The notes beneath the pieces were generated by a model that was not told the DNA's origin, did not search any database, and saw only the letters and a program-made list of their open reading frames with translations. Shown here piece after piece: positions 1 to 64,000 of a DNA stretch of 64,000 nt (positions within the stretch are counted from its first letter, which is position 1; every line of letters begins with the position of its first letter). The position numbers were made by a program, and so were the translations under genes. The stretch is taken from the IMG/VR virus record IMGVR_UViG_3300032315_000774, positions 64,001 to 128,000 of that record; one strand, 5' to 3'. The stretch is from a virus.

Positions 1-29
1 CTGCGACCTATCCGTTAGTCGATGCGCCC
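1..29 (-). tRNA. 5' portion of a tRNA, truncated by the window edge; isotype unknown
   Basis: Minus strand reads GGGCGCA TC GAC TAACGGATAG GTC GCAG: acceptor 5' strand plus D arm, directly following tRNA-Ile in the array. Confidence 0.7.
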
Positions 30-33
30 CATG

Positions 34-107
34 TGTGACAAGCAGGAGTTGAACCTGCGACCTCATGCTTATCAGGCATGCGCTCTGACCACCTGAGCTA
101 CTGTCAC
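34..107 (-). tRNA. tRNA-Ile(GAT)
   Basis: Acceptor GTGACAG/TTGTCAC, anticodon arm CATGC-CT GAT AA-GCATG, T loop TTCAACT; no encoded CCA. Confidence 0.93.
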
Positions 108-115
108 GTGCGAAC

Positions 116-188
116 AGCGTGTGGCGAGGTTCGAACTCGCGACCTACGACTTGGAAGGACGTCGCTCTGCCAACTGAGCTACACACGC
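116..188 (-). tRNA. tRNA-Gly(TCC)
   Basis: GCGTGTG/CACACGC acceptor, loop CT TCC AA, U73 discriminator, TTCGAAC T loop. Confidence 0.93.
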
Positions 189-192
189 GAAG

Positions 193-395
193 CGCCTCTG
201 ACGGGACTTGAACCCGCAAACGACTAGATGAGAGCAACCGTGAAGCCTCTCTCTTCTCTGCACCGCCTTGGAGAATGGCCTTCCCTAAGCTGAGCATGGA
301 GACCCAGTTCGGTGAGCAATCGCAACCGTAGGGCAGTGCAGTTATGTCTCCACCTTCCGTTTTAGGTGAGCCTGTTCCATTTCGGCTTCAGAGGC
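193..395 (-). ncRNA. tRNA-framed RNA (203 nt) with a 133-nt structured insertion between an anticodon-like hairpin and the T arm
   Basis: Perfect acceptor GCCTCTG/CAGAGGC + G73, D arm GCC-GAAATGGAACA-GGC, hairpin CACCT-AAAACGGA-AGGTG, T arm GCGGG-TTCAAGT-CCCGT; spaced like the flanking tRNAs. Confidence 0.75.
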
Positions 396-397
396 GA

Positions 398-464
398 AAG
401 CAGAGGATGGAATCGAACCATCGAGCAACGGCTTATGAGGCCGCGCAGCACCTTGCGCTCTGCT
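398..464 (-). tRNA. tRNA(CAT) (Met or Ile2) with a truncated D arm, 67 nt
   Basis: AGCAGAG/CTCTGCT acceptor, GCGGC-CT CAT AA-GCCGT, GATGG-TTCGATT-CCATC; D region only about 13 nt. Confidence 0.75.
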
Positions 465-473
465 ACGAGCACA

Positions 474-546
474 CGCATGCGACAGGGATCGAACCTGCGA
501 CCCTCGGCTTAGAAGGCCGACGCTCTTCCAGCTGAGCTACACATGC
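474..546 (-). tRNA. tRNA-Arg(TCT)
   Basis: GCATGTG/CGCATGC acceptor, TCGGC-CT TCT AA-GCCGA, A20 and G73. Confidence 0.93.
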
Positions 547-549
547 AAG

Positions 550-622
550 AGCCTGCTACCGGAGTCGAACCGATGACCAGCTGTTTACAAAACAGCTGCT
601 CTACCAACTGAGCTAAGCAGGC
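550..622 (-). tRNA. tRNA-Thr(TGT)
   Basis: GCCTGCT/AGCAGGC acceptor, GCTGT-TT TGT AA-ACAGC. Confidence 0.93.
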
Positions 623-628
623 GAGAAG

Positions 629-701
629 TACCCCCAAGGAGATTCGAACTCCTGTCGCCGGGGTGAAAACCCAGCATCCTTGGCCACTAGAAGATGGGGG
701 C
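629..701 (-). tRNA. tRNA-Glu(TTC)
   Basis: GCCCCCA/TGGGGGT acceptor, CTGGG-TT TTC AC-CCCGG, short variable loop. Confidence 0.9.
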
Positions 702-706
702 GCGCA

Positions 707-779
707 TTGTCACACCAGGAGTCGAACCTGGAACCCGCAGATTCAGAATCTGCTGCTCTACCAGTTGAGCTATGTGACA
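707..779 (-). tRNA. tRNA-Gln(CTG)
   Basis: TGTCACA/TGTGACA acceptor (U1-A72), GCAGA-TT CTG AA-TCTGC. Confidence 0.88.
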
Positions 780-782
780 TCA

Positions 783-867
783 CGGAAGGTAAAGGGATCG
801 AACCTCTGCAGACTTTCGCCTGTCACCGATTTTCAAGACCGGAGCCTTACCACTCGGCCAACCTTCC
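783..867 (-). tRNA. tRNA-Ser(TGA)
   Basis: GGAAGGT/ACCTTCC acceptor, G73, CCGGT-CT TGA AA-ATCGG, long variable arm. Confidence 0.92.
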
Positions 868-870
868 AGA

Positions 871-1125
871 GCCGGAAAACGCACCGAGGCGTGAGCAAAA
901 CGCTTCGATGCGTTTTCCGGCAGACACGAGAATCCTGTGAACACAACAGAGCTTTCAGCTGTCCACAATGATCCTCATCAACCGCTTCATGAAACGCGAA
1001 GTCTCGCTGTCGCACCACAACAGCGCCCAAGACACCAGTGGTGTCTTCTTGCTCCGTGCAGGAGCATGCTCCTTTGGGAGAGGAGCACGTTCAGAACTAC
1101 AACTATCTCGTTGCAGCCGTCAAGT
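871..1125 (-). ncRNA. Putative structured non-coding RNA inside the tRNA array
   Basis: About 260-nt gap in an array otherwise spaced mostly 2-9 nt; at least five clean hairpins (871-921, 1005-1025, 1029-1047, 1050-1066, 1067-1087); no convincing ORF. Strand inferred from context. Confidence 0.5.
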
Positions 1126-1130
1126 TTGCA

Positions 1131-1203
1131 TGGGAGCGATAGGAGTCGAACCTACAACCCGCAGTGTAAAAATCTGCTTCTCTACCAGTTGAGTTACGCT
1201 CCC
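1131..1203 (-). tRNA. tRNA-Lys(TTT)
   Basis: GGGAGCG/CGCTCCC acceptor, A73, loop TT TTT AC; A-A mismatch at the base of the anticodon stem. Confidence 0.85.
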
Positions 1204-1208
1204 GACAG

Positions 1209-1282
1209 TGGAGACGACAGGAATCGAACCTGCGTTTAGACGGGGTAAGAACCCGCTGCAACCCAGCTTTTGCTAAGTCTCC
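1209..1282 (-). tRNA. tRNA-Lys(CTT)
   Basis: GGAGACT/CGTCTCC acceptor (7th pair mismatched), GCGGG-TT CTT AC-CCCGT, canonical T arm; atypical D loop. Confidence 0.8.
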
Positions 1283-1285
1283 GAA

Positions 1286-1358
1286 CGAGGCGCACAGGAA
1301 TCGAACCTGCAACCCGCAGACTAACAATCTGCCGCTCTACCAGTTGAGCTAACGCCTC
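1286..1358 (-). tRNA. tRNA-Asn(GTT)
   Basis: GAGGCGT/GCGCCTC acceptor, G73, GCAGA-TT GTT AG-TCTGC. Confidence 0.88.
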
Positions 1359-1387
1359 AAGAATGACTCGTCTTCGATTGTCAGAGA

Positions 1388-1473
1388 TGGAGCAGGAGGG
1401 AGTCGAACCCCAGCCTCGAAAGGCGGCCCGGTTTACAGCCGGGTTGAGCTACCAATGCCGCGTACCTTGCTCC
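1388..1473 (-). tRNA. tRNA-Tyr(GTA), atypical acceptor/T-stem geometry
   Basis: CCCGG-CT GTA AA-CCGGG, variable arm GCCT-TTCG-AGGC, A73; acceptor best drawn as GGAGCA[A]GG/CCTGCTCC with a 4-bp T stem. Confidence 0.82.
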
Positions 1474-1481
1474 AGAAACTC

Positions 1482-1520
1482 GAAGGGCCAGCCCACCGTC
1501 GTCCGGCGAGCTGGCCCTTC
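1482..1520. repeat. 11-bp inverted repeat in the tRNA operon leader
   Basis: GAAGGGCCAGC ... GCTGGCCCTTC, ending 8 nt before tRNA-Tyr on the minus strand. Confidence 0.7.
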
Positions 1521-1585
1521 AAGGAAGGATCACACGCCGAACGCTACGACATCTGCTCGCCTGTGTCGCTCGCGTTCATGGGCCT

Positions 1586-1614
1586 GTTGTACCGAGGTCC
1601 GATGGCGCTGTCAA
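1586..1614 (-). promoter_or_regulatory. Sigma70-type promoter driving the tRNA array
   Basis: TTGACA-N17-TACAAC on the minus strand, immediately after the esterase stop and pointing into the array. Confidence 0.75.
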
Positions 1615-2577
1615 CTACTGCTGCATGAATCCGAAGATCTGCGGTCCGAAGCGGTCATTCGTCGGTGTGTGCGTCATGCTGGTCGCTGCACAGAACGTCA
1701 CGCCTCGCGGCGATGGACACGTCCACGTTCGACATCCTGCGTTCAGGCTTGGCGGTGTCACGACGCTTTCGCTCGCGCACCCGTACGCTGTGCGCAGCGA
1801 CTGCACGCGGCTCTCTGCCTGCGAGAACGACACCACCGTGTCCGCTGTCCCGTGGATCCATAGGACCGGCGTGTTGCATCCGCTCCATGTGCCGCTGCCA
1901 GGCACGTTCAAGACTGCTCCGCTCAAGATGCTCACGCTGCTGACATCAGCAGGCGCACCGCACGCATACCAGAGCGCAGCGCCTGCGCCACACGAACGCC
2001 CATACACAGCGATCGGCCCGGTCACGCACAGGTTGGTGCGAACGTCCGCGACGACCGCCGCCAAGAACGCCGTGTCCTCCGTCGACTGAGCCCAGCTCGT
2101 GGTCCCTGGACACGGTGTGCCACCAGAACGCGCGTCAGGGTAAACGAACACCCAGCTGTCGCTGACGCCTGCCGTGATCGACGCCTGCTCGACTTCAGGC
2201 GCGGCCCAGTCCTGCGGGCTGGACCAGGTCTGTGCGCGGAAGCTCGCGCCCGTCCAGCTGGCACCATGCAGGCCCAGTCCCACGCGTCGTGGGACGCTGT
2301 TCGTGGCGTCGTAGTCTGCGTCGACGCTGAGCACGTAGGAGCGCGTGACGCCACCGACCGTGAGCGATCGGCTGTAGGCGCGGCGGTCGCCTTCGAACGC
2401 GAACACCGTCCGTGGCGTGTAGCGTGGCGCCAGCGTGCGCCCACAGCCCGCTGGGAGCGTTCCAGCGTCGAGGGGCACCGTGGCGTCGAGAAGCGAACTT
2501 GTGGCGTCTGGACGCGGTACAGACGCGTCGCAGGGGCAGGTGCACAGCTGACCGAGGAGTAGGAGGGCGATGATCAT
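1615..2577 (-). CDS. Secreted alpha/beta hydrolase (PHB depolymerase/feruloyl esterase-like)
   Basis: Hydrophobic N-terminus; LHG, VYPDA, GRSCG nucleophile elbow, IHGTAD, C-terminal His; many Cys. Confidence 0.85.
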   Translation of the reverse strand: MIIALLLLGQLCTCPCDASVPRPDATSSLLDATVPLDAGTLPAGCGRTLAPRYTPRTVFAFEGDRRAYSRSLTVGGVTRSYVLSVDADYDATNSVPRRVGLGLHGASWTGASFRAQTWSSPQDWAAPEVEQASITAGVSDSWVFVYPDARSGGTPCPGTTSWAQSTEDTAFLAAVVADVRTNLCVTGPIAVYGRSCGAGAALWYACGAPADVSSVSILSGAVLNVPGSGTWSGCNTPVLWIHGTADTVVSFSQAESRVQSLRTAYGCASESVVTPPSLNAGCRTWTCPSPRGVTFCAATSMTHTPTNDRFGPQIFGFMQQ

Positions 2578-2580
2578 GCC

Positions 2581-2600
2581 CGGACCCTATAGAGGGTCCG
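2581..2600. promoter_or_regulatory. Palindrome directly upstream of the esterase start
   Basis: CGGACCCT-ATAG-AGGGTCCG, 3 nt from the ATG. Confidence 0.45.
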
Positions 2601-2616
2601 CAGTGCCGACAAGGGT

Positions 2617-2653
2617 GGTCTGCGTCGCGTACCGAAGCACCGCGACGCAGACC
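2617..2653 (-). terminator. Stable hairpin with a C-UUCG-G loop (terminator or RNA-stability element)
   Basis: 13-bp perfect stem GGTCTGCGTCGCG/CGCGACGCAGACC; no clear U tract. Confidence 0.5.
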
Positions 2654-2701
2654 GTGGAGTTGCTAGCCCCAGAGCCAAGATGTGGCGTCTACGTGCTGAC
2701 G

Positions 2702-3298
2702 TCAAGCGTCCGCGACGAGGCGTGCAGTCCACATGAACGAGCCGCCTGCGACGAGGTAACGCGCAACAAGATCGATGTCCGATCCATGACCGTATATAGG
2801 TTCGCTCGCATACAGTATCTGTACAGCACTTAGAAGTCGCTGAAAGTTCGGTACAGACAGCTCGGCGATGTGAGCGCTTTGAGCTTCGATGCGCTTGATG
2901 ACGACGTCGCGGTCTTCGGAAGTGCGTGCGAGGATCTTCGTCGTCAAGCTCTTCACACGACGTGCCTTCTCGGCGTTCACGAGATCACGTAAACGCGGAA
3001 GCGCAGAGCGGTGCACGATCTTCGGCCCGCGTGGTGTCATATACACGTGCCCTCGACCTGCAAGTTGGTGGTACGACCACGTAAAGAGCTGTTTGACCTC
3101 TGCACGCGAGAAGACGACCAGCGCACCTGTGTCATCGGCCATCACTGCCGATTCGAGCTTGGTGATGTCCTCGCGCACACGGTGTTCGTGATGGTGAACA
3201 GAAGACACGAGTAAGCGTTGTTCGTAGTAGTCGCTGTTTTCGATCCAGTGCTTGAAGAGCTTGATACCGGGTCTGATTTCATCAGGTGTTGTGATCAC
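2702..3298 (-). CDS. Hypothetical protein (198 aa)
   Basis: GTG start overlaps the TGA of the upstream gene; the longer ORF-track extension overlaps real genes. Confidence 0.7.
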   Translation of the reverse strand: MITTPDEIRPGIKLFKHWIENSDYYEQRLLVSSVHHHEHRVREDITKLESAVMADDTGALVVFSRAEVKQLFTWSYHQLAGRGHVYMTPRGPKIVHRSALPRLRDLVNAEKARRVKSLTTKILARTSEDRDVVIKRIEAQSAHIAELSVPNFQRLLSAVQILYASEPIYGHGSDIDLVARYLVAGGSFMWTARLVADA

Positions 3299-3618
3299 AA
3301 GTCTTCCAAACGCGGGGCGCGAACGCCAGGCTTGAGCCTCACGTGGGAGATAGGCATCCCAGGCCGCAGACGTTCGACCTCGGCGAGGTTCGAGTCGTAC
3401 ATGGACCACGTGAACAGACGCTTGAGTCGATGCGTCGGCCATGTCTCCGTGCGACCGTTGAGACGCACCGTCGCCATCAGCATCGAGCCTTCGGTCCGCG
3501 TGATGTTCACGATCTCGACCACCGTCTCGTTCAGCGTCGTCATCCGTGTGTTGCCCATCTTCTGCTTGAAGCGACGGAAGAGACGGTGACCTGCGCGGAG
3601 CTTGTTGGGGTCGATCAT
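3295..3618 (-). CDS. Hypothetical protein
   Basis: AGGAAG RBS, 4-nt overlaps on both sides. Confidence 0.7.
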   Translation of the reverse strand: MIDPNKLRAGHRLFRRFKQKMGNTRMTTLNETVVEIVNITRTEGSMLMATVRLNGRTETWPTHRLKRLFTWSMYDSNLAEVERLRPGMPISHVRLKPGVRAPRLEDL

Positions 3619-4010
3619 GACTTCCTTCTCTGACGACGCAGGAGCTGCGCGTACAGCATACGCCAGCGCGTGACACCTTGCTCGTCGTTCTGACGTCTCC
3701 GGGCCAAGCGGTCCACCAGCGATGCAAACTCGACGTTGTGCGTGCCGTCGAAGCAGCTGCTCAACACTTCAGGCAACGCACCGAGGTCGAACGAACAGCC
3801 GTGTTCGGACGCGAACTCGGCCATCGCTTCCGCGCACGCAGCGCACCCGCGCTCGTACTGTGCGTCCTTGGCGTCGAGCCAGAAGCTATGCTTGTAGCGG
3901 TCGCCAGGCTTGATCTTGGTCCCGCACCCCGCACACGTGTACGTCTTCCGCGCGACCTGCCAGCGCTCGCGTACAAAGCTCGAAGGGTTGTCGACGTCGA
4001 TGCTACACAT
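3615..4010 (-). CDS. Cys-rich putative Zn-binding phage protein
   Basis: ARKTYTCAGC..IKPGDRY and CAAC motifs; coupled to neighbours. Confidence 0.75.
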   Translation of the reverse strand: MCSIDVDNPSSFVRERWQVARKTYTCAGCGTKIKPGDRYKHSFWLDAKDAQYERGCAACAEAMAEFASEHGCSFDLGALPEVLSSCFDGTHNVEFASLVDRLARRRQNDEQGVTRWRMLYAQLLRRQRRKS

Positions 4011-4620
4011 CGCTGAGATACCTCACGGACCTCACGAGCGTTTCGTCGTCTGCATGAAAGATGTTTTCAAGATGCAGTTCGTCGGACTGAGCCATGTTCA
4101 GCGGGCGCATCGGCACCCAGACATTGGCGGAAGGCTGCGCGCGCTTGAAGCTCAGAGCGACATCGGCGTAGTCGTCGATGAAGACGTCCGCTCGAATGAG
4201 CGACTTGATCGGAAGACCGCCTCGACCGACGTGCGTCGTGAAGATGAGACCCACTTCCGCGCGGAAGCCTTGCGTGTGCAGCCACTGTCGCTTGGCGTCG
4301 ACACACGCTCCGATCTTGCCGTTGATCGACCATGGCGACGTCACGACGACGATGTTGAGCTTGTCCTGCTTCGCGACGAGTGCAGACGCCAGCGGCAGCG
4401 GGTGAAGCTGCGTCCACGTAGAGGATGTGTTCCACAACTTGCGGATGAACCTGACCACTGGATCTGGTGTCGTCGGGTCATGCAAGAAGCCGTGCGAGCG
4501 GATCTGATCGAAGTCGAACGCGCGCACCACAGCATCATCGCTCAGCGCTGCTTGGCCACGTGTGTAGCCCATCAGGTCGGCAAGAACGCCGTCCATGTCG
4601 ACGGCAACAGTGATCTTCAT
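4003..4620 (-). CDS. HAD-family 5'(3')-deoxyribonucleotidase-like protein
   Basis: VAVDMDGVLAD motif I, VVTSP motif II, DVFIDD motif IV. Confidence 0.85.
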   Translation of the reverse strand: MKITVAVDMDGVLADLMGYTRGQAALSDDAVVRAFDFDQIRSHGFLHDPTTPDPVVRFIRKLWNTSSTWTQLHPLPLASALVAKQDKLNIVVVTSPWSINGKIGACVDAKRQWLHTQGFRAEVGLIFTTHVGRGGLPIKSLIRADVFIDDYADVALSFKRAQPSANVWVPMRPLNMAQSDELHLENIFHADDETLVRSVRYLSDV

Positions 4621-4634
4621 GCGCCAGCTACACC

Positions 4635-4880
4635 TCAACCGAGGGCGCTTGGCAAGCGAACGACGTTCGACCAACGCGCCATCATCGACCACTGATCAAC
4701 ATGTGCGATGGATAGTTCTGGAAACTTGGAAATAGGTGGGAACCTCTGTTCGAGGAACGCTCCCCGCAAGCGTCTGGGCATACGCTCTACGAGCCGGACG
4801 CATTCACGATCAGAGAACGTCACAAAGCCCCGAAGCGCGAGTTGCTTCAGCGCGGCGAAACACCTCTCTTCGTACGACAT
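4635..4880 (-). CDS. Hypothetical protein (81 aa)
   Basis: ATG 5 nt after the upstream stop; fills the gap. Confidence 0.55.
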   Translation of the reverse strand: MSYEERCFAALKQLALRGFVTFSDRECVRLVERMPRRLRGAFLEQRFPPISKFPELSIAHVDQWSMMARWSNVVRLPSALG

Positions 4881-4885
4881 GGCTC

Positions 4886-5227
4886 TTATTGTGGCTGACG
4901 TTCGAGGGCAGTCCAGCGGATGTTGCGGTGGCGCATGTTGCCGGAGAACACGTCGACCGAACCGTCGGTGTTGACGGCACGAACGAAGCCTTGGGCACCG
5001 TTGCGCAAGAAGTGGACGTGGTCGCCCACCTGCAGCGCCCGCTCGCTCGTGACGTCTGCATACTGCTGCTCCGTCAACAGCAAACCGCGTGCAGTGAGCT
5101 TCTGTGCCACTGCAGTCACCCACTTCGCACGTTGCGTCGGGTCCAAGGGACTGCTCGCGACGCGCTCCTGCAACGACTTCAAGGTCGTGTAGCCTTCTTC
5201 CAGAGTGCTTCCAAGATGGTCGGACAT
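4886..5227 (-). CDS. Hypothetical protein with a C-terminal SH3/KOW-like barrel
   Basis: LQVGDHV...GFVRAV...SVDVF pattern. Confidence 0.65.
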   Translation of the reverse strand: MSDHLGSTLEEGYTTLKSLQERVASSPLDPTQRAKWVTAVAQKLTARGLLLTEQQYADVTSERALQVGDHVHFLRNGAQGFVRAVNTDGSVDVFSGNMRHRNIRWTALERQPQ

Positions 5228-5267
5228 GCTTCGCACCAGGTCTCTCGTGTGAGGAGGTCTTCGTAGA

Positions 5268-5522
5268 TCAGCCGCTCGATGGGGTGGAGCTTGCTGACGT
5301 TGGCTCCGACATCTCGAAGTCGCAGCGCGTGCAGTTCCACCGATCGCGGGTCGGCGTGATCTTGTCGACCATCATCGGCACGACCTTGCCTAGATGTCCT
5401 CGGTTCGTGATGCCGTTCGCTGTCTTGATCGCGCATCGCGCACAGCCTTTGGCGTTGTCAGGGACGTCCAGCATCAGCGGGACGCCTGATGCGTCGACGA
5501 GAAACGGATGTGGTACTCTCAT
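5268..5522 (-). CDS. Small Zn-ribbon-like protein
   Basis: CARC and CTRC pairs; GAGGAG RBS. Confidence 0.6.
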   Translation of the reverse strand: MRVPHPFLVDASGVPLMLDVPDNAKGCARCAIKTANGITNRGHLGKVVPMMVDKITPTRDRWNCTRCDFEMSEPTSASSTPSSG

Positions 5523-5709
5523 TCTTCTCCTCTCGCCGGAGCAACATGTCGATGGCCCGGCGTGCTTCGTCCGTGGAGCGTCGTGCGGCGGTCAGCTCGT
5601 CGCTCGCCGTGAACACAGATCCCTGAAGGAACGGGTTCGCAGCGTCGAGACGCGCAAGCGCTTCACGTAGCGCGATCAAGGCGTCGATCGGCGATGACAC
5701 TCGTGACAT
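5458..5709 (-). CDS. Hypothetical helical protein
   Basis: Plausible composition; overlaps both neighbours. Confidence 0.55.
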   Translation of the reverse strand: MSRVSSPIDALIALREALARLDAANPFLQGSVFTASDELTAARRSTDEARRAIDMLLRREEKNESTTSVSRRRIRRPADAGRP

Positions 5710-6056
5710 TGTGGCAGTCCCTCAGAGATCCAGTAGCGAGTCGTGCGCCTTCCGCATGTGCAGGCCACGTACAGTGCGCTCTGTGCGTGACACTGACGGA
5801 TGAAGCTCAGCGCATCTCGCATCGGCTCTTGTAGCACGTCAGGCGCAAGCGGAGCCAGCTCTTCGAGCGGTTCGAGCTTGAGCGAGGCTTTCAGCTCGAC
5901 GGCGACAGCGACGCCACGCTCGGTCTTGATGCGCAGCTCCAGCACACGCCCTGTCGGCTCGTCGTAGTGCTCTTTGACGAAGTCGACCTCGCCCGGTCGC
6001 ACACGATCAGGCACGAAGCCACGTTCACGTAGACCTGCGAGGAGAACGGGCAGCAT
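5676..6056 (-). CDS. Hypothetical protein with a C-terminal Cys motif
   Basis: CTC...CHEC; start MLPVLL after AGAGAAAAG. Confidence 0.65.
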   Translation of the reverse strand: MLPVLLAGLRERGFVPDRVRPGEVDFVKEHYDEPTGRVLELRIKTERGVAVAVELKASLKLEPLEELAPLAPDVLQEPMRDALSFIRQCHAQSALYVACTCGRRTTRYWISEGLPQCHECHRRSTP

Positions 6057-6912
6057 GCGCTTTTCTCTGCGCCGTTCGCATAGCATACACGCGACGTTCG
6101 GAGCAACCGAGCTGTTTGGCGACGTCAACAGCGCGCCCCTTGAAGATGTCGATGTTAGCGCGGGCAGCCGCAAGCGGCGTCCCTGCACGTGCTCTTGGCT
6201 TCGATCCGCGTTCCAAGCGTGCTCGTGCTGCCTTGATCTCCGACGGCTTCTTTCCCAGACGTACCGCCGCTTCTTCAGGCGTGCCTTCGAGGAGATCCGC
6301 GAGATACCGAGACTTGACGCTCGGATGATTCTGGATCTTCAGAAGTGCGCTCGCCACGAGCGTGTGTCCATCTTGACGTGTGATGGACATAGCCGCAGCA
6401 AGCTGCGCGTACGGAACCGTTCCGTAGAGCCACGCATACAGCATGCGAAACTCTCGTGATGTCAGAGTCACGCCATCATGCACGCGGCGCAACGCAGCTT
6501 CGACTTCTTGTTCTTTGAACTGGTCAGGGGCAGGTTCTGGCTCAGGGGCTGCTACGTCGTCTGCTTGGCTCAAAGGCACAAGGTTCTTTGCATATCTCTT
6601 TTCTGCGCGAATGTCGTTGGTGATGACTCCATTGTACCGAGAGAACAAGCGTGTCAGTGGGCTCATCTCATACGCAGGATCGAAGTCTCGAAGCGACTCG
6701 AAGATCAGCGAGTACAGGTGCTCTGGTGTCGTCGAGTTCGCACGCCGCTTCGTCAGCACCATTCGAATGATCATCTTCAGCTCAGGTAGAAGCACGCGCA
6801 AGATCTGCTCGACGTCCTCACCAAAGCGCACTCGACACGCAAGAAGATTCAGCTCGGTCCAGTTCGACCAGCATTGATTCTTGGCAGGACATGTCGAGCA
6901 ATCTTGTCTCAT
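6025..6912 (-). CDS. RNA polymerase sigma factor-like protein with an N-terminal Cys cluster and extra HTHs
   Basis: Region-2-like SLRDFDP; region-4 HTH LTSREFRML..PYAQLAAAMSITRQ..ALLKI; C-terminal VAKQLGCSERRVY HTH. Confidence 0.7.
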   Translation of the reverse strand: MRQDCSTCPAKNQCWSNWTELNLLACRVRFGEDVEQILRVLLPELKMIIRMVLTKRRANSTTPEHLYSLIFESLRDFDPAYEMSPLTRLFSRYNGVITNDIRAEKRYAKNLVPLSQADDVAAPEPEPAPDQFKEQEVEAALRRVHDGVTLTSREFRMLYAWLYGTVPYAQLAAAMSITRQDGHTLVASALLKIQNHPSVKSRYLADLLEGTPEEAAVRLGKKPSEIKAARARLERGSKPRARAGTPLAAARANIDIFKGRAVDVAKQLGCSERRVYAMRTAQRKAHAARSPRRST

Positions 6913-7322
6913 TCGGTCACTCCCAGGAGCTGGTACAACCGCACGACACCTTGCTCAAGGTCGTCGACAGGCAGGGTCGTCAACGAACACCCGACCGCCC
7001 GAAACGCAGCCTCGATCGCCTCCGAACTTGCCAGTCGGCGCCCTTCACGAACGACGTGCACACAGTGAGCGTCCGATCCGAGCAACCGCATGTCCGCGAG
7101 CCGCTGAACGTCTGCTACACTCGTCGGGTTCACATCGACGATTGTCGGCCTCGCCATCAGCACGACGAGTGCGGGCGATGTGATGACGTCGATAGGTGTA
7201 CGCGCACACTCTACACAGATCGACGCCAGCGTCGTCTTGCCGACTTTCGGTGCGCCGATGAGGACGGCACACTGCTCACCGCGTGTCCTCTTCGACTTCG
7301 GGAGCTTGCGAAGTGTGTACAT
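6909..7322 (-). CDS. Small P-loop protein
   Basis: VLIGAPKVGKTT Walker A; translationally coupled on both sides. Confidence 0.7.
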   Translation of the reverse strand: MYTLRKLPKSKRTRGEQCAVLIGAPKVGKTTLASICVECARTPIDVITSPALVVLMARPTIVDVNPTSVADVQRLADMRLLGSDAHCVHVVREGRRLASSEAIEAAFRAVGCSLTTLPVDDLEQGVVRLYQLLGVTE

Positions 7323-7711
7323 CAAGCGAAGCTCCCCACTTCGATTTGATACTTCGGCTCGAACGGCTTGTTCGTGAGCTGGATGTCCTTCACGCGATCG
7401 AACCTGAATGCTTCGATCGCGTTGTCCTTGCGGCAGTAAGCGTAGAGCAGCGGCACGCCGCCTTTGCCTCGGTAGCGGAGTGAGTAGCACTCCATCTCGC
7501 GCCACGTCGGCGTCGTCGCATCTTCTGCCTGGTAGAGGACACGCACTAGGCGAGGCGGATTCGCGCTGACTGCTGTGCGAATGCGGAGCTTCATCTCCGC
7601 TTCGGAGTTCGGTGGACCTTGTTGTGAAGGCACGAGCCCAAGCTCCTGCTTCACACGTTGCTTGACGCGATCGATGAGTCCTTGAGACAACCCGCGAGGA
7701 ATGAGAGGCAT
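7322..7711 (-). CDS. Stand-alone WYL-domain protein
   Basis: REMECYSLRY...LLYAYC...IEAFRFDRVKDIQLTNKPF, a typical WYL signature. Confidence 0.85.
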   Translation of the reverse strand: MPLIPRGLSQGLIDRVKQRVKQELGLVPSQQGPPNSEAEMKLRIRTAVSANPPRLVRVLYQAEDATTPTWREMECYSLRYRGKGGVPLLYAYCRKDNAIEAFRFDRVKDIQLTNKPFEPKYQIEVGSFA

Positions 7712-7807
7712 GCTATAGCTCCCGTCGTTTGACGACTTGACCCTGCTCTACGATGACGAGGCAAAGGTCGTTCAGCACCTTCCACTTCACGCGGAGCGCA
7801 AGAATGC

Positions 7808-8356
7808 TCAAGTCAGTAGAGTGCGAGTCGAGAGAGATGGCGCCGTCGAGGCGGACTTCCGCTCTGGGAGACCAGACGAAAGTGCCCTGATGCGCGATGC
7901 GCGAGAGCGAGCTGCGGTCGTGCACGGTCGACATTGTACGACGCGATCCTTCTCGGAAGGTCGAACGTACCGTATCCGACCGCACGCACACGTCAACTGG
8001 CATGTGAACTCGGACGTGTCGACACGCCGGTACTCGGCTATGCCATCTCGCCGCACACGCCACACCTCTGTCTGCTCACCGCCTGGCGCGTCTGACCACG
8101 TACCTTGGCGCTGCGCAGACGCAGGCAACGGCAAGCGCACCTTGAAGTGAGGCTTCAGCTTGCGGCCGTGAAGACGTGTCACGAAGAACCAGATCTCCTT
8201 CGCCTTCACGAAGGCATGGCCCTCGACATCTGCAGAAAACGGAAGCTCTGGACAGATCAACCGGATCTGCGTCTTCGTCCACTGCACTTCTTCGAGTGCA
8301 GTGGTGACTTCGTCGGCATGTGCTTGCACAGCACGTGTGAGCACCAGCGGATTCAT
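7808..8356 (-). CDS. Hypothetical protein with a Cys motif
   Basis: CACG...CRPC; ATGA overlap with the endolysin gene. Confidence 0.7.
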   Translation of the reverse strand: MNPLVLTRAVQAHADEVTTALEEVQWTKTQIRLICPELPFSADVEGHAFVKAKEIWFFVTRLHGRKLKPHFKVRLPLPASAQRQGTWSDAPGGEQTEVWRVRRDGIAEYRRVDTSEFTCQLTCACGRIRYVRPSEKDRVVQCRPCTTAARSRASRIRALSSGLPERKSASTAPSLSTRTLLT

Positions 8357-8991
8357 ACGTACACGATCTGTGCAGTCACGTACGCGAGCATGCGCCGCGC
8401 TTCACTGTCCGACGTCGCACCCCACGCACGGGCGAAGGCATCGAGCCCTGACTTCGAACGTGGCCCGAAGATGCCGTCGATCGCACCACCGTAGAAGCCG
8501 ACCTTCTGCAGCGCGATCTGCGTGTCCGTATCGTTCAGCTTCAGCTGGTCACCGTACAGACGTTGGATGACGTTCTCTGCAGAGCGCTGCCCGTGCTCGT
8601 TCGACCAGTTGAAGTGCCAGTCCTCGAACCCACGTGTCGCGCGGCTGCGAAAGCAGCTCCAACCGGCGTCTTTCAGACGCTGCCACAGCTGCTGATAGGT
8701 CCACTTGTGCCGCGCGAGCGTTGCGTCCACCGCAACGTCGACCGACACGCCGAAGTTGTGACCGCTGTAGCCCGGCTTCTGCACGCCTGTCTTCAGTCGA
8801 CGTGCTTCGCGCGACTGCTCTGCAGTCCGGTAGATGTCCGAGTACACGAGCGGCGTCGAGTCTTCGATGACCTTGAGCGCCGCCCATGCTTCGGGGTGCA
8901 TCCGCAGGAACGACTCCGGCAAGCTGTCACGAACTCCCTTGACGGTGTAGATGCCCGTGAGCGGTGGAATGTGAGTGAGCTTGAGGATCAT
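8353..8991 (-). CDS. Endolysin: M15 metallopeptidase plus C-terminal peptidoglycan-binding domain
   Basis: YRT..Q, PGYSGHNFGVSVD, EDWHF; QIALQKVGFY..IDGIFGPRS. Confidence 0.9.
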   Translation of the reverse strand: MILKLTHIPPLTGIYTVKGVRDSLPESFLRMHPEAWAALKVIEDSTPLVYSDIYRTAEQSREARRLKTGVQKPGYSGHNFGVSVDVAVDATLARHKWTYQQLWQRLKDAGWSCFRSRATRGFEDWHFNWSNEHGQRSAENVIQRLYGDQLKLNDTDTQIALQKVGFYGGAIDGIFGPRSKSGLDAFARAWGATSDSEARRMLAYVTAQIVYV

Positions 8992-11129
8992 GTGTACTCC
9001 TGTACGGTGTAGTTAATGGTCAGCGAGTATGCTTCCCACGCTTGACCGCCACCTGAAGATGAGAGGACCACGATGTAGCCGTAGATCGGGCTGATGACGT
9101 TCCGACCTGGAACGAATCCACCGCCTGTCAGGTTGTTGTCGCCGTTCGCGAATGATGTGTACGTACCCGTAAGGATCGACTCGGCACCACCTGAGCCGAT
9201 CGTTCGGTTCGTGCGATGAATGTTTGCTTGGCTCGATGATCCGCTGACGTTGGCCAAGCTCAGGATGACGCTCGTCAGCACTGCGCCTTGCGGCAGCAAG
9301 ATTGGGATGACCCACGTTCCGCCGTTGGCGTTGTCCTTCTCCACGAAGCCAGCTACTGGATCGACGTGGAACGAAGACCCGCTGCTCGGTACACCCACAC
9401 AGCACGGAACGACCATCGTCTGCGAGCGTCCGACTGCAGAGGTGATGGCGGGTGCCGTCAGCGTTCCGGTCGCCGAGAACATCGTGTACCACGCAGAGTC
9501 TGAGAACGGTGTGATGACCGGGCCACCTGGTGACGGATACACTTCTGCGACGAAGCCTGTGGTCCCGAGCCGCTGGCGTGTAGCGATCAGCGCGATGTTG
9601 TCGAGCACCCACTGAGAACCGTTCCAGTCAGCGTTCGTGACCGTTTCGACGCCGCCATCCGCCCGCATGTACATGCGCGTGCGCATCCCGCCACCGGATG
9701 GCACGCTCGTGTAGATGAGTGATCGCTGGTTGGCTGAGTTGTACGCGAACGTGATGCCTGCGAAGATCGAGTTCAGCTGCGTCAGCGCGAGCTGTGGTGA
9801 GCGCAAGCCGTCGCTCGTCGTCTGCAAGCGATACGACCACGAAGACTGCGCGAACGGGCTCAAGCCTGTGTACGTGCCGACGCCGAACGTGTTGGAGGGG
9901 TTGCTCGACGTGTACACGTACGTTGACTCGTTGCCACCGACATCCGCCTGCCACTGTCCGGAGAGGAGCCACCGCGCATTCACCGTGGTCTCTTCGAAGA
10001 TCTCGCCGCTGATGAGTGCGACGTAGCGACGGATGTACATGTTCGGCGTCTCGGTCTCGGTGACGCTGATCAGCTCACGGACGCTTGCGGTGCTCGCCGC
10101 GCGATAGATGTAGAAACGTGGCGACAGCGAACCTGCGTCACCTTCGAGCGTGGTCCCGACTTCGATGGCGCCACGCGCTCGCACGACGTTCTGCATCGAG
10201 TACAGGTCCGCACCGTGCGGGTTCAGGTCATTCGGTACGCCTGCGACGTTGTTGCCGCTCCGCAGACGGTGCTCGCGATCGACAGACCCTGCGATGCTCG
10301 GCTCTTCACCGTAGACGTCGCTGATCTGCACCGTAATCGCGAGCGGTGCGGCGACCTGCGGCAGAACTTGAGGATTCACGTAGACGGTCATCGTCTGCGC
10401 AGCTGTTCCGGACGGGAGCACGTACGTCCCGCGTGTCGTGATCGTCTGCGCGACGCCTGGAGAGTCAGTGGGTGCTTCGTACGTGAGCGTGGTGCCGTTC
10501 CATGTCAGGGTCGCATCACCGGACAGCGTGTTGCTCGTGATGTTCAGAACGCTGAGACCTGGGAGCAGGGTCAAGTCGTCGAGGCGAACGCCCAACGTGC
10601 TCAGCGGCGGACCGATCGTCTGGATGTTGCTGCTCGTGATCGGTGCACCTTGCCCAGGAGCCGTCACCGTGCCGAGCAAGATCATGCGGTCACGTGCGGG
10701 CGCCGTCATGTCCGACGATGACGTCGGCAAGAACGTGTACTCGGTCAGCGTCATGATCGCGAGGACACTGACGCCGAGTGCACGCGTAGGCTCTGGGTTG
10801 CCACCGACAGCCGACGCCCGGGGCACGAAGTCTTGCTCCGTGTACACGGCGTACACGTAGTTCACGAACCCTTCGGCGTAGTTCACGAGCGCCTTACCGC
10901 TCTGCGCAGGCAGCTCGATCAGTTCACCGTTCGGCGTGCGTCCACGACACGCCGAGACGTTGATCAGAGTCGGGTTCGTTGCGGGTGTGATGATGCCACC
11001 CGAGATGATGCCCGCGCTACCGATGTCGACGTAGACATCTTTGATCGCTTGTGACTTCGAGTCTTCTGTGAAGGTCAGCGTCTGTTCATCGACGACGACG
11101 TTGTTCGGGTAGAGTGAACGATCGACCAT
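8988..11129 (-). CDS. Tail fibre/baseplate-attached protein
   Basis: Last gene of the tail module; beta-rich T/S/G composition; internal duplication (ETTVNARW..QW / ETVTNADW..QW). Confidence 0.7.
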   Translation of the reverse strand: MVDRSLYPNNVVVDEQTLTFTEDSKSQAIKDVYVDIGSAGIISGGIITPATNPTLINVSACRGRTPNGELIELPAQSGKALVNYAEGFVNYVYAVYTEQDFVPRASAVGGNPEPTRALGVSVLAIMTLTEYTFLPTSSSDMTAPARDRMILLGTVTAPGQGAPITSSNIQTIGPPLSTLGVRLDDLTLLPGLSVLNITSNTLSGDATLTWNGTTLTYEAPTDSPGVAQTITTRGTYVLPSGTAAQTMTVYVNPQVLPQVAAPLAITVQISDVYGEEPSIAGSVDREHRLRSGNNVAGVPNDLNPHGADLYSMQNVVRARGAIEVGTTLEGDAGSLSPRFYIYRAASTASVRELISVTETETPNMYIRRYVALISGEIFEETTVNARWLLSGQWQADVGGNESTYVYTSSNPSNTFGVGTYTGLSPFAQSSWSYRLQTTSDGLRSPQLALTQLNSIFAGITFAYNSANQRSLIYTSVPSGGGMRTRMYMRADGGVETVTNADWNGSQWVLDNIALIATRQRLGTTGFVAEVYPSPGGPVITPFSDSAWYTMFSATGTLTAPAITSAVGRSQTMVVPCCVGVPSSGSSFHVDPVAGFVEKDNANGGTWVIPILLPQGAVLTSVILSLANVSGSSSQANIHRTNRTIGSGGAESILTGTYTSFANGDNNLTGGGFVPGRNVISPIYGYIVVLSSSGGGQAWEAYSLTINYTVQEYT

Positions 11130-11130
11130 T

Positions 11131-14100
11131 TCAAGCTCCTGGCAAGTTGTTGGGGTCGAAGCCCCGAAGACCGAGACCGTACACTGCAACGTCAAGAACG
11201 CGCTCGACGCCCCACAGCTGCAGCCGCATCTGGTGATAGCGATGCGCAGGGTTCGCGAACGCGTCCTGGTCGACGTCGCGCCACGCCGTCGTGACCGGCG
11301 AGACCGTATCCGATCTCACTTGCAAGCGCCACTGTACGGTTCGAGCGTACAGTGGATGACGCGCCGTGTACGACAGGGTGTACACCGCACCTGGAATCGG
11401 AGCGTCGATCTCCACGAACCCACTGGTCGCGAACCGCCACGTCCCCTGCAACACTTCACGCCGCTGCAGCCCGTCGTCTACATACAGCGTCGCAGGGCGC
11501 GTGACGTCTGCTGTCTGCGTCAGTGTCGCTCGGTTGCCAATGACCAGGAGCTGAGCCTCGGCTGCGTACGACCCCGCTTCAGGCGCGATACGCATCCACA
11601 TCGGCACATCGTACAGCCACACGTTCGACGCGAAGCTCACGCCCAAGTCGATGACCGGCGTCTCGATCTGCGTGAGCTGATCGTACGCGAAGACGTACGT
11701 GGCCGAAGGGTTGAAGATCGACTGGTTTGCTGGGTCACCTGCTGCTGTTGACGCCACCTGCAGCGTCGTCGCCGACAAGAAGCGGTACGGCAACACACCC
11801 CCTGGCACCGTCGGCGTCTGCGGCTGTGGCACCGTGTTCGCAGTCAAGATTTCGTCTGGGAACGCTTCTTCGAGCGGTCCTGTGTGGCGTGTCGGGAGTG
11901 CGAGGATCGCGTTCGACGGCGCACCGAACACCAAGGTCTGTACTACGCGAGAAGGCGACGCAGGGCGCGCGATGGACAACCTGTCTGGGACTTGAGGCTC
12001 GACCGAGATGTTCGTCAGCGTGCAGCTCAGGAGGTCTGTCGCCGTGAAGATGCCTGCGACAGGAGACAGCTGGTAGTCGTAGATCGGCGTGTGCGCCGCC
12101 GAGTAGCGATCAAGCCCAGACTCGATGAGCGCTTGCTCGTCTTCTTGCAGAGTCTCAGCGGCCCACCGATACAGCGTCGCGCCTGTCAGATACGCCGTGC
12201 CTTGACCGAGGTACATGCCCGAGTTCGGCACCGTGATCACGATCTGCTCGATGCTCGTTACGCCGAACGTCCCGCCTGTGAGTAGAAGACGAACAGTCAT
12301 CGTCGTGGCGTCGTACGGCACCAACACCTGCCCAAGCACCTGGCGCGGATCGAGCGTGCCGCCTGCACCAGGCGCGACGAGATGCGTGCCTGTGATGGCG
12401 ATCGGGTTCGTGAGCGGTGCGACCGCCGACATCGGTGCGAACGCTCCGCCGTCGAAGCTCACGTCGAGGCGATAGCTCGCAGTCGCGAAGTGCGGGCTCA
12501 CCCACATCGCTACACGCACAGGACGGGTCCTGTAGTCGCTCACGTCGACGTCCCGCTGCATGTACCACGCAGTGCCCGATGCCGTGCTCTGAAAGCGCGT
12601 AGGTGCCAGATACGCAGGCGAGTCGAATGTCGCCGCGCTCGCGCTGCTCACGATCCAGCCGTCGGGCAGCGTGGCAGGACCCGTTGTCACCGGGTCCGAG
12701 AACGGCCCCGCGCCCGGTGGAGCGTAGTCCGGGTTGACATCGACGACCAGCTCTGCAGGCCGACGTGGCGCTTCGTTCACGCGTTCGTCGACCTCCACCG
12801 CCGCGCCGATCGACCAGCTCCCCCGCAAGCCCGTCGGATACAGCCGCGCCACACCCGAACCTGCGTGGTCGATGACTCGAACGACCTCACCTGCCGACCA
12901 CACGTTCATCGCGACACCCGTCTCCGGGTAGAAGACCTTGTCCTCGTGCTGAATCACGAAGGCGATCCCAGGGAACGGAGGTGTCACACCTTGAAGTCTA
13001 TGCAGACCACGGTTCGCGTTGCTGGCGGCAGTGGCCGCTGCGATCGAGATGTAGTTGTCGAACAGGCCGACGTTCGCTGCACTCACGGCGGCGAACGCAG
13101 TCGAGTTCCCTGCAGTCGGCGTGTCCGTGAGCAAGTCCAGCGTCAACGCGCGTACGCTGTTCCGGCCAACACGCACCAAGAAGCCTTGCTGTTCGGCGCC
13201 TGTCACCATGACCGTCGCACGCACCGCACCTGCGACAGGCGCCAACCCTTGAACTGCGCTCGTCGTCGCGAACACACGGGTGCCTGTCACGACACGATCG
13301 CGACGAAGCTCCCACGTGTTACCGACCACCGTTGCGACTGTCGCTGTTAGGTCTGCATACGTCCCAAGCCCTGACGCAAATACATACCGAACGAAGGCGC
13401 CTGTGCCTGTCGTGACGTTGTAGAAGTAGTCACCGACTTGGATGTCGTTGACCACCTCGCCGAACAAGATCTCAGAGCCTGTGTTCGAAGCGCCTGCGCC
13501 TGTCGCGACTTCAGGGTCGGGGCGCGCGAAGTCTTCGGCGAGTGCGAGTCCGTTGACATCGGTGCCGACGACGCGGATGCCCCCTGCGAGCCAGTCAGCG
13601 GGAAAGAACACATCGAGCGTTGAAGCGTCATCGAGCGTCCAGACGACAGGCGTCGACGTGAAGCTCTGCTGCAGCTCGCCAAGCCACACACGGTTTGTCG
13701 TGACCGGAAGTCGGCCCGATGACACGAGCAGTGTTGACTGGTGGACGGCTCCAGACGCCGTAAGCGCGCCCGACAAGCGCGGTGTCCCGAGGATCGCCGT
13801 CTGCGCGTCTGCACCCACACCATACGTGTTGATGCGGTTGTCGTCGCTCGTGTACGGCACCTCCAAGAGGAGCGCGTTCCCGAACGTGCCCGACGACGCT
13901 GACGCTGGCGTCAGACCGCTGTTCGCGCCTCCGGTCATGTTCGTCGTCGTGAAGCCTGCCAACTGTGCGTTGGTTGTGAGCAAGATGCTCGTGTTGCCTT
14001 GTGTGCCGCCGTACTGGTTGCGCACGGTGACCACCGCACCGTTGGCCACGGCAGTCACGCGGATCGCGCCCGCTGATGCCGGTGCTGCGGTTCGCGCCGT

Positions 14101-15912
14101 GTTGTTCCATCCGTCGTTGATGGCAGCGGCAAGGTTCGTCGCGACCTGCGCTGCTGAATCACCTGCGGTGTATGGTACGAGGACGCGCCCCGCTGCTGCA
14201 GGCGAGCCTGTGTTCAGCTCGAAGATCAGCGGCGCGTTGACGCCATCGCTGATCTGCGCCGTCACGGAGCCGAGCGCGAACGCGTTGATCGCAGCGCCTG
14301 TGGGGCAGGTGATGGTGCCCGATGCGGCGACCGCGCCGAGGCCGATCGTGCGCTGTGCGTAGGTGTTGACCGACGAAACAACCTGCGCGAGTGACCTCGG
14401 GCTCGCGCCGCCGTTGAAGCCTGCGCCGCTGTAACGGTTGTTGCTGAGATCGACGAGCACCGTCTGGTCGTTGAAGCGGAGCGGCAAGTACCACGACGCA
14501 GAGGTCGTGAACGATGTGGCGTTCACGAGACCAAAGAAGCGTGTGCTCAGCGGTGCTGCGGTCAGCGTGTAGCGGTTCGGCGACGTCGTCTGGAGCAGGT
14601 TGCCTCCGTACGAGAGGCCGAACAAGCTGTAGGTCAGGTTGACGCCTGAAGCGCCCTGGCTCGACAGGGAGACGAGGTCGACGAAGAACGTGTTGAGGCC
14701 GATCGAGACAGTTGCTGCACCACCAGTCGCTGTCTTCTGGATGATGTCGAAGCTCCGCCACCGTGTCGTCGTGATGCGACGCTGAGCCGCTGGGCTCGCG
14801 GTGTATGCGACCGGTTCTGTCGTCGTGCGTCCGTTCTGGTCAACACCCGTGAAGATGATCGTTCCGCCGTTCCATCCCGCACCGAAGTTGACGACAGCTT
14901 CGAGCGGTCGCCACAAGATCACGTTTGCCGTGTCGGTCACGCCGTTCGCGTTGTCGACTTCCACAGTGAACGGCGACAGCACACGCACCACGCGGAACTC
15001 GCCGTTGTTCAGCCCTGATGAGCTGTTGATGCTCAGGACGCGGCCTACGTCCGACGGACCGAAGCGAGGGTCCGGGATCGTCACGCGCTGCACGCTCTCC
15101 AAGCTCACAGCGAGCGTCGCCGTCAGCGCGACGTGCACAGGCTGACCATACGGCGCCACGAACGTGTTCGGCCCGCTCGCAGCGGACGCTGCAAGCACCC
15201 ACGTGTCGTCGACGACGTTGAGCGTCGGGAGGTCACCGAACACACGGCTCGGAGGCGCCATGTTCGGCGAGTCGAGCAGCGTGCATCCGAGCGTCCAGCT
15301 CGCGCGCCATGCCATCGGCAAGATCCACGGCGTGACCGCTGCGATGCCGGTTATGAGCTGTCTGAACCCGGTCACGGTCGTCGCGAACGACCGCGCCACC
15401 TGACGCCACGCTTGAAGGAGCAAGCGGTACGCACCAAGGCTCCACACGCTCGGGCGTGGTGCTGCGACCTGGCGTCCGAAGGTCGCGTCGATGAGCGCGT
15501 CGTCGGCCGTCTCCAGAGCCAACGTGTCACGGATCGCCTGGATCTGCGCAGCGAGCGCATCGAGCGCTTCACCGTGTGCCCACAAGATCGACGCGCTTTG
15601 ACGGCACTCGATGTAGCTTGGGTAGCTCGGGTTGCCGTCGCCAATGTATGCCCGCGCCAACGGTGGTCGACGGTAGACAGCGGTCACGACGTGTGGACCC
15701 TGCGCAAGCTGCGCTTGTACTTCGAGTGAACCTTGCGCGTTGCTCGTGAACGACCCGACGTACACGTCGTTGTCGTAGACATCGAAGACTGCGCTCGTTT
15801 GCTGCACGCTCAGGACAAGCGTTGTCAGACCTGAGCGTACAGGCAACACCGTGCCTGACGCGCGGTAGAACGAGCCTTGAGGCATGAGAGCCAAGAGATC
15901 GAGGTACTTCAC
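11131..15912 (-). CDS. Large baseplate wedge/tail protein (about 1593 aa)
   Basis: GTG start overlaps the upstream TGA; wedge-like N-terminal helical part (LETADDALIDATFG...AYRLLL); beta-rich remainder. Confidence 0.75.
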   Translation of the reverse strand: MKYLDLLALMPQGSFYRASGTVLPVRSGLTTLVLSVQQTSAVFDVYDNDVYVGSFTSNAQGSLEVQAQLAQGPHVVTAVYRRPPLARAYIGDGNPSYPSYIECRQSASILWAHGEALDALAAQIQAIRDTLALETADDALIDATFGRQVAAPRPSVWSLGAYRLLLQAWRQVARSFATTVTGFRQLITGIAAVTPWILPMAWRASWTLGCTLLDSPNMAPPSRVFGDLPTLNVVDDTWVLAASAASGPNTFVAPYGQPVHVALTATLAVSLESVQRVTIPDPRFGPSDVGRVLSINSSSGLNNGEFRVVRVLSPFTVEVDNANGVTDTANVILWRPLEAVVNFGAGWNGGTIIFTGVDQNGRTTTEPVAYTASPAAQRRITTTRWRSFDIIQKTATGGAATVSIGLNTFFVDLVSLSSQGASGVNLTYSLFGLSYGGNLLQTTSPNRYTLTAAPLSTRFFGLVNATSFTTSASWYLPLRFNDQTVLVDLSNNRYSGAGFNGGASPRSLAQVVSSVNTYAQRTIGLGAVAASGTITCPTGAAINAFALGSVTAQISDGVNAPLIFELNTGSPAAAGRVLVPYTAGDSAAQVATNLAAAINDGWNNTARTAAPASAGAIRVTAVANGAVVTVRNQYGGTQGNTSILLTTNAQLAGFTTTNMTGGANSGLTPASASSGTFGNALLLEVPYTSDDNRINTYGVGADAQTAILGTPRLSGALTASGAVHQSTLLVSSGRLPVTTNRVWLGELQQSFTSTPVVWTLDDASTLDVFFPADWLAGGIRVVGTDVNGLALAEDFARPDPEVATGAGASNTGSEILFGEVVNDIQVGDYFYNVTTGTGAFVRYVFASGLGTYADLTATVATVVGNTWELRRDRVVTGTRVFATTSAVQGLAPVAGAVRATVMVTGAEQQGFLVRVGRNSVRALTLDLLTDTPTAGNSTAFAAVSAANVGLFDNYISIAAATAASNANRGLHRLQGVTPPFPGIAFVIQHEDKVFYPETGVAMNVWSAGEVVRVIDHAGSGVARLYPTGLRGSWSIGAAVEVDERVNEAPRRPAELVVDVNPDYAPPGAGPFSDPVTTGPATLPDGWIVSSASAATFDSPAYLAPTRFQSTASGTAWYMQRDVDVSDYRTRPVRVAMWVSPHFATASYRLDVSFDGGAFAPMSAVAPLTNPIAITGTHLVAPGAGGTLDPRQVLGQVLVPYDATTMTVRLLLTGGTFGVTSIEQIVITVPNSGMYLGQGTAYLTGATLYRWAAETLQEDEQALIESGLDRYSAAHTPIYDYQLSPVAGIFTATDLLSCTLTNISVEPQVPDRLSIARPASPSRVVQTLVFGAPSNAILALPTRHTGPLEEAFPDEILTANTVPQPQTPTVPGGVLPYRFLSATTLQVASTAAGDPANQSIFNPSATYVFAYDQLTQIETPVIDLGVSFASNVWLYDVPMWMRIAPEAGSYAAEAQLLVIGNRATLTQTADVTRPATLYVDDGLQRREVLQGTWRFATSGFVEIDAPIPGAVYTLSYTARHPLYARTVQWRLQVRSDTVSPVTTAWRDVDQDAFANPAHRYHQMRLQLWGVERVLDVAVYGLGLRGFDPNNLPGA

Positions 15913-16517
15913 TGCGCAGTTCCTCCGCGAATGTCGACGCCTGTGGGCTCGAAGTAGAACGTGCCGAGAACGGCGCTGCCGCTGCAACCGTATCCTGTCA
16001 CCGTGACGGTTCCTGGCAGCTCGCTTGGCGGTGCGACGACCACAGCCGAACCTTGGTGCATCGTGACAAGACCAGGCACGTCACCGAACAAGATGATCGG
16101 ATGTCGCTCGACGCTGAAGACCTTGCCTTCTCCTGCGAGAGAGTAAGCTGAAGTCACGTCAGCGACATCGATCAAAGCGATGAGTCGCTGGTCCACGTAC
16201 ACATGCAGCATCGTGCCCCACTTCAAGAAGCGAAGTCGATGACGCGGACCTGGAATCGCTCGGCTCGCGTAGAAGATTCCATTCACCAACAAACCGTCGA
16301 GGTCGAGCACCAAACCGTTCCACCGAAGCTGAACCCCTTCCGAGCACACGACATCGACGTCGAAGTTCGCCACGGGTGTCGGCCACGTGAGGCTGCCACC
16401 TGGAAGGATGACCGCACCCTGTTCCCAGACAGCGTTGCTGACCGTCCACGCGGACAAGTTCGACGTGAAGAAGTCGCTGCACGCTGTCGTGTCGAGGATG
16501 GCGTTGCCGTAGATCAT
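15909..16517 (-). CDS. Virion structural protein (beta-sandwich/lectin-like)
   Basis: Position; HRLRFLKWGTMLHVYVD pattern also seen in the neighbouring gene. Confidence 0.65.
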   Translation of the reverse strand: MIYGNAILDTTACSDFFTSNLSAWTVSNAVWEQGAVILPGGSLTWPTPVANFDVDVVCSEGVQLRWNGLVLDLDGLLVNGIFYASRAIPGPRHRLRFLKWGTMLHVYVDQRLIALIDVADVTSAYSLAGEGKVFSVERHPIILFGDVPGLVTMHQGSAVVVAPPSELPGTVTVTGYGCSGSAVLGTFYFEPTGVDIRGGTAQ

Positions 16518-17608
16518 ACTGCTTCTCCGGATCGAATGAGGACACCGTCAGGCGCGAAGAGGTCGAACGTGTTCGTCGCGATGCCGCCGCTCCCGAACGC
16601 ACGAATCTCCCGCTCGCCGCGCTGCGAGACCGCCAGCGCAGGCAGCTCCGCCAAGAGCGCAGTCGGTCGTGCCCCTGTCACTGTCAGTGGTGCACCATCG
16701 AGCATGGCACCTGCGCGCAGCTCGAACCGCTTCACTTTGCCTTGCATGCGCTGTCCTTCGTTCCGAACACGCGCGAAGATGACAGCGGGTCCCTCGATGA
16801 AGGAGCTGGTCGACACCACGAGATCTCCATCGACGAACACGTGAACGAAGTTCGCAGATCTCTGGATGCGAAGTTGCCTCGCGCTGTCGAAACCAGGCGC
16901 ACGCGTGCGCGATGCGGAGTACGCGCGGATCGTCGAGCTGCCGACGACACACACGAACTCGACCGCGTCGCCTTCGACCTCCAGAGTCGCGTCGAAGTGC
17001 TCGTACGTCCCTGGGGCGCTGAGCGTCGCTTCACCACCGAGCGTGAGCCCAGAGTCGAGCACGACACCATCGTCTTCCACGCGCGTGACGCCCGTAGGTG
17101 TCCAGCCGTTGTACTGACCCGCGAACGAGACCGGCGTGCTCGGCTCGAAGACGAAGTCGCTGGCCAAGCGCACGAGCGTGTAGCCGAACGTCGAGGCGGA
17201 AGCCGGTTCGACGACAAGAAGCGCGCCGCTTCCTGGACCCGACGACAAGATCTGGATCGAGAACGGGTCTGCGTCGACGGCACCGAACGCGTCCGTGGCT
17301 TGAATGGTGACGGGGAACGTACCGACTGCCGTCGGTGTACCTGAGATGACCGCAGTCGGTGTCCCTTGTGTAAGCGCAAGTCCCGGAGGCAGCGCGCCTG
17401 CGATCACCGACCACACGTAGCTCGGTACGCCACCGGCAGCAGACACGTTTGCTGTGTACGGCTGGCCTACGACGCCGCTTGGCAGCGACAACGTCACGAT
17501 CCGGAAGATCGAGTTCAAGTCGATGAAGACGTTGACGTTGCGGATGACCGCCTGAACGAACGGTGTGACCGAAACGTTGCCGTTGATCGTGAAGCCGATG
17601 TCAGGCAC
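16514..17608 (-). CDS. Virion protein with a putative Ig (He_PIG-like) domain
   Basis: LPSGVVGQPY..GGVPSYVWSV..GALPPGLAL..ISGTPTAVGTF..ATDA. Confidence 0.8.
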   Translation of the reverse strand: MPDIGFTINGNVSVTPFVQAVIRNVNVFIDLNSIFRIVTLSLPSGVVGQPYTANVSAAGGVPSYVWSVIAGALPPGLALTQGTPTAVISGTPTAVGTFPVTIQATDAFGAVDADPFSIQILSSGPGSGALLVVEPASASTFGYTLVRLASDFVFEPSTPVSFAGQYNGWTPTGVTRVEDDGVVLDSGLTLGGEATLSAPGTYEHFDATLEVEGDAVEFVCVVGSSTIRAYSASRTRAPGFDSARQLRIQRSANFVHVFVDGDLVVSTSSFIEGPAVIFARVRNEGQRMQGKVKRFELRAGAMLDGAPLTVTGARPTALLAELPALAVSQRGEREIRAFGSGGIATNTFDLFAPDGVLIRSGEAV

Positions 17609-17611
17609 AGC

Positions 17612-18577
17612 TCACTCCAGCACCGTGCCGACAGGGCAAGGAAGCATGAGGCTGCCCATCGTCCGATAGCGCATCGTGCCTGTTTCTGCAGGGTCACCGT
17701 AGTTGAAGTTGGTAGGGTTGTTGCCGCCGATCGCGAGCACGTCCGTCAACGTGCCCAAAGGACGGCCACCAGAAACAGTTGCGACGTTGTTCGTGAAAGA
17801 GATCGGAAAGCCAGGCATCCGAGCTGTGTTGTCGATACCGTTCGTCAGCTGCGTCAAGCCTGTCGCGACAGAGATCAACGTTGTAGACGCCAACGAAGTC
17901 ATCGTCGTCGCCGTGTTTGCGACGAGTGGAGTCCAGCTGGTGATGTTGTTCGGTGTCGAGCTGCTGTTGAGGATGATGAAGCGGTTCGTCTGTGTCGACG
18001 TCGTCAGGTCGAACAAGCAGAAGCCACCCTGGTTGTTGGTGTCGACCAACAGCTTGTCCATCACGAAGATGTCGCCTGTCGCGTTCTTCCAGATGTTCAA
18101 ACGGAACGCACCGACTGTAGAGTTCGACCGCAAGGTGATCGAGACGCTACCGCTCTGACCCGTTGCTGTGGGCAGCACCGTCGTCGAACCACCTGTGAAC
18201 TGGTTCGGCGCGACGAAGATGACGAAGCCAAGTGGGTTCAGTGGTGTTGTCGACTCGGCGACCATCAGCCAGTAGAGGCGTCCTCCGCCGAACACGTTGC
18301 CGAAGCCTGCGGGCGCTGTCCCTGTGGCCCATGAACGCGCGTTGCCTGTCGAGTTGAAGACGACGGCACCCGCACCGACACCCGTGATGAGATCGCTGTC
18401 AGCGAAGCTGGTGCCGTTCGACGAGCGTGTGATGACCGATGCCCCTGAGCCTCCGACGTTCTGCACCATCCAATAGAGGATGCGGTAGAAGGTGTACTGC
18501 ATCGTGCCGAGGCCCGTTGTTGCGCCTCCACAGTCGTTGTTCAGATCGGTGTCGAAAGCGACGCTAGGAGTGACCAC
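17612..18577 (-). CDS. Virion structural protein, receptor-binding candidate
   Basis: T/N/S/G-rich beta protein immediately after the baseplate J-like gene. Confidence 0.65.
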   Translation of the reverse strand: MVTPSVAFDTDLNNDCGGATTGLGTMQYTFYRILYWMVQNVGGSGASVITRSSNGTSFADSDLITGVGAGAVVFNSTGNARSWATGTAPAGFGNVFGGGRLYWLMVAESTTPLNPLGFVIFVAPNQFTGGSTTVLPTATGQSGSVSITLRSNSTVGAFRLNIWKNATGDIFVMDKLLVDTNNQGGFCLFDLTTSTQTNRFIILNSSSTPNNITSWTPLVANTATTMTSLASTTLISVATGLTQLTNGIDNTARMPGFPISFTNNVATVSGGRPLGTLTDVLAIGGNNPTNFNYGDPAETGTMRYRTMGSLMLPCPVGTVLE

Positions 18578-18580
18578 TGC

Positions 18581-19969
18581 TCACCTCGGAGTCACGACGA
18601 GCACACCGCCGTCGAAGGTTGGATGCTGATTCGGCGCGAAGGCGATGTCGGCGACACCTGCATCGACCGCGCGTGAAAACTGAATGAACGTCAGGTTGTT
18701 GACAGCCGAGACCGCATTCCGCACGGCATTGTTCACGTCGCTGACTTCCAACGGTTCGCCCTGTGGTGACGCGAGCACGAACGCCTGGATCGCCGCGAGA
18801 ACCGCTTGCTGTGTCGCGACCGGCGAGAAGCCTGAGCGTGTCGTGAAGTCAGCAACGACCGCGATTGGCACACCGACACCACGTCTGTAGAGGAGATCTT
18901 GTCCTACGACTGTGTCGTCTGGACTGGCGTTCGTAGCCTGCATCTGTCGAATGAGTGCGTCGTAGTCGTAGTCGATCGTCACGAGCCCACCGGGCGCAAG
19001 AGGAGCTGCAGGCGTCCGAAGGAAGCGGATGCCGTCGAGCGCGCGTGTCGAGCCCGACAGTGGACCGTCGTCGAACACGACCTCGTAGTCGGTCCCCTCG
19101 ACGTATGTCGTCGCGCCTGCGGTGACGCCGTTGACGCGAAGCATGGGTGGCAAGCTGACGCGAATGAGCTGTCCGACGCCGTAGTATACGTTCTGCTCGG
19201 TGCGCTGCACGCTCTGCCCGTTGCGCACGAAGACGTCCACAGCTCCAGGCTGTGCACGCTCTGGAAAGCGCTCCACGTACACAGAACCGGCTGCGTTGAA
19301 TCCTGTGAGCGCGTTACGCTTGATCCCTGATGGTGTCGCCAGCTGGCGCCCTTGCACAGACAGGAAGAACAAGTCCACCAGCTGTGCGTTCGAGGTCTCG
19401 CCGTCACCGCCGATCGCAGCTGCAGGGTTGGTCACGGCCGAGAAGCCATTCAGCGGGATCAACGGACGCGTGAGCCTGTTCGGGCCGACGCGACTCTCGA
19501 CGCCTGGGCTGACGGCAACAGCTTGCACGCGAAGACGCCACAAGCCGTTCTCCAGGGGAGCGCCGAACGGAAGTGACGCTGCTTCTGTCGTCACGAAGAC
19601 GATCGTCGAGGTCGCGTCACGGACGCCGATAGGCGTGCCACGTGCGACAGGCAGTCCTGCAAGCGGTGGCGCGACCGAGCTTTGGAACTCCAGCGTGACC
19701 GTCGCGTTGGTCCCCGGGCTTGCGATGATGCCCTCGTTCGAGACGATGGCACGGATCTCTTCCGTTGCATCGAGGTCGAGTGCTTCGACCAAGCTCTGGA
19801 CCTGCGAAAGGTCTGCGACGTCAGCACTGAGCTGACCAAGGACGATGGATTGAGGAAAGAGCGACGAGTCGTAGATGGGTCCGTACGTCGTGTCGAGCTG
19901 GTTGTTCGGAACGGTGGCTTGCATTCGAGCAAGCCACTGCGCAGCGGGTACGGCTTCGAATGGCATCAC
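18581..19969 (-). CDS. Baseplate J/gp47-like wedge protein
   Basis: ATVTLEF..GTPI..FVTTE, SAVTNPAAAIGGDGETSNAQL, GAVDVFV. Confidence 0.88.
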   Translation of the reverse strand: MMPFEAVPAAQWLARMQATVPNNQLDTTYGPIYDSSLFPQSIVLGQLSADVADLSQVQSLVEALDLDATEEIRAIVSNEGIIASPGTNATVTLEFQSSVAPPLAGLPVARGTPIGVRDATSTIVFVTTEAASLPFGAPLENGLWRLRVQAVAVSPGVESRVGPNRLTRPLIPLNGFSAVTNPAAAIGGDGETSNAQLVDLFFLSVQGRQLATPSGIKRNALTGFNAAGSVYVERFPERAQPGAVDVFVRNGQSVQRTEQNVYYGVGQLIRVSLPPMLRVNGVTAGATTYVEGTDYEVVFDDGPLSGSTRALDGIRFLRTPAAPLAPGGLVTIDYDYDALIRQMQATNASPDDTVVGQDLLYRRGVGVPIAVVADFTTRSGFSPVATQQAVLAAIQAFVLASPQGEPLEVSDVNNAVRNAVSAVNNLTFIQFSRAVDAGVADIAFAPNQHPTFDGGVLVVTPR

Positions 19970-20376
19970 ACGCTCCCACTTCGCGTGACGGTCGCACGCG
20001 GGTCTTCACTGTTGATGGCGACCGAGAATGCGTAGTTCACCTTCTCGACCGGAGGTTGCACACGCAGCGTAGCGATGCCTGCGACACGTTCTCGAAGAGA
20101 CCGCACTGCACGTTGACGTTGCTGCAGAACTTGCCACCGTTGGATCGCAGAACGAATGCGGCTGTCGAGTGCTGCAGCGATCGTGGTCGGTACACCAACC
20201 GTTCCGATGACGCTCTCCAGCCCTGCTCCGAATCCGTTCGGCATCGGATTGATCGTCAGAAGTTCACTGAAGTCTTGACCGAGCTTCGGCAAGTCAGACA
20301 CCAGCTCGGTCGTGCCTGCCGGAGAGATGACCCAGTCACCGTTCACGATACGGAACGTCTGGCTCATGTTCGACAC
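19966..20376 (-). CDS. Baseplate gp25-like protein
   Basis: FRIVNGDW..KLGQD..FGAGL pattern; position before J. Confidence 0.7.
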   Translation of the reverse strand: MSNMSQTFRIVNGDWVISPAGTTELVSDLPKLGQDFSELLTINPMPNGFGAGLESVIGTVGVPTTIAAALDSRIRSAIQRWQVLQQRQRAVRSLRERVAGIATLRVQPPVEKVNYAFSVAINSEDPRATVTRSGSV

Positions 20377-20810
20377 TCCTGGAGAACGGTCTTCGCTCGT
20401 CGGATGCCAGATAGGCCGAGATCGAGTTCGAGGATGTCAGCTTGGAGCTTGTCTCGCCACGCGAGCTGTCGACGCAGACGTGTCTGCAGAGCTTGTAGAG
20501 CTTGCAGTGGTTCTGAGAACGACAGCGCCGTCTGTACGGCTTTCGAGAAGTCGCCCAGCTCTACGCAGCTGCGCGCGACGGACGAGTCGAACGGGACGAG
20601 GTTGCTGAACTGCGCGAGGCCGCCTGCGACTGCCGCCAAGGCAGACTCGGACACCTGAAGCGGGATCAACACGACATCCACGACCGCGAGCTGTGCCGCG
20701 ACCTGTGCGCGTGCGACTTCGATCGCACCTTCGAGTGTTGTCAGCACGCCGACGATCGCCGCCCGAACAGGGGCTGACAGCGCACAGAGTACGATCTGCG
20801 AACAATCCAT
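20364..20810 (-). CDS. Hypothetical helical baseplate-region protein
   Basis: Start MDCSQIV 2 nt after the upstream stop. Confidence 0.65.
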   Translation of the reverse strand: MDCSQIVLCALSAPVRAAIVGVLTTLEGAIEVARAQVAAQLAVVDVVLIPLQVSESALAAVAGGLAQFSNLVPFDSSVARSCVELGDFSKAVQTALSFSEPLQALQALQTRLRRQLAWRDKLQADILELDLGLSGIRRAKTVLQECRT

Positions 20811-20812
20811 GC

Positions 20813-21268
20813 TCAGCTCCAGGGAAGTTGGATTGGCGCACCGAACAACCCGGTGCGCATCCAGGGATCGACAACAGCTGCTATCGTCTGAGCGACGACT
20901 CGCGGATCGACCTGCGGTACGACTAGACCTAGCACGAGCGGACCCGCTGGCGGAAGCGCTGTCGGTGTCGCAGCCGCGAACGCCGCGACACCTGCCACGA
21001 TCGCAGGTTCCAGCGATGGGACAACCCCTGTTCCTACGAAGGCCCCTCGAAACGCGCTCAGAGCCGCTGGCGTCGCAGGGGGTAGGGCCGCCTGGCCCAA
21101 GTAGCGTTCGAAGGCTGTGGCCCAGTTCTGCGCTGCCAGGATGCGTGAGCTGATCGGGTCCACGACCCCATTGATCGACAAGATCGGCCACCCCACGAAG
21201 TCTGGCCGCGAGCTGTCGATGACCGCGAGCACCGCCTCGAACAAGGTCGCAGGGGTCAGCGGCATCAC
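20813..21268 (-). CDS. Hypothetical virion protein following the spike gene
   Basis: GTGA overlap; Ala/Pro-rich. Confidence 0.65.
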   Translation of the reverse strand: MMPLTPATLFEAVLAVIDSSRPDFVGWPILSINGVVDPISSRILAAQNWATAFERYLGQAALPPATPAALSAFRGAFVGTGVVPSLEPAIVAGVAAFAAATPTALPPAGPLVLGLVVPQVDPRVVAQTIAAVVDPWMRTGLFGAPIQLPWS

Positions 21269-22278
21269 CGGATCTCCAACGTCGCGGACAGCTCGACACC
21301 TTCACGCAGCGGCATCAGCGCAGGCCCACTCGGACCGAACGCCGTCGCGACGGACAACTGCGTGGTCAGCCACAAGCTCAGCGCGCGCCCTCGCACCGCC
21401 ACGTCGTCGGCAGGCCCACCGGCGTTGAGGATGATCCTCGGCGCGGTGTAGCTCTGTGACAAGATCGCGCTCTGCTCGAACGCGCCCGTGGTGTCGACCT
21501 GACGCGTGAAGACCTCGGCTCCAGCTGCGTTCCACGCTTGTTCACGCATGCGCGTGAAGCCTGCACCAGGACCTACGAGAGATGAGCCAAGCGCATCACG
21601 CAAGTCGCCTGCTTCGATCTTGTAAGCATCCTGTACGACGCCGGTCGGGAGCTGAGCACCAACACGCACGACCACGCGCTCAGGTGTGGACATCGACCCC
21701 ACGTTCGGGACGACGCCGCTTCGGTCGACACCGATCGCGCTCCCGTAGGTCTCGATCCGCACGACTTCAGCGCTCTCGACGACCACGCTCTGCGTGTTCG
21801 CGTCAAGCGTCACGGAGAGGTTCTGAGCTTCGATGATGCCTCGACCGTCGCGTGTGAAGTAGTAGCCTGCGCCGCCACTGCTTCGGAGGTCATGCTCTCC
21901 AAGCTGAAGCGGACGGAACGCGCGCAGCTTGCCTTCTGCCGCAAGCTGGTTCTTGAGCTGGTAGCCTCCGTCGAACACAGAGCGGTCGCTCGAACCTGGC
22001 AGCTCAAAGCCTACGACTTTGGGTCGGTTGTTCGGGTCGAACGCGACCTTCACGTACGTGAACGCTTCTGGCATGTACCGCGCCCACGACGACCGAACAC
22101 CGTTCGCCGAAAACTTGATCGGTACAGTGACCTCTACAGCCAGCGGGATGTCGTTCAACTGAACATTGAGCAGACCTGTGTTCGGGTCGACGTTCAGAAC
22201 CTGGCCGACCATGACGCGCGAGAACGCGTCGTAGCGGTCGACGTTGTTGCTGTGCTCGTTCGGGCTACGCCTTCTCAT
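21265..22278 (-). CDS. Baseplate central spike (gpV/gp5-like OB fold)
   Basis: GQVLNVDP..LLNVQL..RYMPE..VKVAF; follows the hub gene. Confidence 0.75.
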   Translation of the reverse strand: MRRRSPNEHSNNVDRYDAFSRVMVGQVLNVDPNTGLLNVQLNDIPLAVEVTVPIKFSANGVRSSWARYMPEAFTYVKVAFDPNNRPKVVGFELPGSSDRSVFDGGYQLKNQLAAEGKLRAFRPLQLGEHDLRSSGGAGYYFTRDGRGIIEAQNLSVTLDANTQSVVVESAEVVRIETYGSAIGVDRSGVVPNVGSMSTPERVVVRVGAQLPTGVVQDAYKIEAGDLRDALGSSLVGPGAGFTRMREQAWNAAGAEVFTRQVDTTGAFEQSAILSQSYTAPRIILNAGGPADDVAVRGRALSLWLTTQLSVATAFGPSGPALMPLREGVELSATLEIR

Positions 22279-24356
22279 CGCGGTCTCCAGATGCCTTCGG
22301 CCAGCAGACCAATGCTTCCGTACACGGCTGACGTTCGACCTGGAACTTCTGCCTGCTCCAAGCGGCGAACGTAGTTCACGCCAACGGACATGCTCATCGC
22401 CTTGGCGTTCCAGTCGACCCGAAGTGTCGAGCTGCGAACCGTCGCCATGAAGTCTTCATCTTGAACGTGAATCGGACGGTTTGGCCCGATCGACAGCTCC
22501 GGCAGATACGTCACCTGCACGCTATCTGCGTCGGCGTTCGCTTGGTTCAAGCGTACGTTCAGGAACAGTTCTGCGGTCTCCGGAGAAGAGATCCATCCGA
22601 AAGGCTCAACAGCTTGATAGCGAACACCGTACATCAGAAACGACGAAGGTCGCGACAAGCTGATCGTGTTGACTTCATGCTTTCCGCTCTCTGCTAGACC
22701 GTCGATCCAGTAGAACTGAGTGGCGACTTGATTGACTACTTTGGAGTCGTCGATCGACGACTCGGTCGTGATCAATGCGTCTGTCGTAATCTCCCATGGC
22801 GCTCCGTAGTCGCCAAAGTCCGAAGGCTTCGTGTCATAGAACGGGAACTCGACACAGATGTCGCCTCGCCCGGTCGCGAAGATCGTGAAGTCCACGCGCT
22901 TCAAGATGTCGAAGAGGTAGTCGAGCCGAGTCGAGTATGCGCCGCCGAGTGCGAACGACTTGATGAGGTCTTTGAGCAGAATGCCCTGCTCGACTTGCGA
23001 CTGCGCGAAGAATGGAATCGTCAGGTACACACCACCGAAGTCGACAGGATACTTGTCGGGTCGAGAACCGATCGCTGTGATGACGTCGTCGATTGACACC
23101 AGGTCGAAAGCACCGAATCTTGTCGGATCGTCAGCGAAGTCGGGGTCCGTGTCCGGCAAGCGCATGTTCACGAGGTCACTGGTTTTGACCGCTGTGTCGA
23201 CGGTGCGCTGGTACGAGACCAAGTCTGTGTTCACGCGTGCAGGCACACCTTGCGCGCGACTAGGGATGTCGTTGAACGACGTCGGACCGAAGAAGAACTG
23301 CTCGGACTTCTTCGGGTCGAAGCTCCCGAGCACTGCTCCTACGTCCGCACGTTGCGTCGTGTCGCCGTTCACCGAGAATCGGCGGTATGCAGACGAGGTG
23401 CCCGTGATCGTCGAGATCGGCAAGATGGCTTGGTCTTGACTCCGAATCTGTACACCTGCTTGTGCTTGCCCGAAGAAGACGGTGTAGACGAGCTGCTCCA
23501 ACGACAAGTCGCTGAGCCCATCTTGCATCGCGCTCAGAACGGCCGCGTCGATCTGTGTCTGGAGCTGCACCTGGTTGAAGATACCAGGCGCGAAGCTCAT
23601 ACGTGCGCGTGCAGGAATGCGAAGCACGTCCTCGCAGAGGATCGTGACCGTCTGTTGATTGTTCTCGTCCGTTCGCTGCGTCGCACGTGTTACGAACCCT
23701 GAGAAGTCCCAGTACCACTCCTGCGTTGCCGGGTCTCGCACCGCTACACGCACGGGATCTTGAGCTGCCCACGTACACTGCCCGGGCTTCGGCTGATAGA
23801 TCGTGCTGTCGACGCTGTTCCCACCCGACTGTTGAATGTACGCACGCTGTCGGCGGCGCAGCGCCAGCACCGCCTCCTTCACAGGATCGCTCGCAGGCTC
23901 TGGTACTACTGTCGAGGAGTACAGACCTGTCGACGACTGACTCCACAGTTCTTCTTTCAAAGCATCTGTTGCTGCTTGAAGTTGTGCACGCTGCTCCGCA
24001 GACAGAGAAGATGGAACTGCTACAAGTTCTCCACGACGCGGAGCTGGACGTGGCTTACCAGCTTTTGCATCTTGTTGTGTTCGAGCTACTTGCTGAATCT
24101 GCTCACGTCGTACAGCAAAGAAGGACTGCGTTTCTGCAAACTCCGTGTTCAGCTCTTGATCAGCGAGACGAGCTTCGGTGAAGCGACGGAGGTCGTCGAC
24201 GGTGTAGACGTAGCGGTTGTTCGGGCTGGTGAGCGTCAGCTCGGCTGTCGACGGCGCGCGAGCGTCGTTACGGTTGCGCGTGTACGTCACGAAGTCGGGC
24301 GTCACCTCTTGCCCGAGCCAGAACACACGGATGCCTGGAAAGTAGTGCGTCTTCAT
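22275..24356 (-). CDS. Baseplate hub protein (gp27/gpD-like)
   Basis: STAELTL, FSGFVT..VTILCEDVL, MYGVR, PELSIGPNRPI; position. Confidence 0.75.
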   Translation of the reverse strand: MKTHYFPGIRVFWLGQEVTPDFVTYTRNRNDARAPSTAELTLTSPNNRYVYTVDDLRRFTEARLADQELNTEFAETQSFFAVRREQIQQVARTQQDAKAGKPRPAPRRGELVAVPSSLSAEQRAQLQAATDALKEELWSQSSTGLYSSTVVPEPASDPVKEAVLALRRRQRAYIQQSGGNSVDSTIYQPKPGQCTWAAQDPVRVAVRDPATQEWYWDFSGFVTRATQRTDENNQQTVTILCEDVLRIPARARMSFAPGIFNQVQLQTQIDAAVLSAMQDGLSDLSLEQLVYTVFFGQAQAGVQIRSQDQAILPISTITGTSSAYRRFSVNGDTTQRADVGAVLGSFDPKKSEQFFFGPTSFNDIPSRAQGVPARVNTDLVSYQRTVDTAVKTSDLVNMRLPDTDPDFADDPTRFGAFDLVSIDDVITAIGSRPDKYPVDFGGVYLTIPFFAQSQVEQGILLKDLIKSFALGGAYSTRLDYLFDILKRVDFTIFATGRGDICVEFPFYDTKPSDFGDYGAPWEITTDALITTESSIDDSKVVNQVATQFYWIDGLAESGKHEVNTISLSRPSSFLMYGVRYQAVEPFGWISSPETAELFLNVRLNQANADADSVQVTYLPELSIGPNRPIHVQDEDFMATVRSSTLRVDWNAKAMSMSVGVNYVRRLEQAEVPGRTSAVYGSIGLLAEGIWRPR

Positions 24357-24982
24357 CAGCGCGCCTGTTGAAGAAGTGTGAGCAGCTGGTCGACTTGGCT
24401 CGCTTCAGTTTCAGGTGCCACGACGAACGAGAAGGAGTACCGAGCCCGACTCGCGTCCTGTGCGTCTTCTGAGAACTCCATGACTGCTTCGTAGTGTCCT
24501 TGTACGCGGATCATAGAAGGGACTGTCAGTGACGTGAACTGGATGTACTGCCAGTTGAACGTGCCGTCAGGCAAACGCACAGGTTCACGCGTGAGCTGAT
24601 ACAAGTTCGTCCACAGCAACAGGCGCGCGTAGTTGTCGGGCGGCATCAACGGCTCGCTGGCCTGTACAGCAGGCGGACGGTCGAAGCCCAGGATCATCTC
24701 GCTGATCTTGCGCGAGATGTTGCCGGTCGACCCTTCGAAGCGCAGCGTGAGGATGTCTTGGTTGCGTCCTGCGCTGTCGGTCCAGTGAAAGAACTTCGCG
24801 CCTCCGCGTGTGTATACGGTCGTGATACGCTTCGGCTGTTGCCAGCTTACAGACCTCGGGTTCAACGACATCGAGACGACGGGCAGCAACGTCACGCCAG
24901 GCGTAGCGCCTGGATAGACGACAGGCAGAAGACTTGGCGTCTCGCGCAGCGTCGACGAGAACATGCACGGGATGCGGTCCAT
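24356..24982 (-). CDS. Tail tube initiator/baseplate organiser
   Basis: LNPRSV..TRGG..FEGSTG..YSFSFVV; immediately after the tape measure gene. Confidence 0.7.
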   Translation of the reverse strand: MDRIPCMFSSTLRETPSLLPVVYPGATPGVTLLPVVSMSLNPRSVSWQQPKRITTVYTRGGAKFFHWTDSAGRNQDILTLRFEGSTGNISRKISEMILGFDRPPAVQASEPLMPPDNYARLLLWTNLYQLTREPVRLPDGTFNWQYIQFTSLTVPSMIRVQGHYEAVMEFSEDAQDASRARYSFSFVVAPETEASQVDQLLTLLQQAR

Positions 24983-26997
24983 CAGTTACCTCGCGTAGCA
25001 GGCGCCTTCGAGCCACTCGGAGACTTCGACACAGGCACAATCTCCACCTTGATGCCGAAAGCTGTACCTTCGTCGTCGACCACTTCGTACATCTGGCCCC
25101 ACGGTCCGGAGACCTGCTGACCGCGAAGTGCTTGTTTGATCTTACCTGTGTCGGTCACACCTTGCGAAAGTTGCCGCTCAATGAGCTGCTTGATCGAATC
25201 TTCTACTCCTCTTTGGTTGAACTCGCGCGAGCGCTGCGCGACCAGCGCTCGGTACACTTCGTCCGTGTGAGGTGTGCTGCTAGGATCTGCGACGTCATCC
25301 ATGAGCCCAGAGAACGGTTTGAGCGTGTCGCTTCCAAAGTTCGCAAGGCTCCTGCCAAGTTCGTCAACGCTTTTGATCCTCTTCATCGCGCGTTGTCCCG
25401 CGCGTTCTCGTGTCGCAGCGTTGGTCGAGAAAAGATCAGGAAGATCGACGAGAGTTCGGAAGCCGTCGACCATGACCTTGAGCGTCAGCGCGCCGATCTT
25501 CACGATGTCCTGTTGCAGGTTTAGCATCGCGCGCTCGTACTTGCCCGTCTCGTCTGCGCGACGCTCGGATGCAGTCTGGAAGTCGAGCAGCGCCTTGCCT
25601 GAGACGTCCGTGCGCCCAGACATGAAGTCCCGATCGCGCATCAGCTTGACCGCTTGCCCTGATCCTTCGAGACCGAAACCAAGCGTTGACTCCAAGAACT
25701 TGCGAATGCGGCTCTCGTCTCCGCCGATGCGTGTCTGTGCGTCGTTCAAGATCTGGCGGAGGTTGGTGCTGAAGTTCTTGCCGTCGCGTGTGTTGAGACC
25801 GTCGCGCATCATGTATGCAGCGGCCAGCGGGTCCATGTTCGGATTCAGCTGACGCCCCAACACGCTGGCGTAGCCTTCGGGGAGGTTCGCGAGGCCACCT
25901 GCGATGCCTGCCATACCACGCAGCGCGAGCTGCGAGTTGGCTTCCGTCGAACCGCCACGTTCGCGCTGGTTGACGTCACGAAGACGCTCGTACACAGCGG
26001 TCAAGTCTTCGACGCTCTGACGCTGGATCTTCATCGTTGACGTCATCGACATCAGCGACCCCATCGTCGCGACTGTGTTGACGCCTGTGCCTTCGAGTGC
26101 ACGTGCGACTTTGTAGACACTGTTCGCTGCAGAGTCTGCAGCACGACCTGTTGTCGCGAACTCCTGTGCGATGAGGTCGCCGAACTGACCGGAACCCGCC
26201 TTGAAGTACGTGTCGAGCGCGACGCCCATGTCGGCGACGTTGGCGCCAGGCATCATCGTTGCGAGACCTGCACCTTCACCACTGATGCCGACCTTGGCCA
26301 ACGCAGAAAACGTCGGCACCAGCTCGCGAATCGCTGTAGGCACATCGACGCCCCATGTTCGCGCGAGGTTCTGCCCGCGCGCGTTCACGCGGTCGATGGT
26401 GGCTTGGCTCGTCTGCGCGACAGCATCGAACGTACGTGCAGCTTCGAACGCACGCGCGCGCCATGTCTCTTCGCCGCCCACGCCGTGCAGGAACAAGCCC
26501 AGCAACCCGCCTGCAGGAAGCACGCTGGTCAGCGAAGACGCTTGGCGTGCGAGGAACGCGCCCACGCCTTGATTGCCTGTAAGGCCAAGGACGTCGTTGC
26601 CGAGGAAGCGCTGCTTGGTGGTGTCGGTCAGGACACCGCCTTCGACATACGCGTCTCGGATGCCGCGCTTGATCGACGCGATACGCGCATCGAGCTTGGT
26701 GAAGTGAAGACCCATCGTGTCGAAGGTCTTCGAGACTTGACTGAGGTAGCGGTCGAGGTCCGTCAGAATCGGACCTGATGAGCGAAGCTCTCGGTTCAGG
26801 TCGACGGCTGTCTTGACGATAGCTCGTCCTTTGCTCGCCGCACGATCGAACTTCTGATCCATGTCCGTCACGCGGCGCGCGACGTCTGTCGCTCCCGCCA
26901 CGAACTTCGCACGCAACGCGTCGACGTTCTCAGCCATCATCTTGACGGCTTCGACCGCTTCCCGGATCTCGTCCGGTCGGATCATCTCATTCGCCAT
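24982..26997 (-). CDS. Tape measure protein
   Basis: 671-aa helical Ala/Gly-rich protein after the chaperone pair. Confidence 0.8.
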   Translation of the reverse strand: MANEMIRPDEIREAVEAVKMMAENVDALRAKFVAGATDVARRVTDMDQKFDRAASKGRAIVKTAVDLNRELRSSGPILTDLDRYLSQVSKTFDTMGLHFTKLDARIASIKRGIRDAYVEGGVLTDTTKQRFLGNDVLGLTGNQGVGAFLARQASSLTSVLPAGGLLGLFLHGVGGEETWRARAFEAARTFDAVAQTSQATIDRVNARGQNLARTWGVDVPTAIRELVPTFSALAKVGISGEGAGLATMMPGANVADMGVALDTYFKAGSGQFGDLIAQEFATTGRAADSAANSVYKVARALEGTGVNTVATMGSLMSMTSTMKIQRQSVEDLTAVYERLRDVNQRERGGSTEANSQLALRGMAGIAGGLANLPEGYASVLGRQLNPNMDPLAAAYMMRDGLNTRDGKNFSTNLRQILNDAQTRIGGDESRIRKFLESTLGFGLEGSGQAVKLMRDRDFMSGRTDVSGKALLDFQTASERRADETGKYERAMLNLQQDIVKIGALTLKVMVDGFRTLVDLPDLFSTNAATRERAGQRAMKRIKSVDELGRSLANFGSDTLKPFSGLMDDVADPSSTPHTDEVYRALVAQRSREFNQRGVEDSIKQLIERQLSQGVTDTGKIKQALRGQQVSGPWGQMYEVVDDEGTAFGIKVEIVPVSKSPSGSKAPATRGN

Positions 26998-27460
26998 CGA
27001 GCTTGACCTCTCGGACCGGGAAAAGCGCAAGCGCCTCTTCGTGCTTGCGCTGAGCTTCGGTGATCAAGGGCTGCATGTCGTCGCGATCGTCGTCGCTCGC
27101 GAGTTCTGCGCCTTCCGCCAACATCTTCGACATCTTCTCGAAGCTGTCTTCCTCTTCGATCGACCTCGCGACGACTGCCGTGTCGTTCCAGCGCTGCATG
27201 AGCTTCAACGTCTCGGGTTGCGCGAGCAAGATGCTCAGCGGAACGAACGGCACGTTGTCATCCGGACGGATGTTGAGCCCAAGGACTTTGATCAGCGTCT
27301 GCTCTAGCGTCTTCTGATCTTGTTCTTCGCGCATGCGCAGCGCGTGGTACTCGACATGCCACTGCTCTTCGGTCATGCGCCGAGCACTGGGGTCTGACAT
27401 GAGCACGCCCTTTCGAGCGAGGACATACGCGACGACGCCCCAGTGATCGTCGCTCGTCAA
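26987..27460 (-). CDS. Tail assembly chaperone C-terminal extension (probable -1 frameshift product)
   Basis: Open -1 frame begins at TCT TTT TGA at the end of the upstream chaperone gene. Confidence 0.7.
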   Translation of the reverse strand: MTSDDHWGVVAYVLARKGVLMSDPSARRMTEEQWHVEYHALRMREEQDQKTLEQTLIKVLGLNIRPDDNVPFVPLSILLAQPETLKLMQRWNDTAVVARSIEEEDSFEKMSKMLAEGAELASDDDRDDMQPLITEAQRKHEEALALFPVREVKLDGE

Positions 27461-27897
27461 AAAGACTTGATGTCTCTGAGCGCGACCTTCTTCTCGTTCA
27501 CGAGCGCCTTGTAGCTCTCGTACATCGCCGTCACGACTTCCGTGTCCTGTTCACCGAGCCACACGAACAGCTCGCGACGCGCCCAGCGCTCACGCGTCTT
27601 CGAGTCCGAGAGTGCGGTCGCCTCCATCGAGTTGGTGTCCGACGGCTCGAACAGCTCTGTCACCTTCTTCTCGTCCATCTCGACGATCGACATCGCCAAG
27701 CGCCCGCGCACCAGACGCTCGCTTGACTCCATCATCGACTCGGCGACGCCGACCATCGCGTTCGCTTCGTCTTCGTCAGCTTGGCTTAGCGTACGAAGAA
27801 GGATCTTCATCCCGAAGATCGTGCTCTCTCGCGTGAGAGCACCTGCGCTCATGACCTTCGAAAACTGCTTCAGTCTGTCGTGGACGATCGTCTTCAT
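27457..27897 (-). CDS. Tail assembly chaperone
   Basis: Between tube and tape measure; LRTLS..DE pattern; ends in a slippery TTTTT. Confidence 0.78.
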   Translation of the reverse strand: MKTIVHDRLKQFSKVMSAGALTRESTIFGMKILLRTLSQADEDEANAMVGVAESMMESSERLVRGRLAMSIVEMDEKKVTELFEPSDTNSMEATALSDSKTRERWARRELFVWLGEQDTEVVTAMYESYKALVNEKKVALRDIKSF

Positions 27898-28475
27898 AGT
27901 TCGATCCTGTCTGTATACCGAATCGATACCTCTGCGCTAGACACACGGTCGGTCACCGACAACGAGCGGTTGATGCTCGTGATCCAGCACCCCGTGTACA
28001 TGTACCGCTTCGGCTGATTTCCTAGCGATTCGAGCGAAGTCAACACGTCCGTTGGCGACGGCAGACGAGCAGGCGCGCGACCTGTAACTGTGTCACCCAG
28101 CGACACGCCGACGACCGAAGCTCCGAACAGGTTCGCCAGAGCTTGTGGTGGAATCCAGAACTCCTGAAGGGAGAACGGGATGCGCTGATCGCTGAGCTGC
28201 ACGATCGAATCGGTGCCGAGAACTTCTTCCGCGATGCTGCGCCACAGGTCGAAGCGTCCGAGACGAAGCTCTCGGCCTGTCGTGTTGCCTGGGACGATGT
28301 GATTCGGCATGCCCTGCGCGCCTGCGAGTTCGAACTCGTCGGAGACGTCCATGCTCTGCGAGGGTGCGAACGAGAAGGCCGCGCCTACTGTCCGACCGCG
28401 CGCTCGGATGCGAAGCCCGAAGGTGGTGCGGACTTTTGTAGCAGGCGGCCCGAAGTTCAGGCCGATGCTTGTCAT
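27894..28475 (-). CDS. Tail tube protein 2
   Basis: Paralog of the neighbouring gene: RFDLW..LSDQRIPF..YTGCWIT. Confidence 0.8.
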   Translation of the reverse strand: MTSIGLNFGPPATKVRTTFGLRIRARGRTVGAAFSFAPSQSMDVSDEFELAGAQGMPNHIVPGNTTGRELRLGRFDLWRSIAEEVLGTDSIVQLSDQRIPFSLQEFWIPPQALANLFGASVVGVSLGDTVTGRAPARLPSPTDVLTSLESLGNQPKRYMYTGCWITSINRSLSVTDRVSSAEVSIRYTDRIEL

Positions 28476-28960
28476 CAGCCACTGACCTCTTCGACGTACA
28501 GGTACATGAGCGTCGCGCTGGTCATCACTGTGCGGTTCTGATCAGCGGAGAAGGTCTGTCCCATCTGCGTGAACCAGCATCCCTTGTAGACGCGCCTGTA
28601 GTTGTTCTGACCGTCTGGCGACTTCCACACTTCTTCTACGTCGAAGGGCTCGTTCTGGTTGCAGAGCATGGTGAGGTCTGCTGTCCCGAACGCGGTCTTC
28701 ATGCGATTGGTGTAGAGATCGTACCGCGTGATCTGAACCTGTTGACCGCTCTGGTTTTGCGGCACGAGGTCGAAGGGGGCGCCGTTGCCTCCTTGACCGC
28801 CTGTCGACTCGCCAGGACCGCCTTGGAACTCGTACACGAACTGCGCATCGCGGCTCTGTGTCGGGTTCCAGCCGTTGATCGCACCGATGACCGCTCCGTT
28901 GCGACGGATGGTCAGCGCATGCGAGGTTTGGACTTTGGTGACGGGAGGTGTGAGTGCCAT
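28475..28960 (-). CDS. Tail tube protein 1
   Basis: Directly after the sheath; RYDLY..LCNQNEPF..YKGCWFT. Confidence 0.85.
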   Translation of the reverse strand: MALTPPVTKVQTSHALTIRRNGAVIGAINGWNPTQSRDAQFVYEFQGGPGESTGGQGGNGAPFDLVPQNQSGQQVQITRYDLYTNRMKTAFGTADLTMLCNQNEPFDVEEVWKSPDGQNNYRRVYKGCWFTQMGQTFSADQNRTVMTSATLMYLYVEEVSG

Positions 28961-28968
28961 GTGTCAGA

Positions 28969-31926
28969 TCACCCCTGGAAGAACGGGTTGTCGACCGAGT
29001 ACCGCCCGGAGAGGCGCAGCGCTGGGTATCGGAGGTTGTACCAGTAGTCGAAGAGGAACTGCGTCGGGTCGTTCGGGTCGCGCGACGTCTGAATGTCTTC
29101 GCTGATGTTCAGCGCGCGTGTGACGCCGTTGCGGTCCGTGTACGGTCCGATCGTGCCGCTGGAGATCTCCGCGTTCAGCACGCTCGCGATGACGATCTTG
29201 ATGTCGAGCAGGAAGTCTGCAGGCGACACCGGTACGATACCGACGAGCGATGCATCGAGCGCTAGCTCGACCTTGCGCGTGATGTTGTCCTTCTGCGTGC
29301 TCGTCGACTCGTACTTGAACGCGGGTGCACCTGCGCCACCTGCCTCTGTCGTCACTGGATCGAGCACGCGGAACAGGCCCGCGTCGAACGACGTCACGAA
29401 CGTGCCCTGCGACGCCAAGAGGTTGCTCTCGGTCTGCGTCCAGACCAAGGCGTCGTTGATGTCGTCGAGGTTGAAGCCTGCGACCGTACGTCGCGCGAGC
29501 GACAACGCTGGGTTCGTCAGCGACGAGCGCAGCGCAGCCCACGCCACGGCGAGGTACGTGCTGTCGAGGTTGACGGGGATCGACTCGCCCGACACCCCAT
29601 CCACGTAGCTGTAGCTCACGCCTGTCAGCTGTGGAGGCGCGACCAAGATCGCGCGCCCGCGTGCAGGGCTTGTCGGCGCGAACGCCAACGTACGCGTCGC
29701 CATGTACACGTACGAGCCTGCATCGTCGCGGCTGCCGACGGGTGTCGAGCGCGCCATGCCGAACCAGCCGCGACGGTAGCGCTTCGTGGTCGAGCTGTTC
29801 GCCGTCTCCAGAAGCGCGCGGAAGTCCGTCTGAACCGCGAGCGATGTCGACAGCACGACGAGGTCTGTGATGACGTCCGTCTTCAGCGTGGCGTTCATCG
29901 CCGCTGCGAACTCGGCACGCGTCGGTGACCCAGGCAGCGAGGTGTCGTCGACCTGCACGACCACCACCGAAGGCGGGCGCTGCAGGAAGGCAATCTCCAC
30001 CGCCAGCATCAGCGTGTTCGACGCGGACGTCGGGCCGAGGTCTGCGCGCGCAGCTTCGACCGAGAAGAAGCGCTTCTGCGCGTTGTACTCGTTCGCTGGG
30101 CGCGTGATCGTGAACGTCGCGTAGTAGACGCTCGCCACCGTCGGACGACGCCCTGCACCTGTCACCGTCAGCGGAAGCACCAGCGCTCCGAACAGCGCAG
30201 TCGCCGTCGCCGAAGCGCTCACGGTGATCGATGCGCTCTCGCCTTCCGTTGGCGACGTTAGCACGATCTGGTTGACGCCCGACGGCACGCTGGCCACCGC
30301 ACGGAACGACGGACCGAGCTGCGCTGCGAGCACCGCGTTGATGTTCGCGACGATGTCTGCGAGCGATGCCGTCGCAGGCGTGAACGTGCGGTAGTTCAGC
30401 GGAGGGCTCGCGAGCGCTGACACCTGCACGCTGACCGTCGTGCCGTTGATCGTCATCGAGAACGTGTTGTTCACGCTGACGTCCACCGTGCTCGATCCAA
30501 GCACCGCACCTGCGAACACAGCGGGCGTGTCGGGCGGTGCTGATGGACCGCCCCACGCGATCGAGTTGCCGCTGAGCAAGCAGTCGACGCCGACCGTGAA
30601 GTTGTCCGCGCTCGGCTGGCTCCCGACGCTCGACAGCTCGGTCACGCCCGTGAAGCCTGTCGCGTCGCTGTCCGTCGAGACCGACACGTACGACGCGAGG
30701 TAGACAGCGGTCGTCGAGTACACAGAGCGCGCGACCTGGATGACCGTGCGAGCCAGACGGTTGTCTGCGCCCGCTGCACCGAGCAAGAGCACGGCACCGT
30801 CGTTCGCGATGGCTGTTCCCACCTCGATGTCGCTCGTCGGTGTCGTCGACGGCGAGCGGAGGATGAGACCCGCTGTCGCTGCGTACGCGAAGGCGCTGTA
30901 CGCAGCGCCGAAGCCGAGGCTGCTTGCGCCTGCCAGCGCTGTGTTGATCGCGGTCGCGATTTCACCTCGCGTCGCAGCGGTCGGCGTGCCGTACGTCGTC
31001 GCCACGCGGATCTCGCGACCCAAGATCTGCACCGTACCTGCCGCGACGCCGGTCCCGCTCGTGTGCTGCAGACGCAGCGTCACGGGCGCGATGCCGTCGA
31101 TCGTGAGCGCCAGAGCTGTGCCGTTCACGCTGTACGTGAAGCCTGCACCCGCGTCCGCTGCGCCTGCCGCGTTCACGTACGTCAACGTGGTCGCGCTCGG
31201 CACGCTCGTAATGCGGAACGTGCCGTTGTTCCCAGGCGTCGCCGAACCGGAGACGACGACGAGCGCGCCGACGAGTGCCGCCGTGAACGATGCACCGGCA
31301 TCGGTCAGCGTCTGAACTTGCGAAACAGGCGCAGACACCGAGCCTGCACCCGCGCCCGACTCGACGGCCAGCTGCAAGTTGTAGGGTCCTGCTGCGTTGC
31401 CGATGATGATGCCTGGCACGTAGCGCAGGTACTGGTCAGGAATCGGGGCTCCGTTGCGCAGGTAGTCGCTGTCCTGCAAGCGACGGTTGCCTCGGTTCAC
31501 GAGCACGGCGTTCGGCACGACCTGCCAGGTGAACGCGCTGGTCTCCGTCACGCCTGCTGCGTTCGCGAAGATCACGCTGGTGGCGCTGACGACCTCGACG
31601 ATCGTGAACGTGCCGTTGTTCGCGGGGTTGGTCGCGCCGCTGATGGAGATCTGCGCGCCGACTCGCGTCGCTCCGAACACAGCGCCCGCATCGAGCAGCG
31701 TCACGAGGCCGCCCGCGAACGTGAGCGAGTCGCCTGTGCCTGTCGGAGCCACCAGCGTCAGCGTCTCGTCTTCCACGAGCCCACGTTGCAGCTGCAGGTT
31801 GGTGACCGTTCGTGTCCGGTCCGCCACACCGATGACGCCGATCTGCAGCGGCACGCCCGTGACGCCAGCGGCGTTCGGGACGACGACTTCCTCGATCGTG
31901 ACTCCAGGCGGCGTGTATCCGGTCAT
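28969..31926 (-). CDS. Tail sheath protein with insertion domains
   Basis: N-terminal GYTPPGVTIEE; C-terminal RDPNDPTQFLFDYWYNLRYPAL. Confidence 0.9.
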   Translation of the reverse strand: MTGYTPPGVTIEEVVVPNAAGVTGVPLQIGVIGVADRTRTVTNLQLQRGLVEDETLTLVAPTGTGDSLTFAGGLVTLLDAGAVFGATRVGAQISISGATNPANNGTFTIVEVVSATSVIFANAAGVTETSAFTWQVVPNAVLVNRGNRRLQDSDYLRNGAPIPDQYLRYVPGIIIGNAAGPYNLQLAVESGAGAGSVSAPVSQVQTLTDAGASFTAALVGALVVVSGSATPGNNGTFRITSVPSATTLTYVNAAGAADAGAGFTYSVNGTALALTIDGIAPVTLRLQHTSGTGVAAGTVQILGREIRVATTYGTPTAATRGEIATAINTALAGASSLGFGAAYSAFAYAATAGLILRSPSTTPTSDIEVGTAIANDGAVLLLGAAGADNRLARTVIQVARSVYSTTAVYLASYVSVSTDSDATGFTGVTELSSVGSQPSADNFTVGVDCLLSGNSIAWGGPSAPPDTPAVFAGAVLGSSTVDVSVNNTFSMTINGTTVSVQVSALASPPLNYRTFTPATASLADIVANINAVLAAQLGPSFRAVASVPSGVNQIVLTSPTEGESASITVSASATATALFGALVLPLTVTGAGRRPTVASVYYATFTITRPANEYNAQKRFFSVEAARADLGPTSASNTLMLAVEIAFLQRPPSVVVVQVDDTSLPGSPTRAEFAAAMNATLKTDVITDLVVLSTSLAVQTDFRALLETANSSTTKRYRRGWFGMARSTPVGSRDDAGSYVYMATRTLAFAPTSPARGRAILVAPPQLTGVSYSYVDGVSGESIPVNLDSTYLAVAWAALRSSLTNPALSLARRTVAGFNLDDINDALVWTQTESNLLASQGTFVTSFDAGLFRVLDPVTTEAGGAGAPAFKYESTSTQKDNITRKVELALDASLVGIVPVSPADFLLDIKIVIASVLNAEISSGTIGPYTDRNGVTRALNISEDIQTSRDPNDPTQFLFDYWYNLRYPALRLSGRYSVDNPFFQG

Positions 31927-31952
31927 GCTCAAGACTCACAAGCCAGGCCAGT

Positions 31953-31966
31953 TGTCAGTGTCGTTA
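31953..31966 (-). promoter_or_regulatory. Candidate late-promoter element TAACGACACTGACA (copy before the sheath gene)
   Basis: Exact 14-bp match to 60987-61000; 26 nt before the ATG. Confidence 0.55.
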
Positions 31967-33532
31967 GGAAGGACGCGGAAGCGGTGAGCGGTTCGCGAAT
32001 CCTGGACGCAGCGCGAAGCTCTGGCCCGCACGTGGTCCGAAGGGTACTCGCACTTCGCGATCCACGTAGTAGCGCACCGTCCCCTGCAAGCTCACACGGC
32101 ACATGAACACCTTCTTCTTCAGGTCTTTCGTGCCTCGATCGCTCTCGGTTCCAGGACTGACCGTCGCTTCGACTTGAGCCTGCCACATCTCTTCGGGGTA
32201 GTTCTCGTCGAACACGCCGCGTCCGAAGAAGGTGTAGAACTGCTCGGCGAGGTACATCGACAAGTACGCGACGACGAGGTCCGTGATCTCTTGGCGCTCG
32301 GTCGGATGCTCCGCGAAGATGTCGATGTTGTACGTGACCTTCGAACCGTAGTTGTAGCGGTTCATGACCGGGCGAATGGGATTCAGCCACGTGTCCCTCT
32401 GACCGAAGAACCACTCAGCACCACTCACGCTGGCCGCCGTCCCGTTCTCGTTCGTGAACGTCACCGTGCTGTCCGTGATGCTCGTGATGATGAAGCTCCC
32501 GTCGTTTGCACCCGCTCCTGTGAGCGTGAGCTTGCGGTCGATCCATGCAGGATCGAAGGGCGCTGCAGGGTCGAAGAGCGTCATGTTGGGCGCGGTGCCT
32601 GTGATCGTCGCGCCTGCGCTCAGCGTCCCGAACGCCGCGAGCCCTGTCACCAGCATCGCGTTCCGCGTACTCGCTGCCGTCACCTCGATCTCCGCTGGCG
32701 TCGGCGTCACCAGCAACTGCAGACGCCCGTCGACGACGCGAGGCCGCGCGTAGAGCGCTTGCATCTGCGCCACCGTGAGCACGTCTTCTGCCGTCGCAGC
32801 GGTGACAGGAGCGTTCGCTGGGAACAGCGACGGCACGAGATCGATGTGTGACTCGAAGGCGATGCCGTGGATCGAACCCGCGTACGCGATCACGTCCATC
32901 GCTGTCGACACTGCGTTCTGTGTCGTCGTGATGCTGACGCCAACACCAGACACGGCGAACGCCTGAAGGTCAGGTCGCGACAGCGTGAGCACGCTACCGT
33001 CGAAGCTGATCGAGAAGATGAGGTCGAGCGCTTCTTGAACAGCACGCGCCACTTCGCTGAGCAGCGCGCCCTCGAACAGCTGCCCGTCGATCTGCAGCTG
33101 GATCGGTGTCGCCGTCTGCTCCACGAGCGTCACCTGCGGCTGCGGCCCCGAGAACGCGAACGGACCCTCGACCGTCTCCACACGCGGCGGGAGCTGCGTC
33201 GTACCGATGAACGGTGTACCGATCGTCAGACGCTCTTCGCTCCCGCTTGACGCCGTCAGCGCGATGTGTGGCATCCGCTCGTAGATGTCTGGGTTGTCTT
33301 GAGTGATCTGCACGAACGTCGCATAGCTGTCGCGCGAGTCCGCAGGCGTCGCGTACTTCTCGATGCTCGGCAGTTCCTGTCGACGCGCCTCTGTGTACGT
33401 GCGCGCGAACTCGCGCAAGCCAAGAACGATCGCGTCCTTCGTCGTCTCCAAGAGCTGACCGAAGTGCGGAACGTCCGACTGATCGTCAGGGATCGTCGGA
33501 ACGAAGCGGTATGGAATCGGATCTTCAGACAT
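31964..33532 (-). CDS. Tail completion/terminator-like protein with insertion
   Basis: Precedes the sheath; MPHIALT..., YNIDIFAEHPTERQEITDLV. Confidence 0.7.
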   Translation of the reverse strand: MSEDPIPYRFVPTIPDDQSDVPHFGQLLETTKDAIVLGLREFARTYTEARRQELPSIEKYATPADSRDSYATFVQITQDNPDIYERMPHIALTASSGSEERLTIGTPFIGTTQLPPRVETVEGPFAFSGPQPQVTLVEQTATPIQLQIDGQLFEGALLSEVARAVQEALDLIFSISFDGSVLTLSRPDLQAFAVSGVGVSITTTQNAVSTAMDVIAYAGSIHGIAFESHIDLVPSLFPANAPVTAATAEDVLTVAQMQALYARPRVVDGRLQLLVTPTPAEIEVTAASTRNAMLVTGLAAFGTLSAGATITGTAPNMTLFDPAAPFDPAWIDRKLTLTGAGANDGSFIITSITDSTVTFTNENGTAASVSGAEWFFGQRDTWLNPIRPVMNRYNYGSKVTYNIDIFAEHPTERQEITDLVVAYLSMYLAEQFYTFFGRGVFDENYPEEMWQAQVEATVSPGTESDRGTKDLKKKVFMCRVSLQGTVRYYVDREVRVPFGPRAGQSFALRPGFANRSPLPRPS

Positions 33533-33539
33533 GGTGACC

Positions 33540-34607
33540 TCAAAAGACGAGATGATACACGTCGCCAGGCTGCGTCAGGTTCTCCGCGAACTGCTGATGC
33601 GTCAGCGTTCCTGCGATCGTCGCGTCCATCGTGACGTTCGTGACCGCGTAACGCTGACCCTGACGCACACCTGTCGAGTACACGTAGAACGCTGAGAAGC
33701 CTTGCTCTCGATTGTCCAGCACCACGCTCGGTGTGTTCGCGACGAGCGACTGGTCGAAGAACGACAACGGCGCCGTGAACGATTGATCGGCCTCGTGAAC
33801 GGTCTGACGCCCCAGCACCGTGTCGAGCACCGTCTGCTCACGCATGCCTGTCTTCGCGACGAGGATGTCGCCAGGCGTCCATCCACGAAGTCCGAGCGGG
33901 TTCATGTCCAGTCGTCGAAGGTGCCGCACACGAAGCGCTTCGAACGCAGGCGGCTCAGACGAAACGACAGCCCTTGTCAAGGTGATTCGTGCTCGAAGTG
34001 TTCCAACGCCGATCGGGCGCAGCGGTCCGTCCAACACACCTCTGTAAACCCGCATAGGTCCAGAAGGCGTCTCAGGCCCCACCTGGACCTCGGTGACGGT
34101 CACCGGCTGCCACCCACCACCCGAGTCGACTTCGAGCGCCAGCGCGTCGCCTGCAGCGCGACGGAACGCGACCAGCTCCAGCTCCCACGGCTCGGACGTC
34201 ATGTTGCTGAAGGCAGCCACGGCCGTCGTCCACTGCCCCGTCAGCGCGGTTGGCGCCAGCACCAGGCGGTTCGGCTGCCTCCGCTGGTCCAGCACGAGCG
34301 TCCCCGAGCCCGGTGTCGTCGAGCCGAAGAACAACGTCTCGTAGAGGAAGCGCTGGTAGCCGCCGAGGCGCCCCGTGCCGTAGCAGCTCATGCACTTCGC
34401 GTCGGCGTTCGCCGTCGCGCTCTTCCGGCAGCTGCAAGCCGCGCCCGTGAGCAGCGGCTGGTAGAGCGTCACCGACGATCCGTTGGCGCGAAGCTGGTCC
34501 TGGATCATCGCCTGGACCTTGGCCGCCGTCTGGTCGGTCAACACCCGACACTGTGGGTTGCGCCCCCAGTACCCGACAGCCTTAGCGAAACCCCTTACTT
34601 TTTGCAT
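33540..34607 (-). CDS. Neck/head-closure protein (start uncertain)
   Basis: CSC...CMSCYGTGRLGGY motif typical of large-phage neck proteins; position. Confidence 0.7.
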   Translation of the reverse strand: MQKVRGFAKAVGYWGRNPQCRVLTDQTAAKVQAMIQDQLRANGSSVTLYQPLLTGAACSCRKSATANADAKCMSCYGTGRLGGYQRFLYETLFFGSTTPGSGTLVLDQRRQPNRLVLAPTALTGQWTTAVAAFSNMTSEPWELELVAFRRAAGDALALEVDSGGGWQPVTVTEVQVGPETPSGPMRVYRGVLDGPLRPIGVGTLRARITLTRAVVSSEPPAFEALRVRHLRRLDMNPLGLRGWTPGDILVAKTGMREQTVLDTVLGRQTVHEADQSFTAPLSFFDQSLVANTPSVVLDNREQGFSAFYVYSTGVRQGQRYAVTNVTMDATIAGTLTHQQFAENLTQPGDVYHLVF

Positions 34608-34875
34608 CTCACTGACTCCTCACTAGAGCTAAGCTCTTGAAATCAAAGGCTAAAGTGAGCAAAGTGAGCAAAGTGAGGTCCCGATCCAGCTCTATAAGAA
34701 GGCTCATGGAGAAAAGGTCTCTCGCTCTTCTGCAGAAAAGCAGGGTTTCTCTTTTCCACTAGGCTCTCCTCACGCTAAATACTCCTCACTTTCCTCACTT
34801 CCTCACTAGACTAGCTTTTTCTCTAAAGAAAACAAAGACATAGAACAAGTGAGCAAAAAGTGAGGAACAGTGAGG
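34608..34875. repeat. AT-rich non-coding region with 12 GTGAG/CTCAC iteron-like repeats (candidate origin)
   Basis: CTCAC x2 (34608-34624), AGTGAG x3 (34652-34678), CTCAC x4 (34766-34807), AGTGAG x3 (34847-34875). Confidence 0.7.
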
Positions 34876-34878
34876 AGA

Positions 34879-37011
34879 TCAAGCACGAGCCCAGAGGTTG
34901 CGGAACAGAGCCCCGGAAGGCGCGCTGCTGACGAGCTGAGTGAACCGATAGTTGGCCTGCATCTGTACGTGAGCGGCGCCGTAGATGATGAGCTTCTTCT
35001 TGGCTTCGGGGATGAGCTTGTCGAGGCGCTGCGAGATGCGGCCGATGATCGCGTTCAAAGCGGGCTGGTGTTGGATGACGAAGCTCGTTCCCTGCGCACT
35101 GTTGTACGTGGCGATGTTGTCTACCAAGTACGAATGGTCTCCACTTACGGTCAGGTTGAATACTGGCTTGGAGTTAGAGACGCGCTTGACGCTCTTGACA
35201 GGAAGATACACGAAGTCGTCATCGACCATACAAGCTGACGATACTGGACGGTGTCCTGGACGACCGTACGGATAGTCGGACGCTTTTGATTGGTCACCCC
35301 ATACAAGCTGAGCAAGTTCAGCTGCGAAAGGCATAGGAACGACCATCCGATAGTGTTCGACTGAAGTAGTTTCAACTCCTCGAATCAAACTTCTACGTTC
35401 AGGCTGAACGTTCAGTCTCGTCGGAAATCCGAGCTGAGCTAGAATCAACTGAACTTGTCCAAACAACGTTTTCGACGAGGTCGAGTACGTAACGTTGAAG
35501 GAACGACATGTCTTTCCGTTCTTTGTTTGGATCATCCAGTTCTGGCTTCCGTCCCCGCGGAACAGACCTCGAATGAACTCGATCTTGTGTGGCAGTGGCC
35601 AAGCCATCACTTGAGCTGACAGTGCTTTGTCGCAAGAGCCTTCACCGACGTGGCGAAGAGCAAGGTCTACCCAACGCGCAACGGTTCGGTTCTTTCCGTA
35701 GTTGTTTCTGCTACGAAGCTGGAAAGCGCACGCAGAAGGATGGTCTTGCATGTGAAACTTGACATCCGAACACATGGAAATGATGTCAGACGCCCATGTA
35801 TCACGCTCTGCTTCATTGAACGTGAAGCAAATGTTGGTTGGTCTTCCGCTCTCCTTGTCGGTCAAGTTACCTTCGGCAGCGTAGTAACCAAGCATCCGAG
35901 CCTCATCAAGACATACATTCGGTTCTACTTGGTCAAACTTTCGAGGAACGAGCAAGAAGTCGTGCTTGTGGATCTGGTCTGCTCGGAGCTTGCGCAGAGG
36001 TTCATAGTCGTTGAACAACTTCTTTGCTCCGTGAACAGAACAGTACGCAGGAAGCTCTTGATGCTTGTGTCTTGGATTAGCAAGACGAGTGTGATGTCCT
36101 TGCTTGAACATCTGACCGGGCTTGACTTTGTTCTCACAGCCACACCGGCATGTGCGCGGCCATGCCCACACTGGGAAGTTGTGGCCTTCTGTTACTTCGA
36201 ACTTTCGACCGCCCCATGTGGCGATCTCAATCACTGTATCAGGTGTTCCTTCGTTCCAAGCAGCTTCTACGGTTTGTGTGCGTCCAGTTCGGTCAAGAAC
36301 AAGATCGCCAACTTTCACTGATTCGATCGGAGTCGTCTTGCCGTCTGCAGTGACAACAGGTGTACCTTCGACGAAGCAGTAGTTCGGGATGTCGGTGTCG
36401 ACAGCGAACAGCTCTTGGCTCGTGAGACCGACGTAGAGCGCAGCCTCAATGAGACCGTAGCGGTACATCTGCGGGAAGTTGTCGAGAGTGACGAACGTCG
36501 GAAACGGCTCGTACATGTTCCAGATCGACAGCCCGTTGAAGAGGTACGTGAAGAGCTGTGCTTCGGTGTAGCCGAGGAAGCACGGGTTCGCTGGATCGGT
36601 GTCGACGTCTTTGGCCGCCTTGTCGATGACCTCGCGGAGGTCGCTCGACAGCGACAGCGCGTACGCTGAGACGATCCAGATCTTCTGTACCTGTGCGCTG
36701 ATGGGGACGTTGTCGACGGCCACGTTCCAGATCAACAGCATCTCGCCGCCGATGCCTGTCTCGGGGTTCGAGGGTGTTGTGTAGACGACGTCGCCGATCG
36801 AGAAGGAGTAGCGTCCCGTCGCAGGGTTCGTGATGCGCGTGCCTGAGCCGAACGCGCCCTGGAACACGACTGTGTTGTCGAGACGCAGGACGGTGAGGCT
36901 CACGCTCGATGCCTCGACAGGCGTGCCTTGACTGTCGCAGACGAGGATGTCGAGACGTGTGACTGCGTTGATCAAGCCGACGTTGATCGGCGTGGCGACG
37001 ACGACAGGCAT
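34879..37011 (-). CDS. Head-tail adaptor/neck protein precursor containing an intein
   Basis: Extein motifs GYTEAQLFTYL..WNMYEP..T; in-frame intein at residues about 212-637. Confidence 0.8.
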   Translation of the reverse strand: MPVVVATPINVGLINAVTRLDILVCDSQGTPVEASSVSLTVLRLDNTVVFQGAFGSGTRITNPATGRYSFSIGDVVYTTPSNPETGIGGEMLLIWNVAVDNVPISAQVQKIWIVSAYALSLSSDLREVIDKAAKDVDTDPANPCFLGYTEAQLFTYLFNGLSIWNMYEPFPTFVTLDNFPQMYRYGLIEAALYVGLTSQELFAVDTDIPNYCFVEGTPVVTADGKTTPIESVKVGDLVLDRTGRTQTVEAAWNEGTPDTVIEIATWGGRKFEVTEGHNFPVWAWPRTCRCGCENKVKPGQMFKQGHHTRLANPRHKHQELPAYCSVHGAKKLFNDYEPLRKLRADQIHKHDFLLVPRKFDQVEPNVCLDEARMLGYYAAEGNLTDKESGRPTNICFTFNEAERDTWASDIISMCSDVKFHMQDHPSACAFQLRSRNNYGKNRTVARWVDLALRHVGEGSCDKALSAQVMAWPLPHKIEFIRGLFRGDGSQNWMIQTKNGKTCRSFNVTYSTSSKTLFGQVQLILAQLGFPTRLNVQPERRSLIRGVETTSVEHYRMVVPMPFAAELAQLVWGDQSKASDYPYGRPGHRPVSSACMVDDDFVYLPVKSVKRVSNSKPVFNLTVSGDHSYLVDNIATYNSAQGTSFVIQHQPALNAIIGRISQRLDKLIPEAKKKLIIYGAAHVQMQANYRFTQLVSSAPSGALFRNLWARA
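35101..36378 (-). mobile_element. Intein (426 aa) with a LAGLIDADG homing endonuclease
   Basis: Block A CFVEGTPV..IESVKVGDLV, block B VTEGH, LGYYAAEG and FIRGLFRGDGS, blocks F/G VFNLTV..HSYLVD..TYN followed by Ser; lower GC than flanks. Confidence 0.93.
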
Positions 37012-37012
37012 A

Positions 37013-37258
37013 TCAGAACCTCATGACATAGGCAGAACCGACCCATGTGAACGACGGTGTGTTGAGAACAGGCCACGCTTCGAGACGATGTGCGTCGGCG
37101 ACATGTGGCCTTGGGTCATCGATCGGTTCGGCAGGAAGCGGAACCGTGATGTCTCCTGGCTTGAGTGGTGTGATGATGTAGCGCGGTCGAAACGTCGAAG
37201 GCGGCTGCGCCAGAAGCACGCGTCGACGTTGGTGCACGCCGCTCTGGAACGCAGGCAT
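37013..37258 (-). CDS. Hypothetical protein (81 aa)
   Basis: TGATG overlap with the upstream gene; fills the gap. Confidence 0.6.
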   Translation of the reverse strand: MPAFQSGVHQRRRVLLAQPPSTFRPRYIITPLKPGDITVPLPAEPIDDPRPHVADAHRLEAWPVLNTPSFTWVGSAYVMRF

Positions 37259-37833
37259 CAGCTTGCCCTCGCGAGGGTCAAGCCCACGACACTCCGATAC
37301 GTTCGAGTCCCTTGCGTGATCGCGACGGTCAGGTACGCAGCGTTCTCGCCGATCGCGATGGATGGTGCGGCGAAGGAGATCGCGATGACACCGTTGGCGT
37401 CGACGACGGTCGACGTCGCAGAGGGTGCCAGAGCTGCACCTGCGGCGTTGTACAGGCGCACCGTCGCTTCGTCCACGTTCGGGTCGACTTGACCTGGTCG
37501 CTGAAGCCACACATCGACGACGATCTGACCCGTCTGCGATGCCCACGTCACGCTGCCCTGCGGCTGCGGAAGCGGGTCCTCGACGTCGATCTGCTCCGAC
37601 AGCGCGACGGTCGCTCCGTTCAGCACGCGCGTGTAGTAGCTGCCTGGACCTTCGAGCACCCAGAACGAACTCGGCACGTCGAAGTAGTACGTTCCAGGTG
37701 TCGATGTCTCCGCGACTGCAAGAGTCAGCGTGACGGCGCTGGGTGAGAAGACCAACGCATCGAACGCCCCAGGCAGCTGGCCAGCGGTCGCTTGGAAGAA
37801 GACGCGAAGCGGTGAGAGGAAGTCAGCCCTCAT
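37258..37833 (-). CDS. Virion structural protein (Ig-like)
   Basis: Beta-rich, PGTYYF; coupled to neighbours. Confidence 0.65.
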   Translation of the reverse strand: MRADFLSPLRVFFQATAGQLPGAFDALVFSPSAVTLTLAVAETSTPGTYYFDVPSSFWVLEGPGSYYTRVLNGATVALSEQIDVEDPLPQPQGSVTWASQTGQIVVDVWLQRPGQVDPNVDEATVRLYNAAGAALAPSATSTVVDANGVIAISFAAPSIAIGENAAYLTVAITQGTRTYRSVVGLTLARAS

Positions 37834-38020
37834 CGGTGATCAGCCCCTCGACTACGTCCTGCAGTCGAGCGTATCCTTCGAGACGCTTGCGCTTCGCGTC
37901 TTCCAGCTCGGCGAGCACACCCGAGAGCGGTGAGTCCATCGGCGGGACGAACACAGCGGCAGCGGCGAGTGACGCGGTCGTGTCGAGAGACATGACGGCG
38001 TCGATCAACTCCTTCTTCAT
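37823..38020 (-). CDS. Small hypothetical protein
   Basis: GGAGG RBS, ATGA overlap. Confidence 0.6.
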   Translation of the reverse strand: MKKELIDAVMSLDTTASLAAAAVFVPPMDSPLSGVLAELEDAKRKRLEGYARLQDVVEGLITDEG

Positions 38021-38244
38021 GGCTTCTTCCTCCCAAGGACGTCAGCCAGCTTCTTGAGAGCGTCCGCGTTCGAGTTTTCAGACTGCGTCAGGTCGATGAG
38101 AACCTTGAGCAGCAAACGCTCCATCCGCGCTGACCGACGCAACGTATAGACGCCGAGGGCGCCAAGCGCAACGAACTGAACGGCACACACGACCGCCAAC
38201 GGACCATGAGCAACGATTGCCGCTGTCAAGTCACTGACGTTCAC
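38017..38244 (-). CDS. Single-TM membrane protein (holin/antiholin-like)
   Basis: AGGAGG RBS, GTGA overlap; GPLAVVCAVQFVALGALGVY TM followed by a coiled coil. Confidence 0.6.
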   Translation of the reverse strand: MNVSDLTAAIVAHGPLAVVCAVQFVALGALGVYTLRRSARMERLLLKVLIDLTQSENSNADALKKLADVLGRKKP

Positions 38245-38684
38245 TGTGCACCTCCTAGCGCTGAAATGAGCGCAGCTGTCCCTAGCGTCGTAGCTGCGAC
38301 TCCAATCGCAAACCACAGGACAGGGCTAGACCAGACGCTATCGCGTTGCGCGCGAAGCTCAAGCGTCTCAGTTCGGTAAAGTTCCAGCATTTGTTGCTGG
38401 TTCTGCACGGTTACGGAACTCAGTGCAAGAGCCTTTGAGGAAGACTCCACGAGCGCAAGGGCATCCTTGCGTAGGTCTTCTGCGGCTGCGACAGCGCGTC
38501 GCGCCTGCGGCAGGCAGGTCTGCGTCACGAACAGCAGGCGCTCAGCTTGCTCGGTGGGGAAGAAGACGCCCTGTGCACCTTGGATGGTCGTCGCACGCGG
38601 CGTGAGCGTCACGGACGGCGTGAGGCAGTCGTCGGCGAACGCAGCGCTACAAGCGCATGCCAGAGAAACGACGCTCGATCTCAT
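38241..38684 (-). CDS. Exported coiled-coil protein with a C-terminal TM (spanin-like)
   Basis: Short signal-like N-terminus with SLAC/AFA; C-terminal WSSPVLWFAIGVAA TM; overlaps the 3' end of the upstream gene by 38 nt. Confidence 0.55.
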   Translation of the reverse strand: MRSSVVSLACACSAAFADDCLTPSVTLTPRATTIQGAQGVFFPTEQAERLLFVTQTCLPQARRAVAAAEDLRKDALALVESSSKALALSSVTVQNQQQMLELYRTETLELRAQRDSVWSSPVLWFAIGVAATTLGTAALISALGGAQ

Positions 38685-38970
38685 CAGCCGAAAGACCCAG
38701 ACGTTCGTACGATGACTGCAGCTTCGCGCGCTCAGCTTCGAAGCGAGCTGCGCTCTCATGAAGTTGAGCAGAATCCACACGTGCGTCGGCAGCGGCACGC
38801 TCGTACTCGGCTCGGAGCTTGTCGAGGCGTTGCTTCGCCATGCCCTCGAAGCCGTCTGCAAGCACGCGACGAGAGTCGTCACCACGACCCCGCGCAGCCA
38901 GCCACACGGCCACGACGATGGCGAGAACGAGCGCGCCGCCTGCGACAACAAAGCGCCAGGCATCACGCAT
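38647..38970 (-). CDS. i-spanin-like protein
   Basis: N-terminal TM followed by a charged coiled coil. Confidence 0.55.
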   Translation of the reverse strand: MRDAWRFVVAGGALVLAIVVAVWLAARGRGDDSRRVLADGFEGMAKQRLDKLRAEYERAAADARVDSAQLHESAARFEAERAKLQSSYERLGLSADEIERRFSGMRL

Positions 38971-39313
38971 GGTCCTGACCGCGCAGCTTCCGCCACGCGC
39001 CTCGCACGAGCTTGCCCAGCGTCTCCCAGCCGCCGACCGCAACGACACCGACCGAGAACCCCGTCACGAGCATCGTCGACCACGACTCACCGCGCTGAAG
39101 CCCGAGCCCGATGGAGGTGAGCATCGACATGCCGATCGTCGCCCACGGCACGTACTCCGCAGGCAGCTTCGGCGCGAGCTGACGCGCGAACACCATGACC
39201 AGCGTGAGCGCGAGCCCGCTGACCATACGCCAGTCTCCGTCACGGAAGGCGTTGCTCAGCGTGCTCAGGATCGTTGGAAGTAGAGCGGGGTCCAAGAGCG
39301 CTGTCTCGTCCAT
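38963..39313 (-). CDS. Holin-like multi-TM protein
   Basis: Three hydrophobic segments, basic C-terminus, GAGGAG RBS. Confidence 0.65.
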   Translation of the reverse strand: MDETALLDPALLPTILSTLSNAFRDGDWRMVSGLALTLVMVFARQLAPKLPAEYVPWATIGMSMLTSIGLGLQRGESWSTMLVTGFSVGVVAVGGWETLGKLVRGAWRKLRGQDHA

Positions 39314-39322
39314 GACGTCTCC

Positions 39323-39697
39323 TCACGCGCCTGGGTGCGCGATGCCGGTGAACACGAGACGAACGGTGGCGGCAGCACCACCACCGTTCGACACGAGCAC
39401 ACCGAACTGCGGTTGCGGAACTGGAAGAGCTGCAGGGTTCGAGGGCACCGTCTGCGGAACGCTTGGAAAGACGACCGCATCGTTGCTGTAGACGAGGTCA
39501 GCGGCCAGGCGTCCGGTCACCGTCGTCGATGAACCGAGCGCCTGGCCGTTGATCTGCGGAGCGAAGGTCGCGGTGACAGGCTGCTGCGATACGGCGAACA
39601 CGGACATCTTCTCGACGCCTGCGCGAAGAGGAGGTTGCACGAGCTGGCTTGCGCTTGCAGCCAACGTCACGGTCGCTTCGTATCGGTAGCCTTCCAT
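39323..39697 (-). CDS. Hypothetical virion protein
   Basis: AAGGAG RBS; beta-rich. Confidence 0.65.
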   Translation of the reverse strand: MEGYRYEATVTLAASASQLVQPPLRAGVEKMSVFAVSQQPVTATFAPQINGQALGSSTTVTGRLAADLVYSNDAVVFPSVPQTVPSNPAALPVPQPQFGVLVSNGGGAAATVRLVFTGIAHPGA

Positions 39698-39700
39698 GAC

Positions 39701-40636
39701 TCACTCCTTCGACTGCAGCTTCTTGTTCGCCCACGCCTTCACGGCGGCGTAGGAAGCGGTGTTGCGGATCTCTTCGAGCGACCGCGTCGACAGGTCGCCC
39801 AGCAGCTCGAACTTGCGCAGCGTGTCCTCTGCGCTCAGACGGTCGGGCACGCCCACGGCGGACTCCGCCAAGATCGTGGCCACGCGCGGGTGGATCGGCA
39901 GCGGCTGGATCTTCTCGTTCTTGACGTCACGAACCGTCGGGTCGCTCTGCGCGGCCTGACGACCGTCCGTCGACACGCCTGCGAGTTCGAGCGCGCTCTT
40001 CGGTGGAGAGAACACCACGTTGCCGTTCGCGTCGCGCTCGATCGGGCTCGTGCCTGCAGACTGCAGACGATCGCGACGACGCCGGTTCTCGGCGTCCTCG
40101 ATCGCGGCCTCGATGTCGGGCGTGCCGTCGACGGTGACGAGCCCCTTCGAGACGGCACGATCACGATAGAAGTCGGCGACTTCTGATTGCGTCATCATCT
40201 TCAGGATGCTGGGGCGACGACGCATCACGCGTGTGAAGTCGGTGCTCGCGACGAGCGCGTCGTATGGGATGCGGTCCGTGAGACACACGGGCTCGGGGCC
40301 AGGTGGAACGGACTCGTACTCGAACTCTCCGCCTGGAAGGCGGACGGACAGCGACACGATCGTCTCTCCGAGGTTCATCACCCAGATGGTGCGCGTTGAC
40401 TTGTGCTCTTCGGTGAGAAGTCCGCTGAACGGAGTGCGGATGGTGTCGCTGGTCATGTGCTCGGTCATTTTATCTTCTCCAGGGCGGAACGACGGCAGCT
40501 CGTTGACACCCTCGGGCATGTACAACACACCGTCGATCAACTTCGCGCGCTGATGCTTCAACGCGCGGCGTACGATCGCGGCGTGGACCGTCCCGAGTGT
40601 CACGCCTTCTGCGCTTCTGACCTCGACGTCGTTCAC
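39701..40636 (-). CDS. Hypothetical protein downstream of the major capsid gene
   Basis: Long ORF with phage-like codon usage; an internal start at MTEH is possible. Confidence 0.7.
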   Translation of the reverse strand: MNDVEVRSAEGVTLGTVHAAIVRRALKHQRAKLIDGVLYMPEGVNELPSFRPGEDKMTEHMTSDTIRTPFSGLLTEEHKSTRTIWVMNLGETIVSLSVRLPGGEFEYESVPPGPEPVCLTDRIPYDALVASTDFTRVMRRRPSILKMMTQSEVADFYRDRAVSKGLVTVDGTPDIEAAIEDAENRRRRDRLQSAGTSPIERDANGNVVFSPPKSALELAGVSTDGRQAAQSDPTVRDVKNEKIQPLPIHPRVATILAESAVGVPDRLSAEDTLRKFELLGDLSTRSLEEIRNTASYAAVKAWANKKLQSKE

Positions 40637-40677
40637 GTTCGCCTCGGCTTTGCCGGTGAGGGGTGCATGTTACGAGG

Positions 40678-40712
40678 GAGCGGGCTGCCGTATGCACACC
40701 GGCAGCCCGCTC
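40678..40712 (-). terminator. 13-bp hairpin after the major capsid gene
   Basis: GAGCGGGCTGCCG/CGGCAGCCCGCTC, 7 nt after the stop; no U tract. Confidence 0.6.
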
Positions 40713-40719
40713 ATCAGGA

Positions 40720-42012
40720 TCAGAGCTTCACGCCGCGTGCGACGCTGCGCGGGTTCCCGATGCCGAAGCCGACCATCTCCGCGAACGCCCAGCCCTTCTT
40801 GGTCTGGAAGTTGACGAACATGTTGAAGGGTTCGCTGAACAGCTCGATGCGGATGCCCATCTCGCCGAGGTACTCGGGAGCGGTCACCGCGTAGAAGGTC
40901 CCTGCCGGGATCACTTCTTCGACGCCCGTACCCGCTGCCGTCACGATCATCGCGTTGAGGAAGCTACCGAAGTAGCCCGACACGATGAGTTCGCGCTCGG
41001 TGACCGGGTCGACCTGCGCCGACATCGTCTTGATGACGTCCGACAGCTCGAAGCGGCTGATGAGGAACTTCTCGACCACGAGGCGGTGACGCTCGACCTG
41101 CAGACGCACGTCTTCGAGCGGACCGACACCGAGGGTGCCGTAGCTGATCGTCGTGTTGACCGCCTGCGCTGCGGTGTCGAGGAGCGCCACGCCGCGCTTG
41201 TCTTCCTGCAGCTGGATCTCCTGCCGAGCCGTGTCCTGGCCGCGCGCCAGGATGTCGTAGTTCGACTGGTAGATGTCCGTGATGTCGGCCGTGACGTAGC
41301 TGGTGATCTTGCCCTCGGGCGGCACGATCCAGCGACCCGTGACCTGCGACTCCAGACCCTGGCCGTCCTGACCCACGAAGAACGCCGCTGCGCGAACGTC
41401 CTTCTGGATGCGGAACTGCTCGTTCTGGCCGAGCGGACGGACACGCATGACCTTGCGGATCCAGCCCTCGTAGTCGATCAGGTCCTTGATCGGCTCCAGA
41501 AGCTCCTGACCGAGCACCTGGAACCCTTCGGTGTCACGCATCGCCTGCGCGACGATCTGCATGCGAGCTTCGGCGGTGCGCGCCATCTGCTCACGCGTCG
41601 CGCGACGCTTCAGCGTGTTGACGGCGTCGCCCTGCAGGAGCTGCGCTGCCTTCTGCAACGCCTCCTTCTGCGACGAGGCGTTGATCTGGCCACGTGCGTC
41701 GAACACGCGCTCGCGTGAGTCGAACGCTGCACGTGGGTTGAACGAGCCGCCCTGGTCGAAGTTCTGCTCGTCGGATGCCGAGCGGAAGTTCTGGATGACG
41801 TTCGCGGTGCGCTGACGCGCCTCCGCGAGCGCACGATCCTTCGGCGCGAGTCCCTTCGCCGCCGAGACGTTCAGCTGCTTGTCGCGCTGTGCCGCAGCGG
41901 CCTGCGACATGCCGCGCTGCTTCACGTCCATGTTCGGCTCGGGCATCGATGCAGGTGCGCTGCCTGCGCCCTTGTTCGCCATCAGCTGGCGGTAGCGGGT
42001 GAGTGTCGTCAT
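40720..42012 (-). CDS. Major capsid protein (HK97-like fold)
   Basis: After protease and decoration genes; strong codon bias; PIKDLIDYEGWIRKV, IQLQEDK, GWAFAEMVGFGIGNPRSVA; AGGAG RBS. Confidence 0.88.
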   Translation of the reverse strand: MTTLTRYRQLMANKGAGSAPASMPEPNMDVKQRGMSQAAAAQRDKQLNVSAAKGLAPKDRALAEARQRTANVIQNFRSASDEQNFDQGGSFNPRAAFDSRERVFDARGQINASSQKEALQKAAQLLQGDAVNTLKRRATREQMARTAEARMQIVAQAMRDTEGFQVLGQELLEPIKDLIDYEGWIRKVMRVRPLGQNEQFRIQKDVRAAAFFVGQDGQGLESQVTGRWIVPPEGKITSYVTADITDIYQSNYDILARGQDTARQEIQLQEDKRGVALLDTAAQAVNTTISYGTLGVGPLEDVRLQVERHRLVVEKFLISRFELSDVIKTMSAQVDPVTERELIVSGYFGSFLNAMIVTAAGTGVEEVIPAGTFYAVTAPEYLGEMGIRIELFSEPFNMFVNFQTKKGWAFAEMVGFGIGNPRSVARGVKL

Positions 42013-42047
42013 GTTCTTCTGTCTCCTGTACGTCCGTCAGTTGCTCA

Positions 42048-42815
42048 TCAGATGGTCGGGTTGCCGCCCATGACGATGCCCATCCACGAGAAGCTCGCGG
42101 TCGGCAGCTGCGTCACGCGACCCACGAACTCGGCACCACCACCGCTGATGTTCGAGAACTGACCTTCCGCGTTGCAGTACAGCGCCTGGTTCATCGTGTA
42201 CGTCAGGCCGCCCGTCGCGATGGCTTGGCCGGTCGCGTACTCGATCGTGAAGATCTTCGCCCAGTCCACGATCACGTTGATCTGACCGAACGCGAACGCC
42301 GCGTAGTCGGCAGGCTGCTGCTGGAACAGACGCCCGTCGAAGAGGAAGTCGGCCTCGGTCAGCTGGAAGGTGAACGTCACGTACACCGTTGCGCCGTCGG
42401 GGATCGACGAGCCACCCGCGCGAGCGATCGTGCCGTTCGTCGCGTTGATGGTGTAGTCCGCCGCTGCGTACAGCGTGCCGCCGTAGTTCGGCAGCGAGCG
42501 CACGCTGACGTTCGACACGAGCGGACGCGGAAGCGACGACGCCGTGGTGCCGACGAGCACGACGGGCGCGTCGACGCGCACGCTGTTGCCGTACAGCACC
42601 TTGCCGTACTTCGCGACGCCGTAGACACCGTTGAGGTTCGCCGGGATGAGGTAGTTCGATGCGTTCTTCGACACGAGCTGGCCGGGGCGGATCACTGCGG
42701 CGGGGTCCGCCACGCAGGTGCCGTCGGTGCGCGTGATCGAGCACTGCTCCAGCTTCAGACCCTTCGGGAAGATCTGACCCTGGAAGCTCAGCAGTGTTGG
42801 GTTCAAAGTCGTCAT
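42048..42815 (-). CDS. Capsid decoration/auxiliary protein
   Basis: Between protease and MCP; strong codon bias. Confidence 0.65.
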   Translation of the reverse strand: MTTLNPTLLSFQGQIFPKGLKLEQCSITRTDGTCVADPAAVIRPGQLVSKNASNYLIPANLNGVYGVAKYGKVLYGNSVRVDAPVVLVGTTASSLPRPLVSNVSVRSLPNYGGTLYAAADYTINATNGTIARAGGSSIPDGATVYVTFTFQLTEADFLFDGRLFQQQPADYAAFAFGQINVIVDWAKIFTIEYATGQAIATGGLTYTMNQALYCNAEGQFSNISGGGAEFVGRVTQLPTASFSWMGIVMGGNPTI

Positions 42816-42836
42816 GCTCTGCTCTCCTTCGATGCG

Positions 42837-45242
42837 TCAGCGGACGAGCTGATCTCGCAGCTTCGCTGTCCGCGTGTTGGTGACCGCCGCTCTGAGAGAG
42901 CCGCCGCGATCGAATGTCGACGCCGGTGTCGGCGCGAACATCAGGTTGCCTTCGACAGCTGCCTGACGCAGCGCCAAGTTCGCCGGGGTCGAGAACTCAC
43001 CGAGCGACGCCGCCATCACGATCGGAGCCGCGACGCGTTCCGCACGGCGGCCCATGTCCTTCTCCAGATCGTTGATGTACTCGGCGCTTCGGCTCGCGAG
43101 GTGCCGCGTCTCGGTTTCGAGCTGCGCGACGAAGTCGGTGAGACCCACGTCGACCGCTTCGTGTGCGAGGCGTGCAGCCAGCTGCTCGTTCATGCCGCGA
43201 TACGACACCGGCTCGGCGGTGATCGGATCGTCGTTCAGCACGCGTGCTTCGATGAGCGATGCCATGACCGCTGACTGCAACGTCTCGTTCGAGACGCGCT
43301 TCGCGGCGATGCGGAGCAGGCGGAAGCACGACGCCAGAGCGTCCTTCTCAGCTGCCACCTTCGCCCGCTGCAGCTCGACTTCGGCCTTGCGTGCGCGCTC
43401 TTCGGCTGCGGCGATCTTCGCCTCCGCCAGCTTCTCGATGCGTGCTGCCGCACGGTCCGTTACGCCGCCGTCGTTCACGCGGTCCTTCACCGTGCGCTTC
43501 TCGGGGCGCTCCGTCTGCGCCATGTCGCCGCCGTCGAGCACGCTCTTCGGTGGAGGCTGACGCTCTGCGAAGTCGTGCGCGCCGCCATCGGCGACGTCCT
43601 TCGTCGGCTTGTCGCGCATCGGCCCGTCGGTCTCTCCACCGTCGGCCACGCTCTTCGCCTTCTCGGGCTTCCGCGCAGGACCATCGGTCTGCACGTCGTC
43701 GAGGACCGAGTTCACGCGCTCGTGGTCGTCGTGACCGACCATGTCGTTGAGGCCGCCGCTCGACACCTGCGCGAGGCGTGGCGACCAGAGACCCTTGAAC
43801 TTCGCAGCTGTGGCCACGAGTCCGTCCGCGAACACCGAAGCGAGGACTTCGCGAGCGTACTCGCGAGGCTGCTTCGTCGCGTGCGCCTTGATGAGCAAGA
43901 TCGGTGTGCTGTTCCGATCGAGCACGCGAAGGTTCCCGTGCGTGGAGCCCTGGACCGCGAAGCCCTTGTAGGTCTCCTTCCATGCGGCCTGCTTGCTCGC
44001 GCCTGGTGGCGACGGCATCAGGCCCATGTTGTCGAGCTGCATCTGCTCGGGCGGAACACCAGGTGCAGGTGTGGGTGCAGGTGCAGGCGGTTCACCGGGT
44101 GCAGGCGGAGCACCTGCCGGTGCTTCCGGCACCTGGGACGTGGGTGCGCTCGGTGTCTCGTTCGGTGAGGGCACGATCGTGATCGGTGGGTCGCCAGGCG
44201 ACACCTGAAGGTCGACCGCCTCCTTGGCCTTGGGCGCGGCGGTGCGCGACTTGACGCTGTTCAAAAGAGCCTCCGTCTCTGCAGCGAGTTCCGCTGCTGT
44301 CGGTGTGTGAGAGGCGATGACTTCGATCGATCTCGCCTTCGGATCTGCGGGCACATCCACACGCGACAGCTCTTCGAACGTCACGTTGTTGCAGGACTCG
44401 AACGCCTTGCGAACTTCGAAGCCGTCTTCAGCACGCACACGCATGAAGTCCTGCGCGACGTACTTCAGCCCGCGACTCTCCAGCTCGTGCTGGACAGCGG
44501 CCTCGTTGATGCGCGCCCACTGACCGTTCTTCGATGTCCAGTACGAGCCCTTCGCGCTGCGGATGTGAGGACAGAACTCAGCGCGCGTATACGCGACGTG
44601 GTCGCAGACGTTGCACGTCGTCGACTCGCAGTTACAGCCCATCGACGCTGTGACCAGGATGCCCTGCTCGACAGCTTCGGCGAACCGCTTGTCCTTCTTC
44701 TTGTCGATGCCGACGAGCGCTTCGACGAACTCGTCTTTGACCAGCGTTCCGCACTTCTTGCAGTGCAGGCCCGTGCGATCACGATCTGCACGATCACCAG
44801 TCGGTGACTGGCACGTCGGACACTCTGCCATCGCAGGCGTCTCGGCGTTGTAGTGCACGGCGAGGATGACGCCACGTGCCGCACGCGGGTTGCTCGCGCG
44901 ATGCTGGATATGGTGTGGCTTCTCTTCGTACGTGCGGTAGACCGGCTTGCCGATCAACGTCGAGAACTTCAGCAGCTCATCGACGTGGAACGCGTCGTTG
45001 TTGTCATTCGGAGCGTTCGTCGTGTTCGCACGGATCGCCTCGAAGAAGTAGTCGCTCGGCTCGGCGCTGATCGCGTAGGTCTCGGCGACCTTCGACAAAA
45101 TCGCCTGCACGTCGATGACGCGAGCACCATCCGTCAAGAAGTGGCTGGCGGACTTCGTCTGCTTCGACGCGACGCGAAGCTGACCTTCCTGCGTCTCGGC
45201 CGTCGCCAAGACCGACACACGCGCTTGGCGGTAGAAGGTCAT
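42837..45242 (-). CDS. Prohead protease-scaffold fusion
   Basis: PNDNNDAF, H..H, SMGC..CNVC..CPH, FEELSRV..PADPKA; Pro-rich linker and coiled-coil C-terminus; between portal and MCP. Confidence 0.78.
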   Translation of the reverse strand: MTFYRQARVSVLATAETQEGQLRVASKQTKSASHFLTDGARVIDVQAILSKVAETYAISAEPSDYFFEAIRANTTNAPNDNNDAFHVDELLKFSTLIGKPVYRTYEEKPHHIQHRASNPRAARGVILAVHYNAETPAMAECPTCQSPTGDRADRDRTGLHCKKCGTLVKDEFVEALVGIDKKKDKRFAEAVEQGILVTASMGCNCESTTCNVCDHVAYTRAEFCPHIRSAKGSYWTSKNGQWARINEAAVQHELESRGLKYVAQDFMRVRAEDGFEVRKAFESCNNVTFEELSRVDVPADPKARSIEVIASHTPTAAELAAETEALLNSVKSRTAAPKAKEAVDLQVSPGDPPITIVPSPNETPSAPTSQVPEAPAGAPPAPGEPPAPAPTPAPGVPPEQMQLDNMGLMPSPPGASKQAAWKETYKGFAVQGSTHGNLRVLDRNSTPILLIKAHATKQPREYAREVLASVFADGLVATAAKFKGLWSPRLAQVSSGGLNDMVGHDDHERVNSVLDDVQTDGPARKPEKAKSVADGGETDGPMRDKPTKDVADGGAHDFAERQPPPKSVLDGGDMAQTERPEKRTVKDRVNDGGVTDRAAARIEKLAEAKIAAAEERARKAEVELQRAKVAAEKDALASCFRLLRIAAKRVSNETLQSAVMASLIEARVLNDDPITAEPVSYRGMNEQLAARLAHEAVDVGLTDFVAQLETETRHLASRSAEYINDLEKDMGRRAERVAAPIVMAASLGEFSTPANLALRQAAVEGNLMFAPTPASTFDRGGSLRAAVTNTRTAKLRDQLVR

Positions 45243-45352
45243 GCGACCCTCTTCGGCGACGCGGGCGGCTGCGGCGCAGGAGCAGGTGACGGCGATGGAG
45301 GCAGCTGTACGCTACCGAGCGGTGTCGCCTTGCCGTTCTTCGAAAAGCCCAC
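45239..45352 (-). CDS. Possible 37-aa Pro-rich peptide
   Basis: GTG..TGA frame fills the portal-protease gap, with an ATGA overlap to the protease. Confidence 0.4.
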   Translation of the reverse strand: MGFSKNGKATPLGSVQLPPSPSPAPAPQPPASPKRVA

Positions 45353-45372
45353 GCTCTAGTGTGAGCGCGGGC
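45343..45372 (-). terminator. Rho-independent terminator after the portal gene
   Basis: GCCCGCGCTC-ACACTA-GAGCGTGGGC followed by TTTT. Confidence 0.6.
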
Positions 45373-45379
45373 GTGCAGT

Positions 45380-47599
45380 TCATCCCCGCACCCAGTCGTC
45401 GTCGCGGTCAGACCCTAGGTTTTCGGGAACTTGCTGCGATTGCGCGGGCTTAGCTTGTTCGTTTTTCAGCGTGCGCTGAAGTTGTCGCACATCTCGTGGT
45501 GGCATCCCACGCAGCAAGAGCCAGTCGGTGACCTCTTCGGTCGCAGCGTCAGCATCACCGAGCGCACGGAGGGCACGGAGCGCGTGCTTCGAGCCCTTCT
45601 TCGCGTCTCGCTGCCATTCGGCCACCATGTCGCTCCAGATCGGCGTGGACGGCTTGTAGCCCTCCAGGACGCGCCGTAGGTCGTCGACGGTCTCGGCAGG
45701 CCACGAGGGTGGGGTCGAGCCGCCGTGAGGCGCTGACGCCCCTTCTGCCGCTTCTGGTGGCGGCCCGGGTGGCGCCTCTTCGGGAGGCGGTCCGCCTTCA
45801 TCGGGCATAGGCACCTCGCCACCGCCACCACCGTCCGTGAGGTTCGACGGAAGCGGTGGAAGCATGCCCATGCCACCGCCACCACCGCCACCGCCTTCGC
45901 CTCCACCGCTGAGCATGGCCGCGAGCTGTGGGTTGGCCTGCAGCACCTGTTGGAGCTTCTTCGAGTCCTGCGCGGCCTGTGCGAGTTCCTTCTCGAAGGA
46001 GCGGTTCGCGAGCGACATCTTGGTGGTCGGCGAGAACTTGATCGGCAAGTTGCGCTCCAGAGTCTCGACTGCGTTGATCGTCGACGCATCGATGCTCGGG
46101 TCGAGCGGGTCTTTCCACTCGATGCGCGGCACGATGTAGCGACGGCTCTCGTCGAGTTCACGCTGCGAGCGCTTCACGCGCACGCCATGCGCCAGCTCGG
46201 CCTCGGTCGGCTTGATGAAGCCACGGAGCTGCGAGATCTGCCGAAAGAACTTCGGGAGCAGCCACTGATTCTCGAACATCGAACGCAGCGTGCGCAGCTT
46301 CTTCAAGAACACCTGAAGGCCAGACTGCGCGCTCGCGTACGTGACTTCGCCCCACAGAAACGCCTTCGAAATGCCCATCGCCATCAGCTTCCGCTGGAGC
46401 AGGTACTCGGCGCTCTGGTCGACCTTCCACGCACGCTCTTGTGAGCCGACGAGGTCGAAGTTGATCGCGTAGTGGAAGACGAACCACGAGACCGGGTCCA
46501 TCTCCGTGTTGACGAGCATGTCGAGGACACGCTCTTCTTGTTCGGGTCCAGGAATCCAACCCGTCGCCGCGTCACCGAGCTTCGCGACCTTGACAGGGGC
46601 ACCTGCTCGACGAGACACAGCGATGCTGGTCGTGTACTGCGAGTCCTCGTACATGAAGTCACGCCACATGCGCGACATGATCGACGTGCCGCGTGTGTCG
46701 TTCGGCTGCATACGCCGCGCGATGAACGAGCAGTTGATCGGGCTCAGCGGGATGTTCTGGCCTGACGACAGCGCTTGCTGAACGACCGCAGGGATCATCT
46801 CGCGTGCCCGCTGTGCGTACGGGTTCGTCGACGTCATGATCTGACGGATCTTGTCGTCGGGACGGAACTCGATGATGGGCTCCATCTGGAGGAACGGCGA
46901 GTACACCACCTCCAGCTGGTTTGGGTTGTGGAGCGCGAGATGCGTCCAGATGCCCAGATTGTCGTCCCAGAACGTGTGAGGCGCGACCTCGCCGACGACC
47001 ATGTACTCCTTCGGCATGTACGGCAGGTGCACCAGGAGCTGCGTCGCCTCGACCGAGTCCTCGAACGCTTGCTTGACTTCTCCGTCTACACCTTCACCCG
47101 TCAGCTGGAACTCGCTGAAGACGAGGTCAGCGATCGTGTCGATGCCTGCACCGACGATCGGGTCGAGCTTGTAGAACATGCGCCAGTAGATGTTGGCGAG
47201 GTTGTGGTGCACCGGATAGTTCTGACGGTCCGGTGAGTCGAACTCGGGCATGTACGGGCGCTGCGGTGAAGTCGCTGTACCGAGGCTCGCCATGCCTGAG
47301 TTCGTGGCGAGCGGGTTCGCTGTGCGTGCCTTGAAGTCCGTGGCCTGCTTCGCCTGTGCGAATCCTGAACCTGCACCAGGTCCCAGCGACATGTTCGGCG
47401 GCATGATGCCGTCGAAGAACTTGTCGACGCGTGTGACAGGCGTGCCGACACGTCGTGCGCCCCACGAGTCGAAGCGCTGATGCATCATCTCGATCTGTTG
47501 AGGATACAAGCTGTGCGGCATCGACTCGGATACAGCGCGTGCACGAGATGCTGCTTCGCGCGGGTTCATGTACTTGGGGCCAGGTCCGAAGATCGTCAT
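45380..47599 (-). CDS. Portal protein
   Basis: FYKLDPIVGAGID, RGTSIMSR, VAKLGD, MGISKAFLWGE; Gly/Pro-rich tail; between terminase and protease. Confidence 0.88.
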   Translation of the reverse strand: MTIFGPGPKYMNPREAASRARAVSESMPHSLYPQQIEMMHQRFDSWGARRVGTPVTRVDKFFDGIMPPNMSLGPGAGSGFAQAKQATDFKARTANPLATNSGMASLGTATSPQRPYMPEFDSPDRQNYPVHHNLANIYWRMFYKLDPIVGAGIDTIADLVFSEFQLTGEGVDGEVKQAFEDSVEATQLLVHLPYMPKEYMVVGEVAPHTFWDDNLGIWTHLALHNPNQLEVVYSPFLQMEPIIEFRPDDKIRQIMTSTNPYAQRAREMIPAVVQQALSSGQNIPLSPINCSFIARRMQPNDTRGTSIMSRMWRDFMYEDSQYTTSIAVSRRAGAPVKVAKLGDAATGWIPGPEQEERVLDMLVNTEMDPVSWFVFHYAINFDLVGSQERAWKVDQSAEYLLQRKLMAMGISKAFLWGEVTYASAQSGLQVFLKKLRTLRSMFENQWLLPKFFRQISQLRGFIKPTEAELAHGVRVKRSQRELDESRRYIVPRIEWKDPLDPSIDASTINAVETLERNLPIKFSPTTKMSLANRSFEKELAQAAQDSKKLQQVLQANPQLAAMLSGGGEGGGGGGGGMGMLPPLPSNLTDGGGGGEVPMPDEGGPPPEEAPPGPPPEAAEGASAPHGGSTPPSWPAETVDDLRRVLEGYKPSTPIWSDMVAEWQRDAKKGSKHALRALRALGDADAATEEVTDWLLLRGMPPRDVRQLQRTLKNEQAKPAQSQQVPENLGSDRDDDWVRG

Positions 47600-47602
47600 C
47601 TG

Positions 47603-49342
47603 CTACCTCTGGATCGAGCGATCCGTGCGGACGGACGGCACCAGGTCACTCCACTCTTCCGTCAGCCCACCATCTTGCGTGTCAGGAAGCGCCCAGGCCC
47701 GCTTGCCTGCGGGATTCACAGCGAGCTGCTGCAAGATGGTAGACCAGTCACCCTCGAACCGCAACGCGCGGTCGTCGACGAAGGCGTCGGCTTGTGGCTT
47801 GTGGCCGATCCAGATGTCGCTGAACGGCACACCTACCGAAGTCAAGTAGTCGCTCAGTGCGGCTTCGAGTTCCGCCGTCGAGGTCTCATCGAGCCCAGAG
47901 AATCGCGCCGTGTAGATCGAGACACGCCACCCGAGCTGCATCAGCTCGTTCAGCGCCTCGATCGCGCCCGGAAGAGGGTCACCGAACTTGCCTTCTTCGC
48001 CCCAGCCAGACTCGTACGAGAGGATCGTTCCGTCGAGGTCGACCGCGACCCAAGGCTGACGTTGCGCGCGCATGCCCATGTGCATGCCGTCCGGATACGA
48101 GTTCGCCCAGTCCGTCGCCCAGGACGTAGGCTCACCAGGCTCGTCCGTCGGCTCTGGATGCTCCCAGTCCTTGAACGTCGTCGGGAAGCGTGCGCGAACG
48201 AGGAACGCGCGACGCAAGAACATCTGCGACGCGCGCCATGCAGCCCACGCAGCCGCTTGTGCTTCCTGTGCGGTGAGACCGAACTTCGCTCCCGCGATGC
48301 CGTAGTCACGCGTGACTTGGTCACGGAGAAGGTCTGGGATGCTCTTGTCGAGCGGACGTCCGAGCCAGATGCCGATCGCGTGCTTGTCCACGACGACTTC
48401 GTCTTGGTAGCGGACCGGATCGAAGATCGACAGGAAGAAGGGGAAGACTTTCGGCCCGAGGATCGCCGAGAAGTCGCCCTTCATGATGAGCGCGTAGGCG
48501 CGTTGCATCGACGTGTCGAGGTGGTAGACGCGATCGAACTGACCTGACAGCACAATGTCTGCGCGACGGATGTTCTCGACCCAGTCCGTCTGCGGTGACA
48601 TGATCGCGATGACGCCTGCGACGGTCATCAGGTCTTTGTTGTACTTGCGCGCGAGCTGGACAGCGGTGTCGTGCGCGTACCGATACCACTTGCGCCAGTA
48701 TTCCAGCTCTTCGGGCGTAAGCGTGCTGAGTACGTACTCGATGTTCGCAACGCCCTTCTTCGAGCTGCGCTCGGTGTAGTCCGTCGGGCTCAGACGGCTT
48801 TCGTCGAGGATGTTCTGACGGAACGGGATCATCTCCCGCTTCGACTCGGGTAGGATGTCCAGCTCTTCTTGGATGTACTGCTCGTACTCTTCGTCCGAAA
48901 CAGGCGTGACTTTGAACCTGTGACGGAAGCGCTCGGGGTCTGTGATCGCGTCACGGATCGGCGCGACTTCCTGCGACTTCGGATCGAAGATCCGCATGTC
49001 GAGGAGCTTGTTCTTCGAGCCAGGCGGGAGGGCAGTGACCTCCGACGGCAGCGCGAAGTTCTCGATCGTCGGCATGTGCTTCGTGTACTGCTCCTGCACG
49101 ACGGGAGCGTCCGGCGACACGCGCGGCCACTCGTTCGGATCTTCGAAGCGTCTGACGTGACGGCGCTGCGCTTCCTTGATCCAGTCGCCTTCCCACGCGG
49201 ACTGCAGCGACAGACCGCGAGGCTCGTCAGGCGGCGTCGTGAAGCCTTCGGTCGCTGGATAGGTCCACGGATCGTTGTCGGGCGCGAGCGAGCTGAAGCC
49301 CTCGTCGACTGCAGGTGAATAGTGGAAGGCGTTCTTGGTCAT
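47603..49342 (-). CDS. Multidomain protein: DNA glycosylase-like helical domain plus HAD phosphatase
   Basis: WY..AH, AIMSPQTDWVEN, GPKV..F, VVVDKHA, QAAAW; then VAVDLDGTI, IYTAR, KPQADAFVDDRA. Confidence 0.75.
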   Translation of the reverse strand: MTKNAFHYSPAVDEGFSSLAPDNDPWTYPATEGFTTPPDEPRGLSLQSAWEGDWIKEAQRRHVRRFEDPNEWPRVSPDAPVVQEQYTKHMPTIENFALPSEVTALPPGSKNKLLDMRIFDPKSQEVAPIRDAITDPERFRHRFKVTPVSDEEYEQYIQEELDILPESKREMIPFRQNILDESRLSPTDYTERSSKKGVANIEYVLSTLTPEELEYWRKWYRYAHDTAVQLARKYNKDLMTVAGVIAIMSPQTDWVENIRRADIVLSGQFDRVYHLDTSMQRAYALIMKGDFSAILGPKVFPFFLSIFDPVRYQDEVVVDKHAIGIWLGRPLDKSIPDLLRDQVTRDYGIAGAKFGLTAQEAQAAAWAAWRASQMFLRRAFLVRARFPTTFKDWEHPEPTDEPGEPTSWATDWANSYPDGMHMGMRAQRQPWVAVDLDGTILSYESGWGEEGKFGDPLPGAIEALNELMQLGWRVSIYTARFSGLDETSTAELEAALSDYLTSVGVPFSDIWIGHKPQADAFVDDRALRFEGDWSTILQQLAVNPAGKRAWALPDTQDGGLTEEWSDLVPSVRTDRSIQR

Positions 49343-51363
49343 CGTGTTCTCCGTGGCATGAGCGGACGTACGACACCACCACGTGTGCTCCAGTCGCGCC
49401 CGCTCTGTTCGACGCGTTCACGTCGAGTGCGCTTCGAGTTATCGGTCTGAACGTCGCTGATGCCGGACGCTTGGATGATGCGGTTGGCATGGAACACCGT
49501 TCGAATGACGTCGTCGGAGTGTTCTCCGCGTCGGCCTTTGTTCTTGAGCGGGTTCGACACTACGCGTGTGTCTGGGTCCTCTTGCAGCTCGAACAGTTCG
49601 GCGAGCGCGATGCTCTCCATGTGCATGTCGAGGTGAGAGATCTTGGTGAAGTTTGTGCCGTCGAAGTCGTCTGCGTGTGGACGTGGCATGCGGACACGTC
49701 CTTCCATCGCGTTGGCGCGGAACATCGCCACGTCGTCCTTCGACAGTGACCGCTTCTCAGCACGGATGCCCATGTTACGGATCTGCTGGATCATCGAAGT
49801 CGACTGCCAGCGGTCGAACTCGACGGACGCGATCGAGATCTTGTCCTTGAGTTCTTCGATGAGGCGTACGACCGAATCGAACCACACAGGCTTGTTCAGC
49901 TCGGGGACGATACGAAACGTCATCACGACGACCGTGACCTTGTACGGGCCGTCTGTACCTTCCACGATGTCTTCTCGCGAGATGGTCATGGCGAAGCTGT
50001 CGAAGCTCTCACCTGCGTCGAGCGTGATGATGTGCGGTCGGCGAGAGAAGTCGTAGGCCGCGCTCATCACGTACGCGCCCACGTACGTGTTCTTCAGTTC
50101 ATCTTCGAACGTCCGCGTTCCCAGCTGAATGAGCGTAGGCACATCCGCGAGTACGGTCTGACAGAATCGTGGCTGGTTGATGATGAACGGGAACGCCGAA
50201 CCGGGAGGGTTGGCGCCGTAGTCGCGCTCGGCGCCGACAGGATCCTTCATGAACTCGTCGGCCAGCGACTCGCGTGACTCGAACGGTGTGAACTCCCAGG
50301 TCGGCCGATGTTGGAAGTACATGCGCTTCAGCTTGGGTGCTGTGCGAAGAAGCTCCCACGTGTAGTCGGACCGAGACAGCGGCGAGGTCACGCTGAAGAT
50401 CGATCCGATCCACGACGGACCGCCGTACAGCTTGGTGCGTGAACGCAGCGTGCGAAGCGAGCGCTCCATCGCTCGGTACGCTTCACGTGCGGAGAGACGC
50501 GAGTCCTGACCTGTGAAGTACGCCAGCTCGTCGATGAAGGCAGCAGGCCGCGTGCGTCCACGGTTCGCACCCGAGTTTGCAGACAGCGAGACCATGTTGA
50601 GCTTGATTGCAGGATGACCGATGGTGATCTTCTTCTTGCTGACCGTGTACTTCCACGGCGTCGAGTCTGCAGACTCCTGGTTCTTCTCCGCTTGCTGAAT
50701 CCATGTCGTGAAGCGACGAAACCACGGAGCTTCTTCACGAAGGCCGATGTACTTCGCCCAGACGGTGTCTTCAGCCTGCACCGCTGACGACGCCAAGAAC
50801 GCGACCTCGAACGGGTCACGCTTCGCCGTGCCAAAGAACTGAAACAGCCCGCCTGGTGTCGCGAGACCTGTGACGATGAGCCAGTGCTCGATGTAGGTCG
50901 CGATGATTGCTGCCGTCACCGACTTCCCAGCGCGCTGACCGATAACCAAGTGCATCTGGTTGAAGCCGCGAAAGAAGCCCTCTTCTTCGAGCTGTCCACG
51001 CGTGATGTGGCAGCTCGGGCATTCGTCTTCTTGAAGTCTCGGGTTGAACTCCAGAAGAACTTCAGCTGCCAGCTGTTCGCGTGTCTTTCCCCAGCAATCG
51101 CCGTAGTCGCCGTCCTTCGTCGTTCCCGGGTTGCAGATCGGGCAGCGCAGCTCGAAGTAATCGCGCAAGATCTGATACTGCCGCCAGACATCCGCGACCG
51201 AACCGAAGTTCAAGAAGTCGGGGTCCATCACCCAGCGGATGATGTTCGGAGCGACCTGCGTGACCCAGCCGTCTGCAGACGCACCTGTAGCAGTCAGCGG
51301 CGTTGTCTTCGCCGCTTCGTACGATCGCTTCAGCTCCTGTAGGAAGTCGACTTCGCGTGCCAT
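49339..51363 (-). CDS. terL: Terminase large subunit
   Basis: Walker A IGQRAGKS, Walker B AAFIDE, nuclease motifs TLDAG..DSF, FDRWQS, HSDD. Confidence 0.9.
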   Translation of the reverse strand: MAREVDFLQELKRSYEAAKTTPLTATGASADGWVTQVAPNIIRWVMDPDFLNFGSVADVWRQYQILRDYFELRCPICNPGTTKDGDYGDCWGKTREQLAAEVLLEFNPRLQEDECPSCHITRGQLEEEGFFRGFNQMHLVIGQRAGKSVTAAIIATYIEHWLIVTGLATPGGLFQFFGTAKRDPFEVAFLASSAVQAEDTVWAKYIGLREEAPWFRRFTTWIQQAEKNQESADSTPWKYTVSKKKITIGHPAIKLNMVSLSANSGANRGRTRPAAFIDELAYFTGQDSRLSAREAYRAMERSLRTLRSRTKLYGGPSWIGSIFSVTSPLSRSDYTWELLRTAPKLKRMYFQHRPTWEFTPFESRESLADEFMKDPVGAERDYGANPPGSAFPFIINQPRFCQTVLADVPTLIQLGTRTFEDELKNTYVGAYVMSAAYDFSRRPHIITLDAGESFDSFAMTISREDIVEGTDGPYKVTVVVMTFRIVPELNKPVWFDSVVRLIEELKDKISIASVEFDRWQSTSMIQQIRNMGIRAEKRSLSKDDVAMFRANAMEGRVRMPRPHADDFDGTNFTKISHLDMHMESIALAELFELQEDPDTRVVSNPLKNKGRRGEHSDDVIRTVFHANRIIQASGISDVQTDNSKRTRRERVEQSGRDWSTRGGVVRPLMPRRTR

Positions 51364-51366
51364 GAT

Positions 51367-52146
51367 TCAGCTCAGAGCATCAGCGGGCACCTGCACTGTG
51401 AACGAGTCATCGAACGCGACCAGCACGCCCTCGGTCGTCACACGCACCACCGTGCCCTTCATCCCCTTGTCCATGTGAAAGCGCTGCCCACCGCGACCGA
51501 TGTACACGAACTCGCGCGTGAGCTTCACACGACTCGTCGGCGCGAACTCCCGCATGACCTCTTCACGCGACGGCAGCACTTCTGCTTCGCCGCCACCTTC
51601 GGTATCGGCGTCTGCGTCGGCCGACGCGCGGATGCCGCGCTGCCAGCGGTAGACTTCACCTTCGACCTTGCCGTTCGGGAGCGAGTACATGTTGGATCGA
51701 TCGGGGATCTTCTCCTTGAACTCGGCCGCCTCGATGATCCGGTTGAAGCTGCTCTGCGCGATGATCATCGGCTGGTTGCCGTAGTACATGATGCTCGGCG
51801 TCTCGACCTGACCTGCACGCACGACAAGCGGGATGTCGATGAAGTGCTGCGCGCCTGAACGGCTCCGCAGCTTCAGCTGGTACTGAAGCTCACCATCTTC
51901 GATGCCGTGACCGCCGAGACCTGAGCTACGATGCGTGCCCTTGTAGAACACCTCGTAGCCGCGAGGCAGGCTCATCGTGTCGAGCAAGTTCGCGATGGCC
52001 ATGCGGCCTGCGAGCTGTGGCGAGTGCTGGACGCCCAAGCGGTCGTCCTTGTTCCAGCCGCCCTGGAACTGACCAAGCACGCGTTGGAAGAACGCACGCT
52101 TCGTCTGCTTGTACTCCGGACGCAGGTTCAGCTCAGGCAGTCTCAT
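51367..52146 (-). CDS. Hypothetical head-module protein
   Basis: Coupled ORF; C-terminal SH3-like segment. Confidence 0.7.
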   Translation of the reverse strand: MRLPELNLRPEYKQTKRAFFQRVLGQFQGGWNKDDRLGVQHSPQLAGRMAIANLLDTMSLPRGYEVFYKGTHRSSGLGGHGIEDGELQYQLKLRSRSGAQHFIDIPLVVRAGQVETPSIMYYGNQPMIIAQSSFNRIIEAAEFKEKIPDRSNMYSLPNGKVEGEVYRWQRGIRASADADADTEGGGEAEVLPSREEVMREFAPTSRVKLTREFVYIGRGGQRFHMDKGMKGTVVRVTTEGVLVAFDDSFTVQVPADALS

Positions 52147-53039
52147 GTTTTCCTCGCGATCAGTTCGAGCCAGGTGTTGGGGCCGACACGGACCAGACGC
52201 GCGATGTCCGCGAGGTCTGCGGCGATGAATGCTTGTCCAATCGTGTCCATGCCTTCGGGAGTCGTTGCTGCCGCGTACGCTGTCGCGAAGTCACCGTCGC
52301 TCAGGTTCATGCTTCTGAGCCAACGTCCGATGATCTCCGGCGAGACCACTGCACGCTTCAGCTGCTGGTTCAGTGCTACAGGAGCCCACGCAACACCGCC
52401 ACCACGAAACGCAGCTTCGAGCATCGCCACGGCGAAGTCGGCGACGTCGAGGCTGATGTCGAGCTGTGCGCGAACAGGCCACACAGGGAATGCGTAGCCG
52501 TCGACAGGTGACACCGGCATCGCAGGCAGCGGGTTCTCTTGCGCCTCGCTGAAGGCTTGGTCTGGCAGCATGCGGTCCTGCCAGCGGTTCGGAGCTTTCG
52601 GCGGCATCGAGCGCGGATGCGGCAGCGACTCCGGCTTCATGGTGTAGTAGCCGTCGCTGAGAGGCGCTGCTTCGGTGATCGTGCGCAGTAGGTTGTAGGT
52701 CTGCTGCGCGACGCGCGCACCTTCCTGAAGGCGACCTTGCGCTGTCTCCAGCACGCCCGTTCCTACGTGACTCCACGTCTCGCGAGAGCCTGGCATCGCA
52801 CGCACGACACGCGCGATGCGGTCGCCGTCGACGAAGCCGATGTCGATCGGAAACGCCACGCGCCCCATGTGAAAGGAGAGACGACGCCGCTCGCGGCTTG
52901 GAAACCACAGGGCTTCTTGAGCCGCGAGCGGGTCGTGTTCCTGCAGCCCGAGCTGTTGCTCGGCAGCGGTCATCGCGACCGACGCGACGTATCGCGACGC
53001 AGCGACGTTGATGCCGACCTTGAGCCCAGGACGCAGCAT
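52143..53039 (-). CDS. DUF192-domain fusion protein
   Basis: QLGLQ..L...ALWF...FHMGRVAFPIDIGFVD...VLE...G in the N-terminal 110 aa. Confidence 0.75.
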   Translation of the reverse strand: MLRPGLKVGINVAASRYVASVAMTAAEQQLGLQEHDPLAAQEALWFPSRERRRLSFHMGRVAFPIDIGFVDGDRIARVVRAMPGSRETWSHVGTGVLETAQGRLQEGARVAQQTYNLLRTITEAAPLSDGYYTMKPESLPHPRSMPPKAPNRWQDRMLPDQAFSEAQENPLPAMPVSPVDGYAFPVWPVRAQLDISLDVADFAVAMLEAAFRGGGVAWAPVALNQQLKRAVVSPEIIGRWLRSMNLSDGDFATAYAAATTPEGMDTIGQAFIAADLADIARLVRVGPNTWLELIARKT

Positions 53040-53042
53040 CGT

Positions 53043-53693
53043 TCAGCTCGTGCGGAGGAACTGAGCGATGGCGGTGCCCGCTGCGGTGCCGTCGGTCATG
53101 CGGAGGACCAGCGGGCTGCCACGCGCGACCGAAGGGAGCACGCCCGAGCCTGCGGTCTGGCCGGTGCCGTTGTCGCGCACGCGACCTGCGGCGGCCGTCG
53201 ACATCGCCTGCGTGAGCTGCGCGCCTGCGCCTGCCAGCGCGGTGCGCATGTTGGCGGTGCTGCCGCCACCGCCTGCGGTCTGGATCATCAGCTGCGAGTC
53301 CATGAGGTCGCCTGCGAACGGCATCGACGAGAGCATGGTGACGTCACGCGCACCTGCACCGCCTGCAGCGAACGTCGTGCGCACGAAGATCGAGCCGTCG
53401 GCGATGCCGCCTGCGCTGATCGTCGTGCTGATGTCGGCGCCCAGGATCGAGCCTGGCCCCTGGATGACGCGGAGGCGGATGATGCCCGCTCCGAGCCACG
53501 TGATGATCTGCGGCTGCAGGTTCAGCTCGTCGAGCGTCGCGGCGTCACCGACGTCGACGCTGGCCGTCGCTGTGCCTGCAGGCCCCAGCTGCGCACGGAT
53601 GATGCGGTTCGAGGTCTTGTCGATCGTGAGGTCGATCGCCAACGTGTTGGCGGTGAGGTTGTCGATCCAGAGGCGTCCGTTGACTGCACCCAT
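53043..53693 (-). CDS. Probable virion structural protein
   Basis: Strong codon bias, Ala/Gly/Thr-rich. Confidence 0.7.
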   Translation of the reverse strand: MGAVNGRLWIDNLTANTLAIDLTIDKTSNRIIRAQLGPAGTATASVDVGDAATLDELNLQPQIITWLGAGIIRLRVIQGPGSILGADISTTISAGGIADGSIFVRTTFAAGGAGARDVTMLSSMPFAGDLMDSQLMIQTAGGGGSTANMRTALAGAGAQLTQAMSTAAAGRVRDNGTGQTAGSGVLPSVARGSPLVLRMTDGTAAGTAIAQFLRTS

Positions 53694-53694
53694 G

Positions 53695-53946
53695 TTACTC
53701 TCGCTCCTTGAACTGATCACCGACCAGTTCGTAGTTGCCTGGCTCCGTGCAGAAGGTCGCGCCGAGAGTTTCGATCGTCTGCTTGAGTCGATCTTCAGCC
53801 ACTCGAATCGCTTCGATCTGCTGCTGTTTCTTGGTCTCGAAGTCGGCCATCAGCTGACCGAGCACTCGGTGCTTCTCGTGTAGCTCGGCACGCAGCGCCT
53901 GCAATCGCAGGTACGCGCTCGAACTAATGGTGAAGGTTTTGCTCAC
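53695..53946 (-). CDS. Small coiled-coil protein
   Basis: GAGG RBS; heptad pattern. Confidence 0.6.
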   Translation of the reverse strand: MSKTFTISSSAYLRLQALRAELHEKHRVLGQLMADFETKKQQQIEAIRVAEDRLKQTIETLGATFCTEPGNYELVGDQFKERE

Positions 53947-54379
53947 GTGCGACCTCTTGGACAGCCTCCGAAGAGACGACTTGCAAGATGTCGAGGAGCC
54001 TCTTGTCGATCAAGTCTTGCAGCTGTCGTGCAGCTTCGTGGTGCTTGCCTGCGCCGTGAAGAGCGCTGATCTGCCGAAGCTCGTGGAGCAACGGCTTGGT
54101 CAGATGTGTCATCACGCGTCCAGTCATCGTGCGAAGACGCGCGCGTTCGCCTGCTTCTGCCTTGCGCAAGTCGGCGATGGCTCGCATGCACTGACGGAAC
54201 TCGCCGACGATCGGCGCCAGAGTCTTCACGAACTGCGCATGCTGTGCTCGCCGCTCAGCTGGCGTGACGAGAGGACTCTCGTCTTTGTCTTCTGCCGCGT
54301 CGAACAGGTCATCGAGACACTTCTGAAGTCGCTGTGAGAACTTCAGAAGATCTTGGATGTTCTCAGTTGAGTTGCTCAT
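53924..54379 (-). CDS. Helical hypothetical protein (terminase small subunit candidate)
   Basis: ATGA overlap; size and position only. Confidence 0.55.
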   Translation of the reverse strand: MSNSTENIQDLLKFSQRLQKCLDDLFDAAEDKDESPLVTPAERRAQHAQFVKTLAPIVGEFRQCMRAIADLRKAEAGERARLRTMTGRVMTHLTKPLLHELRQISALHGAGKHHEAARQLQDLIDKRLLDILQVVSSEAVQEVAREQNLHH

Positions 54380-54924
54380 GCTTGCCTCAACGCGCGTACG
54401 AGCTGTGTCTTCGACAGACCTTCCGTCGCGATGCCGCGAGCTGTGGCTTGCACGCGCAGCTTCTCGATCGTCCAATCCATCGTCGGCACGTCACGAGAGA
54501 TCTTCTTGTCGATCTCTTCGTCGTCGTCCGCCTTCTTCTTGACCGCGACACTTGCAGGTGTCGATGCAGTCGCCTGTGCAGCTGGAGCCTTGACTTCTTC
54601 GGTCTTTACCGCTCCCAAGAGGTCATCGAGCGACACGATCGTCGACAGGACAGCTTGCTTGTCGACGACCTCTTGTGCAGGAGCTTGCGGCTCGGCGTCG
54701 CTCAGATGAACGAAGCGACCGTCACGGAGATGACGCTGGAAGTCAGGAGACCTGTCCAGAATCAGCTGAGCCTCCGCGCTCGACGTGCCGAGCTTGACGT
54801 CCAGCTCCGTGACGCCGGGAAGCAACAAGATCGACGTGTGGCGCACGCCTTTGCGCATCGACTGTGCCGACGCCAAGACGAACGTCACGCTGATCGCGTG
54901 CATGGTGTTGTTCAGAACTCTCAT
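54376..54924 (-). CDS. Protein with a C-terminal HeH/Rho-N-like domain
   Basis: WTIEKLRVQATARGI..GLSKTQLVRAL. Confidence 0.72.
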   Translation of the reverse strand: MRVLNNTMHAISVTFVLASAQSMRKGVRHTSILLLPGVTELDVKLGTSSAEAQLILDRSPDFQRHLRDGRFVHLSDAEPQAPAQEVVDKQAVLSTIVSLDDLLGAVKTEEVKAPAAQATASTPASVAVKKKADDDEEIDKKISRDVPTMDWTIEKLRVQATARGIATEGLSKTQLVRALRQA

Positions 54925-57176
54925 CGCACTCCTACGGTCGGGATGCCTGTGGCAGGCTGATTCGACCTGTAGCGCAGTGTAGCGATTCCTGCCTCCGGGT
55001 CCAGAGACATCACGCGCACTGCGCTCACCCAGCCCCAGTCGACCTTGAGCTGCGTTGCTTGTGCACGGAACGCCGACTCGACGAAGTTGCTCAGGTTGTG
55101 GCCTGCCGCTGCGTCCGCATCGAAGATGACGTCGACGAAGTTGTACGCGCCTTCTGTACGTGGGTTCACGACCTCGAACGGGATGTCGCCGAACGCGCGT
55201 GGGCGTACTGGACCCGAGCCATGCGTATCCTCGAACAGCTCGTTCCCCGGAACTTCCTTCTGCGCACGTCGAGCAGCTTCAGGGGTGCGAACCTTACGAG
55301 GCTCCATGTCGCGCCGCTTGACTTTGCGAGGAGCAGGCACGTTCGGTGTCACCTCTGCAGGCGCTGCAGGCGCTGCAGGCGCTTCTTGCTCAGGCTCGGA
55401 CGTGTCGATGCCGTATGGCGACTTCTCCTTCTGAACACGCCACGGGTTCCAGTACGAAGGTGTCTCTGACTCCGTCATGCGCGGACGAAGAACGCTGCGA
55501 GGACCAGAACGCGTGCTGGGCTGCATCACGTTGCCTTCGGAGTCGTAGCGCTTCGGATCGAGAAGATACTCGCCGATCGAGGGGTTCGATCGAATGACCG
55601 CAGCCAGCTGTTCTGGCTTCGACTTCGACAGCATGTCTGGCTTGCTGCGCAGGTACTGAGCCAGCACTGTGTCCACGTACTGTGAGTACGTGTTCGGTCG
55701 ACTGAGCACGGCGTCCGCGATGTCTTCCGGTGTCACCAGCTTCTTCGACTGATCGACCGCACGTACCTCGAACCCGCGCGCCAGCGAAGCCACGACCTGC
55801 ATGTGGAGCAGCTTGTCGTCGAACATCGACGCCGTCCGCTCCGCGAGCTGCTTGACCATCTCGTCGCCGTACTCGTCGTAGTACCGCTTCCAGTAGTCGG
55901 ACGCCGTGCTGTCGACAGCGGCCTTGTCCTCGGCTGTGTGGCCTGACGGTTCGAGCCAGTCTGGCAGCTCCGAAGGCGCCATCGTGCGGTACGAGTCGTC
56001 TTCCCGCTGACGCAAGCGGCGCTGCTTGCGCTTCGCCTCTTCGCGCGCGATCTCTTCTTGTGCTTGGTCGGCACGACCCATGTCTGCTGGGCTCATGCGC
56101 TGGACCATCGTCTTCTGACGATCCGACTCCAGACGCAGCGGCACGCGCTTGTTGTCGACGTGGTCGTAGTCGATCTTGGCGTCGTCGAACTCCTTCAGCA
56201 CGTCGTCGAGCGCTGCACGCGGCACGTAGACGTAGCTGTCGAGGTAGACGTCTGAGTTGTCTTCGGTCTCTCGCTGGACCAGACGGCCACTGAAGCGCTC
56301 GATGATGCTCTTGGCGCGCTCCGCGTTCGTCACTGCACGGTCCCATGCCTCGGTGCGGTCTGTCTCCGGCTTGAAGGGTGCCATGAGGTCGCCGCTTTCG
56401 ATGTACCCGCACAACAGCTCGATCTGAACCTCGTCGCCTTCGCTCGCGTGGTGCAGCATCTGCTCGTTGCTGTCGTTGTGCGACAGCGGCCCGACGAACA
56501 TGGACTCGTAGGCGTCGTCCGACGTCGAGATGCCTTCGTTCGTCGGCTGACGATCGATGCCAGTCGTCGTCTCGAACGCACGCTTCGCCAGCTCCTTCGT
56601 CGCGAAACGAAGACGCAGGTGAAGACGTCCTGGCTGCCGGTCATCACCGTCGATGACGCGCGCGCCTGGATACGCTCGACGTACGAACTCGGCGACGTCT
56701 GACTCGCTCGGCTTGAAGCCTGCGTCGAGCTGCAGCGTCGCTGTGTACTCGAAGCCCTCTGCGTCTGCAGGCGTGAGCGAGCGTGTGCTCGCGAAGCGCT
56801 CCTGCCGCACAGCTGTGCGACGGAACTCTTCGGCGAGCTTCGCCCGCTTCAACGCGCCACTGAGCGGTCGCACCTTGCTCGCAGGCAAGATGAACCGACT
56901 GGCGCTCTCGTCGGCGAGGATGTGGACCATCCCATCGCTCGTCGCACGCACGACGATGCCTGCTTGCACCGAGCCGTCGGTGTGGTCGAACTCGACCTGT
57001 GCATCCTTCTTCCAGCGGCCGTCGTCGAGCTTGCCTGCGGCCCACAGTGCGTCACCTGCAGCACGCAGATGACGGTCACCGACACCCGCGAGTGCTGCAT
57101 CCCAGTTGATGCGAGCCTGCGGTGTCGGTGCCGCCGCGACCTTGGGGTTCTTGAATGGGTCTCGCTCCAGAACCAC
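54921..57176 (-). CDS. Large modular protein, probable internal head protein
   Basis: 751-aa ORF in the head module; many [KR]xA motifs; YWxxYxxxYG motif. Confidence 0.7.
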   Translation of the reverse strand: MVLERDPFKNPKVAAAPTPQARINWDAALAGVGDRHLRAAGDALWAAGKLDDGRWKKDAQVEFDHTDGSVQAGIVVRATSDGMVHILADESASRFILPASKVRPLSGALKRAKLAEEFRRTAVRQERFASTRSLTPADAEGFEYTATLQLDAGFKPSESDVAEFVRRAYPGARVIDGDDRQPGRLHLRLRFATKELAKRAFETTTGIDRQPTNEGISTSDDAYESMFVGPLSHNDSNEQMLHHASEGDEVQIELLCGYIESGDLMAPFKPETDRTEAWDRAVTNAERAKSIIERFSGRLVQRETEDNSDVYLDSYVYVPRAALDDVLKEFDDAKIDYDHVDNKRVPLRLESDRQKTMVQRMSPADMGRADQAQEEIAREEAKRKQRRLRQREDDSYRTMAPSELPDWLEPSGHTAEDKAAVDSTASDYWKRYYDEYGDEMVKQLAERTASMFDDKLLHMQVVASLARGFEVRAVDQSKKLVTPEDIADAVLSRPNTYSQYVDTVLAQYLRSKPDMLSKSKPEQLAAVIRSNPSIGEYLLDPKRYDSEGNVMQPSTRSGPRSVLRPRMTESETPSYWNPWRVQKEKSPYGIDTSEPEQEAPAAPAAPAEVTPNVPAPRKVKRRDMEPRKVRTPEAARRAQKEVPGNELFEDTHGSGPVRPRAFGDIPFEVVNPRTEGAYNFVDVIFDADAAAGHNLSNFVESAFRAQATQLKVDWGWVSAVRVMSLDPEAGIATLRYRSNQPATGIPTVGVR

Positions 57177-57179
57177 GGT

Positions 57180-60100
57180 TCACCCCTTGCTCGGCGTCGG
57201 CAGGTCGCCCTGCGGGAACGTGAGCGTCTTCCGCTTCTTCGGCTTCGGGGCCTGACGCGTCGGCATCGGCAGGTCACCTTCTGGCTCGAAGTGCGGCTTC
57301 ATCGTCGACGGCTTCGGACGCTTGTAGCTGACGTCGAAGGCTGAAGCCTCCGGATCGCCACCTTCGAGCACCTTGCCTGGCTTCGGCCCCTTCGGAGGCT
57401 TCGGCACGCTCTTGTGATCGAAGACCTTCTGCGCGTAGCGGTCGCGCGGCTTCTCTTCACGATCGCGCTCGTCCTCGTACGACTCACGCGAGCGGTCTTC
57501 CTTCCGCTCACGATCGCGGACGAACTCGTTCCACTCGTCCTCGTCGTACTCCTCGGGATCGAGGTCGTCGATGATCGTGAACGTCATGTTCGTCGGAGCC
57601 GCGTCCTTCTTCTTGTCCTTGGGCTTGTCTTCGGGCTTCGGCTTCGGCTGCCATGGCCCATCACCGCCCCAGCCCGTCGGACGCTTCTGCGCGACCTGGG
57701 AGAGCAGTGCAGGACGTGACCACGCGCGCTGTGCGGCGGCCACGATCTCTCCGCCGACGATCTGACGCGCGGACGTCTGGTCCTCGCCCTTCGTCTGCAG
57801 GAAGTGCTTGAAGCTCGACCGGAACTCGGCGACCGCTTCGTCGATCGTCATGCCCTGGTTTCGATACGTGCGCATCGCCGACTCGATCTCGCTGCGCTCT
57901 TCCTCCGTCAGAGGCGCCATCTCCATCGAGCCGCCGCTCAGCTCGGGTGGTGCGTCGGCCGCTCCACCTTCGTCGATCATCATCTGCAGCTCTTCGGGCG
58001 CGATCTGCGCGCGGCGCATCTGCACGACCTTGCCGTGCTTCGAAGCGATGCGCAGCGCATCCGCCAGGCGAGATGCGTTGATCGCGATGTCGCGGGTCTT
58101 CGACCCTTGCGTCACGGTCGCCACGAAGCTGTTCGTCGACAGCGCGTCGATCACAGCGTCGACCGCGTCGCGTGCCTCGACCAGCTTGTGCTCGGCCTCT
58201 TGCGACTTCTTGACGCGATCGACACCTTTACCCGGCTCAGCGATCGGCGCGAACGACGGGATGACCGCGCTGACTGCGTCTGCGAGCGGCGTCATCTTGT
58301 CGCCTGCCATCACGAGCGAGTCGACGAGATCCTGCATGCTGTTCGTGACGATCATCAGCGCGTTGTTCGCCTCGTCGAGGTTGTCGGCGAACAGCGGAAA
58401 GACGTCCAGCGCGGTCTGGATCGCTGTCTTCGCCGTCTCCGCCTGGAGCATCGCGTCCTGGTTGTCCATCGACTGCGCGCGCTTTGCTGTCTTCGACTCC
58501 AGCTGATGGAGGCGTTCCTTGAGCTTCTCTTGCGTGTTCTCCAGCTCCTCGACGAGCTTCTTGTTGCCGCTCTCGTACGCCTGATCGAGCTGGCGGTCGA
58601 CGCGGACTTCTTCCGCGAACAAGAAGTCGTAGAGCACCTTCTCCGGCACGGAGAGATGCGCGGGCGACTCCTTCCAGTACCCTTTCTCGATGGCGTCTCG
58701 GATGTCTTCGTCCGACATCGTGTTCTCGAAGTAGCTCACGCCGGTGTTGAACAGAGGCTCTGACTTCACCAGCTTGATGATCTCGTCGTGGACGATCTCG
58801 GCCTGTGCGCTCTTCGACTCGCGGGCCTGTGGAGCAGGCTGCGTCATCGGGGCGAGCTGCGGCGAAGGCTGCGGAGGCTGCTGCGCGGGCGGCTGCGGCG
58901 TCTGAGGCTCGGGCGCGCGTGGAGGCGGCTGATACGTCGGCTGTGGTGCCGTCGAGATGATCTGCGCCTCCACACCGAACCGCGACGCCAGCACGCGCTG
59001 CACGGCGTTGGCTTCGTCCTTCGACGCTGCTGCTTCCAGCCGCAGGTTCTTTCCTGCGACCGTGTACACGGCGTTCGGGAGCACTTCGCGTGCGGCGAGG
59101 TACATGCGACGCGCGTTGAGCACGTCACCGTTCGGCAGCGCGGCTTCCAGCACGATCCGCTTCTTCGCCGGGACTTCGTACGCAGCCGAGCGGAAGAAGC
59201 CGATGAGCGAGTCGAGCTTGTCCAAGCTCGCGCGCTTCACTTCCTTCTCGCCTCGACGCACGACCGCCTCGACACCTTCCGTGCCGATCGACCAGTCACG
59301 AGCAGTGACCGTGTTCGCGGCCAGCACCTTCGTCTCGATCGCCTCGGCCGACAGCACCTCGATGGGTGCGCTCGCGCGACGACGCACGAACAGCGCCTCG
59401 GCTGGGCTCAGCGCCACGACCGCTTCGTTCGCGAACGCGACGACCGAGCCCATGACCCGCGCCTGCGACGTGTCGAGCTGGTGCTGACGCATGTCGCTTG
59501 CGAGGCGTGACAACGCCACCGGCATGCTCGACGCTTCGATCGTCTGGATCGGCATGTCGGCCAGCTCGTCGCCCTCGACGGCGTACACGTCGTACGGCTC
59601 GTCCATGAGCGGCGGCTCGTCCCCGACCACGACGACCGCATCGTCTGTCGGCGTCAGCGTAACTTCGAGGTTCTCGCCGGGCGCGCTCGGGTCCTCGACC
59701 ACTGCGCTTGGTGCGACGAACTCGTCGAGCATCCCCATCTCGACGACCTCGTCCTGATCGGCGAGCGCGACTTCGACCACGAGCGGGTCACCTGTGTTCG
59801 GCGACGCCACCGGCACGACCTCCTCGGTCAGCTCCTCGTGCGGCACCGCTTCTTCCTTCGCCTCGTGCTCTGCAGGTGTGTCGAGCCCTTCGACGGGAAC
59901 GTCCTCTGGCACCATCTCCAGCTCCTGTGCTCGACGGAGGAACACGTCCTCGCTCGCGGCCATCACCGACCATGCCGCCTCGAATGGATCACTGTGCGTG
60001 CGCTGTGCGTGCACGAGACGCAGCTGACCTCGGAGATACGACCGCGCGCGCTCGCTCTGGAAGTCCGAGCCACCAAGCCCTGCTTCACGGCAGTTCTCGA

Positions 60101-60659
60101 CGAACGCTTCCTCGATCTCTTCCGACGTCTTGCCTTCGCACTGAGCGTCGATCTTCGCTGCGATGGCGTTCAGCTTGGTGATGGGCAGCGTGCTGAAGCC
60201 GCTGGTCTTCAGCGACGCGTCGATCGCTTCCGCAGTCTTCGACTTCGGGTACTGACGCGTGTAGAACGTGTTGAAGCGCGCGACGTCACCGATCGACAGC
60301 ACTCCGTCCATCGACGCCTGGTACAGCTTGAGCCCGTGCGCTGCGGCGCGACGAAGACCGGCGTCCTTGCCGTTCTTTTCGGACGCAGCCTTGAGCCCGC
60401 GCCAGAAGTCGCCACGCGTGATCGCGGGACGCGCGTCGTCGAACATCGACGCATGAGCCGCGAGTGCGCGCTCTTGCTGTGCCAGCTTCACGCTCGGGAG
60501 AAGAGCTGTCGCGAGCGTCCGCTGCTCCTGACGAACCGCGCGAGTCGACTCACGCGCTTCGGCGTCCGCATGCAGGCGTTCGGCGATCCGCGACAGAGGC
60601 CCGTCACCGAGTTCGACGACAGGCACACCCGCGATGGTGGCGACCTTCGATGTCTTCAT
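57180..60659 (-). CDS. Large modular protein (1159 aa), probable internal head protein
   Basis: Start MKTSKVA overlaps the upstream TGA; alternating acidic, Pro-rich and helical blocks. Confidence 0.72.
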   Translation of the reverse strand: MKTSKVATIAGVPVVELGDGPLSRIAERLHADAEARESTRAVRQEQRTLATALLPSVKLAQQERALAAHASMFDDARPAITRGDFWRGLKAASEKNGKDAGLRRAAAHGLKLYQASMDGVLSIGDVARFNTFYTRQYPKSKTAEAIDASLKTSGFSTLPITKLNAIAAKIDAQCEGKTSEEIEEAFVENCREAGLGGSDFQSERARSYLRGQLRLVHAQRTHSDPFEAAWSVMAASEDVFLRRAQELEMVPEDVPVEGLDTPAEHEAKEEAVPHEELTEEVVPVASPNTGDPLVVEVALADQDEVVEMGMLDEFVAPSAVVEDPSAPGENLEVTLTPTDDAVVVVGDEPPLMDEPYDVYAVEGDELADMPIQTIEASSMPVALSRLASDMRQHQLDTSQARVMGSVVAFANEAVVALSPAEALFVRRRASAPIEVLSAEAIETKVLAANTVTARDWSIGTEGVEAVVRRGEKEVKRASLDKLDSLIGFFRSAAYEVPAKKRIVLEAALPNGDVLNARRMYLAAREVLPNAVYTVAGKNLRLEAAASKDEANAVQRVLASRFGVEAQIISTAPQPTYQPPPRAPEPQTPQPPAQQPPQPSPQLAPMTQPAPQARESKSAQAEIVHDEIIKLVKSEPLFNTGVSYFENTMSDEDIRDAIEKGYWKESPAHLSVPEKVLYDFLFAEEVRVDRQLDQAYESGNKKLVEELENTQEKLKERLHQLESKTAKRAQSMDNQDAMLQAETAKTAIQTALDVFPLFADNLDEANNALMIVTNSMQDLVDSLVMAGDKMTPLADAVSAVIPSFAPIAEPGKGVDRVKKSQEAEHKLVEARDAVDAVIDALSTNSFVATVTQGSKTRDIAINASRLADALRIASKHGKVVQMRRAQIAPEELQMMIDEGGAADAPPELSGGSMEMAPLTEEERSEIESAMRTYRNQGMTIDEAVAEFRSSFKHFLQTKGEDQTSARQIVGGEIVAAAQRAWSRPALLSQVAQKRPTGWGGDGPWQPKPKPEDKPKDKKKDAAPTNMTFTIIDDLDPEEYDEDEWNEFVRDRERKEDRSRESYEDERDREEKPRDRYAQKVFDHKSVPKPPKGPKPGKVLEGGDPEASAFDVSYKRPKPSTMKPHFEPEGDLPMPTRQAPKPKKRKTLTFPQGDLPTPSKG

Positions 60660-60961
60660 GCTGCACCCCGTGCGAACTGCACGAGCGTGCCTTCCGCATC
60701 GAACGTGGCGACGACAGGCACGACCTTCGTCGCGACACGCGCGACCGCCTCGACGATCACACCGCCCGCTTCGGTCTTCCGCACACCAAGAGGCTGCAGT
60801 GCGAAAGCGACACGTGGGGGCTTGCTTGCGTCTGCTTGACGCGTCTGAGGCTCGGAAGCGAGGACGGCCGCCTGGATCTTGCGGGGGATGTCTTTGACCC
60901 AGACCTTGCCGTAGTCCCCGAAATACTTCTGCCAGTAGTCGCGCGTGACGGAGTCGGTCAT
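60656..60961 (-). CDS. Small head-module protein with a YWxxYFxDYG motif
   Basis: First gene after the 14-bp motif; ATGA overlap downstream. Confidence 0.7.
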   Translation of the reverse strand: MTDSVTRDYWQKYFGDYGKVWVKDIPRKIQAAVLASEPQTRQADASKPPRVAFALQPLGVRKTEAGGVIVEAVARVATKVVPVVATFDAEGTLVQFARGAA

Positions 60962-60986
60962 GCACGAGCGTGCGTGACCGGCTGTC

Positions 60987-61000
60987 TGTCAGTGTCGTTA
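60987..61000 (-). promoter_or_regulatory. Candidate late-promoter element TAACGACACTGACA (copy before the head module)
   Basis: Exact match to 31953-31966; 25 nt before the ATG. Confidence 0.55.
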
Positions 61001-62737
61001 GACGTCCGTGATCAAAACGCCCGTCGCGCGAGGTCCGACCTGCACCTGATGCACGAACGGAGGCAGCTCGTGACCTCGGGTGGTCGACAGGAACACGTTC
61101 GTCAGCACGCCTGCCTCCAGCTGCTCCTGGAGCTGCACGCACAGCTTCTCGATATTGCTGGGGCTGTAGGGGGCCAGCTGCGCGTCGTCGAGGTACAGGA
61201 CGCGTACAGGCGTGTCTTCCGTCCACGCGAGGACGAGACCGAGCATCAGGCTCGTCTGCTCTGCGCCCGACCACGCACCTCGCCCTCGGCGCCCGCCTCG
61301 CGCGTCGATCGACCAGAGACCCGTGTCAGAGTCGCAGCGCGCGACGAAGCCTTCGGGGAGGTAGGGATTCACGGCAGCCTCTGCCGTCGTCACGACCGTG
61401 CGCAGCTCCGTTTGGAGCTGTCGCGTCACGAGGTCTTCGAGCACCTTCGCGACCGACTGACGCTCGGTCGTGATCGCCGCTTGCCGCTCCAGCTCGCTCA
61501 CCACGTTCAGACTCGCACGCTTGCTCGTCGCCGACTCGATCTGCGCCTGGAGCACGTCCGAACTCGGCCCTTCGTACACCACGAAGTTCCCGCGCACAGG
61601 ACGCGTAGCGCTCTCAGCATCCGCGATCTTCTTGCGAAGGTCGGTCAGTTCTGCGTCGACTTCTGCAAGCTGCGCGGCTGTGTTATGGCTCAGCACGACC
61701 GCAGCGAGCTTCGCTTCCGCCTCCGCGAGCTGCTTGCGTCGAATCTCTAGCAGCTCTCGGTACTCGACGGCTTTCCCGCTCAAGTCGACGCGAGATGCAC
61801 ACAGCGGACACTGCTTGCTGTTACCTTCACAGGTCTTGATCAGCCACTCGATGCGGTCGATCTTCGCTGTCAGTGCAGTAATCTCTGCACGCGATTCTTG
61901 TGTCTGGTCGTCGGCCCGCTTCTTCTGGTCTTCGAGCGCAGCGCGTCGCTCTTCGAGCGTCTGCACACGCTCACGCCAAGGACGTAGCTGCTTCTGCATT
62001 TGATCGAACCGTTCGAGTGCGGCCTTGTGCTCTGCACGCTGCGACGCCTCGCTCTCGTAGCGCTTTGCCTTCGCCAACATGTCGCGCCAGACTTCGATCT
62101 GCTCCGAACCTTCGGCTTCGACTTCGGCTTCGGTGCGCTTCGTCTTCGCAGTCTCCTGAAGACGACGAGCCTGACGCCCCAACGTCAACTTCTCCGTTCG
62201 GCACTTTTCGGAGAGAAGCGACAGCAGGTTCGCCGCGTCCGCGTCGCGGTTCTCCTCGCGCACGGCTTCCATCAGCTCAGTCCACATCTCGCGCTGGCGA
62301 TCCGTGAGCGACTTCGGCGGTGTCGTCACCATTCGCTTTCCGAATCGGCGGATGAGCGCTTCACGTGCTTTGATCGCTCCCGTCGTCAGCGTCTCTACCA
62401 GATCGAGAGGCCAGCTCTCCTTCTCCACCTGGCTGGCAGCGCCTGGCGTCGTCACGACACCTTCGGGGTCCGCGTCCGGCTTCACGCGGAACGTGCGTGT
62501 GCTGCCGTCGCCGAACACGATCTGCGCGTGCAGGCCCGCTGCGTCACTCGACAGGCGCATCAGGTCTTTGGCATGCGGGCCGACCGGATGCTTTCCCAGC
62601 AAACACAGACGCAGGATGTCGCCGTGCGCAGTCTTTCCCACGCGATTGTCGCCCACGAACGCCGTGAACGGAGAGACGTTGACGTTGATCTTCTGCTTGA
62701 CGTTGCCGCGAATCGCGGTGATGGCGAGAGGATTCAT
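60998..62737 (-). CDS. SbcC/Rad50-like ABC ATPase
   Basis: Walker A VGDNRVGKT, coiled coils with a CPLC zinc hook, WSGAEQ signature, VLYLDD Walker B. Confidence 0.87.
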   Translation of the reverse strand: MNPLAITAIRGNVKQKINVNVSPFTAFVGDNRVGKTAHGDILRLCLLGKHPVGPHAKDLMRLSSDAAGLHAQIVFGDGSTRTFRVKPDADPEGVVTTPGAASQVEKESWPLDLVETLTTGAIKAREALIRRFGKRMVTTPPKSLTDRQREMWTELMEAVREENRDADAANLLSLLSEKCRTEKLTLGRQARRLQETAKTKRTEAEVEAEGSEQIEVWRDMLAKAKRYESEASQRAEHKAALERFDQMQKQLRPWRERVQTLEERRAALEDQKKRADDQTQESRAEITALTAKIDRIEWLIKTCEGNSKQCPLCASRVDLSGKAVEYRELLEIRRKQLAEAEAKLAAVVLSHNTAAQLAEVDAELTDLRKKIADAESATRPVRGNFVVYEGPSSDVLQAQIESATSKRASLNVVSELERQAAITTERQSVAKVLEDLVTRQLQTELRTVVTTAEAAVNPYLPEGFVARCDSDTGLWSIDARGGRRGRGAWSGAEQTSLMLGLVLAWTEDTPVRVLYLDDAQLAPYSPSNIEKLCVQLQEQLEAGVLTNVFLSTTRGHELPPFVHQVQVGPRATGVLITDV

Positions 62738-64000
62738 TGTGCGCCCCACGTATAGCTCCACTCTGCCGTCCCAGTAAAGGTCATCCCACGGAACGTGTAC
62801 TCCATGCACTCCTGGATGATTCGCTTCGCTTCGGCTCGGCGCTCGATGGGTACGATCGCCGCGATGTAGTCGTGGACCTGCAGGCAGAGCCCCGTCCACG
62901 GGGACCACGACCCGAACGGGATCGCGTCATTGATGAGCTGCAGCGATCGGTTCGCGATGGCCGCCGCGCTCGCCTGGATCGTCATGTTCGGGACGGCGTT
63001 GATCTGCGACAGACCGCCTGGGAAGAAACGCGCACGCCGGTCGAGCATCGGCGACCGAATGTGACCGTACTCCTTGAACGTCGCGTGGCAGCGCTCGTGC
63101 CACGCCATCGTCCACGGGTGGAGACGGTCCCAGTTGTCCGACCACCGCAGCGTGTCGTCCTTCGACAGGTTCGGGAACGCCAGCTCGCCCGTCGCCTTGT
63201 TCCGGTTGGCGATCATGACATCGTACAGCTTCTCTTTCGAGCCGCCGTAGATCTTGAGGAAGCAAAAGACCTTGGCCACCGTGCGCCAATACTTCTTCAG
63301 CTCCTTCGGCATGTTCACGATGCGCTGGTAGACCTTCATGAGGTCCTCACCAGGGTTCGCGAGCAAGCTGGCGCAGTTCAGTGAGTGCAGGTCGAGCTTC
63401 TTCTCGATCGCTTCGAGCAGCAGGAGGTCACCTGCCACGATCGCGTAGATGCGCGCCTCGATCTGCTCGTAGTCCTCGCCGACGAAGCAGTGGCCCCACG
63501 GAGCCACGAACATCGAACGCATGTTGAGGCCGCCACGGCCGAGCGCAGGCACGTTCTGGAAGTTCCACGGGTCGCCTGACGCGAGGCGCCCTGTCGGCGT
63601 CACGTGCGCCTTGTACGTCGTCCTCGCGCGTGAGAACCCAGGACGACGCGGCAGGATCAACGTGCTGACGTCTTCATCGGTCTCCGGGTCGTAGCGCGTG
63701 CCGACGACTTCGGGCGCGTACCCGTAGCGGTCGCCTTCATCGAGCGGCGTCGTCTTCGCGTTGTCGACGTACGTGCCCCGCAGCTTGTCGTGCGCGCGAA
63801 GCTGAAGCAGCGTGTCGATCGCCTTGTAGTGGTCGGGCGCCGTCTTCTGGAGACGGTACTGCTTCATCAGCTTCGTCAGCTGTGGGCTGCCGACACCGCG
63901 CGCTTCTTCGAGGTCATCTTCGTCGGGCTCTTCTCCCTCTTCGAGACCATCGACGACAGGATCGTAGCCCCACTTGTCGAAAAACAGCTCCATCAGCTGT
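62734..64000 (-). CDS. polA: DNA polymerase family A, C-terminal part (5' end outside the window)
   Basis: TGRLAS..NFQNVP, motif A DYEQIEARI, motif B RTVAKVFCF..IYG, IQASAA, motif C QVHD. Confidence 0.93.
   Translation of the reverse strand, partial: QLMELFFDKWGYDPVVDGLEEGEEPDEDDLEEARGVGSPQLTKLMKQYRLQKTAPDHYKAIDTLLQLRAHDKLRGTYVDNAKTTPLDEGDRYGYAPEVVGTRYDPETDEDVSTLILPRRPGFSRARTTYKAHVTPTGRLASGDPWNFQNVPALGRGGLNMRSMFVAPWGHCFVGEDYEQIEARIYAIVAGDLLLLEAIEKKLDLHSLNCASLLANPGEDLMKVYQRIVNMPKELKKYWRTVAKVFCFLKIYGGSKEKLYDVMIANRNKATGELAFPNLSKDDTLRWSDNWDRLHPWTMAWHERCHATFKEYGHIRSPMLDRRARFFPGGLSQINAVPNMTIQASAAAIANRSLQLINDAIPFGSWSPWTGLCLQVHDYIAAIVPIERRAEAKRIIQECMEYTFRGMTFTGTAEWSYTWGAQ

What the first reader, a model, noticed from the sequence alone, without database searches (positions are those of the whole stretch)
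193..395. 203-nt tRNA-framed RNA carrying a 133-nt pseudoknotted domain
Seen: it occupies a normal slot of the tRNA array and has a perfect 7-bp acceptor stem, G73, a D arm and a canonical T arm. After an anticodon-like hairpin (351-368; 8-nt loop AAAACGGA, no U33) come 133 nt (218-350) where the variable loop should be. The insert has a 10-bp helix (332-341 with 258-267) crossed by a 7-bp helix (346-352 with 297-303), i.e. a pseudoknot, plus smaller hairpins. Known: tmRNA needs G3:U70 and lacks a D stem, and the smallest group I introns in tRNAs are about 200 nt, so neither fits. A20, an ACG in the loop and G73 are arginine identity elements. Inference: a new class of tRNA-mimic RNA (decoy for anticodon nucleases or synthetases, or a scaffold matured by RNase P and 3' processing), or a tRNA with a minimal ribozyme/degenerate intron. 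Short stretches (GGTGCAGAGA, TCTAGTCG) weakly recall group I R and S elements.
Basis: partly seen in the sequence, partly recalled or inferred. Interest (0 to 1): 0.82.

Follow-up and report, generated by a model that had tools for sequence, protein, structure and literature searches.

The report
Orphan tRNA-shaped phage RNA with insert
One slot of a large freshwater phage's tRNA gene array holds a 203-base gene with the ends and corner of a tRNA but 133 extra bases in the middle; it almost certainly cannot read codons, a close relative lacks it, and its job is unknown.

Summary
The element is real. It lies on the minus strand (395 to 193). It has a perfect 7-bp acceptor stem, a class-II-type D arm, a canonical T arm and G73. 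It also has a hairpin with an 8-nt loop lacking U33, then 133 nt where the variable loop belongs.

ARAGORN (tRNA, intron and tmRNA modes) and Rfam (E up to 10) recognise nothing there.

The "pseudoknot" is not supported. A 7-bp helix like helix B occurs in 59% of shuffles and a 10-bp helix like helix A in 9.6%. The insert alone folds at z -1.6.

Twelve sequence searches of public collections and this scan's notes found no homologue. A close relative (tRNAs about 98% identical) joins tRNA-Gly directly to tRNA-Met in DNA. The whole slot is therefore strain-variable.

The phage clade does carry a covarying family of 108-153-nt tRNA-framed RNAs with a large arm in the same position. This element is not a member.

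Best reading (0.45): a non-decoding, tRNA-scaffolded accessory RNA matured by tRNA-processing enzymes, in the manner of T4 RNAC. Main rival (0.3): a decaying, disrupted tRNA gene.

The parts
193..395 (-). Whole 203-nt tRNA-framed RNA gene
   Evidence: Sequence read. The MFE fold gives the cloverleaf frame. The custom frame scan finds it as the only long unannotated tRNA frame in the array.
389..395 (-). Acceptor stem, 5' strand (GCCUCUG)
   Evidence: Pairs 7 of 7 Watson-Crick with 194-200.
370..386 (-). D arm: 3-bp stem GCC/GGC plus G.A; 9-nt loop AAAUGGAAC with GG, A14, A21 (class-II/Ser-like type)
   Evidence: Compared by eye with the phage's own tRNA-Ser and tRNA-Cys D arms.
351..368 (-). 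Anticodon-like hairpin: stem CACCU/AGGUG, 8-nt loop AAAACGGA, no U33
218..350 (-). 133-nt insert at the variable-region position
   Evidence: MFE -46.4 kcal/mol, z -1.63.
258..341 (-). Helix A (341-332 with 267-258, 10 bp, one G.U), closing a junction with three small hairpins (328-310, 307-290, 285-271)
   Evidence: MFE fold. A helix of this size occurs in 9.6% of shuffles.
297..352 (-). Helix B (352-346 with 303-297, 7 Watson-Crick bp). It crosses helix A and competes with the hairpin at 307-290 and with 2 bp of the anticodon-like stem.
   Evidence: Read. It is not in the MFE fold. Helices of this size occur in 59% of shuffles.
226..257 (-). Helix C: 12-bp hairpin with two 1x1 internal loops and a UCAC loop. 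An 8-nt linker (225-218) follows before the T arm.
   Evidence: MFE fold.
201..217 (-). T arm: GCGGG UUCAAGU CCCGU
   Evidence: The family model R1 matches only this part, at 8.3 bits.
193..200 (-). Acceptor stem 3' strand (CAGAGGC) and discriminator G73. No CCA is encoded.
189..396 (.). Stretch missing as DNA from a close relative. Its contig joins 188 to 397 with a single A between.
   Evidence: tables 5, 5c and 8: DNA run X16 at depth 47.8 and RNA run X15 at depth 19.8, both from one sample.

Best explanation
It is a non-decoding, tRNA-scaffolded small RNA gene and an accessory, strain-variable member of the phage's tRNA operon.

Proposed working:
1. It is transcribed with the array.
2. The intact acceptor stem, D-loop/T-loop corner and G73 let RNase P cut its 5' end.
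3. The host 3'-trimming and CCA-adding enzymes finish its 3' end, as for its neighbours.
4. The tRNA frame therefore acts as a processing and stability handle.
5. The 133-nt insert projects from the variable-arm position, as the long arm of a class II tRNA does.
6. With an 8-nt loop lacking U33 it does not read codons.

What the insert binds is unknown. It could be a tRNA-binding host factor (a defence nuclease, a synthetase or a modification enzyme) or something else.

Shown: the frame, the position in the array, the absence of any known-family match and the strain variability. Inferred: transcription, processing, stability, lack of decoding and any binding role.
For: - The frame is complete exactly where processing enzymes read it: 7 of 7 acceptor pairs, a T loop UUCAAGU, G53:C61, G18 G19, A14, A21 and an A15/U48 pair. 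The departures sit in the decoding parts (8-nt loop, no U33).
- It occupies one array slot with 2-nt and 4-nt spacers.
- The other 27 tRNAs already cover all 20 amino acids, so no decoder is missing.
- The same phage clade has a genuine family of non-standard tRNA-framed RNAs, 108-153 nt long, with a large arm at the same position. Model R1 gives 29 hits at E < 1e-5 in the 11 loci searched. 90.3% of cells are paired against 60.7% in shuffles, and the covariation score is 0.79 against at most 0.17 when partners are slid. Two copies lie in this genome. The architecture is therefore in use here.
- T4 keeps two small RNAs of unknown role in its tRNA cluster. RNAC carries a T arm. Passages of PMC3014915 and PMC9697503 were read.
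Against: - No homologue was found in any collection searched.
- A relative with about 98% identical tRNAs lacks the whole element, so it is dispensable.
- The insert's fold is not better than chance (z -1.63; helices).
- It is not a member of the clade's own long-arm family.
- There are no expression data for the strain that carries it. The RNA contigs laid come from the relative that lacks it.
- One low-depth contig of run X14 differs at 4 of 149 positions in the insert. The neighbouring protein gene differs at 11 of 624, so there is no sign of extra constraint (table 8).
Confidence: 0.45

Rival explanations
1. It is a disrupted or decaying tRNA gene. A class-II-like (Ser-type) tRNA gene took up 133 nt of unrelated sequence in its variable region and lost a working anticodon loop. 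It is still cut out of the precursor but has no function of its own and is being lost from the lineage.
For: - It is absent from a close relative.
- No homologue of the insert exists anywhere searched.
- The insert's folding is at chance level.
- The loop has 8 nt and no U33, and position 8 is A.
- All amino acids are served by other genes.
Against: - Decay should also hit the acceptor stem, T arm and D loop. These are flawless: 7 of 7 pairs and a consensus T loop.
- The insert has no terminal repeats, target duplication or paralogue that would mark a mobile insertion (ends read).
- Related phages maintain comparable long tRNA-framed RNAs under selection.
Confidence: 0.3
2. It is an intron-bearing tRNA. 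The 133 nt, or part of it, is removed by self-splicing or by a protein to give a working tRNA.
For: - The length is right for a tRNA plus an intervening sequence.
- A 3-bp helix (348-346 with 224-222) closes the insert in its own fold.
- There is a weak likeness to group I P7 letters (UAGUCG at 226-221). This motif is recalled, not tested.
Against: - ARAGORN with introns of 0-300 nt, at default and lowered thresholds, finds no tRNA.
- No Rfam intron or ribozyme family matches at E up to 10.
- The local hairpin already uses both strands of the 'anticodon stem'. Nothing before the T arm can pair with 368-364 (by eye).
- After any removal the loop would still have 8 nt and no U33.
- 133 nt is below the roughly 200 nt of the smallest known group I introns (recalled).
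- The relative lacks the whole gene, not just the insert.
Confidence: 0.08
3. It is a miniature tmRNA-like rescue RNA. A tRNA-like domain is charged and enters stalled ribosomes, and the insert supplies a short tag frame.
For: - A frame of 18 codons lies between two in-frame stops (341-288, ending at UAG), just after a purine-rich stretch (read).
- The T arm resembles those of tmRNAs (recalled).
Against: - No G3:U70 (C3:G70 instead), and a D stem is present.
- ARAGORN tmRNA mode at a lowered threshold finds nothing.
- No tmRNA family of Rfam matches at E up to 10.
- The would-be tag does not end in the usual hydrophobic Ala-Ala type of tail.
- No smpB-like gene was found among the ORFs scanned.
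Confidence: 0.02
4. It is a decoy for a host tRNA-targeting enzyme. The frame plus a mock anticodon loop soaks up an anticodon nuclease or a synthetase.
For: - The frame is kept while the loop is non-standard.
- Members of the clade's long-arm family also show anticodon-like loops that often lack U33 (by eye).
- A20, C35/G36-like letters and G73 fit ArgRS identity rules (recalled).
Against: - No defence or counter-defence gene is linked to it.
- It is absent from a close relative that shares the same habitat.
- Nothing was tested.
Confidence: 0.1

Closest known systems
Bacteriophage T4 RNAC (species 1 RNA, 139 nt) and RNAD (119 nt), NC_000866 70908-71171
   Same: - They are small RNA genes inside a phage tRNA cluster, directly abutting tRNA genes.
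- RNAC ends in a canonical T arm plus a terminal stem and has no usable anticodon arm.
- Their role is unknown (passages of PMC3014915 and PMC9697503).
   Different: - There is no sequence similarity. Searches of the phage collection with the element never returned T4.
- This element keeps a perfect 7-bp acceptor stem, a D arm and an anticodon-like hairpin, and puts its extra RNA at the variable-arm position.
- RNAC has only a weak terminal stem in the fold.
- T4's RNAs are known to accumulate. Nothing is known here.
The 108-153-nt long-arm tRNA-framed RNA family of the related megaphages (model R1; not found in Rfam)
   Same: - The order of parts is the same: acceptor, D hairpin, anticodon-like hairpin, optional small hairpin, long arm, 8-12-nt linker, T arm, acceptor.
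- It lies in or beside tRNA arrays.
- It has non-standard anticodon loops.
- Two members lie in this very genome.
   Different: - The family's arm has invariant CUC and ACAAG motifs and a GNRA-capped inner hairpin. This element has none of them.
- R1 matches only the element's T arm, at 8.3 bits against 33-87 bits for members.
- Here the 'optional hairpin' place is taken by an 84-nt junction domain.
Class II tRNAs (Ser, Leu, Tyr; Rfam RF00005)
   Same: - The D arm has a 3-bp stem plus G13.A22.
- The extra RNA emerges between the anticodon stem and the T stem.
- G73 is as in tRNA-Ser (recalled).
- The T arm and acceptor stem are canonical.
   Different: - Natural variable arms have up to about 20 nt (recalled). 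This one has 133 nt.
- The loop has 8 nt, with no U33 and no U8.
- The element is not detected by ARAGORN or the Rfam tRNA model.
tmRNA
   Same: A tRNA-like acceptor and T-arm domain enclosing a long structured middle. Pseudoknots are typical of tmRNA.
   Different: - No G3:U70, and a D stem is present.
- 203 nt is shorter than the one-piece tmRNAs I recall (not looked up here).
- No hit in ARAGORN -m or the Rfam tmRNA families.

Membership tests
Canonical tRNA (RF00005) | 7-bp acceptor stem, D loop with G18 G19, T arm with a UUCRANY loop | tested here: met
Canonical tRNA (RF00005) | 7-nt anticodon loop with U33, and a variable region of about 4-21 nt | tested here: not met
   The loop is AAAACGGA (8 nt, no U33). 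133 nt lie between the anticodon-like stem and the T stem.
Canonical tRNA (RF00005) | Recognised by the tRNA covariance model or by ARAGORN | tested here: not met
   No hit, (E up to 10), or (including -ps80, which offers only a poor 88-nt 'Ser(aga)' with acceptor mismatches).
tmRNA | G3:U70 alanine identity pair; no D stem | tested here: not met
   C3:G70 instead, and a 3-bp D stem is present.
tmRNA | Detected by ARAGORN -m or by the Rfam tmRNA models | tested here: not met
Group I intron in a tRNA | Match to the Intron_gpI model (P3-P9 core) | tested here: not met
   No hit at E up to 10 on window 100-500.
Group I intron in a tRNA | The exons re-form a standard anticodon arm once the insert is taken out of the anticodon loop | tested here: not met
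   ARAGORN -i0,300 finds no intron-bearing tRNA. By eye, nothing before the T arm pairs with 368-364.
Group I intron in a tRNA | Self-splicing with guanosine | not testable with these tools
   This needs an in vitro assay.
Y RNA / YrlA | Match to RF02553 at the gathering score, with a Ro-binding stem | tested here: not met
   27.9 bits against 69. The match runs from this element's T arm into the D arm of tRNA-Gly. No TROVE/Ro domain was found among the ORFs scanned. The record is only 61% complete.
T4 RNAC-like tRNA-cluster small RNAs | Lies inside a phage tRNA cluster, ends in a T arm plus terminal stem, and has no decoding arm | tested here: met
T4 RNAC-like tRNA-cluster small RNAs | Sequence or profile homology to T4 rnaC or rnaD | tested here: not met
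   blastn of the element and its parts against 50,697 phage records returns no T4-like hit.
T4 RNAC-like tRNA-cluster small RNAs | Accumulates as a stable processed RNA during infection | not testable with these tools
   The RNA contigs laid come from the relative that lacks the element.
Megaphage long-arm tRNA-framed RNA family (model R1) | Extra arm with the CUC internal loop, GNRA-capped hairpin and YACAAGC linker; full-length R1 match | tested here: not met
   Only the T arm matches, at 8.3 bits, with filters off on window 150-450. No hit at E up to 1 in the wider search.

The most novel reading that the evidence does not exclude
The insert is a functional, pseudoknotted ligand-binding or catalytic domain that the phage delivers on a tRNA chassis. 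It would be a one-off example of a wider, undescribed habit of large phages: mounting exchangeable RNA modules on tRNA frames so that the host's tRNA machinery matures and stabilises them. Here it might serve as a decoy for a tRNA-targeting defence.
Probability: 0.12. Interest if true: 0.8.

Novelty: new variant of a known kind. Interest (0 to 1): 0.45.

Why it matters
Phage tRNA arrays are usually read only as codon-supply or anti-defence tRNA sets. Slots filled by tRNA-shaped RNAs that cannot decode show that arrays also carry other cargo, processed by the same enzymes.

T4's RNAC and RNAD have had no known role for decades. More and differently built examples give comparative material, especially next to a covarying family in the same clade.

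This single copy adds little by itself, because it has no homologues and a close relative does without it. Its main practical value is as a natural with/without pair: two near-identical phages differing by this slot and by the 262-nt spacer. That pair makes a direct fitness or defence test possible.

Tried and rejected
Homologue hunts, all negative for the insert:
- blastn against 50,697 phage records with the element plus flanks, the 5' 50 nt and the 133-nt insert. Only the neighbouring tRNA-Gly or chance hits at E 4-5 came back.
- Exact 20-24-nt patterns in IMG/VR (0 hits). The T-arm-plus-acceptor pattern hit one ordinary tRNA-Asp.
- An anchor in the neighbouring tRNA-Met in JGI metagenomes: 2 unrelated loci.
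- The T-arm-plus-acceptor pattern in GTDB genomes: one tRNA-Val and one non-tRNA chance match.
- 15 records of distant megaphage relatives, found through a VWA protein 35-41% identical: only T-arm matches. Two of these lay outside ARAGORN calls. They proved to be unusual Leu-type tRNAs, not this element.
- Relatives through the major capsid protein: 3 short contigs. Through the neighbouring hydrolase: none.
- The element's own genome: no paralogue.
- This scan's notes, by sequence and by place: nothing.

Other checks:
- RNA runs X15 and X20 gave no information on expression of the element. Their contigs come from the relative without it.
- ARAGORN -ps80 proposes an 88-nt 'tRNA-Ser(aga)' from the 3' half. 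I rejected it because of acceptor mismatches.
- An 18-codon frame behind a purine-rich stretch was considered as a peptide or tag. I rejected it for lack of any support.
- A 20-of-22 match of 280-300 to window 20806-20827 was considered as an antisense target. It is at chance level (E 0.5).
- No sigma-70-like promoter, and no terminator-like site apart from 885-907 (+) in the 262-nt spacer and two inside tRNA genes, was found in 1-1700.
- Two long 'frames' of 306 and 333 nt in relatives were coincidences over coding sequence.
- I did not run a brute-force removal of every possible internal segment to look for a hidden tRNA. ARAGORN's intron mode and reading the strands covered that question.

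Full report
**What is there.** The window is part of a 137-kb IMG/VR phage record, estimated 61% complete. Capsid, portal, terminase, baseplate and family A DNA polymerase genes mark it as a large tailed phage. ARAGORN finds 27 tRNA genes covering all 20 amino acids. Twenty-five of them form one minus-strand array that runs into the start of the window.

Between tRNA-Met (398-464) and tRNA-Gly (116-188) lies the 203-nt element, on the minus strand (395 to 193). It has 2-nt and 4-nt spacers like its neighbours. Read as RNA it has these parts:
- a 7-bp all-Watson-Crick acceptor stem and G73, with no encoded CCA;
- A8 and A9;
- a D arm with a 3-bp stem plus G.A and a loop AAAUGGAAC (A14, G18 G19, A21);
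- a 5-bp hairpin with the 8-nt loop AAAACGGA;
- 133 nt of insert;
- a T arm GCGGG-UUCAAGU-CCCGU.

The unconstrained minimum-energy fold reproduces this cloverleaf frame. The D arm is of the type seen in class II tRNAs, and in this phage's tRNA-Ser and tRNA-Cys (by eye).

In 1000 dinucleotide-preserving shuffles of the 203-mer:
- 59% contain at least one Watson-Crick helix of 7 bp or more (mean 0.87 per shuffle);
- 9.6% contain a helix of 10 bp or more with at most one G.U.

The MFE fold uses helix A, three small hairpins inside it and a 12-bp hairpin (helix C) next to the T arm. It does not use helix B. The whole element folds at z -2.52 (0 of 200 shuffles as good). The insert alone folds at z -1.63 (12 of 200). 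The frame is therefore beyond doubt. The pseudoknot, and the insert's fold as a whole, are not shown to exceed chance.

**Known families.**
- Rfam 15 at gathering scores finds only the ordinary tRNAs.
- On window 100-500 at E up to 10, nothing covers the insert. There is no tRNA, tmRNA, group I or II intron or ribozyme match.
- The one notable line is YrlA at 27.9 bits (gathering score 69). It joins this element's T arm to the D arm of tRNA-Gly. That is what a permuted tRNA-like model does at any tight tRNA junction.
- ARAGORN finds nothing with introns of 0-300 nt, fixed or free position, lowered thresholds, or in tmRNA mode. At 80% threshold it offers a poor 88-nt 'Ser(aga)' with acceptor mismatches.
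- By eye, no strand before the T arm can pair with 368-364, so the insert is not an anticodon-loop intron.

**Homologues.** None was found. The searches were:
- three blastn searches of 50,697 phage records;
- four exact-pattern scans of IMG/VR, of which only the T-arm-plus-acceptor 22-mer hit, in a normal tRNA-Asp;
- one scan of JGI metagenomes anchored in the neighbouring tRNA-Met, giving two unrelated loci;
- one scan of GTDB genomes, giving a tRNA-Val and a chance site;
- a BLAST of 15 megaphage records related through a VWA-domain protein 35-41% identical, giving T-arm matches only;
- a sensitive blastn of the phage's own 137 kb, giving no paralogue.

Closer relatives are not in IMG/VR. 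The capsid protein gave 3 short contigs and the neighbouring hydrolase none.

**A close relative lacks it.** Near-identical DNA occurs in freshwater metagenome runs. I laid contigs of four runs at 80% likeness or more. A relative present in one sample (DNA run X16 and RNA run X15) has the flanking tRNAs at about 98% identity (3 of 188 and 4 of 122 letters differ) and the hydrolase gene at about 89% (164 of 1474). Its contig joins 188 to 397 with a single A between. tRNA-Gly therefore follows tRNA-Met directly, and the whole element, frame included, is absent as DNA.

The same relative also joins 868 to 1127, so it lacks the 262-nt spacer described below. This second joint is also seen in run X20.

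Run X14, from another study, holds the element at low depth. One contig covers 215-363 with 4 differences. The contigs over the hydrolase gene differ at 11 of 624. I could not see which positions differ.

The element is therefore a dispensable, strain-variable cassette. No covariation test is possible with the data at hand. No expression data exist for the carrier strain.

**Context: tRNA-framed RNAs are used in this clade.** I wrote a scan for a T arm followed by a 7-nt strand that pairs perfectly with a strand 100-420 nt upstream, outside ARAGORN calls. In this genome it recovered the element and one other frame, apart from a likely chance frame at G000:C1:76336-76606.

In the distant relatives it recovered many 108-153-nt units, often three to five in tandem and interleaved with normal tRNAs. 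Their layout is:
- a 7-bp acceptor stem;
- a short D hairpin;
- an anticodon-like hairpin whose loops show recognisable anticodons but often lack U33;
- sometimes a small extra hairpin;
- a long arm with invariant CUC, a GNRA-capped inner hairpin and a YACAAGC linker;
- a T arm.

A covariance model of the arm and T arm (R1) finds 29 copies at E < 1e-5 in the 11 loci searched. Two lie in this genome, outside the window. On that alignment, which is fitted to the model, 90.3% of cells pair against 60.7% in shuffles. The covariation score is 0.79 against at most 0.17 with slid partners, and 15 of 16 pairs change on both sides. Rfam does not know this family.

The 203-nt element has the same order of parts, with an 84-nt junction domain in the 'small hairpin' place and helix C in the 'long arm' place. 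It has none of the family's motifs, and R1 matches only its T arm at 8.3 bits. It is an architectural analogue, not a member.

**Classical precedent.** T4 carries RNAC (139 nt) and RNAD (119 nt) at the end of its tRNA cluster. RNAC folds with a canonical T arm near its 3' end. The passages I read say their roles are unknown (PMC3014915, PMC9697503).

Notes of earlier agents in this scan describe several phage 'tRNA-scaffold' RNAs with unrelated inserts and name the same T4 RNAs as closest. I treat these as leads only. Their sequences did not match mine.

**Interpretation.**
- Best reading (0.45): a non-decoding tRNA-scaffolded accessory RNA. The parts read by RNase P, the 3' processing enzymes and the CCA-adding enzyme are perfect, while the decoding parts are spoiled. 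It sits in an operon slot, no decoder is missing, and the clade demonstrably uses the design.
- Main rival (0.3): a disrupted tRNA gene on its way out. This explains the missing homologues, the chance-level fold and the absence from a relative. It explains the flawless frame less well.
- Intron-bearing tRNA: 0.08.
- tmRNA-like RNA: 0.02.
- The decoy idea is a sub-case of the best reading (about 0.1) with no direct support.

No gene for Ro, RtcB, a CCA-adding enzyme, a reverse transcriptase, a synthetase or SmpB was found among the ORFs scanned (34 against PHROGs; 7 and 78 against Pfam). The record is incomplete.

**Verdict.** The structural claim is over-read. 'New class' is not justified for a single unconserved copy. 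It is a new variant of the little-understood kind represented by T4 RNAC. The more valuable by-product is the covarying long-arm family in the related megaphages.

Noticed in passing
L012:20161-21378, L016:14478-15548, L015:18576-19757, L022:14514-15189, L028:222-1019 and others; own genome L045:1469-1587 and about L045:1605-1727 (G000:C1:54468-54726, minus strand; outside the window): A family of 108-153-nt tRNA-framed RNAs in the related megaphages, often 3-5 in tandem between normal tRNAs. They have an acceptor stem, a D hairpin, an anticodon-like hairpin (loops with GUA, CAU, UCC, GAA and others, often without U33), a long extra arm with invariant CUC and ACAAG motifs and a GNRA-capped hairpin, and a T arm. 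Model R1 finds 29 copies at E < 1e-5. Covariation is strong (90.3% paired against 60.7% in shuffles). It is not in Rfam.
   Followed up: partly
window 869-1130 (minus strand): A 262-nt spacer between tRNA-Lys(UUU) and tRNA-Ser(UGA) folds into a row of near-perfect hairpins (MFE -121.9 kcal/mol, z -6.7, 0 of 200 shuffles). The close relative lacks 869-1126 as DNA (join 868 to 1127 in three runs). It has no paralogue in the genome. It may relate to hairpin arrays noted by an earlier agent (e1-6083350).
   Followed up: partly
L045:412-481 (G000:C1:53411-53480, minus strand): A circularly permuted tRNA-like module: T arm, closed acceptor-like hairpin, D arm, flanked by CUGAC/GUCAG. It resembles the tRNA-like part of YrlA Y RNAs (Rfam E 0.41, 20.3 bits, far below gathering). 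A similar spot in a relative (L012:20582-20647) gives weak YrlA and permuted-tmRNA hits. No Ro gene was found.
   Followed up: no
L045:1377-1441 (G000:C1:54376-54440, minus strand): A tRNA-Ile(GAU)-like sequence scoring 47.2 bits with the Rfam tRNA model (positions 4-67) but with a broken acceptor stem. ARAGORN does not call it.
   Followed up: no
window 398-464 (minus strand): The neighbouring tRNA-Met(CAU) is only 67 nt, with a much reduced D arm. It barely passes the Rfam tRNA threshold (31.3 bits against 29).
   Followed up: no
L001:123-351 (G000:C1:62815-63043, minus strand): The three tRNA-Leu genes (CAG, CAA, GAG) are 74-77 nt and lack the long variable arm of bacterial tRNA-Leu. The megaphage relatives have the same type.
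   Followed up: no
window 215-363, run X14: A 240-nt low-depth contig (3.86x) matches 215-363 with 4 differences, then continues for 91 nt that do not match the window beyond 363. That point is the first base of the 8-nt loop. A second X14 contig runs normally across 362-513 (table 8). This is either a variant with a different 5' part or an assembly artefact.
   Followed up: no
L046:156-240 (IMGVR_UViG_3300034072_000973, minus strand): An odd 85-nt tRNA with a 6-bp D stem and a long variable arm. It scores 36.9 bits with the tRNA-Sec model (gathering 47), its loop reads AUUCGAAA, and ARAGORN does not call it.
   Followed up: no
L001:352-544 (G000:C1:63044-63236): A further 193-nt gap in the tRNA array, between tRNA-Leu(GAG) and tRNA-Ala. 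No tRNA frame was found in it by my scan.
   Followed up: no
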